Below are positions 1 to 43,883 of a DNA stretch of 43,883 nt, in pieces. The DNA comes from a virus. A model generated the notes under the pieces. That model did no database searches and was not told where the DNA came from. It saw nothing but the letters and a program-made list of their open reading frames with translations. The stretch covers positions 1 to 43,883 of IMG/VR virus record IMGVR_UViG_3300014348_000129; one strand, given 5' to 3'. The position numbers and the translations under genes are program-made. Each line of letters opens with the position of its first letter. Position 1 is the first letter of the stretch.

Positions 1-23
1 GCGCGCTCGCGGGCGCGCTGGCG
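1..23. repeat. Terminal overlap copy 1 (GCGCGCTCGCGGGCGCGCTGGCG), identical to 43861..43883
   Basis: Direct comparison of first and last 23 nt: 23/23 identical. Confidence 0.95.
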
Positions 24-344
24 ATAGCGGTCGTCGCCGCGCCGCTGCGGTGCGCGACGCTCCGGCATCGACGTGTCGCCGGAAAGCATGGAGACCGCTT
101 CGGCAAAGGAGACGCCGTGCACGTGGCGCACGAGCGCGATGGGATCGCCGGCTGCCCCGCTTTTTCGGCACAGGAAGACGTTCTTTCCGGGATCGATGGC
201 GAAGCGGTCGTCGCCGCCGCACCCCGGACACGGCACGCCGCGCTCGCGGCCCTCCAGGATCCGGCGCGAGGCGCCGAGCGCGATCGCCACCTCGGCGATG
301 CCGCGCTCGCGGGCCGTCTTCACCGTCTCCTGCGGGATCGTCAT
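1..344 (-). CDS. Primase-like protein, N-terminal Zn-ribbon part; the gene continues across the window junction into 43068..43883
   Basis: ATG at 344. My translation is MTIPQETVKTARERGIAEVAIALGASRRILEGRERGVPCPGCGGDDRFAIDPGKNVFLCRKSGAAGDPIALV..., a P4-alpha-type CxxC...C zinc-binding motif. It has no stop down to nt 1 and is in frame with ORF 43068..43805 once the 23-nt overlap is collapsed. Confidence 0.8.
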   Translation of the reverse strand, partial: MTIPQETVKTARERGIAEVAIALGASRRILEGRERGVPCPGCGGDDRFAIDPGKNVFLCRKSGAAGDPIALVRHVHGVSFAEAVSMLSGDTSMPERRAPQRRGDDRYRQRARER

Positions 345-351
345 GGCGCGC

Positions 352-813
352 CTACTCCGCCGCGACCTTGCGGCCGATGCGGCGCAACACCGTGATGTTC
401 TCGGCGATCTCGGCCGCGATGGCGCGGCGCTCGTGGCTGTCGATCTTGCCGTCCGCCATTGCCGTGGCGAGGGTCTGCACGACGTCGCCGCCTTCCTTGG
501 ACAGCGACGCCAGGTCGTCGATGCCGATCCTTCCGCCATCCTCGCCGTCGCCGATCGGCACCAGCCGGTACCCCTGCAACGCGGCGAGGACTTCGGTGAT
601 CAGCGGCGCGCCGATGTCGCGCTCCAGATCGGCGACGACGTCGACCGGCATGAACGCGTTTGCGGTGAACGGGTCGCCGTATTTCGACAGGCTCGGCGCA
701 TCGACGCGGGTGACCGCGGCGAAGCGGGTCGGCCGCGCGATCGCCAACGCCTGGCGGGTGGCGGACTTCAGGTCGTTGCGTTCGTCGTCGCTGGTCGATC
801 GCGGCAGTTTCAT
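352..813 (-). CDS. Phage regulatory CII-like (CP76-family-like) protein
   Basis: 153-aa ORF immediately downstream of the cro-like gene. The pattern KSATR..., F.PVDVVADLE...GAPLIT..LA...GY.LVP and ...DGKI...ERR.IA.EI.E matches what I recall of the CII/CP76 family in alphaproteobacterial prophages. Its position equals lambda cII. Confidence 0.55.
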   Translation of the reverse strand: MKLPRSTSDDERNDLKSATRQALAIARPTRFAAVTRVDAPSLSKYGDPFTANAFMPVDVVADLERDIGAPLITEVLAALQGYRLVPIGDGEDGGRIGIDDLASLSKEGGDVVQTLATAMADGKIDSHERRAIAAEIAENITVLRRIGRKVAAE

Positions 814-849
814 TTTCGTCCGTCGGTTGAGAAAAACGGTTCATGTCAA

Positions 850-874
850 GGAAACAATTCGCCGAATTGTTTCC
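850..874. promoter_or_regulatory. Perfect 12-bp-arm palindrome GGAAACAATTCG-C-CGAATTGTTTCC between the cro-like and cII-like genes
   Basis: The arms are exact reverse complements around a 1-nt centre. The site lies in an AT-richer 136-bp spacer. On the minus strand a TTGACA (849..844) follows immediately. Confidence 0.5.
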
Positions 875-887
875 ATGCGGGACGGTA

Positions 888-952
888 GGCTTTGCTTCAG
901 TGTGGTGCGGTCGGATCAGATCACGGAGGACCGCATGACGGGCTTTGCTTCA
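888..952. repeat. Two copies of the 12-mer GGCTTTGCTTCA (888..899 and 941..952) in the cro-cII spacer
   Basis: Exact 12/12 direct repeat 53 bp apart. The second copy contains the cro-like stop codon. Confidence 0.6.
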
Positions 953-1279
953 TTCCGCCGCCTCCTGCGAAAGGGCCGGCCCGGCGCCGCCGGATGCGGC
1001 GTCCGGGCCGGAAGTGCCGACGCGGTCAACGTCGTTCGGGTGAAGGGCAGCGGGCCGCTGCGGCTGAGACCAACTATCGCGTTCGATGCAAATCGCGAGG
1101 AACTGGCTCGCCGAGATCGCGCCATCGGTCCCGCGCTCGACGTCGCGCGCCAATCCGACACTCGGATCGCGATCACCGGAGAGCGCTCGTGTCAGCGTAC
1201 TCGGGGATCGGCCAATCCGCAGCGCGAACGCCGATAGGCTTTCGCTGCGATCATCAAGATAGCGCGTTAGAGCATCCAT
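950..1279 (-). CDS. Cro-like HTH regulator
   Basis: About 109 aa from ATG 1279; the ORF-track start at 1315 lies inside the -35 box. HTH LSAFALRIGRSPSTLTRAL. Divergent from the repressor gene across the operator cluster. Confidence 0.65.
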   Translation of the reverse strand: MDALTRYLDDRSESLSAFALRIGRSPSTLTRALSGDRDPSVGLARDVERGTDGAISASQFLAICIERDSWSQPQRPAALHPNDVDRVGTSGPDAASGGAGPALSQEAAE

Positions 1280-1286
1280 GTCGGCA

Positions 1287-1315
1287 ACATTGCCAAATAG
1301 GCAAATTATTGTCAA
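1287..1315 (-). promoter_or_regulatory. PR-like promoter candidate (-35 TTGACA 1315..1310, 17-nt spacer, -10 CAATGT 1292..1287)
   Basis: Read on the minus strand: TTGACA-ataatttgcctatttgg-CAATGT. Same architecture and near-identical sequence as the module at 2067..2095. The -10 ends 7 nt before the cro-like ATG. Confidence 0.45.
1290..1304. promoter_or_regulatory. Operator OR1-like, TTGCC-AAATA-GGCAA
   Basis: Perfect 5-bp inverted half-sites with a 5-bp spacer. Overlaps the spacer and -10 of the PR-like promoter. Confidence 0.65.
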
Positions 1316-1323
1316 CGCGGATT

Positions 1324-1338
1324 CTGCCTATTTGGCGC
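1324..1338. promoter_or_regulatory. Operator OR2-like, CTGCC-TATTT-GGCGC (degenerate)
   Basis: Same 5-N5-5 layout, 34 bp from OR1-like. Lies 8 nt upstream of the PR-like -35, the same spacing as 2044..2058 relative to the PL-like -35. Confidence 0.5.
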
Positions 1339-1348
1339 TGGTCACCAT

Positions 1349-1363
1349 TTGCCAATGGGGCAA
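1349..1363. promoter_or_regulatory. Operator OR3-like, TTGCC-AATGG-GGCAA
   Basis: Perfect half-sites. Lies just upstream of the repressor ATG (1370), positioned for autoregulation. Confidence 0.55.
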
Positions 1364-1369
1364 ACTGCC

Positions 1370-2041
1370 ATGATGGACAAGCGATACCCTAATAACATCC
1401 GCAAGCTACGCGACGAACGCGACGTCACACTAGAAACACTCTCAGAAGTGACCGGGCTGTCGACGGGCTACCTTTCCAGGCTGGAGAGCGGCGAGCGCAA
1501 CCTTTCCGTCAAGAACCTGAACCTCATTGCGGATGGGCTGAAGGTTGCGCCGCGCGAGCTTCTGATCGACGACAATCCTGCACCGCAAACGAATGTCGTC
1601 CGTGTGATGGGGCGCATAGGGGCAGGGGCCGAAATCCTCGTCGAGGGAGAAGACTGGCCGGAAGATGGCCTTTTCGAAATTGAAGCCCCCTTTCCGGTCC
1701 CCGAAGACAGCATAGCTTTTGAAGTCCAGGGCGAATCGATGTGGCCGCGCTATGACCCCGGCGACATCATCATTTGCTGGCGAACCCAGAGCCATGTCGA
1801 CGAAGTCATCGGATGGGAGGCTGCCGTGAAGACTGCCGACGGCCGGCGGTATTTGAAACGCGTACTTCGCGGCGCTACGCGCACGACCTTCGATCTGGAG
1901 AGCCACAACGCAGCCCCGATACGGGGCGTAAAGCTCGACTGGGTTGGTGCCATCCAGGCAGTGATACGTTCCGGCCAGTGGCGGAAGCTTAGCGAGGATG
2001 GTCGGCGACGGCTCTTGCCGAAAATGTCTTCCGTCGCTTGA
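1370..2041 (+). CDS. CI-type repressor (XRE HTH + S24/LexA-like autopeptidase domain)
   Basis: 223 aa from ATG 1370. N-terminal HTH LETLSEVTGLSTGYLSRLESGERN. C-terminal GESMWPRYDPGDII (Ser nucleophile context) and downstream YLKRV (Lys). Confidence 0.9.
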   Translation: MMDKRYPNNIRKLRDERDVTLETLSEVTGLSTGYLSRLESGERNLSVKNLNLIADGLKVAPRELLIDDNPAPQTNVVRVMGRIGAGAEILVEGEDWPEDGLFEIEAPFPVPEDSIAFEVQGESMWPRYDPGDIIICWRTQSHVDEVIGWEAAVKTADGRRYLKRVLRGATRTTFDLESHNAAPIRGVKLDWVGAIQAVIRSGQWRKLSEDGRRRLLPKMSSVA

Positions 2042-2043
2042 GT

Positions 2044-2058
2044 TTGTCTATTTGGCAA
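2044..2058. promoter_or_regulatory. Operator OL2-like, TTGTC-TATTT-GGCAA
   Basis: 5-N5-5 site starting 3 nt after the repressor stop and ending 8 nt upstream of TTGACT. Confidence 0.55.
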
Positions 2059-2066
2059 ATTCTCGC

Positions 2067-2095
2067 TTGACTTGATTTTGCCCATTTGGCAATTA
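2067..2095 (+). promoter_or_regulatory. PL-like promoter candidate (-35 TTGACT 2067..2072, 17-nt spacer, -10 CAATTA 2090..2095)
   Basis: TTGACT-tgattttgcccatttgg-CAATTA, paralogous to the PR-like module. The first downstream ORF has a GGAGG RBS at 2115..2119. Confidence 0.45.
2078..2092. promoter_or_regulatory. Operator OL1-like, TTGCC-CATTT-GGCAA
   Basis: 14/15 identical to the reverse complement of 1290..1304. Overlaps the spacer and -10 of the PL-like promoter. An extra TTGCC half-site follows at 2096..2100. Confidence 0.65.
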
Positions 2096-2125
2096 TTGCC
2101 TCCATCGCACTGATGGAGGTCTCCC

Positions 2126-2272
2126 GTGCATCATCTCGGAACATTCGAAGGCGATCGCCTTGCCCGATCGCGGGGCTACCGTGAGCCCTGCTCCACCGGT
2201 CGCGCCGCCGCATCGCTGGTCGCTGTGGCGTTTTTCGTCTTCTGCGTCGCTCTCGCCCTGGGAGCGATCTGA
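2126..2272 (+). CDS. Small membrane protein (48 aa), first ORF of the PL-type operon
   Basis: Not in the ORF track (<60 aa). GTG 2126 lies 6 nt after GGAGG. Product VHHLGTFEGDRLARSRGYREPCSTGRAAASLVAVAFFVFCVALALGAI has a C-terminal hydrophobic helix. Its stop overlaps the next ATG (TGATG). Confidence 0.35.
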   Translation: MHHLGTFEGDRLARSRGYREPCSTGRAAASLVAVAFFVFCVALALGAI

Positions 2273-2436
2273 TGGGCACCCCCTGCGAACCGTTGACCGC
2301 GCGCCAGGAACTGGTCGCCGAACTCGAAGGCTACGGCTACGATCACGTCGCCCCCGCCGGCTGGCGTGAAGAGATGTCCGACGCCGAACTCGCTGGCGCC
2401 GCGGTGGAACAGCGGGAGGTCTGCGATGTACGCTGA
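2272..2436 (+). CDS. Small acidic protein (54 aa)
   Basis: MGTPCEPLTARQELVAELEGYGYDHVAPAGWREEMSDAELAGAAVEQREVCDVR. The start overlaps the upstream stop, and the 3' end overlaps the next start. Confidence 0.35.
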   Translation: MGTPCEPLTARQELVAELEGYGYDHVAPAGWREEMSDAELAGAAVEQREVCDVR

Positions 2437-2953
2437 CGTCCGCTCTGCGACCCGTTCGTCGCCGCTTCTGTCCGTCGACGTCCACGAGGACGATCCGCAC
2501 CCGCGCGCGGTCGAAATGGCCGAAAAGATGCGCGAGGCGATCGGTGCCTTTGGCGGGGTCACTTGGAGCGATCTCGTCGCCGCCGGCTTCACCTCGGCCG
2601 AGCTCGTCGAGCACGAGACCGCGGCGCGCGCCATCGCAGGAGCGGCGATTGTCCGTCAGGTGTCGCCTCCCGGAGACCGGGTTCCCGATTTCCTTCAGAA
2701 GTCGATCGCGGCGGCCGTGCATGTGATGCCGTTGACCGCCGGCACCGATCCGACGCCGGAACGATCCGGCGCCTGGGAGAAATACTGCCGGGCGCGCGCC
2801 GCGTGGAAGCTCGATCCGTGGACCAGCCAGGGCGAGCGCTGCCTCGCCCTTCTCGACCGCTTCCTGCGGCTCTTTCCGCTCCTTGAGCGCGAACGCAACC
2901 GCATCGTCTACGGCCTCGCCGCCAGCCAGAAGACGGAGCGCAACCATGGCTGA
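2426..2953 (+). CDS. Hypothetical early protein (175 aa)
   Basis: ATG 2426 follows GGGAGG (2414..2419) and is in frame with track ORF 2366..2953. ATGGCTGA overlap with the next gene. No motif recognised. Confidence 0.6.
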   Translation: MYADVRSATRSSPLLSVDVHEDDPHPRAVEMAEKMREAIGAFGGVTWSDLVAAGFTSAELVEHETAARAIAGAAIVRQVSPPGDRVPDFLQKSIAAAVHVMPLTAGTDPTPERSGAWEKYCRARAAWKLDPWTSQGERCLALLDRFLRLFPLLERERNRIVYGLAASQKTERNHG

Positions 2954-3605
2954 CACGATCGTCGCGCCCCTGCCCGAACCGGCGATCTGGAAGCAGACCG
3001 CGCACGGCCGCGTCTTCCCGCTGACCGGCTTCGACGCGAGCGACATCGACCTTTTCGGCGACGTCGCCGAATCGCTCGCGCGCATCTGTCGCTTCGGCGG
3101 CCACATGCTCGGCAATCCCTACTCGGTGGCGCAGCATTGCGTCACCGGCGCCGACGCCGCATTCGCCGAACTCGGCGACGCCAACCTGGCCGCCTACGTG
3201 CTATTGCACGACGCCCACGAATTCATCTTCGGCGACATGACGACACCCGTCGCGCGATGGCTTTCCGTTCTCGCCGCCGAACTCGCAGGCGACAATGCCG
3301 GCCGGCTGGTCCCGGTGCTGATCGCCACGGCCAAGGAACGGCTCGACCGGGCGATCTGGAAGGCCGCAGGGCTGGCGCCTCCGGCGCGCACCTATCGCGC
3401 GCTCGTCGCCGAATACGACCTTCGCCTTCTTGCCACGGAGCAGCGCCAGTTGCTCGCGCCGTCGCGCCGCAGCTGGGGCGCGGAGGTCGACGACGCCCGC
3501 CCGATCCGGATCCGCGGATCATTGAAGGCGTGGCCGGTGGCGACGGCTGCGGAGGAATGGCGCGATCGTCTTGGCCGCTTCTGCCCCGACGCGGCGAGGA
3601 TCTGA
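2946..3605 (+). CDS. HD-domain phosphohydrolase (YfbR/5'-nucleotidase-like)
   Basis: 219 aa from ATG 2946. H...HD...D motif: SVAQHCV ... YVLLHDAHEFIFGDMTTPV. Confidence 0.7.
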   Translation: MADTIVAPLPEPAIWKQTAHGRVFPLTGFDASDIDLFGDVAESLARICRFGGHMLGNPYSVAQHCVTGADAAFAELGDANLAAYVLLHDAHEFIFGDMTTPVARWLSVLAAELAGDNAGRLVPVLIATAKERLDRAIWKAAGLAPPARTYRALVAEYDLRLLATEQRQLLAPSRRSWGAEVDDARPIRIRGSLKAWPVATAAEEWRDRLGRFCPDAARI

Positions 3606-3607
3606 CC

Positions 3608-3919
3608 ATGTCGCGCCACGTCTGCCCGACCTGCGAGACAACGTTCACCGGCGACGACTGCGACGTTCCGGAAGGCTTAGTCGACGACGTCGGCCGTCTC
3701 GCCGATCTGATTGCCGCCGGCGAGACGGCCGAAGCCTACGCGCTCTTGCGCGAGCATTTCGCCGACCTGCCGGACCTCGCGTCGCGGCGGCGCCTGCTTT
3801 CCGCTCGGCGCCTGCCCCACGCCGGTACCGCTCCCGACGCCGAGACGATCGAGGCGCGCCACCGCGCCACGATCGCGCGGCTGTTTCCGCAAGAGAACGA
3901 GAGGATCGGCTCGCGATGA
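3608..3919 (+). CDS. Hypothetical protein (103 aa) with N-terminal CPTCE...DDC
   Basis: ATG 3608 lies 2 nt after the upstream stop. ATGA overlap with the clamp gene. Confidence 0.55.
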   Translation: MSRHVCPTCETTFTGDDCDVPEGLVDDVGRLADLIAAGETAEAYALLREHFADLPDLASRRRLLSARRLPHAGTAPDAETIEARHRATIARLFPQENERIGSR

Positions 3920-5064
3920 ATGTCACCTTTTCCGTCGCCGCCTTCGTCGAGGCCGCCAAGGCCATCCGCAATGCGCGGGACACAGCCTCGAGGAGCGAGC
4001 TGCTCGATTGCGCCCTGGTGGATATCGCCGACGGCTCCATGGCGATGACCATGTCGAACCTCGACCTGGAGATCCGCGCCATCGTCGAATGTCGCACGGA
4101 AGGATCGGTCCGCGTCGCCATCCCGTCTGCGGTGCTCGATTTCTTCGCCGTTCGCGCCGGCACCGGCGAGGCGGAAGGCCGGCTGGAGTTTTCGGACGGC
4201 ATGCACAGCGTGACCGCGCGTCACGGCCGTGCCCGCATGACGATTTCGATCCTGCCGGCGGACGCCTTCCCGGTGTTCGACATGCGCCCGCCGACATGGT
4301 CCTTCGCCATGCGCGGCCATGAGTTCTGCACCATGCTGGCGACGGCGGTGAAGGCGATCCCGGCCGAGACCACGCGCCCCTATTTGTGCGGCGTGTTCCT
4401 GAATGTCCGCGACGGCGAAATTCATGCCGCGGCGACCGACGGTCATCGTATGCACGTCGCGAGCCGCAGCCTTCCGGACGGCGCCGAGAAGATGCCCGGA
4501 CGTTCGTCCGGCGTGCCCGGCGTCATCATCCCCGTTGGGGCGATCGGCGAAATCCTCAAGGTCTTTTCCGGCGATGAGAGCGAACTTTCCATCGCCGGGA
4601 CCGACGCCCGCATCGTCGTCGAAGGCGCGATGATCCGCCTGGCCTCGAAACTCGTTGACGGCACCTATCCCGACTACGCCCGGTTGCTCGTTGCCCCCGG
4701 ACCGTTCCGGGTCGGCATCGAAGCGCCGCATCTCGACCAGGCGCTGGCGAGCCTGGCCGTGGTTCCGCGTACGGACGCCAAGGGCCGGTCCATGGCGAAT
4801 CGTCCGGTCCGCTTCACGGCCGAGGCCGACGCGATCCTCATCGAGATCAGGGGCGATACCGGCGACGCGGACATTCGTGTCCCGGCCATCGTCCAGGGTA
4901 CTGGCGAGCCGTTCGCCCTTAATGCCCGACTGCTGAAGGAGGCTGTCGCCGTCGCCGGAGGCGGGCGACTGACGCTGGCTCCGTCCGAGAGCGACGCCAC
5001 CGCGCTTCGCCTCATTCCCCAGCTGGACGACCGTGCCTTCGTCATCATGCAGTTGAGGTGGTGA
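3916..5064 (+). CDS. dnaN: DNA polymerase III beta sliding clamp homologue
   Basis: 382 aa. DnaN-type motifs: ETTRPYLCGVFL, AATDGHRMH, KLVDGTYPDYARL, FALNARLLKEA, and the C-terminal FVIMQLRW. Confidence 0.88.
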   Translation: MNVTFSVAAFVEAAKAIRNARDTASRSELLDCALVDIADGSMAMTMSNLDLEIRAIVECRTEGSVRVAIPSAVLDFFAVRAGTGEAEGRLEFSDGMHSVTARHGRARMTISILPADAFPVFDMRPPTWSFAMRGHEFCTMLATAVKAIPAETTRPYLCGVFLNVRDGEIHAAATDGHRMHVASRSLPDGAEKMPGRSSGVPGVIIPVGAIGEILKVFSGDESELSIAGTDARIVVEGAMIRLASKLVDGTYPDYARLLVAPGPFRVGIEAPHLDQALASLAVVPRTDAKGRSMANRPVRFTAEADAILIEIRGDTGDADIRVPAIVQGTGEPFALNARLLKEAVAVAGGGRLTLAPSESDATALRLIPQLDDRAFVIMQLRW

Positions 5065-5066
5065 CC

Positions 5067-5219
5067 ATGGTGAGCTGGACGAGCATCGATCCGGTGGCCG
5101 GGATCGCGGGATCTACCTTCGACAGCATCGCTGCCATGGTCGCCCTGATTGTGGTGGTCGGTTGCGTGCTCATCGCCTGGTCGACCGTACACGGTGGCGT
5201 GGACGACGATGATGACTGA
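5067..5219 (+). CDS. Small membrane protein (50 aa) with a poly-Asp tail
   Basis: Not in the ORF track. GAGGTGG (5055..5061) lies upstream of ATG 5067. Product: MVSWTSIDPVAGIAGSTFDSIAAMVALIVVVGCVLIAWSTVHGGVDDDDD. Confidence 0.4.
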   Translation: MVSWTSIDPVAGIAGSTFDSIAAMVALIVVVGCVLIAWSTVHGGVDDDDD

Positions 5220-5427
5220 GCGCCTTGCCGCTTCCGAAGCCTCCCCGGCGCGTGCCATGCCGGCGTCCTGTCCGGCTTGTCGCGGCGCGGGCATCGTCTT
5301 TTCCTGCGCCCGCTGGCCGCACTGCGACTGCCCGGGTGGCACCACCCGCCCAGGCTGCCCCGGCGAAACCATGCCATGCCCGCACTGCCTCGCTGCGGCG
5401 CCCTCCCCCACAGACAGGAATTCATGA
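5209..5427 (+). CDS. Cys-rich mini-protein with a DnaJ-type CxxCxGxG zinc-finger motif
   Basis: 72 aa: MMTERL...CPACRGAGIVFSCARWPHCDCPGG...CPGETMPCPHC. The start lies inside the 3' end of the upstream ORF. ATGA overlap with ssb. Confidence 0.5.
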   Translation: MMTERLAASEASPARAMPASCPACRGAGIVFSCARWPHCDCPGGTTRPGCPGETMPCPHCLAAAPSPTDRNS

Positions 5428-5924
5428 TGGCCGGATCGATCAACAAGGTCATTCTCGTCGGCAATCTCGGCGCCGATCCGGAGATCAGGCGCAGCGCTTC
5501 GGGAGACCAGATCGCCAGTTTCCGCATGGCCACGTCCGAAAGCTGGAAGGACAGGGAGAGCGGCGAACGAAAGGAGCGCACCGAGTGGCACACCGTCGTG
5601 ATCTTCAATCCTCAGCTCGCCGAGATCGCCGAGAGGTACCTGAAAAAGGGATCGAAGGTCTACGTCGAGGGCCAGCAGCAGACGCGCAAGTGGACCGGCC
5701 AGGATGGCATCGACCGCTGGACGACGGAGACAGTTCTGAACCGCTTCCGTGGCGAACTGCAGATGCTGGACAAGCTGCCATCTAACCGTCCGCCCGAAGC
5801 CGACGGTCCAGAAAGCTACGGCACGGCCCGCAGTCGTGACGACGACCCCTATCGCCGCCAAGTCGAGGACCGCACCAACGCCGCGCGGCGTGGCCGCGAA
5901 CTCGACGACGAAATCCCGTTCTAG
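5424..5924 (+). CDS. ssb: Single-stranded DNA-binding protein
   Basis: 166 aa. OB-fold N-terminus MAGSINKVILVGNLGADPEIR...TEWHTVVIF and an acidic C-terminal tip DDEIPF. Confidence 0.95.
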   Translation: MMAGSINKVILVGNLGADPEIRRSASGDQIASFRMATSESWKDRESGERKERTEWHTVVIFNPQLAEIAERYLKKGSKVYVEGQQQTRKWTGQDGIDRWTTETVLNRFRGELQMLDKLPSNRPPEADGPESYGTARSRDDDPYRRQVEDRTNAARRGRELDDEIPF

Positions 5925-5939
5925 GCCGGAAAAGCACAG

Positions 5940-6506
5940 ATGATTTCTATCGTCGATCTCGCATTGCAGGCACGCCGCAACGCGGCGGCCGTGGTCGATC
6001 GCCATGTCAACCCGAGCCAGAAACAGGCGTCACTTGCACTCTATGACGTATTGGCGCCGTGCATGGAGCTTTGCGAGCGATGCGGGCGCGATCCAGACGA
6101 TCGCGCCGAACTGGAACGGTTGTTTGCTGAGCAACCGCGACCAGGCAACAGGCGCTACGTCGAAAAGGCCAGCGACATCTACGTTCTCGTCTGCCGCTTC
6201 GTCTTCACCGAGACCGATCGCACCAATGCCATCCGCTACGCATGCGCACTGCGCGAGGCCGGCCGAAGGCAGATCAGGTCAACCGCGCTGGCCGAATGGT
6301 TGAGGCGCAACGGGGGCGTCAATGCCCTTTATTTCAGTCGTCCGCTCGATACCCGCATCGTGGCGACGAAGACGCTGCACCTGCACGACAGGATCTCATT
6401 CTCGCGCGACGCGCCATTCACGCTGACGCTCCGCTGGCGGACGGACAACCGCTTCGACGTCCTTGCTGCCGTGGGTTCCGCTGCGGACAAACATCCGAAT
6501 TCATGA
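5940..6506 (+). CDS. Hypothetical protein (188 aa)
   Basis: Track ORF in operon context. No motif recognised. Confidence 0.55.
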   Translation: MISIVDLALQARRNAAAVVDRHVNPSQKQASLALYDVLAPCMELCERCGRDPDDRAELERLFAEQPRPGNRRYVEKASDIYVLVCRFVFTETDRTNAIRYACALREAGRRQIRSTALAEWLRRNGGVNALYFSRPLDTRIVATKTLHLHDRISFSRDAPFTLTLRWRTDNRFDVLAAVGSAADKHPNS

Positions 6507-6519
6507 AGAGGACATCACC

Positions 6520-7629
6520 ATGCCCCGCAAGCCGAAGACTGCGCCTGCCGCGACCGCCGATGCCGGGACGCCCCCGGCCCCGATCGTTGCCTACAAGGGT
6601 TTCCATGCGAACCTGACCTGCCGCGGCTTTGCCTACGCCGTCGGCGGCACCTATCGCCACGACGGCCCGGTGGTGGCTTGCGAGAGCGGATTCCACGCCT
6701 GCGAGCACCCGTTCGACGTTTTCGGCTACTACCCGCCGGCGACGAGCCGCTTTGCCGTGGTCGAGATGGCTGGGGAGACCGCGCGCGAGAGGGGCGGCGA
6801 CAGCAAGATCGCCGCGGCCGAGATCACCATCAAGGCCGAGCTTCACCTTCCCGAGCTGGTCGCCGCGGCGATCCGCTACGTCATGGATCGCGTCAAATGG
6901 ATCGACGGCACATATGCCGACGGCGAGCGCGAGGCGGTGAAGACAGGCAAGGTCAACGGCGCTGCCACCGCATCAGGTTACCAGGGCGCTGCCACCGCAT
7001 CCGGTGACTGGGGCGCTGCCACCGCATCAGGTTACCAGGGCGCTGCCACCGCATCTGGCGATGGGGGCGCTGCCACCGCATCAGGTTACCGGGGCGCTGC
7101 CACCGCATCGGGGACCTGGGGCGCTGCCACCGCATCCGGTGACTGGGGCGCTGCCACAGCGTCCGGCAACCGGGGCGCTGCCACCGCATCAGGTTACCAG
7201 GGCGCTGCCACCGCATCTGGCGATGGGGGCGCTGCCACCGCATCGGGGAGCTGTGGCGCTGCCACCGCATCTGGCGATGGGGGCGCTGCCACCGCATCTG
7301 GGACCTGGGGCGCTGCCACCGCATCGGGTAGATGGGGCGCTGCCACCGCATCGGGGAGCTGGGGCGCTGCCACCGCATCTGGCGATGGGAGCGCTGCCAC
7401 AGCATCCGGCAATCGGGGCGCTGCCACCGCATCAGGTTACCGGGGCGCTGCCACCGCATCCGGCCCCGAGGGCAAGGTGCGCGGCAAGGCCGGCTGTGCG
7501 CTCTTCCTCGTCGAGCGCGCCGCCACCGGCGAAATCCTCGCCGTCTGGGCCGGCATCGCCGGCCGCGACGGCATCGAGCCGGACACGTTCTACCGCCTGG
7601 TCGACGGCAAGCCGACGGCTGTCGCGTGA
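6520..7629 (+). CDS. Nonapeptide-repeat protein: Cys/His-rich N-terminal domain + 19 x GAATASG-XX + small C-terminal domain
   Basis: 369 aa from ATG 6520. N-terminal YKGFHANLTCRGFAYAVGGTYRHDGPVVACESGFHACEHPFDVFGYY. Repeats at 6958..7470. C-terminal ALFLVERAATGEILAVWAGIAGRDGIEPDTFYRLVDGKP. Resembles an uncharacterised phage/prophage family I recall; not verified. Confidence 0.75.
   Translation: MPRKPKTAPAATADAGTPPAPIVAYKGFHANLTCRGFAYAVGGTYRHDGPVVACESGFHACEHPFDVFGYYPPATSRFAVVEMAGETARERGGDSKIAAAEITIKAELHLPELVAAAIRYVMDRVKWIDGTYADGEREAVKTGKVNGAATASGYQGAATASGDWGAATASGYQGAATASGDGGAATASGYRGAATASGTWGAATASGDWGAATASGNRGAATASGYQGAATASGDGGAATASGSCGAATASGDGGAATASGTWGAATASGRWGAATASGSWGAATASGDGSAATASGNRGAATASGYRGAATASGPEGKVRGKAGCALFLVERAATGEILAVWAGIAGRDGIEPDTFYRLVDGKPTAVA
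6958..7470 (+). repeat. 19 tandem 27-bp units, in frame, inside CDS 6520..7629
   Basis: The first 15 nt (GGCGCTGCCACCGCA) are invariant in 17/19 units. The last 12 nt fall into a few discrete cassette types encoding S-G plus YQ, DW, DG, YR, TW, NR, SC, RW, SW or PE. Confidence 0.95.
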
Positions 7630-7631
7630 GC

Positions 7632-7871
7632 ATGAAGCCTGCCGCGAAGGTGAAGCCGTACCGGCCGCCCGACGCGGCGGAAATCGAGACGTTCCTCGAC
7701 TACGTCGCCGGATGGATGGTGCGCAACAAGGGCCGGCAGCAGCTGATGCTGCCGATCTGGCGCGCCCTCGAGCGCGAGCTGAAGAAGGCGCAGGAGGCCG
7801 AAGCCATCCTCGCCGCAGCGCACGCCCGCGTCACACGATCGACGGGTCGAACGGAAGCGCGATCTTCATGA
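7632..7871 (+). CDS. Hypothetical protein (79 aa), last gene of the PL-type operon
   Basis: ATG 7632 lies 2 nt after the upstream stop. The 3' end overlaps the integrase 3' end by 41 nt, convergently. Confidence 0.5.
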   Translation: MKPAAKVKPYRPPDAAEIETFLDYVAGWMVRNKGRQQLMLPIWRALERELKKAQEAEAILAAAHARVTRSTGRTEARSS

Positions 7872-9192
7872 GCTCGGCCTGCCGCCAGGCGAGCGAGCCG
7901 CCGGTGCCATAGTCCGGCCGGTCGATCGCGTGGCCCATCAGGATGCGACGCAGGTCGTCCCCCAGCCCCGCCACTTTGGTCCTGTCCTCGAAGGAGTGAC
8001 GCAGCGAGTAGATCTTGTGCGCCGGCGTCGGGAACAGGCCGTTCTCCTTGAAGTACTTGTTCAAGGTCGCCGAGAGATCGTTCTCGCGGTTTCGATAGCG
8101 CGGAAAGCCGCCGGCATGGCGCCGGGCAGCCGCGAGCGCCACGCCCACCAGAGGCACCCGCCGGCGCGACGACTCCGTCTTGATTTCGCGCGGGTCGTCG
8201 GGATCCTCGCGCGGCTCGATGTTCAGATGCGGTACGTCGTGATCGAGCACGATCGTCGCGCCGTCCATGTTGCAGATCTCGCTCGGCCGCGCGCCCGTCT
8301 CGACCATGATCAGCAGCACGCCGCGCGCCTCGTCGTTCAGCGTCGCCAGCCGGCCGGGCTTCAGCAGCACGTCGCGGATCCATTCGGTCGGGAATGGCGG
8401 CCGCTTCTTCTTGCGCCGGGTCGAGAAGTTGAGCCCGGCGAACGGGTTCGCCCGGTTGGTCTCCCCCATGTGCCGGAAATAGGCGTCGTAGAGCACCCGC
8501 ATGTTGCCGAGGTCGCGGTTGCCGGAGGAGAAAGACGCCGTCGGTTGCCCGTCCTTGGGCGCGATGCGTCCGAGCCAGTAGCGATAGACCTTCTTGGCGT
8601 CGTCGATGCCGATCTCGTCCATCGCCTTGTCGCCGACCAGCGCCACGAAATTGCCGACGGCGCGGCGCTTGACCTTCTTCCACTGATCGCGCTGCAGCTG
8701 GCTCTTGCCGACCAGCTCGTCGGCCACGATCTCGTCGCAGTATATTTCGAAGGCGGCCGTCACGGTCGTCTTCGGAATGGCGACCGCGCCGGTGAGCGGA
8801 TCGGCGGCGGAATCGGGCAGACGCCGGTCGATGACGAGACGCAGCCGCTCCACGAGGGCGGAGAAGGCGGCAGGATCCTCGAAGCTGGCGGCGTCGCGGA
8901 AGCTGAAGCCCATTGCCTCGACGCGGCGCACGGCCGCGTCGTAGCGCCGGCGCACCGGGTCGCCGTCGCCGCTCGCCGCGAGGGACGACCACAGCGAATC
9001 GTCGGCCTGTTCCAGCATGTCGCGCTTGCGCCGGGCGACCTTGCGGTCCTTCGTCTTCAGCGATATCCGCACATGCGGCGCGCGATCGTCGAGATGGGCG
9101 ACGGCGATCGGCACCCGCCTCTTGTAGTGGAAGTTTCCGGCCCGCTGGATCAGGTAGCGGTCGGCGTCGTCTTGCTCTCGATTGCGGCCCAT
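7831..9192 (-). CDS. int: Tyrosine recombinase / phage integrase
   Basis: About 453 aa from ATG 9192. N-terminal RYLIQRAGNFHYKRRVP arm-type domain. Catalytic-domain motifs ETGARPSE, SLRHSFEDR, LMGH and DYGTG. Confidence 0.9.
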   Translation of the reverse strand: MGRNREQDDADRYLIQRAGNFHYKRRVPIAVAHLDDRAPHVRISLKTKDRKVARRKRDMLEQADDSLWSSLAASGDGDPVRRRYDAAVRRVEAMGFSFRDAASFEDPAAFSALVERLRLVIDRRLPDSAADPLTGAVAIPKTTVTAAFEIYCDEIVADELVGKSQLQRDQWKKVKRRAVGNFVALVGDKAMDEIGIDDAKKVYRYWLGRIAPKDGQPTASFSSGNRDLGNMRVLYDAYFRHMGETNRANPFAGLNFSTRRKKKRPPFPTEWIRDVLLKPGRLATLNDEARGVLLIMVETGARPSEICNMDGATIVLDHDVPHLNIEPREDPDDPREIKTESSRRRVPLVGVALAAARRHAGGFPRYRNRENDLSATLNKYFKENGLFPTPAHKIYSLRHSFEDRTKVAGLGDDLRRILMGHAIDRPDYGTGGSLAWRQAELMKIALPFDPSIV

Positions 9193-9217
9193 CTGCGCTC
9201 CGAAACCGGTGCGCACC

Positions 9218-9250
9218 TTGCGCCCCCTATTGCGCCCCCTATCGGGCCAC
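9218..9250. repeat. attP arm-type repeat copy 1 (TTGCGCCCCCTATTGCGCCCCCTATCGGGCCAC)
   Basis: Internally a tandem 12-mer TGCGCCCCCTAT x2. 30/33 identical to 9418..9450. Confidence 0.6.
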
Positions 9251-9290
9251 ACGGCAGGCTTCGTAGCCGAAAAAATGCAGGCAAGTCAAT

Positions 9291-9305
9291 GTGCGGTTAC
9301 CGCAC
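9291..9305. promoter_or_regulatory. Palindrome GTGCGGT-T-ACCGCAC in the attP-like region
   Basis: Perfect 7-bp arms, located between the two 33-bp repeats. Confidence 0.4.
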
Positions 9306-9417
9306 CTGTTGCTCTTCATCCGCACCAGTTTGCCGGCTGGCCGCCGACAATCAAGTGCCTGTTTTCGTTAACGTTTCTAGCGCGTCGTCGTACTGCTTCA
9401 GAAACGTGTTGTGCTTT

Positions 9418-9450
9418 TTGCGCCCCCTATTGCGCCACCAATCGCGCCAC
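9418..9450. repeat. attP arm-type repeat copy 2 (TTGCGCCCCCTATTGCGCCACCAATCGCGCCAC)
   Basis: Starts exactly 200 bp after copy 1, with 3 mismatches. Confidence 0.6.
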
Positions 9451-9604
9451 ATTGGGCTTGTCGCGGCGGTGCGCAATGCTGTCCCGGACCCGCACCCTCA
9501 GTCACCCGTGCCGGCGTGACAGGCCGAGCGGAAACGCCAGTCTGTCAGCGACTTCGGACTTTTCGGGCTCTCCGCTATGGTGTGGACAAAACGGGAAACT
9601 CTGA

Positions 9605-9694
9605 ATGGCCAACCGCCTCGCCTGGCTTGTCGGCGCGCTTCTCGCGCTCGCACCGATCGTCTACGGCCTCGCGCAGCTGTTCGGCTGGCTCTAG
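9605..9694 (+). CDS. Possible 29-aa hydrophobic peptide
   Basis: Not in the ORF track. Product [29 protein letters not shown] is one TM helix. Weak RBS. Its stop shares the CTAG palindrome with the stop of the convergent gene. Confidence 0.25.
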   Translation: MANRLAWLVGALLALAPIVYGLAQLFGWL

Positions 9695-9969
9695 CGCAGC
9701 TCGCCGCTCTTCATGTCACGCAGGGTCGGCGGCGACAGGCGGATGCTCACGTCCTTCGACCCGCATTTCGAGCAACGCAGCCTGGGCACCAGGTCGACCG
9801 CCAGCCAGGAGTGATCGCGGCCGAGCCGCCCGGAGATCGCTTGGAGATCGGCCTCGACGTAGTGGCCGCAGCGCAGCCCGGCGCGGCTCGCCTCGCAGTA
9901 GATGTAGAGCCCGTGCCGGCTATCGATCAGGTCGCCAATGGTCTGGAGACTCGTCATGCCGCCCGACAT
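9691..9969 (-). CDS. Small Cys-containing protein (about 92 aa), possible zinc ribbon
   Basis: From ATG 9969: MSGGMTSLQ...[18 protein letters not shown]...[12 protein letters not shown]. Divergent from the SRAP gene across 55 bp. Confidence 0.5.
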
Positions 9970-10024
9970 AGGACAGTACGACGCCGGTTGCCAGCGCGGT
10001 TCGCGCGCGCCATCTTCCCCCACC

Positions 10025-10768
10025 ATGTGCAATCTCTACAACGTCACCACCACCCACCAGGCGATCATCGAGTGGTCGAGGGCGATGCGCGACCTCGCCG
10101 GCAACCTCGAGCCGTCGATCGACGTCTATCCCGACCGATTCGGCCCCGTCGTGCGCAACGGTCTCGATGGCGTCCGCGAGCTGGTGCGCATCCGATGGGG
10201 CCTACCGTCATCGTCGCAGGCACTGTTCCAGGCGACGGAGAAGCGCGTCGAGAAGCTGCGCGCCAAAGGCAAGGTGGTCGGCGACGAGGAATTCAGGCGG
10301 CTCCTGAAAATCGAACCCGACGGCGGCACGACCAACGTGCGCAACACCAATTCCCGACACTGGAAACGCTGGCTCGGCGTCGAAAACCGATGCATCGTCC
10401 CCGTGACCAGCTTCGCCGAGCCGGATCCGGCCAGCAAGGTAGACGGCGGGCGCACGCCCAACGCATGGTTCGCGCGCGACGAGAGCCGGCCGCTGATGGC
10501 CTTTGCCGGCATCTGGGTGCCGCAATGGGAGAGCGTGCGCAAGGTGCGCGACGGGCTTGAGACGCTCGACCTCTACGGCTTCCTGACGACGGAGCCGAAT
10601 GCGGTCGTCGCGCCGATCCACCCGAAGGCCATGCCGGCGATCCTGACGACGAGCGCCGAGATCGAGACCTGGCTCACCGCGCCCTGGGACGAGGCGAAGG
10701 CGTTGCAGCGGCCCCTTCCCGACCACCTTCTGACCGTCGTGGCGAAGCCGGAGGCGATCGCCGCGTGA
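10025..10768 (+). CDS. SOS-response-associated peptidase (SRAP/YedK-HMCES family) abasic-site-binding protein
   Basis: 247 aa starting MCNLYN (catalytic Cys2). Also [29 protein letters not shown] and [12 protein letters not shown]. Confidence 0.88.
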
Positions 10769-10822
10769 CCCCTCCGGCACGGCCGACGCGTATTCAGACC
10801 GGGACCTTGATTGCCAGGCCAG

Positions 10823-10993
10823 ATGGCGGCCGAGGTTGGGTTTCAGGAGCTCGTCGTCAACATCGTCGCAGCAGGCTGGGGCGCAGAAGAGGTCGCGGCG
10901 GCGATCGAGGATCTGGCGAAGAACCACCGCCTGGCGCTGCGCGAGGTCACCGCAACCGAGGCGGCGATTCGGACAGCCCGGCGCCAATCCTGA
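10823..10993 (+). CDS. Small hypothetical protein (56 aa)
   Basis: ATG 10823 within track ORF 10811..10993. Alpha-helical, acidic: MAAEVGFQELVVNIVAAGWGAEEVAAAIEDLAKNHRLALREV... Confidence 0.4.
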   Translation: MAAEVGFQELVVNIVAAGWGAEEVAAAIEDLAKNHRLALREVTATEAAIRTARRQS

Positions 10994-11169
10994 AACGAAA
11001 GGCCCGCCACTCCGCTTGAAGCGACGGGCCGAGGAACTGTAGGACGCGGGACTACCAGCGACGATGATGCGCAGGGATAGCGCGCCTTGACCTGAGCCCA
11101 TATGTGCCGCCGCCAGCGTTTCGCCTCTCAGCGCCGCGCCCAAGGCCCTTGTCGCACATTCGCCAAGAC

Positions 11170-11205
11170 AAAAAAAGGCCCCGCCAGCCTTTCGGCCAGC
11201 GGGGC
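11170..11205 (-). terminator. Rho-independent terminator of the late/lysis transcript
   Basis: Minus strand reads GCCCCGCUGGCC-GAAA-GGCUGGCGGGGC. This is a 12-bp stem including two G-U pairs and a GNRA loop, followed by U7. It begins 22 nt after the stop of the last lysis gene. Confidence 0.85.
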
Positions 11206-11226
11206 GACTGGAGAGGGTTGCTGGGA

Positions 11227-11514
11227 TCAGCTTCGCCGGCGAGGTCGCTTCAATTCGTCGGCGATCTCCTCGAGCGTCTCGCGCATTTCGTCCTGCTTCT
11301 TGTCGGCCAGCCTCTCCAGCGCGTCGGCACAGCGCTTCACCTGGTCGACGAGCTGCCGCATCAGGTCGTGGTCGACGAACCCGCCGGCAACGCCGGCTGT
11401 TACCGGGTCGAGCTTGTGGGCGTTGCGGCGACCGTTGATGTAGCTGCCGACGGCGCTGAAGATGACGAGCAGTCCGACCACGCCGGCGCCGAGCAGTTCA
11501 GGGGTGAGTTCCAT
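11227..11514 (-). CDS. Single-pass membrane protein (95 aa), lysis-cassette member (holin/antiholin-type candidate)
   Basis: N-terminal TM LLGAGVVGLLVIFSAVGSYI followed by a charged helical tail. Overlaps the upstream gene. Confidence 0.5.
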   Translation of the reverse strand: MELTPELLGAGVVGLLVIFSAVGSYINGRRNAHKLDPVTAGVAGGFVDHDLMRQLVDQVKRCADALERLADKKQDEMRETLEEIADELKRPRRRS

Positions 11515-11950
11515 TGCGCGCCACCCTGCTGCCGTGGATCTTGTCGGACCGTCCCGCTTCGTTCATGGCACGGATGGCGTTGAAGGCATCGAGCAGGAAG
11601 AGCACCGGGTAGACCGCAAGCCCGGTGTTGTAGGCGCCGGACTGGAGGAGCCCGGCCGAGACCAGGAACCAGAACAGCCCGGAGAGGAAGGCGCCCAGCG
11701 CCCGCATATGCGGCGAGCGACGCCAGGCGCCATTGATCGCGAGGATGATCAGCCGGCCGCCGCCGATGAACAGGCAGGCGAAGGCCCAGCCCTCCTGCCC
11801 CATGATCTGCGCCAGCGCCCGGTACGATTGTCCCTCGACGAAGAGGTCGGGATTGGCGGCCAGCACCGCCGACCACATGAAGAGGATCACGGCGAGCGCC
11901 CATTCGGACGCCCGCGCCGGGAATGTCTCGCGGAGGGCGGCGAGTGTCAT
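11498..11950 (-). CDS. Four-helix membrane protein (150 aa), lysis-cassette member (holin-type candidate)
   Basis: Four hydrophobic segments: WALAVILFMWSAVLAA, WAFACLFIGGGRLIILAI, ALGAFLSGLFWFLVSAGLL and GLAVYPVLFLLDAF. ATGA overlap with the upstream ORF. Confidence 0.5.
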   Translation of the reverse strand: MTLAALRETFPARASEWALAVILFMWSAVLAANPDLFVEGQSYRALAQIMGQEGWAFACLFIGGGRLIILAINGAWRRSPHMRALGAFLSGLFWFLVSAGLLQSGAYNTGLAVYPVLFLLDAFNAIRAMNEAGRSDKIHGSRVARNGTHP

Positions 11951-12081
11951 GGGCGAGCCTCCCGATCCGTCATAGTCTGCATTGCCCTTTCTCCCATTGG
12001 TCCGGTGAAGACGACCGCCAGGCCGGCCGCCAGAAAGGCGACCCCGACGAGCAGGATCGTTGGCCAGTCGACGTCGCGCAT
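11947..12081 (-). CDS. Small single-TM protein (44 aa)
   Basis: MRDVDWPTILLVGVAFLAAGLAVVFTGPMGERAMQTMTDREARP. ATGA overlaps at both ends. Confidence 0.4.
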   Translation of the reverse strand: MRDVDWPTILLVGVAFLAAGLAVVFTGPMGERAMQTMTDREARP

Positions 12082-12389
12082 CACACCTTCTCGCGCTCGT
12101 CCTTCAGGTTCTGGTAGAACGCGGCGCAGCGTCGCTTGCTGGCGTTCGCCTCGCTCGTCTGCCGCCGCTCCAGCGCGATGGCCGACCGTGCCTCCATACC
12201 GGCGGCGAGCGGCGCGTGCGGCACATCTCGATGGCACTCGGGTGGAAGGTCGGGCAGCGCGTCGCCTGCCGCGGCGCGGCCGGCCGCTTCACCGGCGGCC
12301 TGAAGACGCTCTTCCGTTGTCGTGCAGCCAGCGCAGATCAGCATCGTCAAGGCGACAGCCACGCCCAGCATCCGCGAGCTTCTTTTCAT
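12081..12389 (-). CDS. Outer-membrane lipoprotein spanin component (o-spanin/Rz1-like)
   Basis: 102 aa. Signal plus a lipobox-like MLGVAVALTMLICAGC, then a Pro-rich mature part. The 5' 101 nt overlap the i-spanin gene in another frame. Confidence 0.55.
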   Translation of the reverse strand: MKRSSRMLGVAVALTMLICAGCTTTEERLQAAGEAAGRAAAGDALPDLPPECHRDVPHAPLAAGMEARSAIALERRQTSEANASKRRCAAFYQNLKDEREKV

Positions 12390-12714
12390 AGTCGGCGATC
12401 TCCTTCTGCAGGTCTGCCGCGCGCGCCTCGGCCGCGGCGGCGTCGGCGTCGGCCTGGCGGCGATAGAGCTCGAGCGCGGCGGTCGCGGCGGCCCGGCGAC
12501 GACGCTCCTCGGCGAGTTGAGCTTGAAGCGCGGCCGTCTCTACCCGGGCGACGCAGCTGGCCGTCGCCTCGCGGGCGACTCGCGGGTTGTCGATCCAGCC
12601 GTTCCAAAGCAGAAAGACGCCGGCCACCACCGCGCCGGCGCCGAGAGGTGTGGCGATCGCGGCCATCAAGAAGGCCGAGACCCGCTGCCAGACCAGGGCG
12701 GCGATGGCGGTCAT
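12289..12714 (-). CDS. Inner-membrane spanin component (i-spanin/Rz-like)
   Basis: 141 aa from ATG 12714 (ATGA overlap with the endolysin). N-terminal TM AFLMAAIATPLGAGAVVAGVFLLW followed by an Ala/Arg/Glu coiled-coil region. Confidence 0.65.
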   Translation of the reverse strand: MTAIAALVWQRVSAFLMAAIATPLGAGAVVAGVFLLWNGWIDNPRVAREATASCVARVETAALQAQLAEERRRRAAATAALELYRRQADADAAAAEARAADLQKEIADYEKKLADAGRGCRLDDADLRWLHDNGRASSGRR

Positions 12715-13796
12715 GCGACCACGTCCCCTTCCTCGGTCTGTTTCGACCGCCACCATCCGTAGAGCGCCCAGGCGGTCAGCCCGGCGCCGAGCAGCCCGCC
12801 GGCGGCGAGCAGCCCATTGCCGAGCGTCTGCGCCCAGCTCGCGTCGATCCCGACGAGGTAGGCCGCGCCCTCGCCGATCTGGTCGCGAAACTGCGTGACC
12901 ATCACCAGCACGCCGCCGGCCGGCAGCACCTGCTTGACCTCGTCGACCTCGGTGACAGTCTGCGCGCCCGGCGTCTCCTCGGGCGCCACCTTCCATTCCT
13001 CGAGGCGGCGGACCGTCTCCGGGCCGACGACGCCGTCGGCCTTGATCCGCTGCTTCTTCTGGAAGGCCTTCACCGCGTCCTTCGTCGCCGTGCCGAAATC
13101 GCCGTCGACCTTCACCGGGTGCCCGGCGCGGGTGAGCAGCGCCTGAAGCTCGCGGACGCGGGCGCCGCGGCTGCCCATGCGCAGCATGCCGGTAGCCGCC
13201 GAGGTGGGCGGATTGCCGGAGATCCGCGCATAGGCCGCGGCCATCTTGGTATGGTAGGCGTTCTTTCGGAACCCGGCGCCGTTGTAGCCGCGAGCAAAGG
13301 CGGTGAAGTCGCGGCGCTGAAGTTCGTCGACCAGGCCGAACTCGACGATGTAGCGGACCATGGTCTCCACCTGCCCGGCGGCGTCCTCGCGCATCCTGTC
13401 GAACATGGCGTCGACGCTGGCGTATTTGAGCGTCTTCCAGTGGGCGAGCATCACCTGCCCGACGCCGCCGGAGATCGATTCCAGCGCAGCCTGCCGGTCG
13501 ATCGCCATCGCCGCCCGCAGGATCTTCCAGCGGCCGGCCTGGTCCTTCGGGTTCTTCACCTTGCCGGCCTTCGGACTGGCCAGTCCCTTTGCCCGCGCCT
13601 GGTCGCGCGCGATGCCTTTCAGGCGATTGTCGAAGTAGTGCCCCTCCCAGCGGATCAAAGGCTCCTGCCGGCCGTTGACGACCGCATAGACATGGCCGGC
13701 GGCCTCGACCTCGGCGACGGCGAGCAGGGCGGCCGGCTCGATCTTCAGGCGCGCGGCATGAGTATGCGCCGCCGCAATAGTTGCGTCGTCGAACAT
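12711..13796 (-). CDS. Endolysin: N-acetylmuramidase (DUF3380-type) + PG_binding_1 + C-terminal hydrophobic anchor
   Basis: 361 aa from ATG 13796 (AGGA RBS). Motifs LLAVAEVEAAG, LIRWEGHYF, GVGQVMLAHW, FARGYNGAGFRKNAYHTKM. Peptidoglycan-binding repeat LQALLTRAGHPVKVDGDFGTATKDAVKAFQ. C-terminal GLLAAGGLLGAGLTAWALYGWW. Confidence 0.85.
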   Translation of the reverse strand: MFDDATIAAAHTHAARLKIEPAALLAVAEVEAAGHVYAVVNGRQEPLIRWEGHYFDNRLKGIARDQARAKGLASPKAGKVKNPKDQAGRWKILRAAMAIDRQAALESISGGVGQVMLAHWKTLKYASVDAMFDRMREDAAGQVETMVRYIVEFGLVDELQRRDFTAFARGYNGAGFRKNAYHTKMAAAYARISGNPPTSAATGMLRMGSRGARVRELQALLTRAGHPVKVDGDFGTATKDAVKAFQKKQRIKADGVVGPETVRRLEEWKVAPEETPGAQTVTEVDEVKQVLPAGGVLVMVTQFRDQIGEGAAYLVGIDASWAQTLGNGLLAAGGLLGAGLTAWALYGWWRSKQTEEGDVVA

Positions 13797-14109
13797 GGTT
13801 TCCGTCCTTCTGGTTGATTCCGCTTCGGCTAAGGTACTGCCAGCGCCCACATGTCCGCGCGCTGGTTTGTGGCCGCTGGATCGATGATCTTCACGCCGGA
13901 CTTGCCCACATAGCCATTCGGCTCCCCGGGAGCACCCGGTTGCCAGTTCATTTCGCCGCACGTTGCAAACGGCGCGCCTCGATCTTCACAAGCTGTGCGT
14001 TGATCTGCTCGCTGCACAAGACCTTGGCCGCATTTCACCGGTCTAGCACCCCTCTGGGCGGCTCCTTTCGGTTGCGATTTTCAGGAGAGGGTGCGAAATA
14101 GGAAGAGAC

Positions 14110-15501
14110 TTGGCCGGGGCAAAGGCAATGCGTAGCCGAAATATCTGTCAGCGGTTCAGTTTGTTTGGGATGGACACTATCGCCACCCTCTACGCGCTAC
14201 TTGCTCTGCCAATGACTCTCATGTTTGCATTGCTCACGCCGCCATTTCAGATACCGGATGAGCTAGATCACTACCTGTACGCGCGAATGCTGACAGAGGG
14301 GCAGGCGCTGCCTGTGCAGTTGCCCGGCGGCGGCGCGGGTGGCGCGGTTCGCGCTGGCGATCTTGCTCTCTTCAAGACGTTCGCAAATCTCCCCTTCCGC
14401 TACGAAGAAAAAGTATCAGCACAGGCTTTTCAGGGCGCCAATATTATTAGAGAAGGCGCCAGTATTCAAAATGACTTTTCAGGTGCCGCAATTTACCCAC
14501 CGACCGCTTATGCGGTGCCCGCTCTAGGCCTCGCCGTTGCCGATGCGATGGGTGCGTCGAGGCTCGTAGCCTTTTATGGGGGTCGCGCTGCGAATGCACT
14601 AGCGTTCGTCGGCATGGCAACAATCGCCCTCTGTGTTTTGCCGGTGAGCAAGGGGGCCTTCGCATTCGTTTTGCTTCTGCCGATGACGCTATCGCAAGCT
14701 GGCTCGTTCTCAGCGGACGCGCATGTATTTGGTGTCACGGCGATTATTTGCGCGCTGTTGGCGAGAGAAAGTCTTTGCGCGCCTCGTGCGCTAGTCCTGA
14801 CTGTCGTCGCCGCCATGATCTTGATGGTGGCGCTGACAAAGGCGCCTATGGTTGCGCTTCTACTTCCATTGGCAGCACTGTCATGGCGGCATTCAAAGGC
14901 CCTCGCCGCCGTACTCACCATCGGCGTACTCGCCGCATTCGCGGTTTGGACACTCGAATTTGTCCTTACCGAAGCGCAGGCGGCGCGCAGTGCCAGGTTG
15001 GGCAATGTGTCAGCTACCGACCAGTTAGACTTTCTGCTGTCATCCCCATTTTCCGTGTTTACCGTGGCGTGGGGGACGCTAACGGCAAACTTGACATTCT
15101 ACTACCAAAGCATGGTCGGCCGATTTGGGTGGCTCGATGCGCCGATGGCGCTTTGGTTCTACTGGCTCGCTGGTTTGTCGTTTGCGGTCACAGCGGGAGC
15201 CAGCGCACTGGAAACAAAGGCACTGCCCCATGGGCTGGCGTTTGCTCTATCGGCGATCGTCTCCGCCACTCTCACGTTCGGAGCATTGTATCTCTCATGG
15301 ACCCCGGTGGGAGCAGGAATCGTCGTTGGCGTCCAAGGACGGTACTTTATACCTGTTCTGCTGCCGGCCGTCATAGCGCTGGCTGGTCTCGCGCGGATGC
15401 CAATCAACCCACTTTTCGCGTTCACCCCGGCCGTTTTGCTATGGGGTGCAGCCGCGGTTCACGCGCCTTTGGTGCTAGTGTTCAGGTACTACCTTCGATA
15501 A
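14110..15501 (+). CDS. Polytopic membrane protein, DUF2142/GT-C-like glycosyltransferase candidate (lysogenic-conversion type)
   Basis: 463 aa, or shorter from ATG 14128 or 14170. About 12 hydrophobic helices. The N-terminal loop motif FQIPDELDHYLYA resembles the PDE..H signature I recall for DUF2142. Opposite strand to all neighbours and AT-richer than them. Confidence 0.6.
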   Translation: MAGAKAMRSRNICQRFSLFGMDTIATLYALLALPMTLMFALLTPPFQIPDELDHYLYARMLTEGQALPVQLPGGGAGGAVRAGDLALFKTFANLPFRYEEKVSAQAFQGANIIREGASIQNDFSGAAIYPPTAYAVPALGLAVADAMGASRLVAFYGGRAANALAFVGMATIALCVLPVSKGAFAFVLLLPMTLSQAGSFSADAHVFGVTAIICALLARESLCAPRALVLTVVAAMILMVALTKAPMVALLLPLAALSWRHSKALAAVLTIGVLAAFAVWTLEFVLTEAQAARSARLGNVSATDQLDFLLSSPFSVFTVAWGTLTANLTFYYQSMVGRFGWLDAPMALWFYWLAGLSFAVTAGASALETKALPHGLAFALSAIVSATLTFGALYLSWTPVGAGIVVGVQGRYFIPVLLPAVIALAGLARMPINPLFAFTPAVLLWGAAAVHAPLVLVFRYYLR

Positions 15502-15531
15502 GTCCGCTACGTAGGGCCAGCCACGTTGTCC

Positions 15532-17772
15532 TCAGGCCGTATTGGCTAGGAGTGACTGCATGACGCCCCAGTTCAATCGCGTCGATCCGGCTGTGATGTT
15601 ACCACCGCCGACGCGCCTGAGAACAAAGCGTGCCGTCGTGCTCGTCGAGTTTGTTACATCATACGTGCCGATGAGATCGGTGCCGTTGCCGCATATCCAG
15701 CCAGCACCAGCGAGAGCAACCCCTGATGGGATCGGAACGTCTATATTCTCTGTCGCAGCCCCTCCGGTCAGTGTATAATTTGCAGTACCTCCCCATATTT
15801 TCGGCTGGATGTGGTTGTTCGCATTCGTAGCCTGATTCAGTATCCGGACGGTGCACTCGCGGTATGCGTTTGCGGAACCTACGCTGACGTAGTTCGCATT
15901 CGCCGCAAGCCAGATCGCGCGCCCGGCAAAGCTGTGAAATGTGTTACCGTCTATGAGGCCACCATACTTCTCGTTGTTTACCGATGAATTGACCTGTAGC
16001 CCGGTTTCATCGCTGCTTCCGGTCGTCCCCTTGAATACATTGCCAGTAGCGGCCCACCTGCCGCCGTTGCGGGTGATGATCCCGTTGTAGTTCGCGGTGG
16101 TGCCTGATCGATAGAACAGAGCTCCGCTGCAAATCCAGTCAAATAAATTGTCTAGGTCGAGTCCGTACAAGCTCGTGGAAATATGGCCGCCTAAGATGTG
16201 CAGCCCGCTCTCGCCAATTATCGGCTTGTACTTGATGCCAGTGACTGCTCCAACGATTTCCGGATGCGTGATATACATGCCCTCGCAATAATTGCCCGCC
16301 TCAATAGCGATATCGCCGTATGTAATATCAGGGTTGTCGATCCGGAGATCGGTCGGGCTATTGCCCTGCGCATCGCCATACCAGACGATGCCGCGCGTGC
16401 CGGTGGCACCCGACGCCATCCGAATGACCGGGTGCTTCAGTTTCGCGTTGGAAACGTTGTGCAGCGAAATCCAGTCGGCAAAGCCCTGGCCGGATATTGA
16501 TGACCGCGCTCGCAACTCCAGATCGTTGAACCTCAATGGGGCGTGTGGCCTGCCCTGCTCGCAGCTGCCCTCAATGCTTATTCCCTTCCCCACATGCGTG
16601 TTGGTCGTGGTCAGTGTCATGTTCGAAATTTCAAGCCCGCTGCGCCCGCCTGCGCTGTCGAGCCACCAATTGCCTGGAGTGAATATCTCAATGCCATCTC
16701 CACCTGTATTAAGGTCGATAATGGTCACTCCGTTTCCGTTCCCCCTCCACGCAAACGCTTTGTCTCCGCTCATGCTCGCCGTGATCTTGTCGGTGATTAG
16801 ATAGCGGCCCGCCGGGAAATAGACATCGCAACTGTTTGCCGCGGAGTATGTCAGCAAATCTTGCGCAGCGTCAGTCGTGTCGACGCTATTGTTTGTCAGC
16901 CCCGCATCGAGCGCCGAAAAGGTATCGCCGAGCTTTGCCCACAGCGGACGGATCACGGTTGGCATTGCCGGAGGCACGAATCCAAGCTCCGAGTCTCCCG
17001 AAATAACGGCATCGATCGGCAGGACGACCGTGCCGACGTCCCCAATGGTAATCACCTGCTCGGCCTTGCCTTCCGCGTCGTATACGGCGGCAATCATTGC
17101 CCCAGTGCCGTCGATGGCGCGGTTTTCAAGCGCGGTGCCAGATGCGTTCCAAGCCAGAACCTTGTAAGCATCGGCTGGTGGCAGCGAGAGACCCTCCGAA
17201 AAAAGCCGGAATGTCGATCCAGAAACTTGGCCGGCGACGACTGCTCCAGCCTGAAGCGCGCCGACCGAAACATCCGACCCGCCGGCCGTCTTGATCGTCA
17301 GCACCGAGCCGCCGTTGAATGCGACCGTTACTGGCGTTGCCGTGTTCGCCTCATAGATGTTGAGCGAAATGATCGCGGCGCGATCTGCGGACGGAAGCGG
17401 AATATCCGTAGTCGCGACGATGGCGTTCGCCGTGCCGGCGCCTGCGTCGGTCGCCTTGATGTACTGCCGACCAGGCACGTCGCCCAAGCGCGTCCAGGAG
17501 CCGGTCGTCGTCGCCCCGACCTTCATGTAAAGGCCGTCATAGCCGGCGGTCGGATCTCCTATGACCAGCGCCGGGACGTTGGCGGCGGGCACTAGGTTGG
17601 CGTATAGCGCGGCACGGGTTGAGTAGACGAGGCTCGATGTGAACGCGAGGGTGGCGAGATACTCGATCTCCGTGCCCCAAACCTGCACATCGCCGTTGAC
17701 GACGTTCCTCGCACTGCCGCCGCTGTCGGTAGGCGCAAAGATATCCACCGCCGTCTTGGAAAAGATGGTCAT
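15532..17772 (-). CDS. Tailspike/tail fibre with a right-handed parallel beta-helix (depolymerase-type) domain
   Basis: 746 aa. Repeated beta-helix rungs: NMTLTTTNTHVGKGISIEG, GIVWYGDAQGNSPTDLRIDNPDI, IAIEAGNYCEGMYITHPEI, LHILGGHISTSLYGLDLDN, IDGNTFHSFAGRAIWLAANANYVSVG. AT-richer than the rest of the tail genes. Confidence 0.75.
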   Translation of the reverse strand: MTIFSKTAVDIFAPTDSGGSARNVVNGDVQVWGTEIEYLATLAFTSSLVYSTRAALYANLVPAANVPALVIGDPTAGYDGLYMKVGATTTGSWTRLGDVPGRQYIKATDAGAGTANAIVATTDIPLPSADRAAIISLNIYEANTATPVTVAFNGGSVLTIKTAGGSDVSVGALQAGAVVAGQVSGSTFRLFSEGLSLPPADAYKVLAWNASGTALENRAIDGTGAMIAAVYDAEGKAEQVITIGDVGTVVLPIDAVISGDSELGFVPPAMPTVIRPLWAKLGDTFSALDAGLTNNSVDTTDAAQDLLTYSAANSCDVYFPAGRYLITDKITASMSGDKAFAWRGNGNGVTIIDLNTGGDGIEIFTPGNWWLDSAGGRSGLEISNMTLTTTNTHVGKGISIEGSCEQGRPHAPLRFNDLELRARSSISGQGFADWISLHNVSNAKLKHPVIRMASGATGTRGIVWYGDAQGNSPTDLRIDNPDITYGDIAIEAGNYCEGMYITHPEIVGAVTGIKYKPIIGESGLHILGGHISTSLYGLDLDNLFDWICSGALFYRSGTTANYNGIITRNGGRWAATGNVFKGTTGSSDETGLQVNSSVNNEKYGGLIDGNTFHSFAGRAIWLAANANYVSVGSANAYRECTVRILNQATNANNHIQPKIWGGTANYTLTGGAATENIDVPIPSGVALAGAGWICGNGTDLIGTYDVTNSTSTTARFVLRRVGGGNITAGSTRLNWGVMQSLLANTA

Positions 17773-17836
17773 GGCAGTCTCCGGTTTGGAAGGCAGGTCT
17801 GTGACGAAATGGATCGCGGCGGGCGGGCCAGGTAGC

Positions 17837-20020
17837 TCAAGAACTCGGCAGCGGTGTCACGGTCACCGTCCACGCCGTGCCCGGCGTTCCGTCGGAGGTG
17901 TATGGCGTGATGCGCCAGTATATGCGGTCGTCGAAGCCGAAACCCTCAGCCCATGTGTCGTCGTTGAACACGACCGCTTCGCCGGGGCGGATGTTCGCCG
18001 TCGCCACCGTCGACCAGCCCCAGTAGACCCCTGGCGTCTGGTCCCAATAATCGTGCTCGAGCTTCACCCAGGCGACGTGCATCTCGTCGACCGTGATGGA
18101 GAATTCCATGTTGTTGAAGTTGCCTGCGGTCGTAACGTCAGGCTCGGCCGGCGGCGTGTTGTCGTAGGCCAGCGTCACATGGACCGTGTCCGACCAGGGC
18201 GACGGGTTGTCCTCGGCGTCGAAGACGTGAACGCGGAAGTCGGCCTGCTGGCCCGCCGTGCCGCCGGCGATCCAGGCCAGGGTGACGCCGAGCGCGTCGA
18301 CCTCGGTCATGTTGGCCCATGTGCCGGGCACGCTGCCCGAGTAGAGCCGGTGGATGGCCTCCACGAGTTCCGCGCCCGGAGGCAGCGTGTAGGGGAAGCG
18401 GATCTCCTTCGACGTGTCCGGATACTGGACGAGGTAGGCGGTCGTCACCTCCGGGGCGTCGATGCCGCTGTCGTAGACGATCTCCGGCACCTGCTCCGGC
18501 GCCGGCGCCTCCATCGTCTCGGGGTCCCATGGCTCGGCGATCAGTTCCTGCGGCCACACGATGAACGGAATTTCGACCTGTCCGGCCGCGTCGTCGATCC
18601 GCGGCGGCTCGATGCGCGACAGCAGCGTCTCGCCGAGGTCGTCTGTGAGGTCGAACAGGGCATGGAACAGTCCCCATGCGGCGATGCCCGACCAGTTCGT
18701 CTGTGCCGCGGCGCGATCGGCGCGCGCCATGAGGAACTTCCGCCGCGCGATGCGCTGCGCCTGGCTCGCCGAGGGGCAGAAGGGCAGCTCGATGTCGAGC
18801 GGCTTCTCGCCGTAACGCGTCACCTCGTCGTCGATCCGCGCCCAGGCGATGCCGGAGAGATCGATCTCGCCCATCTCGTAGTTGCGCTCCGGCGAGTAGT
18901 AGCGCACGCGGCAGACGTTAGGCCGCTCCACCGCCTCGGGGCCGGACTTCCACGACCACTCGAGGATGTCGCGCATGCCGAACGTCACCTCTTCCGCCGG
19001 CTCGTCGTCGACCAGGCGGATGCGGATCAGCCCTGCGTCGGAGAGCGAGACGTCGGCCCCGACCGAATCGAGGATGTCGATCATCGTGTCGCCGCGCTTG
19101 GCCTCGGACAGCCAAACCCCGGAGAAGCGCGAGCGCGGCTCCGTTCCCGTCAGCGTGTCGACGGTCGCATCGGCCTTGTCGGCCTCGAGCGCGATGTCGT
19201 CCCAATCGAACGACGCCATGGTCAGTTCCGGGTAGGTCGACATCACCCGTGCCGCCCACAGGATGCCGTTTGCCGTCCATTTGTGCGTCGACGGCGTGTC
19301 GCGGTCCTGCGTCTCGTCGCGGGGGTCGTAGCAGTGCCCGATCCTGGCGACCACGGCGAGGTCCGGCTCGCCGCCCTGGTAGAGCTTGCCGAAGTCTTCC
19401 GTGTAGATGCCCGGCGAGACGTACTTGACCAGGCTCTGGAAGATGCCGCGCACCTTGTGGTCGGCCGTCCACAGCGACGGGAAGGCCGCCATGAGCGGCG
19501 TCCACGCCGTCTCGGTGCCGTCGCCGGGCTTCGACTGGATGTTGATCCACGAGCCGGACGGCTTGGCGTAGGGCGGCGAGGTGACGTCGCCATTGTCCTC
19601 GGTGATGACCGTCCGCCCGCCGATGCGGTATTCGACGATCCCGTCGAGCCGGCCCTTGCAGTGCAGGATCAGCCGGTAGCGGTCGGTGCCGGCCGTGTTG
19701 CCGAAGGCCTTGACCCCGCCGAGCATGACGAGGCCGCCGGCGTTGATCTCCGACGTCTCGGCGCTCTCGAACGTGTTCTTGTACTGCCCGGGGTCGATCG
19801 TCTGGTCGCGCCGGCCGACCAGGTTGCTCGCCACCGACGCGCCGATCGCCAGCGCGGCGAGCCCGATCTGCGCCGCAGTCACCAGCGTGCCGAAGGAAAA
19901 CACCGCGCCGAGCGGCCCGGCGAACAGGAAGAAGCCGATCGACACCGGGTCGGCCGCAGCATGGGCCGTCATCGCCAGCAGCGAAGCCCCGGCGGCAAGG
20001 AGTGCGGTGAACCGCTTCAT
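17837..20020 (-). CDS. Central tail tip / host-specificity protein (lambda J / GTA g15-like)
   Basis: 727 aa. Gly/Ala-rich hydrophobic N-terminus (IGLAALAIGASVASNLVGRRDQ). Position after the NlpC/P60-like gene; ATGA overlap upstream. Confidence 0.7.
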   Translation of the reverse strand: MKRFTALLAAGASLLAMTAHAAADPVSIGFFLFAGPLGAVFSFGTLVTAAQIGLAALAIGASVASNLVGRRDQTIDPGQYKNTFESAETSEINAGGLVMLGGVKAFGNTAGTDRYRLILHCKGRLDGIVEYRIGGRTVITEDNGDVTSPPYAKPSGSWINIQSKPGDGTETAWTPLMAAFPSLWTADHKVRGIFQSLVKYVSPGIYTEDFGKLYQGGEPDLAVVARIGHCYDPRDETQDRDTPSTHKWTANGILWAARVMSTYPELTMASFDWDDIALEADKADATVDTLTGTEPRSRFSGVWLSEAKRGDTMIDILDSVGADVSLSDAGLIRIRLVDDEPAEEVTFGMRDILEWSWKSGPEAVERPNVCRVRYYSPERNYEMGEIDLSGIAWARIDDEVTRYGEKPLDIELPFCPSASQAQRIARRKFLMARADRAAAQTNWSGIAAWGLFHALFDLTDDLGETLLSRIEPPRIDDAAGQVEIPFIVWPQELIAEPWDPETMEAPAPEQVPEIVYDSGIDAPEVTTAYLVQYPDTSKEIRFPYTLPPGAELVEAIHRLYSGSVPGTWANMTEVDALGVTLAWIAGGTAGQQADFRVHVFDAEDNPSPWSDTVHVTLAYDNTPPAEPDVTTAGNFNNMEFSITVDEMHVAWVKLEHDYWDQTPGVYWGWSTVATANIRPGEAVVFNDDTWAEGFGFDDRIYWRITPYTSDGTPGTAWTVTVTPLPSS

Positions 20021-20418
20021 GCGATCGCCCAGACCTTCTCAAAGCGCCGCACCGGTCCGAACCAGGCGAAATGCCCGTCGTCCTTGCGGATGGCGAGGAT
20101 GCCGCCCGTGGCGAGGATGCCGCCGATCTGCCCGTGGAGCCGCGTGTCGATCACCGCGATGTCGCCGAGCTGCGGATCGCCGAAGCGCTCGCCGACGCCG
20201 GTGCCGTCTAGGCATGCGTCCCACGTCGCCACTAGGTCGCCGTGGCGGGCGACGATCGCCCGCGCCTCCTCGCGGCTGGCATAGGCCGGCAGCCGCGCCG
20301 CGATGCCGCGTTGGCGCAGCCACAGCCAGGGCGTCGCCGAGCAGTCGGTCGCGCCCCACACCGTCGGCGCGCCCTCCAGGCGCTCCAGGAAGGCGGTGAG
20401 ATCGGCCATTATTCCCAT
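20017..20418 (-). CDS. NlpC/P60-like tail-associated peptidase (lambda K / GTA g14 position)
   Basis: About 133 aa from ATG 20418 (AAGGTGG RBS; alternative start at 20409). WGATDCSATPW supplies the Cys, with GDIAV and H motifs downstream. Confidence 0.55.
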   Translation of the reverse strand: MGIMADLTAFLERLEGAPTVWGATDCSATPWLWLRQRGIAARLPAYASREEARAIVARHGDLVATWDACLDGTGVGERFGDPQLGDIAVIDTRLHGQIGGILATGGILAIRKDDGHFAWFGPVRRFEKVWAIA

Positions 20419-20978
20419 TGCTCGGCCACCTTGACGCCGAGGAAGTCGAGCCCCTTGTCGCCGGGGTGGCGCCGCCTCTGGTCGGCTGGGCTCCAGCGGC
20501 CGCCAAACGGGTAGTTCTGCGCCTGCCAGAAGCTCTCGATGGTGAGACCGATGTAGCGCTCGCCGATGCCCTTCCGGTGCAGCGACGGGCTGCTCATCCG
20601 CCCGGGCAGCAGGGACTTGAACAACTGGTTGTTGCCGGTCTCCGGGTCGAACAGCGCGAAGCGCAGGATCGCCTGCCGCCCCTCCAGCGCCCGCGCGTCG
20701 GCCTTGACCGACTGGAAGAAGGCCGAATTGACGCCGCCGATGACGATGTCGACCTTGGCCGCGACGCCGAAACGCGGATCCTCGACCGACGACACCGAGA
20801 CGAGCTGCCCGCCGACGGGGTCGGAGATGCCGCGGTATTCCTGGCCGCCGATCGTGACCCGTCCGACGCCGTTGTGCAGCCAGGCCGCCCCGGACGGCAG
20901 ATCGAACCAGCCGAACCACTGCCGTGCCACATGCGGCGCCGACAGCCATTCGCGATCGGCTTCGGAAATCAGCGCCAT
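20409..20978 (-). CDS. Minor tail protein (lambda L / GTA g13 position)
   Basis: 189 aa; WFGWFDLPSG...VTIGGQEYRGISDPVGGQLVSVSSVED. Call is by position; family not verified. Confidence 0.5.
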   Translation of the reverse strand: MALISEADREWLSAPHVARQWFGWFDLPSGAAWLHNGVGRVTIGGQEYRGISDPVGGQLVSVSSVEDPRFGVAAKVDIVIGGVNSAFFQSVKADARALEGRQAILRFALFDPETGNNQLFKSLLPGRMSSPSLHRKGIGERYIGLTIESFWQAQNYPFGGRWSPADQRRRHPGDKGLDFLGVKVAEQWE

Positions 20979-20981
20979 CGC

Positions 20982-21707
20982 TCAGTCCGTGAACCAGTCG
21001 CGAACGTCGTAGTCGAGCACCTCGACCAGCGTCGCCGTCAGCCCGACGGCGGCCGTGACATCGCGGCTCCCGGTAGCCGCCTCCTCGCCCTCGAGGCGCA
21101 GCGCCAGCGTCGGCTTAAGCGTCGCCTTGGCTGCGGTCGTGATCGCCGCGCGCAGCGGCGGCCATACCCGGTAGACGCCGTCGGCGATGACCTCGGTCAC
21201 CTCGTGCATGCCGAAGACGAAGGGGAAGAACCCGACGCGATCCCCGAGCCCGAGTTCATGGCCCCACCATTCGTCGGCGAGCGTGATTTCGGTCGCCCCG
21301 ATGGCCGCTGCCGCCGCCACCGACACGACCGGCGGGCTCAGACGCCAGTTTTCGCCGTTGGACCACGGCTCCCCGTTCGACCACTGCGTTCCGGTGGCGA
21401 TCTCGAAGTCCGTCGCGTCGACGCCGGCCTCCTGGTAGGTCATCATGTCGGGGTCGAAGAATGCCCAGCGCGTCGCGTTCGCCCCGCCATGAAGCGCCGT
21501 CAGCCAACCGCGGAATCGCCTGAATTTGATGCCCTTCATCGGCGGGAAGGAGAAACGGAACCGCCACAGCCCGAAGGCGCCCGCCGTCGTCTGGACGAAA
21601 CCGTCGAGCGCCTGCGTCCCAGCCGCCCCGACCGCGCGAGGCCCCGAAAGCGGCTCGATCGCCGTCGTCTTCAACAGCCCGGCCGGCGGCGACAGGAGCC
21701 GTGCCAT
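20982..21707 (-). CDS. Minor tail / distal tail protein (lambda M / GTA g12 position)
   Basis: 241 aa from ATG 21707, with an ATGA overlap with the tape-measure stop. Call is by position. Confidence 0.5.
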   Translation of the reverse strand: MARLLSPPAGLLKTTAIEPLSGPRAVGAAGTQALDGFVQTTAGAFGLWRFRFSFPPMKGIKFRRFRGWLTALHGGANATRWAFFDPDMMTYQEAGVDATDFEIATGTQWSNGEPWSNGENWRLSPPVVSVAAAAAIGATEITLADEWWGHELGLGDRVGFFPFVFGMHEVTEVIADGVYRVWPPLRAAITTAAKATLKPTLALRLEGEEAATGSRDVTAAVGLTATLVEVLDYDVRDWFTD

Positions 21708-23392
21708 CAGGCGCGCACCTTGCGCGTCTGCCCGGCGCCGATCCGCGCGTCGACCATCTTGCCGAACTTGCGGTCGCGCTCGGCGAGCCCGCGCTCCAGC
21801 CGCGCGATCGCCGCTTGGTCCGCCCCGCGCGCGTCGATGTTGTAGACCGGTGCATACACCGCCCCGCCCCCGCCCTGTCCGGGCTGATACACGTCGACGC
21901 GTTCCGACGGACTCTTGCGGAAGGCAACGACCTGGCCGTCGGTGGTGCCGCTGCCGCCCGGCAGGATCGAGCCGCCGCTGGCGAAGCCGAATAGGTTTCC
22001 GATCAGCCCGAACAGTCCGCCGAGCAGGCCGCCGCCGCCTCCCCCGCCCATGCCGGAAAAGAGCGAGCCGCCCGACTTGTTGACCTGGAAGATGGCGTCG
22101 AGGACGTCGTTCAGCAGTTTGTCGGCAATCTTGTCGAGCACGTTGCTGGCGATTTTTCCCCACTCCTCCATCGTGATCTTGCCGTCCTGAAGGGCGTTGC
22201 GGATGTCCTGGGTGAAGCCCTGGACGAGGCTGCGCATGAAGCTCTGGGTTTCGTCGGCGGTGCCCTTCACCGTGTCCCGAAGGCCCTTCCACGGGTCGAC
22301 ATTGTCGTTGGCCGCCTTCTTCATCGCCCCGCCGGCCTTTTCCGCCGCGTCGCCGAGCCTGGCGTTTTCGATCGCCGCCTGCTTCACGGCCTCGTAGTAT
22401 TCGCCGAGATAGTCTGTGGCGAAGGCCTCCTTCGCCCTGTCGCGGAAACCACCCCAGCTCGCCGCGAGCCGTTCCCCCGCCGCGGCGCCGCCGATGTCGA
22501 CCTGCATCAGCGGCACCTTGTTCTCCAGCATCGGGATGGCGTTGCCGATGCCTTCGAATGCGGTGCCGCGCAGAGAGCCGCGGATCGACGAGATCGTCGT
22601 GTTGATGGTGACGATCGTCGACCGCGCCATCTGGTTGATCGCCCTGAGGAAGCCATTGGCCGCGGCCTCGCCGGCGGCAATGAAGGCGTCGGGGATCGCC
22701 ATAGCGCCCGACTTGATCGCGTCGGCAGCGACCACCCAACCCGCTATCAGGGCGTTGTTGACGGTCTTGAACCCGGAAACGACCATATCCCAGGCGCTGG
22801 CGAACCAGGGCGCGATCGCGTCGACGGCCGGCTTGATCGTCGACCAGATGCCGTCGGCAACGACCTGGAACGAGGCCTTTGCCACGTCGGCGAACGATAC
22901 GGCGACGTCGCTGGTGGCGTTGATCTCGGCCTGCATTCCGGCAATCGCGATGGAACCGACCGCCGCCGCGGCGGTGAATGCCGCCCCGACCGAGCCCATG
23001 CCGCCTACGAGGTTCCGTGCCATGCCGAGCGTGTCGGAGAGCGCGGCCTTCACCCCGCCCTGGCCGGCGTACATCTGCGCGATCTGCGGTCCTTGCTGCA
23101 GGAGCGTCGTCATCGGGTTCTGCCCGAGCGCCAGCATCTGCGCCGTGTCGAAACCCTGCATCATCAGGTTGCGGCGACGCCAATTGTCGTTCGCGCTGGC
23201 CAGCCGCCGGCCTGCCGCGGCCGCCCGGTCGGTCGCGGCCGCGAAGCGGTCGGCGGCGCCGGCGGCAGCGTCGAAGGCGGCCTTGCCGTTCCGGTCGAGC
23301 TCGCGCCCGAATTCGCGCGCATTGCGGCCCGCGGAATCGAAGGCCGCCTGCGTGGTGTCACGGGCTCTGATGTCGAAGGCGAGGTCGCGCAT
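21707..23392 (-). CDS. Tail tape measure protein
   Basis: 561 aa, Ala/Gly-rich and helical, with hydrophobic central segments and a GGGGGGG tract. Lies directly downstream of the G/GT-type chaperone pair. Confidence 0.85.
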   Translation of the reverse strand: MRDLAFDIRARDTTQAAFDSAGRNAREFGRELDRNGKAAFDAAAGAADRFAAATDRAAAAGRRLASANDNWRRRNLMMQGFDTAQMLALGQNPMTTLLQQGPQIAQMYAGQGGVKAALSDTLGMARNLVGGMGSVGAAFTAAAAVGSIAIAGMQAEINATSDVAVSFADVAKASFQVVADGIWSTIKPAVDAIAPWFASAWDMVVSGFKTVNNALIAGWVVAADAIKSGAMAIPDAFIAAGEAAANGFLRAINQMARSTIVTINTTISSIRGSLRGTAFEGIGNAIPMLENKVPLMQVDIGGAAAGERLAASWGGFRDRAKEAFATDYLGEYYEAVKQAAIENARLGDAAEKAGGAMKKAANDNVDPWKGLRDTVKGTADETQSFMRSLVQGFTQDIRNALQDGKITMEEWGKIASNVLDKIADKLLNDVLDAIFQVNKSGGSLFSGMGGGGGGGLLGGLFGLIGNLFGFASGGSILPGGSGTTDGQVVAFRKSPSERVDVYQPGQGGGGAVYAPVYNIDARGADQAAIARLERGLAERDRKFGKMVDARIGAGQTRKVRA

Positions 23393-23396
23393 TGTC

Positions 23397-23899
23397 CTAC
23401 TCGGGTGCGGTCAGGTCGAAGAAGGCGATCCAGTCGACATATTCGCTGAACGTCATGTCGCCGAGTTCGCCGATTGTCTTGCCGAGGCGGAGGCCGAGCC
23501 GGTGCAGCGACATCAGCTCGGCGTCCGCCTTCAGCCGTTTTTTGCCCGGTCCAGCGTCTCGTCTGCCGGCTCGGCCGCATCTCCGAGGATTTCCTTCGCG
23601 ATGCGGGCGACGACCATGGAATCGATCTCGTGGAGGAGAGCGTGCTCATCCATATCATCGAACAGACGCACGCCTTTGTCGTCCCACGCCTTCAGCAGCA
23701 CGGCCCGCATGACGATCGTCGCCGAATCGGGTTCGCGTCCGTTGGCGTCGGCGCGATAGATCTTGCGCCGCTCGGCGATGGTGAGTGCCGTCGTGGTGAT
23801 GACGAGTGGCTTGCCGCCTTCGCCCCATTCGGGGACGAGGATGCGCTTGCGCTCGAGGCCCTGGTAGTGCGCCTTGGCGCGGTCGAGAACCGCGCTCAT
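23397..23899 (-). CDS. Tail assembly chaperone, -1 frameshift-extended form (GT-like)
   Basis: A shift on A_AAA_AAC (23543..23537) opens a 46-codon extension, RLKADAELMSLHRLGLRLGKTIGELGDMTFSEYVDWIAFFDLTAPE. It ends at TAG 23399..23397, 4 nt before the tape-measure ATG. Confidence 0.7.
23531..23899 (-). CDS. Tail assembly chaperone (G-like, zero-frame product)
   Basis: 122 aa from ATG 23899, with an ATGA overlap with the major tail gene. Lies between the tube and tape-measure genes. Confidence 0.75.
   Translation of the reverse strand: MSAVLDRAKAHYQGLERKRILVPEWGEGGKPLVITTTALTIAERRKIYRADANGREPDSATIVMRAVLLKAWDDKGVRLFDDMDEHALLHEIDSMVVARIAKEILGDAAEPADETLDRAKNG
23537..23543 (-). other. Programmed -1 ribosomal frameshift slippery heptamer A_AAA_AAC
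   Basis: Zero frame reads GCA AAA AAC GGC TGA, so the canonical X_XXY_YYZ site sits 2 codons before the stop. Confidence 0.7.
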
Positions 23900-24291
23900 G
23901 CCGACACCGTCTGTCGGGCGAGCGCGCCGTTGCCCTGCAGGTTCGCCTGGAAGGTGACGCGATCGGTGTGGCTGGCGCCGATGCGCCGCTCGGTGATGGA
24001 GGCCGTGCCGCTGTAGTAGACCTTCCCCGCCGCGTCGCCGTCGGAATAGAAGCCGACGGAGACCGAGGCGCCGATCAGAAGCACCTCCTGCCCCGTGGCA
24101 TCGGCCGGGTCGTAGTGAGCCTCCACCGTCGCCGTCCAACCGGGAATGCCGGTGAGATGTTCCTGCGCCGCATCGCCCTGCGCGGTCGTATCGGCGACGG
24201 GCACCGTCTCCACGATCGACCAGTTCGTCGTCTCGGCGACGACGCTGCTGCCGATCTTCATCTTGCCGTTCTTGCCGTGGTGCTTGGCCAT
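23896..24291 (-). CDS. Major tail (tube) protein, TP901-1/GTA g9-like
   Basis: 131 aa; size, position and a beta-rich sequence (KIGSSVVAETTNWSIVETVPVADTT...). Confidence 0.7.
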   Translation of the reverse strand: MAKHHGKNGKMKIGSSVVAETTNWSIVETVPVADTTAQGDAAQEHLTGIPGWTATVEAHYDPADATGQEVLLIGASVSVGFYSDGDAAGKVYYSGTASITERRIGASHTDRVTFQANLQGNGALARQTVSA

Positions 24292-24307
24292 TGGTCGTCT
24301 CCTGGAG

Positions 24308-24742
24308 CTAGAGTTCGGGATCGATCCGGTCGGTGAAGACCAGGACCAAGAAGGTCAGCGCGGCGGTGCAGAGCGTGCGCTCCGCCTCGCCGTTGAACGC
24401 GAATTCGGTCGCCTGGTACTCGTAGGTCGCGGCAATCCCGCCGAGCGTCGGATCTGCCGCGAACACCCGCTCGACGAAGACCGCCAGCGCATCGAGCGTG
24501 TCTTCCGTCTCTTCCGCGTCGCCCTTGGCGACGGCGGTGACGCGCACGGCGATCTCGCGCCGCTGCGACCCGCCCTGGGCGTCGTCCTGCGACTGTTCGT
24601 TTTGCACGGCGATCAGCAGCGTCGGCTGGAGGTTCTTTTCCGAGGGCAGCGCCCGTCGCACCTCGACCCGGTCGCCGGCCTCGGCCGAGCCGGCCAGCGC
24701 CGCCTTCAGCCAGTCGCGGATTCGCTTGCGCACATGCGCCAC
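24308..24742 (-). CDS. Tail terminator/completion protein (gpU/DUF3168-like position)
   Basis: 144 aa, between the head-tail joining gene and the tube gene. Confidence 0.5.
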   Translation of the reverse strand: MAHVRKRIRDWLKAALAGSAEAGDRVEVRRALPSEKNLQPTLLIAVQNEQSQDDAQGGSQRREIAVRVTAVAKGDAEETEDTLDALAVFVERVFAADPTLGGIAATYEYQATEFAFNGEAERTLCTAALTFLVLVFTDRIDPEL

Positions 24743-24743
24743 G

Positions 24744-25076
24744 TCACACCTCCTGGAGCCGGACGGACGTCATTCCTGTGCCGTCCGGCATCATCTCGAC
24801 GGCCTTGAAGGAGGTCGCCTGGCCGGTCACCGGATGGACGACGACGATCGTGTCGCCCTTCCGGGCACCGGCCGGAAGGTCGGATGACCGGCAGAGGATC
24901 CGCGGGCCGGCCCCTTCGGCGACGCTGTCGAGCAGCGGCGAGGCGATGGCGATGTACTCCTCGTCGAAGACCGCCGAGAAGGCCGTCGTCGTCGCGCCCC
25001 GCGTCCAGCTCACCGCGCAGCCGAATTCGTCGGCGTCGACGAACAGCGCCCGGTCCTCTTCGGTCTCGAAAGGCAT
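24744..25076 (-). CDS. Head-tail joining protein (lambda FII-like)
   Basis: 110 aa. The pattern F.D.DEFG..V.W......F.AVFDEEY...... ILC...DLP...KGD.I...... PDGTGMT..RL is as I recall for FII/Phage_attach proteins. Confidence 0.55.
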   Translation of the reverse strand: MPFETEEDRALFVDADEFGCAVSWTRGATTTAFSAVFDEEYIAIASPLLDSVAEGAGPRILCRSSDLPAGARKGDTIVVVHPVTGQATSFKAVEMMPDGTGMTSVRLQEV

Positions 25077-25486
25077 CAGAGCGGGACGCCGGAAGGCTGG
25101 ATGGCGACGGCCAGAACCGAGGTCGACTTGGCGATGCCGATGATGCAGGCATATTCGCCGCTGCCGACGTCGGCGAGCGGGCAGATGCCGCCGGGCGTGT
25201 CGGAGAGGTAGTAGGTCGTGCCGGCTACCAGCGTCGCACCGGCCGTCAGGTCGCCCGATTTGTGCACGACGAGCGGCTGCCCGTCGCCGGCGCTGTTGAG
25301 CGCGATGCCGTAGGGCGTACGCGCCGCGGCAGTCGCCGAGTTGCTGTCGGCGAGCAGGAAACGCCCGGTCGCGGCATCCTTGTAGACAGCCTGACCCGCG
25401 GCGATCGCCGCTCCGGCGAAGCCGCGCTCCTGCTGCGAGTTCGATCCGGCGATCACGTTGCCGGCGGTGACGGAAAGGTCGGTCAT
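25076..25486 (-). CDS. DUF2190-like small capsid-associated (decoration/cement-type) protein
   Basis: 136 aa from ATG 25486: MTDLSVTAGNVIAGSNSQQERGFAGAAIAAGQAVYKDAATGRFLLADSNS...YGIALNSAGDGQPLVVHKSGDL. Confidence 0.45.
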   Translation of the reverse strand: MTDLSVTAGNVIAGSNSQQERGFAGAAIAAGQAVYKDAATGRFLLADSNSATAAARTPYGIALNSAGDGQPLVVHKSGDLTAGATLVAGTTYYLSDTPGGICPLADVGSGEYACIIGIAKSTSVLAVAIQPSGVPL

Positions 25487-25523
25487 GGGATGCTCCGGGC
25501 GTTGTCGGGTTGGTCTGGGTCGA

Positions 25524-25832
25524 TCAGGCGGCGGGGCCGCGGCCGTCTTTCTCCGCGACGTCGCCTCCGGCCGGCTTCCCGGCCGCCTTGGTCGCCTTGG
25601 CCGCCTTGGGGGCGACCGGCTCCAGCACGCTGCGCAGCGTCCCCGGCAGCGTCTCGAAGGCGCGGTCGATCGAGATCGCCTCGCCCGCCTTGAACTGGAT
25701 GACCTGCGTCGGGCGGTAGCCGCCCTTCTCTTCGATGAGCGCGAACGAGCGCGCCGCAGCCTGTTCCTTGCTGAGGCCGAGCAGCATGTCAGCGCCGAAG
25801 CTGGCGACGCCGGTCGTGATGTACTTGTGCAT
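25524..25832 (-). CDS. Hypothetical head-module protein (102 aa)
   Basis: ATG 25832 with a GAGGA RBS. Lys/Ala-rich C-terminus. Confidence 0.5.
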   Translation of the reverse strand: MHKYITTGVASFGADMLLGLSKEQAAARSFALIEEKGGYRPTQVIQFKAGEAISIDRAFETLPGTLRSVLEPVAPKAAKATKAAGKPAGGDVAEKDGRGPAA

Positions 25833-25896
25833 GGTGGTGATCCTCGGTTCGGGTGGACTGCCGAGGCCGCGCGCCGCGCGGCCCGGGCAGGCCACC

Positions 25897-25912
25897 CCCG
25901 GCCGAAGCCGGG
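25897..25912 (-). other. RNA stem-loop CCCGGC-UUCG-GCCGGG downstream of the capsid gene
   Basis: 6-bp GC stem with a UUCG tetraloop on the transcribed strand, about 30 nt after the capsid stop. No U tract. Confidence 0.4.
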
Positions 25913-25941
25913 AGCGACCGATCTGTCCGGATCCTGCGGGA

Positions 25942-26895
25942 TCAGGCCTGAAGGGTGACGAGGACGGCGTGCTGCCAGTAGCCGTAGCCGACGTTGCCGG
26001 TCCAATCGACGCCGAACAGCTGTTCCCTGTTGAGCTGCTCGTATTCGCTGCCCTCGCCGAGCGCGACGACGTCCGGAATGTCCTCTTCCTGGAGGATGAA
26101 GGGCTTCGCGGCCTCGTCGGTGCGGAGGACGGCGAGCTTCGTCGTCCAGGTCAGGCGCGGATTCGGCACGATCTCAATCGAGAACTTTCCGGCCAGCGCC
26201 TTCAGCACGTTGGTGTCGCCGCCGCCGGTCAGCTCCGCGTAGATCGCCTTGAGTCCGGCGGACATGAACGACACGGGCACCATGACCATGAAGCTCGACG
26301 CTCCCTGGTTCATCGGCTCGCCGCGGTCGTCCTTGAACGTGTACATCTGCTGGATGGCAGCCAGGATTGCCTCAGCGACGGTCGCAGCGCTCGGCTTCGT
26401 CGCCGTGCCGCCGGTGCCGGCATCCGAGATGTCGAAGACGATGTCGTTGTCCTGCGTGCCGCTGTCGCCTTCCGCGTGGTCGGTGTCGAAAAAGTACTGG
26501 CCGTCGTAGCACACGGCCGACTCGCCGGCGATGATCAGGGTCGAGAGCAGCTTCGCCGGATGGTCCATGGCGCGGTCGGCGAGCTGGTTGACGCGCACCT
26601 GGATCATGCCGAGCTTGTCGCGGCGCATGTCCTTCGACTTGATGGTGATCGAGCCTTCGTAGTCCTTGTTGGTGACCGTCCAGCTCTTCTCGGCGAGTTC
26701 GGCGGGCGTGCGGCCGCCGATGAACTCGCGCAGCGCAGGCGAACTGCCGAGCCAGCCATAGGTCTCGACGGCCTGCGTCGAGGTCATGCGCATGCACAGC
26801 TGCGTCACCCAGGCCGCGGAGCCGGTTTCGAGGCGGGCGAGGATCATGCCGCGCACGCCATTGGTCGTGATCTTCTGGAACTGCTGCGGAAGCAT
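25942..26895 (-). CDS. Major capsid protein, Mu gpT-like family
   Basis: 317 aa. Shares VETYGWLGSSPALREFIGGRTP, TVTNKDYEGSITI and CYDGQYFFDTDH with what I recall of gpT-type capsids. Strong RBS. Confidence 0.85.
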   Translation of the reverse strand: MLPQQFQKITTNGVRGMILARLETGSAAWVTQLCMRMTSTQAVETYGWLGSSPALREFIGGRTPAELAEKSWTVTNKDYEGSITIKSKDMRRDKLGMIQVRVNQLADRAMDHPAKLLSTLIIAGESAVCYDGQYFFDTDHAEGDSGTQDNDIVFDISDAGTGGTATKPSAATVAEAILAAIQQMYTFKDDRGEPMNQGASSFMVMVPVSFMSAGLKAIYAELTGGGDTNVLKALAGKFSIEIVPNPRLTWTTKLAVLRTDEAAKPFILQEEDIPDVVALGEGSEYEQLNREQLFGVDWTGNVGYGYWQHAVLVTLQA

Positions 26896-26959
26896 TGTCT
26901 TCCCCTTTCAAAGCAGATTGTGAATGGACCGGGCGAGCCGGCGGCGGGTACGCGGTACA

Positions 26960-26997
26960 GGCCGTCGCCGCGGTGCGGCGGCGGCCCCTTTCAGGGG
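26960..26997 (-). other. Two adjacent GC-rich stem-loops between the decoration-like and capsid genes
   Basis: GGCCGTCGCCGC-GGT-GCGGCGGCGGCC (12-bp stem, 1 mismatch) and CCCCT-TTC-AGGGG, just after stop 27004. Confidence 0.35.
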
Positions 26998-27003
26998 AAG
27001 GGA

Positions 27004-27576
27004 TCAGGCGGCGTCGCCGGCCACGCGCAGCGCGGCTTCCTTCGCCAGGGCCGCGTCGAACTCGACGACAGCGAAGCCGGTCGAGATCCAGCGCGAGACG
27101 AAGCCGATCAGCGTGTTGGTCGACGCCGTCAGCGTGAACGTGTCGTCGTCGGAGGCATAGACAGCCGGGCGGTCGTTCGCGGTGATGGCGATTGCGGAAA
27201 TGGGCAGCGTGACCCGGCCGCGCGCCTTGACGTTGACGTTGATGGCGCCGGCGGCCCCGCCGGAATTGTCGGCGATCGCTTCCGCAAAGCCGAGGAACGG
27301 ATCGCCGGCCTGGAGCGGCCTGGCGTAGCCGTTGCCGTCCTCGCCGACGGCGGCGCCCTGGTAGATGATGTCGGCGGCGATGACCGGGTATTCTTCCTTG
27401 TCGCCCATCTGGTAGCTGCGAAGCTTGTTCGCGGCGAGGGTCGTCATCGCGAGCCCGACGCCGCCATCAGGGCCGATGCTGGAAAGGATCTGGCCGGTAT
27501 CGTGCCCGGAGAGCATGGCGATACCTGCGATGGCGAGCACCGCCAGGCCCGCCGCGAAGAGCAGGGTCTTGTTCAT
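27004..27576 (-). CDS. Head decoration-like protein with an N-terminal hydrophobic extension
   Basis: 190 aa from ATG 27576 (AAGGA RBS). MNKTLLFAAGLAVLAIAGIAMLSG precedes a beta-rich domain. Alternative ATG at 27447 lacks an RBS. Occupies the position of lambda D. Confidence 0.45.
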   Translation of the reverse strand: MNKTLLFAAGLAVLAIAGIAMLSGHDTGQILSSIGPDGGVGLAMTTLAANKLRSYQMGDKEEYPVIAADIIYQGAAVGEDGNGYARPLQAGDPFLGFAEAIADNSGGAAGAINVNVKARGRVTLPISAIAITANDRPAVYASDDDTFTLTASTNTLIGFVSRWISTGFAVVEFDAALAKEAALRVAGDAA

Positions 27577-27634
27577 GGTCGTGTCCTTGTTCGGGGAGGG
27601 TTTTCCGGCGACCGGCCGGGCGGTATGCGATGAA

Positions 27635-27657
27635 GTCCCGCCGACGGGCGGCGGGAC
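27635..27657 (-). other. Perfect 9-bp GC stem-loop after the protease/scaffold gene
   Basis: GTCCCGCCG-N5-CGGCGGGAC, starting 12 nt after stop 27669. No U tract. Confidence 0.35.
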
Positions 27658-27668
27658 GCGGACGGTCG

Positions 27669-28154
27669 CTAGGCGACCTTCAGCGACTCGCGGCGCTTGG
27701 TGGCGATGTAGGATTCGGCGGTCGGATAGTCGGCCTGCAGCTTGGCGTCGGCCTCCCACTCGGCCTTCCAGCCGTCCGGCGTCGTCGCCTTGGCCTGCGG
27801 CGCCTTGCCCGCGTCGCCGGTGGTCGACGGCCGCGACTCGACGCCGGCGGCCGCCTTGTCCATCTTCTCGAGAACGGCGGTGGTGCTTGCCGCCGAACCG
27901 GTCGCCGCGACGGCGACATTCTCGGTGACGAAGGCGGTGACGTCAGTGGCGGACATCGCCGGGGCCTTGACTGCGAGGCTGACGGCAGCGGCCATGCGGC
28001 CCGCGTCGCCCTTGACGCCTTCGGCCGAAAGGATCGTCGACATGCGCGCCGTGGCGGTGTCGAAGCCCTTCTTCTCGGCGGCCGCGATCGCCGCGTTGTG
28101 GTCGGCCTGCGAGATGCCCGCATCGGCGGCGGGCGCGCCCTGTGTGGTCTCCAT
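27669..28154 (-). CDS. Candidate nested in-frame scaffolding protein (lambda Nu3-like arrangement)
   Basis: Internal in-frame ATG 28154 preceded by AGGAAAG. The product METTQGAPAADAG... is Ala/Lys/Glu-rich and helical. Confidence 0.35.
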   Translation of the reverse strand: METTQGAPAADAGISQADHNAAIAAAEKKGFDTATARMSTILSAEGVKGDAGRMAAAVSLAVKAPAMSATDVTAFVTENVAVAATGSAASTTAVLEKMDKAAAGVESRPSTTGDAGKAPQAKATTPDGWKAEWEADAKLQADYPTAESYIATKRRESLKVA

Positions 28155-29060
28155 CGTCTTTCCTTTCGTGGAGGTTGAGCGACCCGGGACGGGTGCGCGG
28201 GGAGCGGATTGCTGGAGTTCGGCCAGCACCGATTCGAACGTGCCGACGCGGTCGGCGAGGCCGGCGGCGACTGCGGCGGAGCCGATCAGGGCGCGCGCCT
28301 CGGTCGACCGCGCCTGTTCGGCTGTCAGCCGCCCGCCACGGCCGGCGGCAACGGTCTTCAGAAAGAGGTCGTAGAAGGCGTTGACCTCGGCCTGGAGGTC
28401 GGCACGGACAGCTTCCGGCAGCGGCTCGAACGGGTTGCCGTCGACCTTGTGCGCGCCGGCGAAGATTAGCGTCGGCTCGATGCCGTCATTCGCCAGCTTG
28501 CGTGAGAAGTCCGCGTGCAGGAGGACGACACCGATCGAACCGGACACGCCGGTCTCCGTCGTCACGATCTCGCGGGCGCCCGAGGCGATGGCGTAGGCGG
28601 CGCTCGCCGCCATGCCGTTCACCAGCGCCACGGTACGCTTCGTCGCCGATAGCTCGCGCACCAGCGCGGCCGTTTCGAAGGCACCGATCGCCTCCCCGCC
28701 CGGCGACGAAAGGTCGAGAATGACCGACCGCACCGCGGCGTCTGTCGCCGCCGTCTTCAGCTGGTGCTGGATACCCTCGTAACTGGTCAGACCCGAACTC
28801 GCGCCGATCCATGCGCCGCGATTCACCAGCGAGCCGGTGACCGTGATGATACCGACGCCGTTTGCCACATTGTATGGACGGCCGTGGAATTTCCCCGGCT
28901 CTTCCTCGACATACGGCCGCCCTTCGAAGCGCGACGCCTCGGGCGAAGTCACTCCGATCCGGCCGGAAAGCACGGAGAGGATCACCTGCGCTTTTTCTGG
29001 CGTGATGAGCATAGGGCGGTTGAGCACCCGGTCGGCAATGTGGAGCAGCAACGACATCAC
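27669..29060 (-). CDS. Prohead protease, S49 (SppA/ClpP-fold, lambda gpC-like) with a C-terminal scaffold-like region
   Basis: 463 aa; SVILDLSSPGGEAIGAFE, VALVNGMAASAAYAIASGA, GVSGSIGVVLLH. Confidence 0.85.
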   Translation of the reverse strand: MMSLLLHIADRVLNRPMLITPEKAQVILSVLSGRIGVTSPEASRFEGRPYVEEEPGKFHGRPYNVANGVGIITVTGSLVNRGAWIGASSGLTSYEGIQHQLKTAATDAAVRSVILDLSSPGGEAIGAFETAALVRELSATKRTVALVNGMAASAAYAIASGAREIVTTETGVSGSIGVVLLHADFSRKLANDGIEPTLIFAGAHKVDGNPFEPLPEAVRADLQAEVNAFYDLFLKTVAAGRGGRLTAEQARSTEARALIGSAAVAAGLADRVGTFESVLAELQQSAPRAPVPGRSTSTKGKTMETTQGAPAADAGISQADHNAAIAAAEKKGFDTATARMSTILSAEGVKGDAGRMAAAVSLAVKAPAMSATDVTAFVTENVAVAATGSAASTTAVLEKMDKAAAGVESRPSTTGDAGKAPQAKATTPDGWKAEWEADAKLQADYPTAESYIATKRRESLKVA

Positions 29061-30643
29061 GCATCCTCCCTGTCGTCTTCCGGGTCGGCTTCATGCGGCG
29101 AGGGGGACCCGCCCGACGGGCCTGCGGACGGCGGCGCATCGTCGATGCCGGCGGCCCTCCGGGCGATGTTCTCGCGCTCGATCGTCTCGGTCTTGTCCTC
29201 GAAGTCGCCGCCGGTGCGCTCGGTCATCACCTGCTGGCTCGTCTTGAAGCCGTTGCGCCGATCGATCTCGTCGGCCTCGGCGTCCTTCTTCGGGTCGAGC
29301 GAGATGCGCACCGGGCCGGTCCATTCGGCGTTCAGCCATGCGGCGCGCCGCAGCGGATCGTCGAAGAAGCCCGGCGCGTCGAGGCGGCCGAGAAGAATCG
29401 CCTCTTCCATGAACCACTCGTAGGCGACCGCGCAGAGGTTGCGCGAAAGCCAGGTCCGGCGGCGGCGGAAGCTGTGATAGGCCATCTCGAGCGCCGCCCG
29501 GCTCGCCGAGTACGACGCCGTGAAGTGCTTGATCAGCAGTTCGAACGGCAGTTCCAGCGCGACGCCGACCTGGCGCAGGAAGGCGGTGACGAAGGCATCG
29601 AACTGCGGATTCGGGCGACCGGGGTTTGCGGTCTCGATGCTCTCGCCGGCCGCCAGGTCGATCACCGCGCCGGACCCGAGTTCGATCTCGTCTTTCCCCG
29701 ACGAGGTGTCCGACGTCGGCAGCGGGCTGCTGTCCGCATCGGCCGAGTTCTTGACGAAGACGGTGAACATCGCCGAGACGACGGCGGCCCGCACTTCGGC
29801 GTCAGTGTAGTCGCCGAGCGATTTGAAAGCCTCGATGACCGGCGCGAACCACGGGATGCCGCGCGTCTGGCCAGGCCGCAGCCGGTCGAAGAGGTGCAAG
29901 ACGATCCGGCGCCCGTCATTGTACCGAACCGGCACGCGCCGCCAGGTAACGGCCTTGGCGCGGAGGTCTCCCGGATGCCGGTCGGCGACATGGATGGCCA
30001 CCGGCCAGCCGCCGGCGGCGTGCTCGATGCCTGCGACGAGCGTGTCGGTGTCCGCGATCCTGTTCGGGTTGCTCACCCGGTCGCCTTCGACCACCTGGAT
30101 CTTCGTTCCGTAGACGTCGCCGGGATCGCGCCGATAGCGCCGGATGCCGAACACGTCGCCGGATTCGAGCGCGCTGCCGAACATCAGCGCCTGCATCTCG
30201 GCGAAGCACTGGACGCGGGTGAAGTCAGCCGTCTGCGCCCACAGCGCGAACTCCCACTCGGCCTGCCGGTTGAAGCGGTCCGCCTGCGCCTTGCTCAGGC
30301 CGAGGATCTTGCGGCCGCATTGCGCCGACAGCACCAGGCCGTCGCCGACGACGTGCGTACGCATGGTGGCGACGGCGCCGGTCGCGATCGGCAGGTTGCG
30401 GGCGAGATCGCGCGACCTGGCCCGGAGATCGTCGAATTCCGGCAACAGGTCGGCGTCCGCAGAATTGCCGCCCGGCATCCAGTTGCGTGTGGCCCGGCGG
30501 TCACGCTTGCCGCCCTTGTAGCCGCCCGGCGTCGTCAGCGACGACAACATGGTGCGGTCGCGCAGGCGCGCCAGCCCGACGCTGGGACTGAGATAGCCGA
30601 CGACGCGGTCGAGCAGGGTCGGCGATGCCACGCGAAGCTTCAT
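29057..30643 (-). CDS. Portal protein, lambda gpB family
   Basis: 528 aa. N-terminal YKGGKRDRRATRNWMPGGNSADADLL... and its position between gpW and the protease. Confidence 0.88.
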   Translation of the reverse strand: MKLRVASPTLLDRVVGYLSPSVGLARLRDRTMLSSLTTPGGYKGGKRDRRATRNWMPGGNSADADLLPEFDDLRARSRDLARNLPIATGAVATMRTHVVGDGLVLSAQCGRKILGLSKAQADRFNRQAEWEFALWAQTADFTRVQCFAEMQALMFGSALESGDVFGIRRYRRDPGDVYGTKIQVVEGDRVSNPNRIADTDTLVAGIEHAAGGWPVAIHVADRHPGDLRAKAVTWRRVPVRYNDGRRIVLHLFDRLRPGQTRGIPWFAPVIEAFKSLGDYTDAEVRAAVVSAMFTVFVKNSADADSSPLPTSDTSSGKDEIELGSGAVIDLAAGESIETANPGRPNPQFDAFVTAFLRQVGVALELPFELLIKHFTASYSASRAALEMAYHSFRRRRTWLSRNLCAVAYEWFMEEAILLGRLDAPGFFDDPLRRAAWLNAEWTGPVRISLDPKKDAEADEIDRRNGFKTSQQVMTERTGGDFEDKTETIERENIARRAAGIDDAPPSAGPSGGSPSPHEADPEDDREDA

Positions 30644-30646
30644 CGG

Positions 30647-30871
30647 TCATTCACCCACGATGTAGCGGACGCGGCCGCGGCCCGAGGCCGAGCGGGAGAG
30701 CTTCGTCACCCAGTTCTGCCAGTAGTCGATCTGCTTCTGTACGTCGCCGAGGTCGGCAAAGGTCAGCGACCGGCCGTTGATGGCGTACGACTGTTTCGCC
30801 GCGATCTTCTCGGAAGCGGCGAGCCAGACGGCGAGCTGCGCCTCGGCTTGCGCCAGCGTGATCCCTGACAT
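30647..30871 (-). CDS. Head-tail joining protein gpW-like
   Basis: 74 aa from ATG 30871: MSGITLAQAEAQLAVWLAASEKIAAKQSYAINGRSLTFADLGDVQKQIDYW. Lies between the terminase and the portal, as in lambda. Confidence 0.7.
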   Translation of the reverse strand: MSGITLAQAEAQLAVWLAASEKIAAKQSYAINGRSLTFADLGDVQKQIDYWQNWVTKLSRSASGRGRVRYIVGE

Positions 30872-30873
30872 GG

Positions 30874-32994
30874 TCAGACTCCCCTCGACCGGACGCGCCG
30901 GCCGCGCGGCCGCGCCGGGACGGCCGGTTCGGTGCGCGGCGTCGTCTCGGCGACCGGTGCCACGATGCGAACGGCGTAGCTGTTCTCTGTGACGCCGGCC
31001 GCCCACGACGGAGCCCGGTCCCAATCGAGTTTTTCGGCCTTCAGCACGATCGCCAGTGCCTTCGCGTAGACGGCGAGGTCGAGCGCCTCGTTGCGCAGCC
31101 CCGACTTCCGCGGCTCCCAGCCGGTCTCGGTGCGAACCTCGGCGCAGAATTCGGCGAACACGGCGTCCGGCAGCGCGTCGGGCAGATGGTAGGCCCCCGG
31201 TCCCGGCTCCTTGCGGGTCAGCGACAGCGCCACCTCGTCCTTCAGCGGATCCGTGCCGACCTGGACGAGGCGAATGTCGCTCGTCCGCTTGGTCACGGTT
31301 CCCAGGACCTTTTCCGGCGTCGCGTAGATCGCGCGCTGGCGGTTGATGCCGCCCTGCCCCTTCGCCAGGTAGATGCGATGGCCGAGGCCGGCCTTGCGCA
31401 TCGCCCGGAGAAACCGATAGGCGTTCGCAGTCGTGCCGGCAGCGCCGCCGGAATCGACGATCATCGCCCGAGGCAGCAGCGAATACCCTGTGCCCGCCAC
31501 CGGATACGGCCGATCGAGGAGCGGCCGCAGCGCCGACCAGTCCTCCGTGTACCGCGGCGGGTCGATCGCGCGCCGCGGCTTGCCCGAGGGGTCGACCGAC
31601 GCACCCGGCGCATCGTCCGGCGGCGTCGACACGTCGAAGCGATCGATCAGCCAATGCTCGAGGTCGCGGGCCCAGGCCTCGACCGATACGACGAAACGGT
31701 TCGGCTGAACGTCGACCTGGATCGTGACGAAGCGCGTTCCCTCCGGTGCGACGCCGAGCGAGCGGCGTTCCGCCAGCGCCTTCAGCGTATCGAGGCTGAG
31801 ACCCTCGCCCACCTGGCGCACGCTCGGCAGGTGGGGACGCCCCTGGTCGAGCGTGATCGTCGCCTTCAGCGCCGTCTCGTCGCCGCGCTCGTCGAATTGC
31901 GCCTTGCCCTGTAGGTAGCGAAGGACGAGCTGCTCCCAGCTCTGCATCGCCGCAATAGGCCCCTCGCACCAGTAGGAGACGATGTCGGTGTCGCGGATGT
32001 CGGGGTCGTCGATTTCCACCAGGCGGGCGCCGTCACTGGTCTCGTGCAGCCAGATGCCGCCGGCATTCAGCTCATGCTTGCGGTCGGGACCGATGACACA
32101 GCCGTGCGGGCACGCCATGAACACCGTCCGCGCCGATTCGCCGGCTGTCGCCTTGTTCTCCCAGTGCAGCGTTTCGAACCGCGGGCGGAACGGCGTCCGG
32201 CAGGACGGGCACTCCCAGTAGAGCTGGCCGCGTGTGCCGAGATTGTACTCGGAGAGCACGCCAGCGCAGGGCGGTGCTTCGTGCGGCGTCGCCGGCTCCC
32301 AGTCGTCACGCTCGATCGGCCGCCCAGGCGACGATTCCGACACGACCATGCCGAGCGAGCCGGCGTGCTGGACGCGCTTCCTCGCCAGCATGAACGGATC
32401 GCCCTCTCCGTCGACGTCGTCCGGCATGCGGTCGCGATCTGTGAGCAGGACGGTAAAGAACTCGTTCTGGCTGAAGTAGCCGATCACCGGCCAGCGGATC
32501 TGCAGGTTCATCCCGCCGAGGAACTTCTTCTCGTGGATGTTGTCGGCGCCGCGGCCGGTCATCTGCTTTCCGGCCAGCTTCGGGTTGGCCCGCAGCATCG
32601 GCCCGAGCTTCCGCTCCGAGAACTGCTTCGCCGAATCCTGCGTCTGGCAGACCACCATCGTGTCGCGCGGCTTGCAGTCGATCGCGTGCCCGACCGTGTT
32701 GAGGATCAGGCTTTCGGACTTGACCGTCCGCGCCGGGCCGACGAACACCACCGCGCCGTAGCGGCGAGACGTCACCATCCTGGACGGTTCGGTCATGTAC
32801 GGCGCGAATTCGTTGCGCCAAGGACCCTGGTAGGTCGGCAGCGACAGCAGCCGCGCCGAAGCCGCCCACTCGGGAACGTCGATGCGGCGCTGCGGCCGGA
32901 GCGTCGGCAGCGCCTCGCGCAGCACCGCCTCGGCCGCGGCAAAGGGCGGCGGCGTCATCGCCGGCAGGTAGCGAAGCCAATCCGGCTCACGCAT
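30874..32994 (-). CDS. Terminase large subunit, lambda GpA family
   Basis: 706 aa. Size, N-terminal P-loop-like VFVGPARTVKSE and CxxC (CPSCRTPF) as in GpA-type terminases. Overlaps the small-subunit gene by 8 nt. Confidence 0.9.
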   Translation of the reverse strand: MREPDWLRYLPAMTPPPFAAAEAVLREALPTLRPQRRIDVPEWAASARLLSLPTYQGPWRNEFAPYMTEPSRMVTSRRYGAVVFVGPARTVKSESLILNTVGHAIDCKPRDTMVVCQTQDSAKQFSERKLGPMLRANPKLAGKQMTGRGADNIHEKKFLGGMNLQIRWPVIGYFSQNEFFTVLLTDRDRMPDDVDGEGDPFMLARKRVQHAGSLGMVVSESSPGRPIERDDWEPATPHEAPPCAGVLSEYNLGTRGQLYWECPSCRTPFRPRFETLHWENKATAGESARTVFMACPHGCVIGPDRKHELNAGGIWLHETSDGARLVEIDDPDIRDTDIVSYWCEGPIAAMQSWEQLVLRYLQGKAQFDERGDETALKATITLDQGRPHLPSVRQVGEGLSLDTLKALAERRSLGVAPEGTRFVTIQVDVQPNRFVVSVEAWARDLEHWLIDRFDVSTPPDDAPGASVDPSGKPRRAIDPPRYTEDWSALRPLLDRPYPVAGTGYSLLPRAMIVDSGGAAGTTANAYRFLRAMRKAGLGHRIYLAKGQGGINRQRAIYATPEKVLGTVTKRTSDIRLVQVGTDPLKDEVALSLTRKEPGPGAYHLPDALPDAVFAEFCAEVRTETGWEPRKSGLRNEALDLAVYAKALAIVLKAEKLDWDRAPSWAAGVTENSYAVRIVAPVAETTPRTEPAVPARPRGRRVRSRGV

Positions 32995-33634
32995 CGAACA
33001 GGTCCCGCTTCTCCGGCGCGCTGCTTTCCGCGCGCACTTCCCAGAAGTGCTCGATCCGCCGCCTGTACTCGTCGATGATGCCGTCGCAGATCTCGATCAG
33101 CGCCTGGACTGCCTTCGGCGGGATCGCCTCGACGCGCTCGACGCGATCTGGCGCCGCCTCCATCGTGTCGCGACACAGCGCGAACAGGTCCTCGAGGAGG
33201 TCGCGCACGTCATCGCGGCGCAGGAGCTGGTTGCGCTGCGCCTTGAACCGCTCGTGCTCGATCTGCGCCGTCAGGATCTCTCGCCGCGACTTCGGATCGA
33301 GCCCCTCGATCGAATCGCCGGCGCTTCCGCCGACCAGCGCCATGCGCATCGCCGCGATCGCTTCCTTGGCCTCGCGGGAGCGCAGTTCCTCGCTCGCCTT
33401 CTGCGCCTGGCGCCACGCATGGCAGTGCGACAGCCGCAGCTCGTACGCCTTGCCGTTGCCGCCGACCTGCTGGACCGGCATTCCCTGGGCGATCCAGGCG
33501 GAGATGGTGTTGATCGAGGTGCCGAGCGCGTCCGCCAGTTCCTCGCGGTTCAGCACCGCGTCCGGAACGCCGTCGGGCAGCCGGTATCGCGCCACGAGAT
33601 CGTCGATCTCTGACTGGGTGAGTTCGTCGGCCAT
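32987..33634 (-). CDS. Terminase small subunit, Nu1-like (HTH)
   Basis: 215 aa; LNREELADALGTSINTISAWIAQGMPV...YELRLSHCHAW resembles the Nu1 winged HTH. Confidence 0.78.
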   Translation of the reverse strand: MADELTQSEIDDLVARYRLPDGVPDAVLNREELADALGTSINTISAWIAQGMPVQQVGGNGKAYELRLSHCHAWRQAQKASEELRSREAKEAIAAMRMALVGGSAGDSIEGLDPKSRREILTAQIEHERFKAQRNQLLRRDDVRDLLEDLFALCRDTMEAAPDRVERVEAIPPKAVQALIEICDGIIDEYRRRIEHFWEVRAESSAPEKRDLFDA

Positions 33635-33801
33635 CGGAATGCTGGGAAACGTCCTTCGCGGCCGCGTCCGGCCAGCGTTTCAGGAGAAGAACAACAACAA
33701 CAAGGCCATCAGCCAGTGCGCTGGAACCCATCGCACCTATTTCGTCCGCGCGCGCGAACGACCCGCGGGGCTCTCGACGGCTGGAAGGACCCGCCGCCCG
33801 G

Positions 33802-34395
33802 TCACCGGGCCGTGGCGATGGCCCTGGCGAGGGCGGCGCCGAACCGCTTCGGGAAGGCGAGCTCTGCCGCCCGCTTCGCCGTCTCGTGGAACTTGAAGAT
33901 CGGCCGGTATGTCGCCCGGTCCTCGTAGGCGACGAGGAGCTTCAGCCCGCCCTTGCGTGTCCGCTGCCAGATGCCGCCCTGTCCGTTCACCGTACCCGAG
34001 AACGTGTCCTTCCGGGCGAGCAGTCGTTGAACCGAACCGCGCGGCAGGTTGCCGTACTGGTTGACCCGCTGCCCCGCAGGCATGACGAGCGCCCGCTTCC
34101 GCGGCGTACGCACCCCGCCATACTCCTCGAGTTCCAGGTAGCGGGCCTGGATATCCTTGATGAACACGCGGGCGACCGGCCTGTTCTTGTAGGCCGGCCG
34201 ATAGCCGACGCCTCGCCTGGTGAAGGGAGTCGGCCGGTCGAAGACGATGTCGATCTGCCGTTCGATCGCTGGCACCACGTCGTGGCGGGCGGTTTCCGTC
34301 AGCGCCAGTGCGGTGGCAAACGGCAGCTGCTGGCGCCTGAAGTCGTCGAGCGACCGCGTCCACGCAGCGATGTTGCTCTCGAACGAGATTTGCAT
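33802..34395 (-). CDS. Hypothetical phage protein (197 aa)
   Basis: Track ORF with an ATG start, upstream of the terminase. No motif recognised. Confidence 0.55.
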   Translation of the reverse strand: MQISFESNIAAWTRSLDDFRRQQLPFATALALTETARHDVVPAIERQIDIVFDRPTPFTRRGVGYRPAYKNRPVARVFIKDIQARYLELEEYGGVRTPRKRALVMPAGQRVNQYGNLPRGSVQRLLARKDTFSGTVNGQGGIWQRTRKGGLKLLVAYEDRATYRPIFKFHETAKRAAELAFPKRFGAALARAIATAR

Positions 34396-34427
34396 CTAAC
34401 CTGCGCCAACATCGATGAGAGACAGAA

Positions 34428-34778
34428 ATGCGGACCGCTCAGTGCATCGCCGCGCTAGTGACTTTGATTGCCACTCAAGCCAACGCCGACGAAGCGTCCG
34501 ATCTCGGCCGGCAGGCCGTCTTTTGCTGGAACATCCCCGCTAAATATGACGAACGCGCCGTCGTCGTGTTCGACGTCACCTTGGACTCGGCCGGTCGCGT
34601 GACCGACATCACCGTTGTCGAGTATAGCCCACCGGGTGATGCCGGTCGTGACGCGGTGATGTCGGCATCGCTAGCGGTCGAACGCTGCGCCCCCTACTCG
34701 GTAGCCGGCGCTGGTACGAGGCGAATGCGGATGGAAATCGAGAACTCGGCGCCGATCGACCCGTTCAAGGGTCGATAG
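34428..34778 (+). CDS. Secreted TolA-domain-III/TonB-C-like periplasmic protein
   Basis: 116 aa. Signal peptide MRTAQCIAALVTLIATQANA/DE. The mature part, AVFCWNIPAKYDERAVVVFDVTLDSAGRVTDITVV...RDAVMSASLAVERCAPY, matches the C.WN.P...V.V.F.L..dG.v / A..Av..C.PY pattern of alphaproteobacterial TolA C-termini. Opposite strand to its neighbours. Confidence 0.6.
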   Translation: MRTAQCIAALVTLIATQANADEASDLGRQAVFCWNIPAKYDERAVVVFDVTLDSAGRVTDITVVEYSPPGDAGRDAVMSASLAVERCAPYSVAGAGTRRMRMEIENSAPIDPFKGR

Positions 34779-34857
34779 CCCTCAAATGCGAAAACCCACC
34801 TCGTTGCCGAAGCGGGTTTCGTATGGGCTTTTTATCCGTGACAAGTGATGCTCCAAA

Positions 34858-35892
34858 TCATGGTCGCATGTCAACAGCCGGCTCCTGGCCACCGGACAAA
34901 CGCCTCAGATTGGCGAACCAGCGCGGAAACCGGGCGCGGAAGGCCTCCTGCCTCACTACCTCGACCTGGTCCTTCAGATGACGCTCGATGACGAGGTCGG
35001 GCAGGATGCGCGCCGCGGCGGGCCGGTCGATCCACGGCGCCGTCGGCACGGCGCTGGGCAGAAGATCGACCGTTTCCAGCTTCCCGGCGAGGTCGGCGCG
35101 CACCATCTCCAGCGCCGACAGCCAAATCTCGTGCTCGGCGCGCGCGATGATCGTCGGCACCGGATCGGGATCGAGAAAGGTCTTGCGATAGGCGCCGGGC
35201 ATCGGCCGGCGCTGGCGCGAGTTCCATCCGTTCTGCTCGACCGTCCTCGCCTCCGTGCGGTCGCTGCCGTCTGGCCACGCGCCGACGACGACATCGACGG
35301 TCTTTTCGACGAACCACTTCGCCTCACCGTTGCCATGCGCCTCGAAACGCTCGACGACGTCGCCAAGCTCCATCGCATCGAGCCGCGGGCCGAGCACGGC
35401 GGCGCGGATGACCAGATGCGAAGGCCTGACCCGCAGCACCTGCCGACCGCTCTCTATCCTGGTCATGCGCCGCCACGCCTCGCTGACCGCCTTGGAGCCG
35501 AGGCCGCCGAAGCCGTCGAGTTCCGGCGCCGGGCGCCAGTCCTCCGGCATCTCCAGCTCGGCCTCGTCAAGCCCGGAGACGGCCTCGGCGATGGCCATCG
35601 CGTCGGGCGCAGGCCAGCGGTCGGCAGCGAAGTCGGGCACCACGCCGTAGCGGTTGACGCCATAGAGGTCGACCAGCGACAGAAGCTCGGCAAAGCGACC
35701 CGTCCTGTCCCATCCGCCAGCCATCGGCGACGGCCCGTCGGCGCGCGGCACCTTGGGCAGTTCCTCACGGAAGGCCCATGCGATCACCGCCTCGACCGGC
35801 CCAACGCGCTTTCCGGCGCCATTGCGCCGCAGTCCGACCCCGGCTGCGGCCGACATCGTCCCCAAAACCCTGTTTCCTTCCCCGTTTTTCAT
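34858..35892 (-). CDS. Hypothetical protein (344 aa)
   Basis: ATG 35892 within track ORF 34858..35919 (TTG). First gene downstream of the iteron-rich gap. No motif recognised. Confidence 0.55.
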   Translation of the reverse strand: MKNGEGNRVLGTMSAAAGVGLRRNGAGKRVGPVEAVIAWAFREELPKVPRADGPSPMAGGWDRTGRFAELLSLVDLYGVNRYGVVPDFAADRWPAPDAMAIAEAVSGLDEAELEMPEDWRPAPELDGFGGLGSKAVSEAWRRMTRIESGRQVLRVRPSHLVIRAAVLGPRLDAMELGDVVERFEAHGNGEAKWFVEKTVDVVVGAWPDGSDRTEARTVEQNGWNSRQRRPMPGAYRKTFLDPDPVPTIIARAEHEIWLSALEMVRADLAGKLETVDLLPSAVPTAPWIDRPAAARILPDLVIERHLKDQVEVVRQEAFRARFPRWFANLRRLSGGQEPAVDMRP

Positions 35893-35951
35893 TTCCTTCC
35901 CCCATCTTCCGAAAGCCAAGTCATTGAAATATCGAACGAAACAGGAAAGAC

Positions 35952-36178
35952 GGGGGCGATGGGGACGATAGGGAAGGTAATCGACGTATAACGCATATGA
36001 GAAGCCCTCTCATTTTTCCATTTCCCTTCAAGGCACGTCTCATCACGTGACGCGGGAATTACCGTCCCCATCGTCCCCACCGTCCGAAGCCGTTGATTTC
36101 CCGCACCCTTTTTCGGGGACGATCCTGACGCGCCGTGGCGACATCGTCCCCACCGTCCCCGCCGCCGACAGCGTCCGG
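35952..36178. repeat. Iteron array: tandem 9-mers (A/T)(C/T)CGTCCCC in both orientations flanking an AT-richer spacer
   Basis: GGGGGCGAT-GGGGACGAT (35952..35969) and GGGGACGAT (36115..36123). ACCGTCCCC-ATCGTCCCC-ACCGTCCGA (36061..36087). ATCGTCCCC-ACCGTCCCC (36143..36160), plus degenerate copies. Palindrome TCACGTGA at 36043..36050. Confidence 0.7.
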
Positions 36179-36242
36179 TATCGGTGCGCGCGGCATCGTC
36201 CATCGCCGCACAACTCTGTCACAAGGGGAAAAGGGACCGGGC

Positions 36243-36983
36243 TCATGGCGCCGTCGCTAGCTGACAGAGGAAGTCGCAGGTCGGGGCAATCGGATGTAGC
36301 ATCGGCCAATCGAGCGGTATTTCATCTATGAAACACCGCTCGCCGTGGATGCGAGTGAGTCGCGCGCCGATCTCGCGAGAGTAGGCGGCCGTGCGAGCAA
36401 AATTCTCCGGGAAGTGATGGCGATACAGCGCCCAATAGTCCGGGCTGGTCGCCTTCCCGCACCCCGTCTGAAGGCAGTTCGCGTTCGGGAAACCCATCGC
36501 GTAGGACCGCGGTAGCGTCAGTCCTGCCCGCTCGATCAGCGCCAAGCTCGCCGCCTTGGTGATGCCCTGCTCAATCAGAGGCGCCCGAACTTTCAATTCG
36601 AAGTAGTTTTCCTGGAGACGTTCGAAGCGCTCGATGTCCTCCCGATCAGCCGTATAACCGAACACATGCGCGTCGAGCGGCATCTGGAAGGCGAGCCGCG
36701 GCGCAACCTTCATCTCCGTCGTGCACGTCGCGCCGTTGACGCCGGCGATGTACCGGCGCTTCTGCCATACGTCCAAAACGCTCTCATATTTGTCGGACTG
36801 AAGGATTGTGACCGATCGATTCAACCACCTCATCACGTCGGCCTCAAAACGATAGTTGTCCGGATCTTCGTTGTTCGTTTCACATCGGACGATCAGAGCC
36901 TCCGGCTCATCACGAAGCATCATCCGACACATGATCGCGCTCGCGGCGCCAGTCGACCACCAAATCAGAGTGCGGTTGGCCAT
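36243..36983 (-). CDS. PAPS-reductase-like / adenine-nucleotide-alpha-hydrolase superfamily protein with a degenerate PP-loop
   Basis: 246 aa. LIWWSTGAASA sits in place of SGGKDS. CTTEMKVAPRLAF, FGYTADREDIER and APLIEQGITKAASLALIERAGLTLPRSYAMGFPNANCLQTGC follow the PF01507-type order I recall. AT-richer gene. Confidence 0.5.
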   Translation of the reverse strand: MANRTLIWWSTGAASAIMCRMMLRDEPEALIVRCETNNEDPDNYRFEADVMRWLNRSVTILQSDKYESVLDVWQKRRYIAGVNGATCTTEMKVAPRLAFQMPLDAHVFGYTADREDIERFERLQENYFELKVRAPLIEQGITKAASLALIERAGLTLPRSYAMGFPNANCLQTGCGKATSPDYWALYRHHFPENFARTAAYSREIGARLTRIHGERCFIDEIPLDWPMLHPIAPTCDFLCQLATAP

Positions 36984-37639
36984 CCGACCCTCCCATCGTT
37001 GCCCGTCGCGTCAACATGCATGGTCCATTGCGCCGCCATGGCCGCCGCAATGCCGTCAAAGAACCGCGACCGCTCCCTCCACCGATCAGGCGACGGCGGC
37101 ATCCGGAAGACGCGCTGCTCGCGCCCGTCGACGATGTTGGTTGGCACCAACGGCGGCAGGTTCTTCAGCCACAGGCACGTCCGCTTGCTCTCCGGATGGC
37201 CGAACTGCCACGGTTGCACGGATTGCGCCGGGGGCCGGTAGTTTCGGATCAGCGCCTTGGCGTGGCGATGCATGACCGGGTTCTCCACCGCGATCCGTTC
37301 GATCGGCGCATTCAAGAAATCGGAGAACAGCGCGGCGCCTTCATCGAGTTCCCGCCACACATCGTCGCGTTCACGACCCGGCGGCGGCACCGACAGCCAT
37401 CGGACGCCGCTGTTGCACAGCCGCGTGCACGGCGGATGCGCGACGATCAGCAGATCCCATCCGTCGCCGAGAATGTCGCGCGCGTCGCCGACGATATGAT
37501 GGTTGCTGCCGTCATCCGCCGGCAGGAGATCGCAGGACCATGCGTCGTGGCCGAGCGCCGCGAAGGCGCGCCGCACGGTCCCGGAGAACTCGCAGGCGAC
37601 GAGGACGCGCATCGGCGCGGCCGCATGATGATAGGGCAT
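36965..37639 (-). CDS. Minimal DNA (cytosine-5)-methyltransferase-like protein
   Basis: 224 aa. Motif I-like VACEFSGTV, IV-like HPPCTRLCNSG, VI-like ENPVMH, VIII-like QPWQFGHPESKRTCLW, X-like FDGIAAAMAAQW. Almost no target-recognition domain. Confidence 0.6.
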   Translation of the reverse strand: MPYHHAAAPMRVLVACEFSGTVRRAFAALGHDAWSCDLLPADDGSNHHIVGDARDILGDGWDLLIVAHPPCTRLCNSGVRWLSVPPPGRERDDVWRELDEGAALFSDFLNAPIERIAVENPVMHRHAKALIRNYRPPAQSVQPWQFGHPESKRTCLWLKNLPPLVPTNIVDGREQRVFRMPPSPDRWRERSRFFDGIAAAMAAQWTMHVDATGNDGRVGWPTAL

Positions 37640-39369
37640 CACCCCTCGCCTCCCTGCCGCATCCATTCGGCGCGGATGCGGATGCCGCGATAGACGGTGG
37701 CGCCGTGGCTCTTGGCCTTCTGGAACTGGCGCATGCCGCCGGCGCCGTCTTCCCAGCTGCGCCCTGTCGCCTTGGCGAAGCGCTTCTCGAAGGTCGCCCG
37801 GTTGAACTTGAACACGCCCTCGGCGTCGGCGAAGCGTTCGTAGGCCACGAACAGGTCGAGCGGCTTTTCCGACGCATCCGTCTCCCCGGTCACCACGCAG
37901 GCGACGCGGATGAAGGTGCCGATCGGGTCGCTCTCCTCGCGATATTCCTGGCTGGCGGCGCGCACCGCCTCGGGGATCGACAGGCCCTCGTTCAAATATT
38001 CGATGGCGCCCTCGACCATCCAGGCGAACACCGCATCCGCCTCGCGGCGCAGCTTCGCCGGCAGCATGCGGTCGACCTGGTCCTTCGGGATCTGCACGTC
38101 CCAAGGAACCAGGAGCACGCGCCGCCAGATGCCGTCGCTGTCGTCGTCGATGCGCGGCTTGTGGTTGCCGGACAGAACGATCTTGAACTGCGGATCGACC
38201 TCGAAGAAGTCCTTGTGCAGCCGGCGCACCGGGATCTTCTCGCCGCCGGTGAGCAGCTTGATCAGCGCGTCCTTGAGCTTCACCCCGGACTCGGGCTCCG
38301 ATGCCGATACCAGCCGCGCGCCGGGCAGGCGCGCAAGATCCGGCGTCGCCTCGCCGCCGCCGCGCTTCTGCTCGCCAGAGAAGCTGTCGATCGACAGCGT
38401 GACGGCGTAGTCGTCGAGCACGTGGCAGATCAGGTCCATGAAGGTCGACTTGCCGTTGCGCCCGGCGCCGTGGAAAAACATCATCGACTGCTCGATGGTC
38501 AGCCCGGTCAGGCAGTAGCCGAAGAAGCGCTTCAGGAAGGCGCGGATCTCCGGGTCGGGCTGCACCTTGTGCAGGAAGCGGCGGAACTCGGGAGCCTGCG
38601 TGATGCCTTCCTCGCTCCAGTCGACGGGCGCGAGCTTGGTGATCATGTCGTCCTGGCGGTGCGGTCGAAGGACGGCGCGCCAGCGGAACCGGGGATCGTC
38701 CGGGTCGCTCTCCTCGTCCTCTTCCTGGATGAAGTCGATCGTGCCGCTGCGGCAGTTCACGGAATAGCGCAGCGTGTTCAGTTCCTGGACGGTTCGCAGC
38801 ACGTAGGGGCGCATTTCCGTCGTCATGTTGGAGAGCTTCGACGATCCGGCCGTCGATTTGGCGTGCCGTGCCCGGCTCTTCTTGCGGTCGGCGACGGCCC
38901 GGCGCAGCCGCGCCGCTTCCGCCGCCGCCGCGGTCAGGGCGGCACGCTCCGCCTTCTGCTCTGCGCTCCATCCGCCGTCCGGTTCGCTCATCCGCTCGAG
39001 CGCGGCCTTGGCGATGTCGCCGGCCTCGATCCGCTCGCGCTCCTTCGGATAGGCGCCGAGCACGACGATCTCGTCGCGGATGGCGATCGCCGCCTCATGG
39101 GCGAGCCTGCGGATGCGTGCGTCGTCCTCGTCCTCCTTCCAGCGCATGCCGTCGAACACGTGCCAGCCGATGTTGGCGACGGCGATGGCGATGTGCGAGG
39201 CGGCGCCGTAATGCTCCGCCGCAAGGTCGCCGCAGCGTCGCCGCATGCGCCGGCCGTTGCCGATGTCGGTCTCCGCCTCCTCGGCGCAGGCCTCCAGCAA
39301 CCGGCGTGCGGCTTCCGCTTCCCGGTCGGCCGGCGCCCCTCCGGCGTGGTCCTCTGTACCGGCGGTCAC
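37639..39369 (-). CDS. P4/D5-type primase-helicase C-terminal module (SF3 helicase)
   Basis: About 576 aa from GTG 39369 (GTGA overlap); alternative ATG at 39411. Walker A FFHGAGRNGKSTF, Walker B-region ARLVSASEPE, and a D5_N-like region upstream. Confidence 0.82.
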   Translation of the reverse strand: MTAGTEDHAGGAPADREAEAARRLLEACAEEAETDIGNGRRMRRRCGDLAAEHYGAASHIAIAVANIGWHVFDGMRWKEDEDDARIRRLAHEAAIAIRDEIVVLGAYPKERERIEAGDIAKAALERMSEPDGGWSAEQKAERAALTAAAAEAARLRRAVADRKKSRARHAKSTAGSSKLSNMTTEMRPYVLRTVQELNTLRYSVNCRSGTIDFIQEEDEESDPDDPRFRWRAVLRPHRQDDMITKLAPVDWSEEGITQAPEFRRFLHKVQPDPEIRAFLKRFFGYCLTGLTIEQSMMFFHGAGRNGKSTFMDLICHVLDDYAVTLSIDSFSGEQKRGGGEATPDLARLPGARLVSASEPESGVKLKDALIKLLTGGEKIPVRRLHKDFFEVDPQFKIVLSGNHKPRIDDDSDGIWRRVLLVPWDVQIPKDQVDRMLPAKLRREADAVFAWMVEGAIEYLNEGLSIPEAVRAASQEYREESDPIGTFIRVACVVTGETDASEKPLDLFVAYERFADAEGVFKFNRATFEKRFAKATGRSWEDGAGGMRQFQKAKSHGATVYRGIRIRAEWMRQGGEG

Positions 39370-39641
39370 GATTGCCCGCCCTCGTCGTCCAGCACGATTC
39401 CGTGGTCGCATGGATGGTGTCCGAGCACGGCCCAAAGGCGCGCACGCTGCGCCGCGTCGCACAGTCGCCCGGCGAAGGCGTCGCGCACCGCCGAGTAGGG
39501 CAGCCCGGAAAGCTGCATCAGCTCGGCCGCCAGGTCGGCGCGGGCATGCACCGGCCTCCCGTCGAAGCCGTCGCGGGCGATCGCCCGGGCGAACAGGAAG
39601 CCGCGCAGCATGGCCGGCGAGAATTCAGGACGCGGAGGCAT
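39366..39641 (-). CDS. Hypothetical protein (91 aa)
   Basis: ATG 39641 lies 6 nt after AGGAGG. Overlaps both neighbouring genes. Confidence 0.55.
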   Translation of the reverse strand: MPPRPEFSPAMLRGFLFARAIARDGFDGRPVHARADLAAELMQLSGLPYSAVRDAFAGRLCDAAQRARLWAVLGHHPCDHGIVLDDEGGQS

Positions 39642-40245
39642 CGCGAGCCTCCTGTTTCCCATCTGTTTGACGTGAAACGGAGGGCGGTTCCCGTTCCGTC
39701 AGGTAGGTGAACGGATCGCCGCCGATGGCGCGGCAGGCGAGCAGTAAGGTCGTCGCCGAGACCGACCGTCCCTGCTCGATCTTGCGCCATTCGGTCCGCG
39801 CGACACCCGCCCGCCGCGCGGCCGTGTCGACATCGATCCCCGTCTTCGATCGCCAGCCCGCGGCATGATAGGCGAGCTTCGTCCAGTCGACTGCGCTCCG
39901 GCCCCGGTCTCCGTCGCGCAGTTCGGAGACTCGCGCCACCGCGATACCGCGGGTGCGCGCTCCGGCGAGGATGGCGTAGGCGGCCGCCGAATGGTCGCTG
40001 CGCCCGATCAGCGAGGCGACCGCCGAGAGCGACAGCCATGGACATTCGGTCCACGCGCGATAGGCGATGTCCTGGCGTGCCGTCAGGATCGGTCGTGATT
40101 GCTTCCGTCCGACCAGCTCGTCGATCGACACGCCGGCGGCGAACAGCTCCGCGTCGCGGATGGCCGTCGCGCGGGCGCCGAAGCGGGCGACATCGGCCGT
40201 CCGAACCAGCGAGCGCAGAGAGGGCGCGGGAGCGGAAGCGATCAC
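39625..40245 (-). CDS. DnaA-domain-IV-like + XRE-HTH DNA-binding protein
   Basis: 206 aa from GTG 40245 (GTGA overlap). RKQSRPILTARQDIAYRAWTECPWLSLSAVASLIGRSDHSAAAYA resembles Bac_DnaA_C. C-terminal HTH VDTAARRAGVARTEWRKIEQGRSVSATTLLLACRAIG. Confidence 0.6.
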   Translation of the reverse strand: MIASAPAPSLRSLVRTADVARFGARATAIRDAELFAAGVSIDELVGRKQSRPILTARQDIAYRAWTECPWLSLSAVASLIGRSDHSAAAYAILAGARTRGIAVARVSELRDGDRGRSAVDWTKLAYHAAGWRSKTGIDVDTAARRAGVARTEWRKIEQGRSVSATTLLLACRAIGGDPFTYLTEREPPSVSRQTDGKQEARDASAS

Positions 40246-41240
40246 GCCACGTCCTCCATGGCATCGACCATCGGCGCCGTCTCCGGCGTGGCGTCCGCCT
40301 CGCGCCGGAGATTGCGCACCGCCTGGCGGAAATAGCTCGGCTTCAGTTCGAAGCCGATGCCGCGCCGGCCGGCATGGATCGCGCCCCACACCTCCGAGCC
40401 GATGCCGAGGAATGGCGTGATGACGATGTCGCCGGGATTGCTCCACAGGTCGACGCACCGCTCGATGACGTCGAGCTGCAGCGGCGAGATATGCTTCTCG
40501 TCGCGTTCGTCCTTGGCCGACTGGTACTGGAGCACGCGCGACTGGCGTATGTCGGACCACACAGGCGACGCATAGCGCTGCCACACCTCGATCGAGTACC
40601 AGTTCCGTCCGTCACGGTCGGTCGTGTATTTCGTCGGGTCCGGCCCGTCGCCCTCCCCGACATAGCGCCTCAGGCAACCCGCAACCGGCTCCGGATTGTC
40701 GCCCGGCTTGCGGAAGCTGACGACATAGTCGGCGAGCCCCTGCCCGCTCAAGGTGCTGTCCTTCACGACCTGCTTGTGCAGCAGCCGGATGCTCTTGGTG
40801 CGCTGCTGCGCCACCACCGGATCCTTCCAGATGCACACTTCCGAATGCAGCAGCCAGCCGGCATCCTCCCAGGTGCGGATGACCTCGCCGCGGAAGTCGC
40901 GCATGCCGATGTGCCCGTCGCGGATCTTCGACGTCGGCAGCTGCATGACGTGCACCGAATGCAGTCGTCCCGGCATGGTGACGCGCAGCAGCTCCTCGAT
41001 TAGGAACCGGTAGTGCGTCCAGAAGTCGTCGCCTTCGCTGTTCGACAGGTCGCGGTCGAAGCCGGAAAATTTGTAAAGGCCCTCGAAGGGCGGCGAGTGC
41101 AAGCCGTAATGGATCGATCCGTCGGGAACCGCCCTGATCAGCTCGCAGCTGTCGCCCTGGTAGATGGCGTATCGGTCGGTGACGACCTGGTCGACGGCTG
41201 CGATGGCGAGCGCCGGGGAATCGGTTCTTCGACGGGTCAT
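40242..41240 (-). CDS. DNA methyltransferase, N4-C/N6-A beta class (N6_N4_Mtase family)
   Basis: 332 aa from ATG 41240. Catalytic SPPF (LHSPPFEGLY) precedes the AdoMet motif ITPFLGIGSE. Confidence 0.85.
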   Translation of the reverse strand: MTRRRTDSPALAIAAVDQVVTDRYAIYQGDSCELIRAVPDGSIHYGLHSPPFEGLYKFSGFDRDLSNSEGDDFWTHYRFLIEELLRVTMPGRLHSVHVMQLPTSKIRDGHIGMRDFRGEVIRTWEDAGWLLHSEVCIWKDPVVAQQRTKSIRLLHKQVVKDSTLSGQGLADYVVSFRKPGDNPEPVAGCLRRYVGEGDGPDPTKYTTDRDGRNWYSIEVWQRYASPVWSDIRQSRVLQYQSAKDERDEKHISPLQLDVIERCVDLWSNPGDIVITPFLGIGSEVWGAIHAGRRGIGFELKPSYFRQAVRNLRREADATPETAPMVDAMEDVA

Positions 41241-42631
41241 GCGAATTCCTCCCATGCCGGCAGGACGAGCCGGGTCTCCGCCCGGTAGTCCGGGCGATCG
41301 CGGACGAGGCCGCGCACGTTCGCCGCGTTGAGGTCGGCCATGTGCCGCACCATCGCTTCGGCCATGCGCTCGGCGTCGCGCTCCTTGCGCTCCTGGTTGG
41401 CGACGACGTTGCCCTCGCTGTCGGCGGCGATGAAGTCGGCGATCACCTCGCGTTTCTGGCCGAAGCGCCAGAAGCGCCGGGTCGCCTGGTAGACCTGCTC
41501 GAAACTGTCATTCAGCCCGATGAAGCCGGTGCGGTGGCAATGCTGCCAGTTCATCCCGAATCCGCAGATCGACGGCTTGGTCACCAGTACGCGTATCCTG
41601 CCCTCGCTGAATTCGCGGAGCTTCCGCTCCTTGTCGTCATCGCTGTCGGAACCGCGCACCTCGACGGCGCCGGGGACGGCCGCGGCGACGCCTTCCGTCT
41701 CCGCATTGAGGTTTCCCCACCAGACGAAATGTTCGTCGGCCGGCGTCAGTTCGACGGCGCGGCGCACGCGCTCGCCGAGCGACGACCGCCGCGCGTGCTG
41801 CCGCTCGGCCATGGTCTCGGCGAGCACCGGCAGCATGGAGAACTGGCCGCTGACCTCCTGCCGGCTCGCCGTCTCGACGATGTGCAGTCGCTTGACCAGC
41901 GGCGGCAGCTCGTAGCCGTCGTCCGCATAGCCGAGGTCCGACGGCTTGCGCAGCATCACCGCCCAGGACGCCATCCATTGCCAGAAATCGTCTTCGGCAT
42001 GGCCCTTCAGCCGCCACGTCTTCGTTTCCGCCGAATCGTGGACGAAGAAGGTCGACAGCATGTCCGTGTAACTCATCACGCCGAGGAACTCGGCGTGGTT
42101 GCCGAGTTCCATGAAGTCGTTCGGCGCCGGCGTCGCCGTCGCCGCGAGGCGGAACGGGATCTGCGCCGCCGAGCGGATCAGCCGCGTGCGGTAGTGGCCG
42201 TCATGGCTTTTCAGGATCGAGCTTTCGTCGAGCGCGATGCCACCGAAGTTGGACAGGTCGAAATGGTCGAGCTTCTGGTAGTTGGTGATCGTGGTCGCGA
42301 CCGTCGCTTCGCCCGGCTGGACGACGCGCGCCTCGATCGTGAACGCCGCCGCCTCGCGTTCGTGCTGCGGGCCGACCGCGAGCGGCGCCAGCAGCAACAC
42401 CGGACGGCCGGTGAAGCGCGCCACCTCGCGCGACCACACCAGCTCCATCAGCGTCTTGCCGAGGCCGGTGTCGGCGAAGATCGCTGCCCTGCCGCGGCGC
42501 AGCGCCCAGCGCACGATGTCGCGCTGGTGCGGAAACAGGAAGTCCGGCAGGGCCGGAACCGTCTCCATGCCGGTCGACGGGTCGGCGACGCGCTTGCTGG
42601 CGAGGAAGTCGCGATAGGACTGGATGGTCAT
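41237..42631 (-). CDS. SNF2/DEAD-like SF2 helicase
   Basis: 464 aa. Motif I ADTGLGKT, motif II ALDESS, motif III ATATP, and C-terminal helicase motifs (VLVTKPSICGFGMNWQ, QATRRFWRFGQ). Confidence 0.85.
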   Translation of the reverse strand: MTIQSYRDFLASKRVADPSTGMETVPALPDFLFPHQRDIVRWALRRGRAAIFADTGLGKTLMELVWSREVARFTGRPVLLLAPLAVGPQHEREAAAFTIEARVVQPGEATVATTITNYQKLDHFDLSNFGGIALDESSILKSHDGHYRTRLIRSAAQIPFRLAATATPAPNDFMELGNHAEFLGVMSYTDMLSTFFVHDSAETKTWRLKGHAEDDFWQWMASWAVMLRKPSDLGYADDGYELPPLVKRLHIVETASRQEVSGQFSMLPVLAETMAERQHARRSSLGERVRRAVELTPADEHFVWWGNLNAETEGVAAAVPGAVEVRGSDSDDDKERKLREFSEGRIRVLVTKPSICGFGMNWQHCHRTGFIGLNDSFEQVYQATRRFWRFGQKREVIADFIAADSEGNVVANQERKERDAERMAEAMVRHMADLNAANVRGLVRDRPDYRAETRLVLPAWEEFA

Positions 42632-43071
42632 CGCCGCGCGGCCTCCACGTGATAGATCGTCGTGCGCCGGAAGCCTGGCTTGCCGATCCGCCGGATCATG
42701 TTCCGCGCCGCCAGTTTGGAGAGGATGTTGCGCACGCTGCCCTCTGTCAGGGCCGTCGCGGTCGCGATCGAGCCGACGCCGATTTCGGCGTTGCCGTCGC
42801 GATCGGCGGCCAGTGCAATGGCGTCGAGCACGCGCATCTCGCCAACGCTCAGCCCCAGGTCACGTGCCCGCTCGATGTCGCGCCGCGATACGCTCGCCGG
42901 CGTCGGCTCCTGCGTTGCGGGCGAATCCGCCGCGACGACGATGCCGTCGAAATGGCGTTGCACGAAACTCGTCGGCGACAGCCCTGCGGCCTTGGCCGCC
43001 TTCTCGATCGCGGCGTTCGTGTCGCGATCGCAGCGCACGGTGAAGCGGTAGATCTGCAGGGCGTCGCTCAT
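42628..43071 (-). CDS. RHH + winged-helix DNA-binding protein
   Basis: 147 aa from ATG 43071. N-terminal YRFTVRCDRDTNAAIEKAAKAAGLSPTSFVQRH is ribbon-helix-helix-like. C-terminal LTEGSVRNILSKLAARNMIRRIG is wHTH-like. Confidence 0.55.
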   Translation of the reverse strand: MSDALQIYRFTVRCDRDTNAAIEKAAKAAGLSPTSFVQRHFDGIVVAADSPATQEPTPASVSRRDIERARDLGLSVGEMRVLDAIALAADRDGNAEIGVGSIATATALTEGSVRNILSKLAARNMIRRIGKPGFRRTTIYHVEAARR

Positions 43072-43883
43072 GCCGCTCGCTCCCGACCGCGGGCACGCAG
43101 CACGTCGTTCCAGTCCGCACCGTCCGGAGCCCATTCGGTCCGTGCGGCGAAAGCGGCCAGCCGCCGCTCTGCGCGCGTCATTGCCGCCTGCGTGGTGAAC
43201 CGGTCGCTGTCGCTGTCGCCGAGCAGGATGATCCGGCCTGCATCGGACGGGGTGACCTGGAGACAGTCGCGGTCGTCGGGATCGGGCGTCGGCCCGGCGA
43301 TGCGGGCGCGGCGCTTTCGCCCGAGACTGTCGGTGACGGTGATGGTCGGATGGTCGATCCTGTCGGCGGCGCGCCCGGCAATGTTGTCGAGATTGATGCC
43401 GCACCACAGGCCGCCCCGGTGTGCCGGGTTGATCGCCGCCCAGGACAGCACGGTCTCGTTGCCCTCGCCGATGGCGAGCTCGCCTCCGTCCGCCTCGCGC
43501 AGCACGACACGTCCGCCGCGCTGGCTGCCCTCGACCTTTTTCGCCGCCAGCATCTCGCCGGTCTCCGGATCGAAGATCTCGGCCTTGCCGCCCGGTAGCG
43601 TGGGGTCGATCCAGGTCCGGTGGACGCCGATGAAACGGCCGTCGGGACCGGTGATGGCGGCGAGCATAGCCGGTCCCGAATGGACCCGAACGAACTCCTG
43701 CCGCTCCTTCGACCAGTGCCAGTAGGCAAGCTCTTCCGTCTCCCTGAGCGTCCTGATCCGCCAGTCGGGAAACGGGATTCCGCGCACCGCCAGGTAGCGC
43801 GCCACCAGATGGCCGCCTCGCGCCGGCTCGATACTGCGGCTCTCCGTCCATATCCGGTGCGCGCGCTCGCGGGCGCGCTGGCG
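43068..43883 (-). CDS. Primase-like protein, Toprim-domain part (C-terminal part of the gene that starts at nt 344)
   Basis: Open on the minus strand to the window end and in frame with 344..1. The Toprim-like core is ELAIGEGNETVLS ... RIILLGDSDSD. Confidence 0.8.
   Translation of the reverse strand, partial: RQRARERAHRIWTESRSIEPARGGHLVARYLAVRGIPFPDWRIRTLRETEELAYWHWSKERQEFVRVHSGPAMLAAITGPDGRFIGVHRTWIDPTLPGGKAEIFDPETGEMLAAKKVEGSQRGGRVVLREADGGELAIGEGNETVLSWAAINPAHRGGLWCGINLDNIAGRAADRIDHPTITVTDSLGRKRRARIAGPTPDPDDRDCLQVTPSDAGRIILLGDSDSDRFTTQAAMTRAERRLAAFAARTEWAPDGADWNDVLRARGRERAA
43861..43883. repeat. Terminal overlap copy 2 (identical to 1..23)
   Basis: 23/23 identity with the window start. 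Confidence 0.95.

What the first reader, a model, noticed from the sequence alone, without database searches (positions are those of the whole stretch)
6520..7629. Top candidate for novelty: 19 nonapeptide repeats (GAATASG-XX) in which only a cassette-encoded residue pair varies
The 369-aa protein has three parts:
- a ~145-aa Cys/His-rich N-terminal domain (YKGF..LTCRGFAY..ACESGFHACEHPFDVFGYY);
- 19 perfectly phased 27-bp units (6958..7470);
- a ~50-aa C-terminal domain (..LFLVER..GIEPDTFYRLVDGKP).

In 17/19 units the first 15 nt (GGCGCTGCCACCGCA) are invariant. The last 12 nt occur as a small set of discrete cassettes: tcaggttaccag x3, tctggcgatggg x4, tccggtgactgg x2, tcaggttaccgg x2, and so on. 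Only residues 8-9 of each unit change, in the order YQ, DW, YQ, DG, YR, TW, DW, NR, YQ, DG, SC, DG, TW, RW, SW, DG, NR, YR, PE. Synonymous Ser/Gly codons co-vary with the residue pair, so units appear to be shuffled as whole cassettes rather than diverging by point mutation.

A constant Gly/Ala/Ser/Thr backbone with one Y/W/R/D/N/S/G-rich variable pair per 9 residues suggests a solenoid with a programmable binding face. This is conceptually like the TALE repeat-variable diresidues or antibody-paratope residue usage. I recall similar repeat proteins with the same terminal domains scattered in phages and prophages as uncharacterised DUF proteins, with no known function. This one sits at the distal end of the early PL-type operon, flanked by two orphan genes (5940..6506 and 7632..7871).
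Basis: partly seen in the sequence, partly recalled or inferred. Interest (0 to 1): 0.8.

Follow-up and report, generated by a model that had tools for sequence, protein, structure and literature searches.

The report
Phage beta-roll protein with variable pairs
An early gene of a temperate phage encodes a rod-shaped repeat protein in which seven of every nine residues are fixed and two vary. It belongs to a very widespread but unstudied phage family, and the variable pairs probably form a fast-evolving recognition surface.

Summary

The protein is a member of a catalogued but uncharacterised family: Pfam DUF7666 head (E 1e-35) and PHROG 4433 (E 1e-107). No paper mentions either one, or the motif.

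New here:
- The GAATASG-xx design is family-wide. Among 1654 units from 120 homologues, 73% are exactly GAATASG.
- Within arrays the 21-nt scaffold is homogenised by concerted evolution, while codons 8-9 stay diverse (0.60-0.66 nonsynonymous against 0.01 synonymous pairwise differences).
- Near-identical flanks carry completely reshuffled arrays.
- AlphaFold2 predicts one strand per unit (pLDDT about 90) with no PDB analogue.
- The distance between head and cap favours steps of 18 residues (114:40 over three datasets), which fits a two-units-per-turn beta-roll and argues against a disordered linker.

The gene lies in the PL-like early operon of a circular 43.9-kb phage genome. ES18 gp53 is a homologue placed directly after the N-like gene.

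Function is unknown. The best reading is a folded rod whose two edge ladders of variable pairs are a specificity surface in phage-host or phage-phage conflict. A TALE-like code remains untested.

The parts
6520..7629 (+). Complete CDS, 369 aa: DUF7666 head, nonapeptide beta-roll array and C-terminal cap. Cytoplasmic (no signal peptide or hydrophobic segment).
6583..6864 (+). DUF7666 domain (aa 22-115). Across 133 diverse representatives the following are conserved: K26 G27 F28, C34, G42, C54, G57 F58 H59 A60 C61, Y70 Y71, D94, K96 and E107. This could be a CCHC metal site or a Cys/His centre (inference).
   Evidence: Pfam PF24703 E 1.1e-35, 122 bits against a cut-off of 27; pLDDT above 95; conservation
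6865..6957 (+). Helix (aa 110-124) and a 22-aa degenerate lead-in to the array. It is predicted to be partly beta.
6958..7470 (+). 19 units of 27 bp, each encoding GAATASG plus a variable pair. One predicted beta strand (AATA) per unit, with the pair inside the SGxxG arc.
7471..7629 (+). C-terminal cap domain (aa 318-369, GKVRGKAGCALFLVER...GIEPDTFYRLVDGKP). It has four predicted strands and is conserved throughout the family.
   Evidence: pLDDT above 90; PHROG 23265 and 27197 hits on aa 279-366; family alignment
7632..7871 (+). Small ORF (79 aa) directly downstream. It is conserved in the same position in 13 related loci that share the integrase. Function unknown.
   Evidence: tblastn, 40-67% identity; also an 81-aa gene in L086
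5940..6506 (+). Upstream ORF (188 aa). No family hit and no counterpart in 83 related loci, so it is a true orphan.
1349..2041 (+). CI/LexA-like repressor (HTH_3 plus Peptidase_S24) at the head of the same-strand early-left-type gene block.
2067..2096 (+). Sigma-70-like promoter match (TTGACT-18-AATTAT) just downstream of the repressor gene, in the PL position. This is a consensus match only.
7831..9252 (-). Tyrosine integrase (DUF6538 plus Phage_integrase), convergent with the operon. It marks the end of the early-left block.

Best explanation
The gene encodes a cytoplasmic early (PL-operon) accessory protein of a temperate phage, built as head-rod-cap.

Anatomy:
- The head is the conserved DUF7666 domain.
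- The rod is a narrow two-sheet beta-roll. Each 9-residue unit gives one short strand (AATA), and two units (18 residues) make one turn.
- The small invariant residues (Gly/Ala/Thr/Ser) form the tightly packed core and the flat faces.
- The two variable residues lie in the SGxxG arcs. They form two ladders of exposed side chains along the two narrow edges, rich in Asp/Tyr/Asn/Thr/Trp at position 8 and Gln/Arg/Trp/Ser/Tyr/Gly at position 9.

Evolution:
- Intra-array recombination keeps the 21-nt scaffold homogenised and reshuffles whole units quickly.
- Selection keeps the two codons diverse.

Proposed role:
- The edge ladders are the specificity-determining binding surface.
- Head and cap must keep a fixed rotational relation, so length changes mostly by whole turns.
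- The target is most likely a variable component of phage-host or phage-phage conflict: anti-defence, exclusion or host takeover.

Status of each step:
- Shown: the anatomy, family membership, the evolutionary pattern and the genomic position.
- Predicted: the fold and the two-units-per-turn geometry.
- Inferred: the binding role and the conflict context.
For: Anatomy. DUF7666 and PHROG 4433 membership.

Family-wide scaffold with a restricted pair alphabet:
- 1654 units, 73% exactly GAATASG; position 8 is D or Y in 52%, position 9 is Q/R/W/S in 78%.
- The same design occurs with other scaffolds in about half of 148 superfamily representatives: SAATNTG, GAASATG, AQIGSSG, SQLAASG and others.

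Fold:
- AlphaFold2 gives one strand per unit, pLDDT 72-80 in the full-length model and above 90 in the array-plus-cap model, pTM 0.83.

Concerted evolution together with maintained diversity:
- The closest relative has a fixed GCC->GCT change in all 19 units but a wholly different pair order.
- Pan4 uses different synonymous codons, with 21 nt constant and 6 nt variable.
- In 81 arrays, within-array third-position diversity is 0.03-0.06 in codons 1-5 and 0.16-0.17 in codons 6-7.
- Codons 8 and 9 differ nonsynonymously in 0.66 and 0.60 of unit pairs, against 0.01 synonymously. The 81 arrays have 58 different consensus scaffolds.

Turnover: flanks 96-99% identical carry totally rearranged arrays.

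Length quantum:
- Head-to-cap distance favours one parity: 83:26 among database proteins and 21:6 among IMG/VR loci.
- 22 of 27 head-domain clusters show it.
- Among close pairs the commonest difference is 2 units (48, against 11 for 1 unit and 11 for 3).
- There is no mod-3 preference.

Early-operon context:
- Repressor -> beta-clamp -> SSB -> gene -> integrase in a circular genome.
- ES18 gp53 sits directly after the N-like gene 24 and before a putative terminator and cIII/kil.
- Other homologues lie next to RecT/exonuclease/HNH modules or between methylases and the integrase in Pan4.
- No conserved partner gene across the family.
Against: - No experiment, ligand or phenotype exists for any member.
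- Pair order shows no detectable grammar, and there is no odd/even difference in composition.
- Each lineage uses only a few 'letters' (median 6 per 15 units, sometimes only DY/YQ/NR). This could reflect recombination outrunning mutation rather than function.
- Codon 8 is about 80% NAC, so part of the alphabet is set by mutational neighbourhood.
- The parity bias was not reproduced in a small set from species-representative genomes: 10 odd against 8 even, many of them drafts.
- AlphaFold2 tends to build solenoids from any perfect repeat, and I could not inspect the coordinates. Two units per turn therefore rests on the DSSP pattern plus the length statistics.
- No hit in PADLOC.
- No solved structural analogue: best Foldseek E about 1.
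Confidence: 0.45

Rival explanations
1. Inert rod or spacer. The array only sets a distance and orientation between head and cap. Positions 8-9 are simply the two solvent-exposed arc positions. Their heterogeneity is kept for biophysical reasons: correct register in folding, solubility, avoidance of edge-to-edge aggregation, or one bulky residue per arc. It is not used for recognising a partner.
For: - Pair order is indistinguishable from random and there is no positional preference.
- Aromatic-aromatic pairs are depleted and pairs obey simple physicochemical rules: MI 0.395 bit, Y with Q/S, D/N/R with aromatic.
- Arrays are near neutral in charge.
- Length varies widely, from 5 to 39 unit equivalents.
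- The head and cap are the strongly conserved parts.
Against: - Mere tolerance would let concerted evolution homogenise these codons like the synonymous sites beside them. Instead they are 4-15 times more diverse, and almost all of that diversity is nonsynonymous.
- A register or solubility role would not need reshuffling between near-identical phages.
- The same restricted alphabet recurs on unrelated scaffolds across phyla.
Confidence: 0.25
2. Self-assembling fibre. The flat Ala/Thr/Ser faces stack, as in silk-like beta-rolls, or three chains intertwine into a triple beta-helix. This would give a filament or trimeric rod, with the variable pairs decorating its surface.
For: - Extreme conservation of small residues on what must be both faces of the strands.
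- Sub-threshold PHROG matches to tail-fibre families (E about 1e-7) and to collagen-like adhesin models far below their cut-offs.
- The full-length monomer model has lower confidence in the array, 72-80.
Against: - The gene lies in the early operon, far from the structural genes.
- There is no mod-3 length preference, whereas a 2-unit quantum is seen.
- The monomeric array-plus-cap model is confident: pLDDT above 90, pTM 0.83.
- The tail-fibre and collagen hits are compositional. Glycines fall at positions 1 and 7 of 9, not at every third residue.
Confidence: 0.12
3. TALE-like reader. Each unit, or each pair on one edge, recognises one monomer of a linear polymer (nucleic acid, peptide or glycan), so the order of pairs spells a target sequence.
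For: - It has the same evolutionary signature as TALE repeats: a homogenised repeat with a hypervariable diresidue at a fixed position and arrays rearranged by recombination.
- Small lineage alphabets of 3-6 'letters' occur in apparently information-like random order.
- The residues used (Y/W/D/N/Q/R/T/S) are those typical of base or sugar recognition (the comparison is from general knowledge).
Against: - No ligand is known.
- Arrays are not basic: mean charge is -0.08 per unit and the array pI here is 4.7.
- The pairs are split over two opposite edges. No difference between the edges and no lag-2 signal was found.
- A 4.8-A rise per turn is expected for a beta-roll (general knowledge). It has no obvious match to a nucleic-acid repeat.
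Confidence: 0.08
4. Not a protein-level feature. The repeat could be a DNA element (iterons, a recombination hotspot), a disordered low-complexity linker, a target of a diversity-generating retroelement, or an assembly artefact.
For: - 27-bp repeats with a 15-21-nt invariant core would make good protein-binding or recombination sites.
- Short-read assemblies often break inside these arrays.
Against: - The amino-acid scaffold is conserved with different synonymous codons in different lineages: 58 consensus 21-mers in 81 arrays, including Pan4 against the window.
- The reading frame and phase are always kept: 136/177 anchor distances differ from this protein's by a multiple of 9 residues.
- The fold prediction is confident.
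- There is no reverse transcriptase or template repeat in the window, and no copy of the unit outside the array.
- Complete genomes carry the same kind of array.
Confidence: 0.03

Closest known systems
DUF7666 (Pfam PF24703) / PHROG 4433 proteins, e.g. Salmonella phage ES18 gp53, Pseudanabaena phage Pan4 gp33, Ralstonia phage Hyacinthe 8G_00057, Xanthomonas phage Xp10 43L
   Same: Head domain, nonapeptide array with a variable pair, C-terminal cap, and early-operon position. This protein is a bona fide member.
   Different: Nothing essential differs. The scaffold here is GAATASG, against SAATNTG in ES18. The family has no described function or structure.
TALE repeats of Xanthomonas (repeat-variable diresidue)
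   Same: Near-identical tandem repeats kept homogeneous at DNA level, a hypervariable diresidue at a fixed position, and arrays rearranged by recombination (TALE properties from general knowledge).
   Different: TALE repeats are 33-35-aa alpha-helical hairpins that bind one base pair each. Here the units are 9 aa, beta, cytoplasmic and phage-encoded, with no sequence similarity, no known ligand and no evidence of a code.
RTX nonapeptide beta-roll (GGxGxDxUx, Pfam HemolysinCabind)
   Same: A 9-residue period, two units (18 residues) per turn, and glycine-rich arcs separating short strands (RTX geometry from general knowledge).
   Different: There is no GGxGxD calcium-binding consensus and no conserved Asp at the sixth position. 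There is no large hydrophobic core residue (Ala/Thr instead), no Pfam hit, no secretion signal and no Foldseek match to RTX structures.
Pentapeptide-repeat proteins (Qnr, MfpA) and other short-repeat beta-solenoids (bactofilin, MinC C-domain, hexapeptide LbH)
   Same: A solenoid built from very short tandem repeats. Some DUF7666 heads are fused to pentapeptide or ankyrin arrays instead.
   Different: Period and cross-section differ (5 x 4 or 6 x 3 residues per turn). Foldseek matches to MinC-C and LbH enzymes are not significant, with E 0.9-9. The arrays are not acidic DNA mimics.
T4 rIIB C-terminal domain (Pfam PF26926)
   Same: A shared C-x2-G-[FL]-H-[AV]-C ... SR..V ... D-x-K motif. Predicted RIIB structures match the head domain at Foldseek E 1.7e-3 to 3e-2. 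A head-domain HMM scores T4 rIIB at p = 1.8e-4.
   Different: Profile-profile probability is only 9-12%. The local Pfam copy does not link them. rIIB has no repeat array. The relationship is a lead, not established.

Membership tests
DUF7666 / PHROG 4433 | Match to the PF24703 profile above the gathering score | tested here: met
   E 1.1e-35, 122.4 bits against a cut-off of 27, covering aa 22-115 and profile positions 1-94 of 95
DUF7666 / PHROG 4433 | Full-length match to PHROG 4433, including array and cap | tested here: met
   E 1.2e-107. 120 of 120 listed homologues carry PF24703.
RTX beta-roll | GGxGxDxUx consensus with a Ca-binding Asp; HemolysinCabind profile match | tested here: not met
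   The unit is GAATASGxx, and no cyclic permutation of it places G-G-x-G-x-D. No PF00353 hit at E <= 1. No RTX structure among the Foldseek hits.
RTX beta-roll | 18 residues (two nonapeptides) per turn | tested here: inconclusive
   One strand per unit in DSSP. The 18-residue length quantum is 104:32 in two datasets but 10:8 in a third.
TALE | 33-35-aa helical repeats with the RVD at positions 12-13 that bind DNA | tested here: not met
   The repeat is 9 aa and predicted to be beta. DNA binding is not testable here.
TALE-like evolutionary mode (not membership) | Homogenised repeats with diversity confined to a diresidue | tested here: met
Collagen-like / tail-fibre proteins | Gly at every third residue (Gly-X-Y); score above the family cut-off | tested here: not met
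   Gly falls at positions 1 and 7 of 9. Pfam Collagen scores 21.4 bits against 27.2; SclB 53 against 325. The PDB 'fibril' hit is a GAPGSQ low-complexity match.
Pentapeptide repeat | A(D/N)LXX period-5 repeats; Pfam Pentapeptide match | tested here: not met
   No hit. The period is 9.
Diversity-generating retroelement target | A reverse transcriptase and a template repeat nearby; adenine-specific variation | tested here: not met
   No RT among the annotated ORFs. No unit copy outside the array. Variation is mainly at nt 22, 25 and 26 of the unit and involves all four bases.
Known anti-phage defence proteins (PADLOC) | Match to a PADLOC model | tested here: not met
   No hit for the protein or either neighbour
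ADP-ribosyltransferase (annotation of the Acinetobacter phage homologues) | ART fold with an H-Y-E or R-S-E triad | tested here: inconclusive
   The only hit is a non-significant Foldseek match to ARTD13 (E 1.4). H59, Y71 and E107 are conserved, but no ART profile matches.

The most novel reading that the evidence does not exclude
The DUF7666 nonapeptide arrays would be a natural, modular recognition scaffold: a minimal 9-residue beta-roll unit whose two arc residues act as interchangeable 'letters'. Phages would re-order these letters by recombination to retarget a conserved effector head (possibly related to the T4 rIIB C-domain) to different cellular or rival-phage molecules. That would make it a beta-strand counterpart of TALE or PUF codes, and a new engineerable binder class.
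Probability: 0.1. Interest if true: 0.9.

Novelty: new variant of a known kind. Interest (0 to 1): 0.62.

Why it matters
The head domain of this family defines 3748 clusters at 50% identity. They span phages and prophages of Alpha-, Beta- and Gammaproteobacteria, cyanobacteria and actinobacteria. Despite that spread, the family has no name beyond a DUF number and appears in no paper that could be searched.

Four features together are unusual for an early phage gene:
- a 9-residue scaffold nearly frozen across phyla;
- two codons kept diverse against concerted evolution;
- arrays reshuffled between near-identical phages;
- a preference for whole-turn lengths.

They point to a specificity module under conflict-type selection. 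If the variable ladders do bind targets, this is a compact, recombination-programmable binding scaffold and probably a new class of phage counter-defence or exclusion factor. If they do not, the family is still a clean natural example of a minimal Ala-core beta-roll with no solved analogue.

Tried and rejected
- PDB by sequence. A single-sequence search and a profile search returned only collagen-like low-complexity matches (8zxl 'fibril', collagens), which I rejected as compositional.
- Foldseek against PDB. The full model and the array-plus-cap model gave nothing below E about 1. MinC-C, LbH acetyltransferases and ARTD13 were not significant.
- Literature. Searches for DUF7666, PF24703, phrog_4433, the peptide motifs, and generic terms for hypervariable repeat proteins in prophages found nothing relevant.
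- PADLOC: no hit.
- Own-contig look-up: not on record.
- Conserved partner gene. The upstream ORF is not conserved anywhere. The downstream ORF is conserved only in the lineage that shares the integrase.
- Structural periodicity in the pair sequence. Lag 1-8 identity and class correlations and odd/even composition were flat, apart from weak position-9 aromatic effects at lags 1, 4 and 5.
- DGR, silent donor cassettes or a DNA-level role: rejected.
- DNA mimic or polycationic nucleic-acid binder: rejected on charge.
- rIIB homology. It remains weak after building an rIIB C-domain alignment: hhalign probability 12%.
- E. coli genomes searched with ES18 gp53 DNA: no match.
- The genome-contig scan with alignment A1 failed for lack of a conserved stretch and was repeated with A2.
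- The parity test on that independent set did not reproduce the bias: 10:8, small n.
Full report
**1.

The ORF at 6520..7629 (+) starts with ATG and encodes 369 aa. Cutting the DNA from 6958 into 27-nt pieces gives 19 in-frame units.
- The first 15 nt are GGCGCTGCCACCGCA in 17 units; units 8 and 17 differ at 2 nt each.
- The encoded units are GAATASG plus YQ DW YQ DG YR TW DW NR YQ DG SC DG TW RW SW DG NR YR PE. One scaffold change, G->S, occurs in unit 17.

Tandem Repeats Finder reports the 27-bp array and a looser 108-bp period. The 15-mer occurs 19 times against 0.58 expected by chance, and only inside the array. ORFs in the other frames and on the opposite strand of the array (6953..7633 -, 7004..7912 +) are by-products of the repeat.

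**2. Genomic setting**

The window has 66.7% G+C and its ends overlap by 23 nt, the signature of a circular assembly.

On the minus strand lie the helicase, a DNA methylase, the primase, small and large terminase, portal, protease, major head protein, tape measure, tail fibre, a pectate-lyase-like spike and a muramidase.

On the plus strand lie:
- a CI/LexA-type repressor (1349..2041);
- a promoter-like site immediately after it (2067..2096);
- unannotated ORFs;
- a beta-clamp-like gene (3571..5064);
- SSB (5277..5924);
- an orphan ORF (5940..6506);
- the repeat gene;
- a 79-aa ORF (7632..7871).

A tyrosine integrase follows on the opposite strand (7831..9252). No tRNA, reverse transcriptase or PADLOC-type defence gene was found.

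**3. Family**

The N-terminal part is Pfam DUF7666 (E 1.1e-35), and the whole protein matches PHROG 4433, 'unknown function' (E 1.2e-107). Matches to collagen, Scl adhesins and tail-fibre PHROGs lie far below their cut-offs and are compositional.

A search of 5.8 billion proteins gave more than 2756 hits. All 120 listed carry DUF7666, and they come from Mesorhizobium, Brucella/Ochrobactrum, Pelagibacterium, Burkholderia pseudomallei and the actinobacterium Subtercola.

Phage records with homologues include Pseudanabaena phage Pan4, Ralstonia phage Hyacinthe, Salmonella phages ES18 (gp53) and SEN22, and many Pseudomonas, Xanthomonas, Vibrio and Acinetobacter phages.

The head domain alone finds 3748 clusters at 50% identity. 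About half of the 148 representatives I read have period-9, -18 or -27 tails. These are built on many scaffold variants: GAATASG, GAASATG, SAATNTG, SASSATG, AQIGSSG, SQLAASG, ATNASSG, ANAATTG and GHAAATG. Each variant is followed by a variable pair after the conserved Gly, and the proteins end in the same cap domain.

No paper in the searchable library contains DUF7666, PF24703, phrog_4433 or the peptide motifs.

**4. The variable pair is a family property**

In 1654 units from 120 homologues, 73% are exactly GAATASG.
- Position 8 is mostly D (27%) or Y (25%), then T, N, W, E and R.
- Position 9 is mostly Q, R, W, S, Y or G.

At DNA level, codon 8 is NAC in about 80% of units (D, Y, N, H) and codon 9 is [CT][AG]N. 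The two positions are associated (MI 0.395 bit): Y goes with Q or S, D/N/R go with aromatics, and aromatic-aromatic pairs are depleted.

Arrays are near neutral, with a mean charge of -0.08 per unit. About 55% of units carry an aromatic residue or His. A median array uses 6 different pairs in 15 units.

**5. How the arrays evolve**

The closest relative (P0002/L086) is 84% identical with nearly identical terminal domains. It also has 19 units, but all of them carry GCT where the window has GCC, Ser-Gly is almost uniformly TCGGGC, and the pair order is unrelated. In cyanophage Pan4, 21 nt are constant, with other synonymous codons, and only 6 nt vary.

Over 81 distinct arrays:
- mean within-array diversity at third codon positions is 0.03-0.06 for codons 1-5 and 0.16-0.17 for codons 6-7;
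- unit pairs differ nonsynonymously at codons 8 and 9 in 0.66 and 0.60 of comparisons, and synonymously in 0.01;
- between arrays there are 58 different consensus scaffolds.

So the scaffold evolves in concert within an array and is conserved as protein between lineages. The two codons stay diverse, and a halo of linked synonymous diversity surrounds them. That pattern is expected from selection for heterogeneity, not from mere tolerance. A targeted mutational process cannot be excluded, but no machinery for one is present.

Loci whose flanks are 96-99% identical have completely different orders and numbers of units. Some lineages use essentially three letters, DY, YQ and NR. P0004 and P0034 differ by a single unit, DG against YQ, and YQ already occurs elsewhere in the same array. 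This points to whole-unit conversion.

**6. Fold**

AlphaFold2 with 77 homologues gives pLDDT above 95 for the head (strands plus two helices), above 90 for the cap and 72-80 for the array. There is one strand per unit.

The array-plus-cap construct with 14 same-length homologues gives pLDDT 88.9 and pTM 0.83. The repeats score above 90, with strands on (G)AATA and arcs on SGxxG.

Foldseek finds no solved analogue for either model; the best hit is MinC-C at E about 1. In BFVD it finds other DUF7666 proteins, some of them fused to pentapeptide or ankyrin arrays.

I could not read the coordinates, so I tested the geometry statistically. I measured the distance between a head anchor (R124) and a cap anchor (L330).
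- It differs from this protein's distance by a multiple of 9 residues in 136 of 177 homologues.
- Among those 136, 104 have the same parity as this protein (odd) and 32 the other.
- The split is 83:26 in database proteins and 21:6 in IMG/VR loci.
- The bias holds in 22 of 27 head-domain clusters.
- Among close relatives the commonest length difference is two units: 48 pairs, against 11 for one unit and 11 for three.
- There is no mod-3 preference.
- A third, small set from species-representative genomes, many of them drafts, gave 10:8.

I rate the 18-residue quantum as probable, not proven. If it is real, it argues for a folded roll with two units per turn and for a required rotational relation between head and cap. 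It also argues against a disordered linker and against a three-sided or triple-stranded helix.

With two units per turn, the pairs would form two ladders on opposite narrow edges. I found no compositional difference between odd and even units and no lag correlation in pair order.

**7. Context in other genomes**

- In ES18, gp53 (SAATNTG-xx units) follows the N-like gene 24 directly and precedes a putative terminator, cIII and kil in the annotated PL operon.
- In Pan4 the gene lies between DNA methylases and the integrase.
- In Hyacinthe it is near the start of the leftward operon.
- In a B. pseudomallei prophage and in Subtercola it sits beside RecT, DUF3799 exonuclease and HNH genes.
- In L086 it is followed by an 81-aa gene and the same type of integrase.
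- The 79-aa downstream ORF is conserved in 13 loci of this integrase lineage. The upstream ORF is conserved in none.

There is thus no universal partner, and the gene behaves as a single-gene early accessory function.

**8. Interpretation**

- Shown: the anatomy, family membership, the family-wide scaffold and variable-pair design, concerted evolution with maintained diversity, rapid array turnover, and early-operon location.
- Predicted: the beta-roll, two units per turn, and pairs on the edges.
- Inferred: the edge ladders are a specificity surface used in phage-host or phage-phage conflict, carried by a conserved head that may bind metal through C34/C54/H59/C61.

I put this reading at 0.45. 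The rivals are an inert spacer with biophysically constrained arcs (0.25), a self-assembling fibre or trimer (0.12), a true TALE-like code (0.08), and a non-protein feature or artefact (0.03).

**9. A side lead**

The head domain shares C-x2-G-[FL]-H-[AV]-C, SR..V and D-x-K motifs with the C-terminal domain of T4 rIIB.
- In favour: Foldseek hits to predicted RIIB structures at E 1.7e-3 to 3e-2, and a head-domain HMM score on T4 rIIB with p = 1.8e-4.
- Against: profile-profile probability is only 9-12%.

If real, it would tie the family to the classical rII/Rex exclusion conflict. It is not established.

**10. Verdict**

The finding is real and is not an ordinary low-complexity linker. The protein belongs to a catalogued but uncharacterised family, so the gene as such is not new. 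The repeat design and its evolutionary behaviour appear undescribed, and no solved structure resembles it. The TALE analogy is apt for the mode of evolution and unproven for function.

Noticed in passing
window 6583..6864; L087 1966..2904 (T4 rIIB): The DUF7666 head shares conserved motifs (CxxG[FL]H[AV]C, SR..V, DxK) with the C-terminal domain of T4 rIIB. Foldseek matched predicted RIIB structures at E 1.7e-3 to 3e-2, and an HMM of the head scored T4 rIIB at p = 1.8e-4. However, hhalign probability is only 9-12%. This is a possible link to rII/Rex exclusion.
   Followed up: partly
window 3571..5064 (+) and 5277..5924 (+): The phage carries its own DNA polymerase III beta-clamp-like gene (Pfam DNA_pol3_beta_2, E 1.9e-15) next to an SSB in the early-left operon. 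Related loci L010, L007 and L005 have it too.
   Followed up: no
window 1..23 and 43861..43883: The contig ends repeat each other over 23 nt, as in a circular assembly. The window is probably a complete, circularly permuted phage genome rather than a prophage with host flanks.
   Followed up: partly
window 14110..15501 (+) and 15532..17772 (-): A DUF2142 membrane protein (E 6e-51) is encoded opposite to a pectate-lyase-like spike gene, between the tail and lysis genes. This may be a surface-polysaccharide modification (lysogenic conversion) module paired with the receptor-binding spike.
   Followed up: no
window 9938..10768 (+): An SRAP (SOS-response-associated peptidase) gene lies just beyond the integrase, near where the attachment site would be expected.
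   Followed up: no
L112/L141 (Aminobacter sp. BE82), L113/L134 (Devosia MAG), L147/L150 (Xanthobacter), and others: In many draft genomes the contigs end inside these arrays, with the two halves of one gene on different contigs. Short-read assemblies cannot be trusted for unit number and order, and this includes the present window.
   Followed up: partly
L049 and L051 (IMGVR_UViG_2795385501_000005, 30901-43929 and 53364-66392): The same 69.9-kb viral contig holds two copies of the gene with identical flanks and identical arrays about 22 kb apart. This may be a concatemer or a tandem prophage assembly.
   Followed up: no
L059, L066, L071, L072, L076, L082: One lineage builds arrays of 18-27 units almost entirely from three pairs (DY, YQ, NR). 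Their order differs between phages whose flanks are 96-99% identical.
   Followed up: partly
window 6953..7633 (-) and 7004..7912 (+): Long ORFs in the other frame and on the opposite strand of the array (MRWQRP... and ALPPH... repeats) are by-products of the repeat and should not be called as genes.
   Followed up: yes
L003 5948..5974 (ES18): In ES18 a putative terminator is annotated right after gp53. The homologue and the N-like gene would then form the promoter-proximal, possibly immediate-early, part of PL.
   Followed up: no
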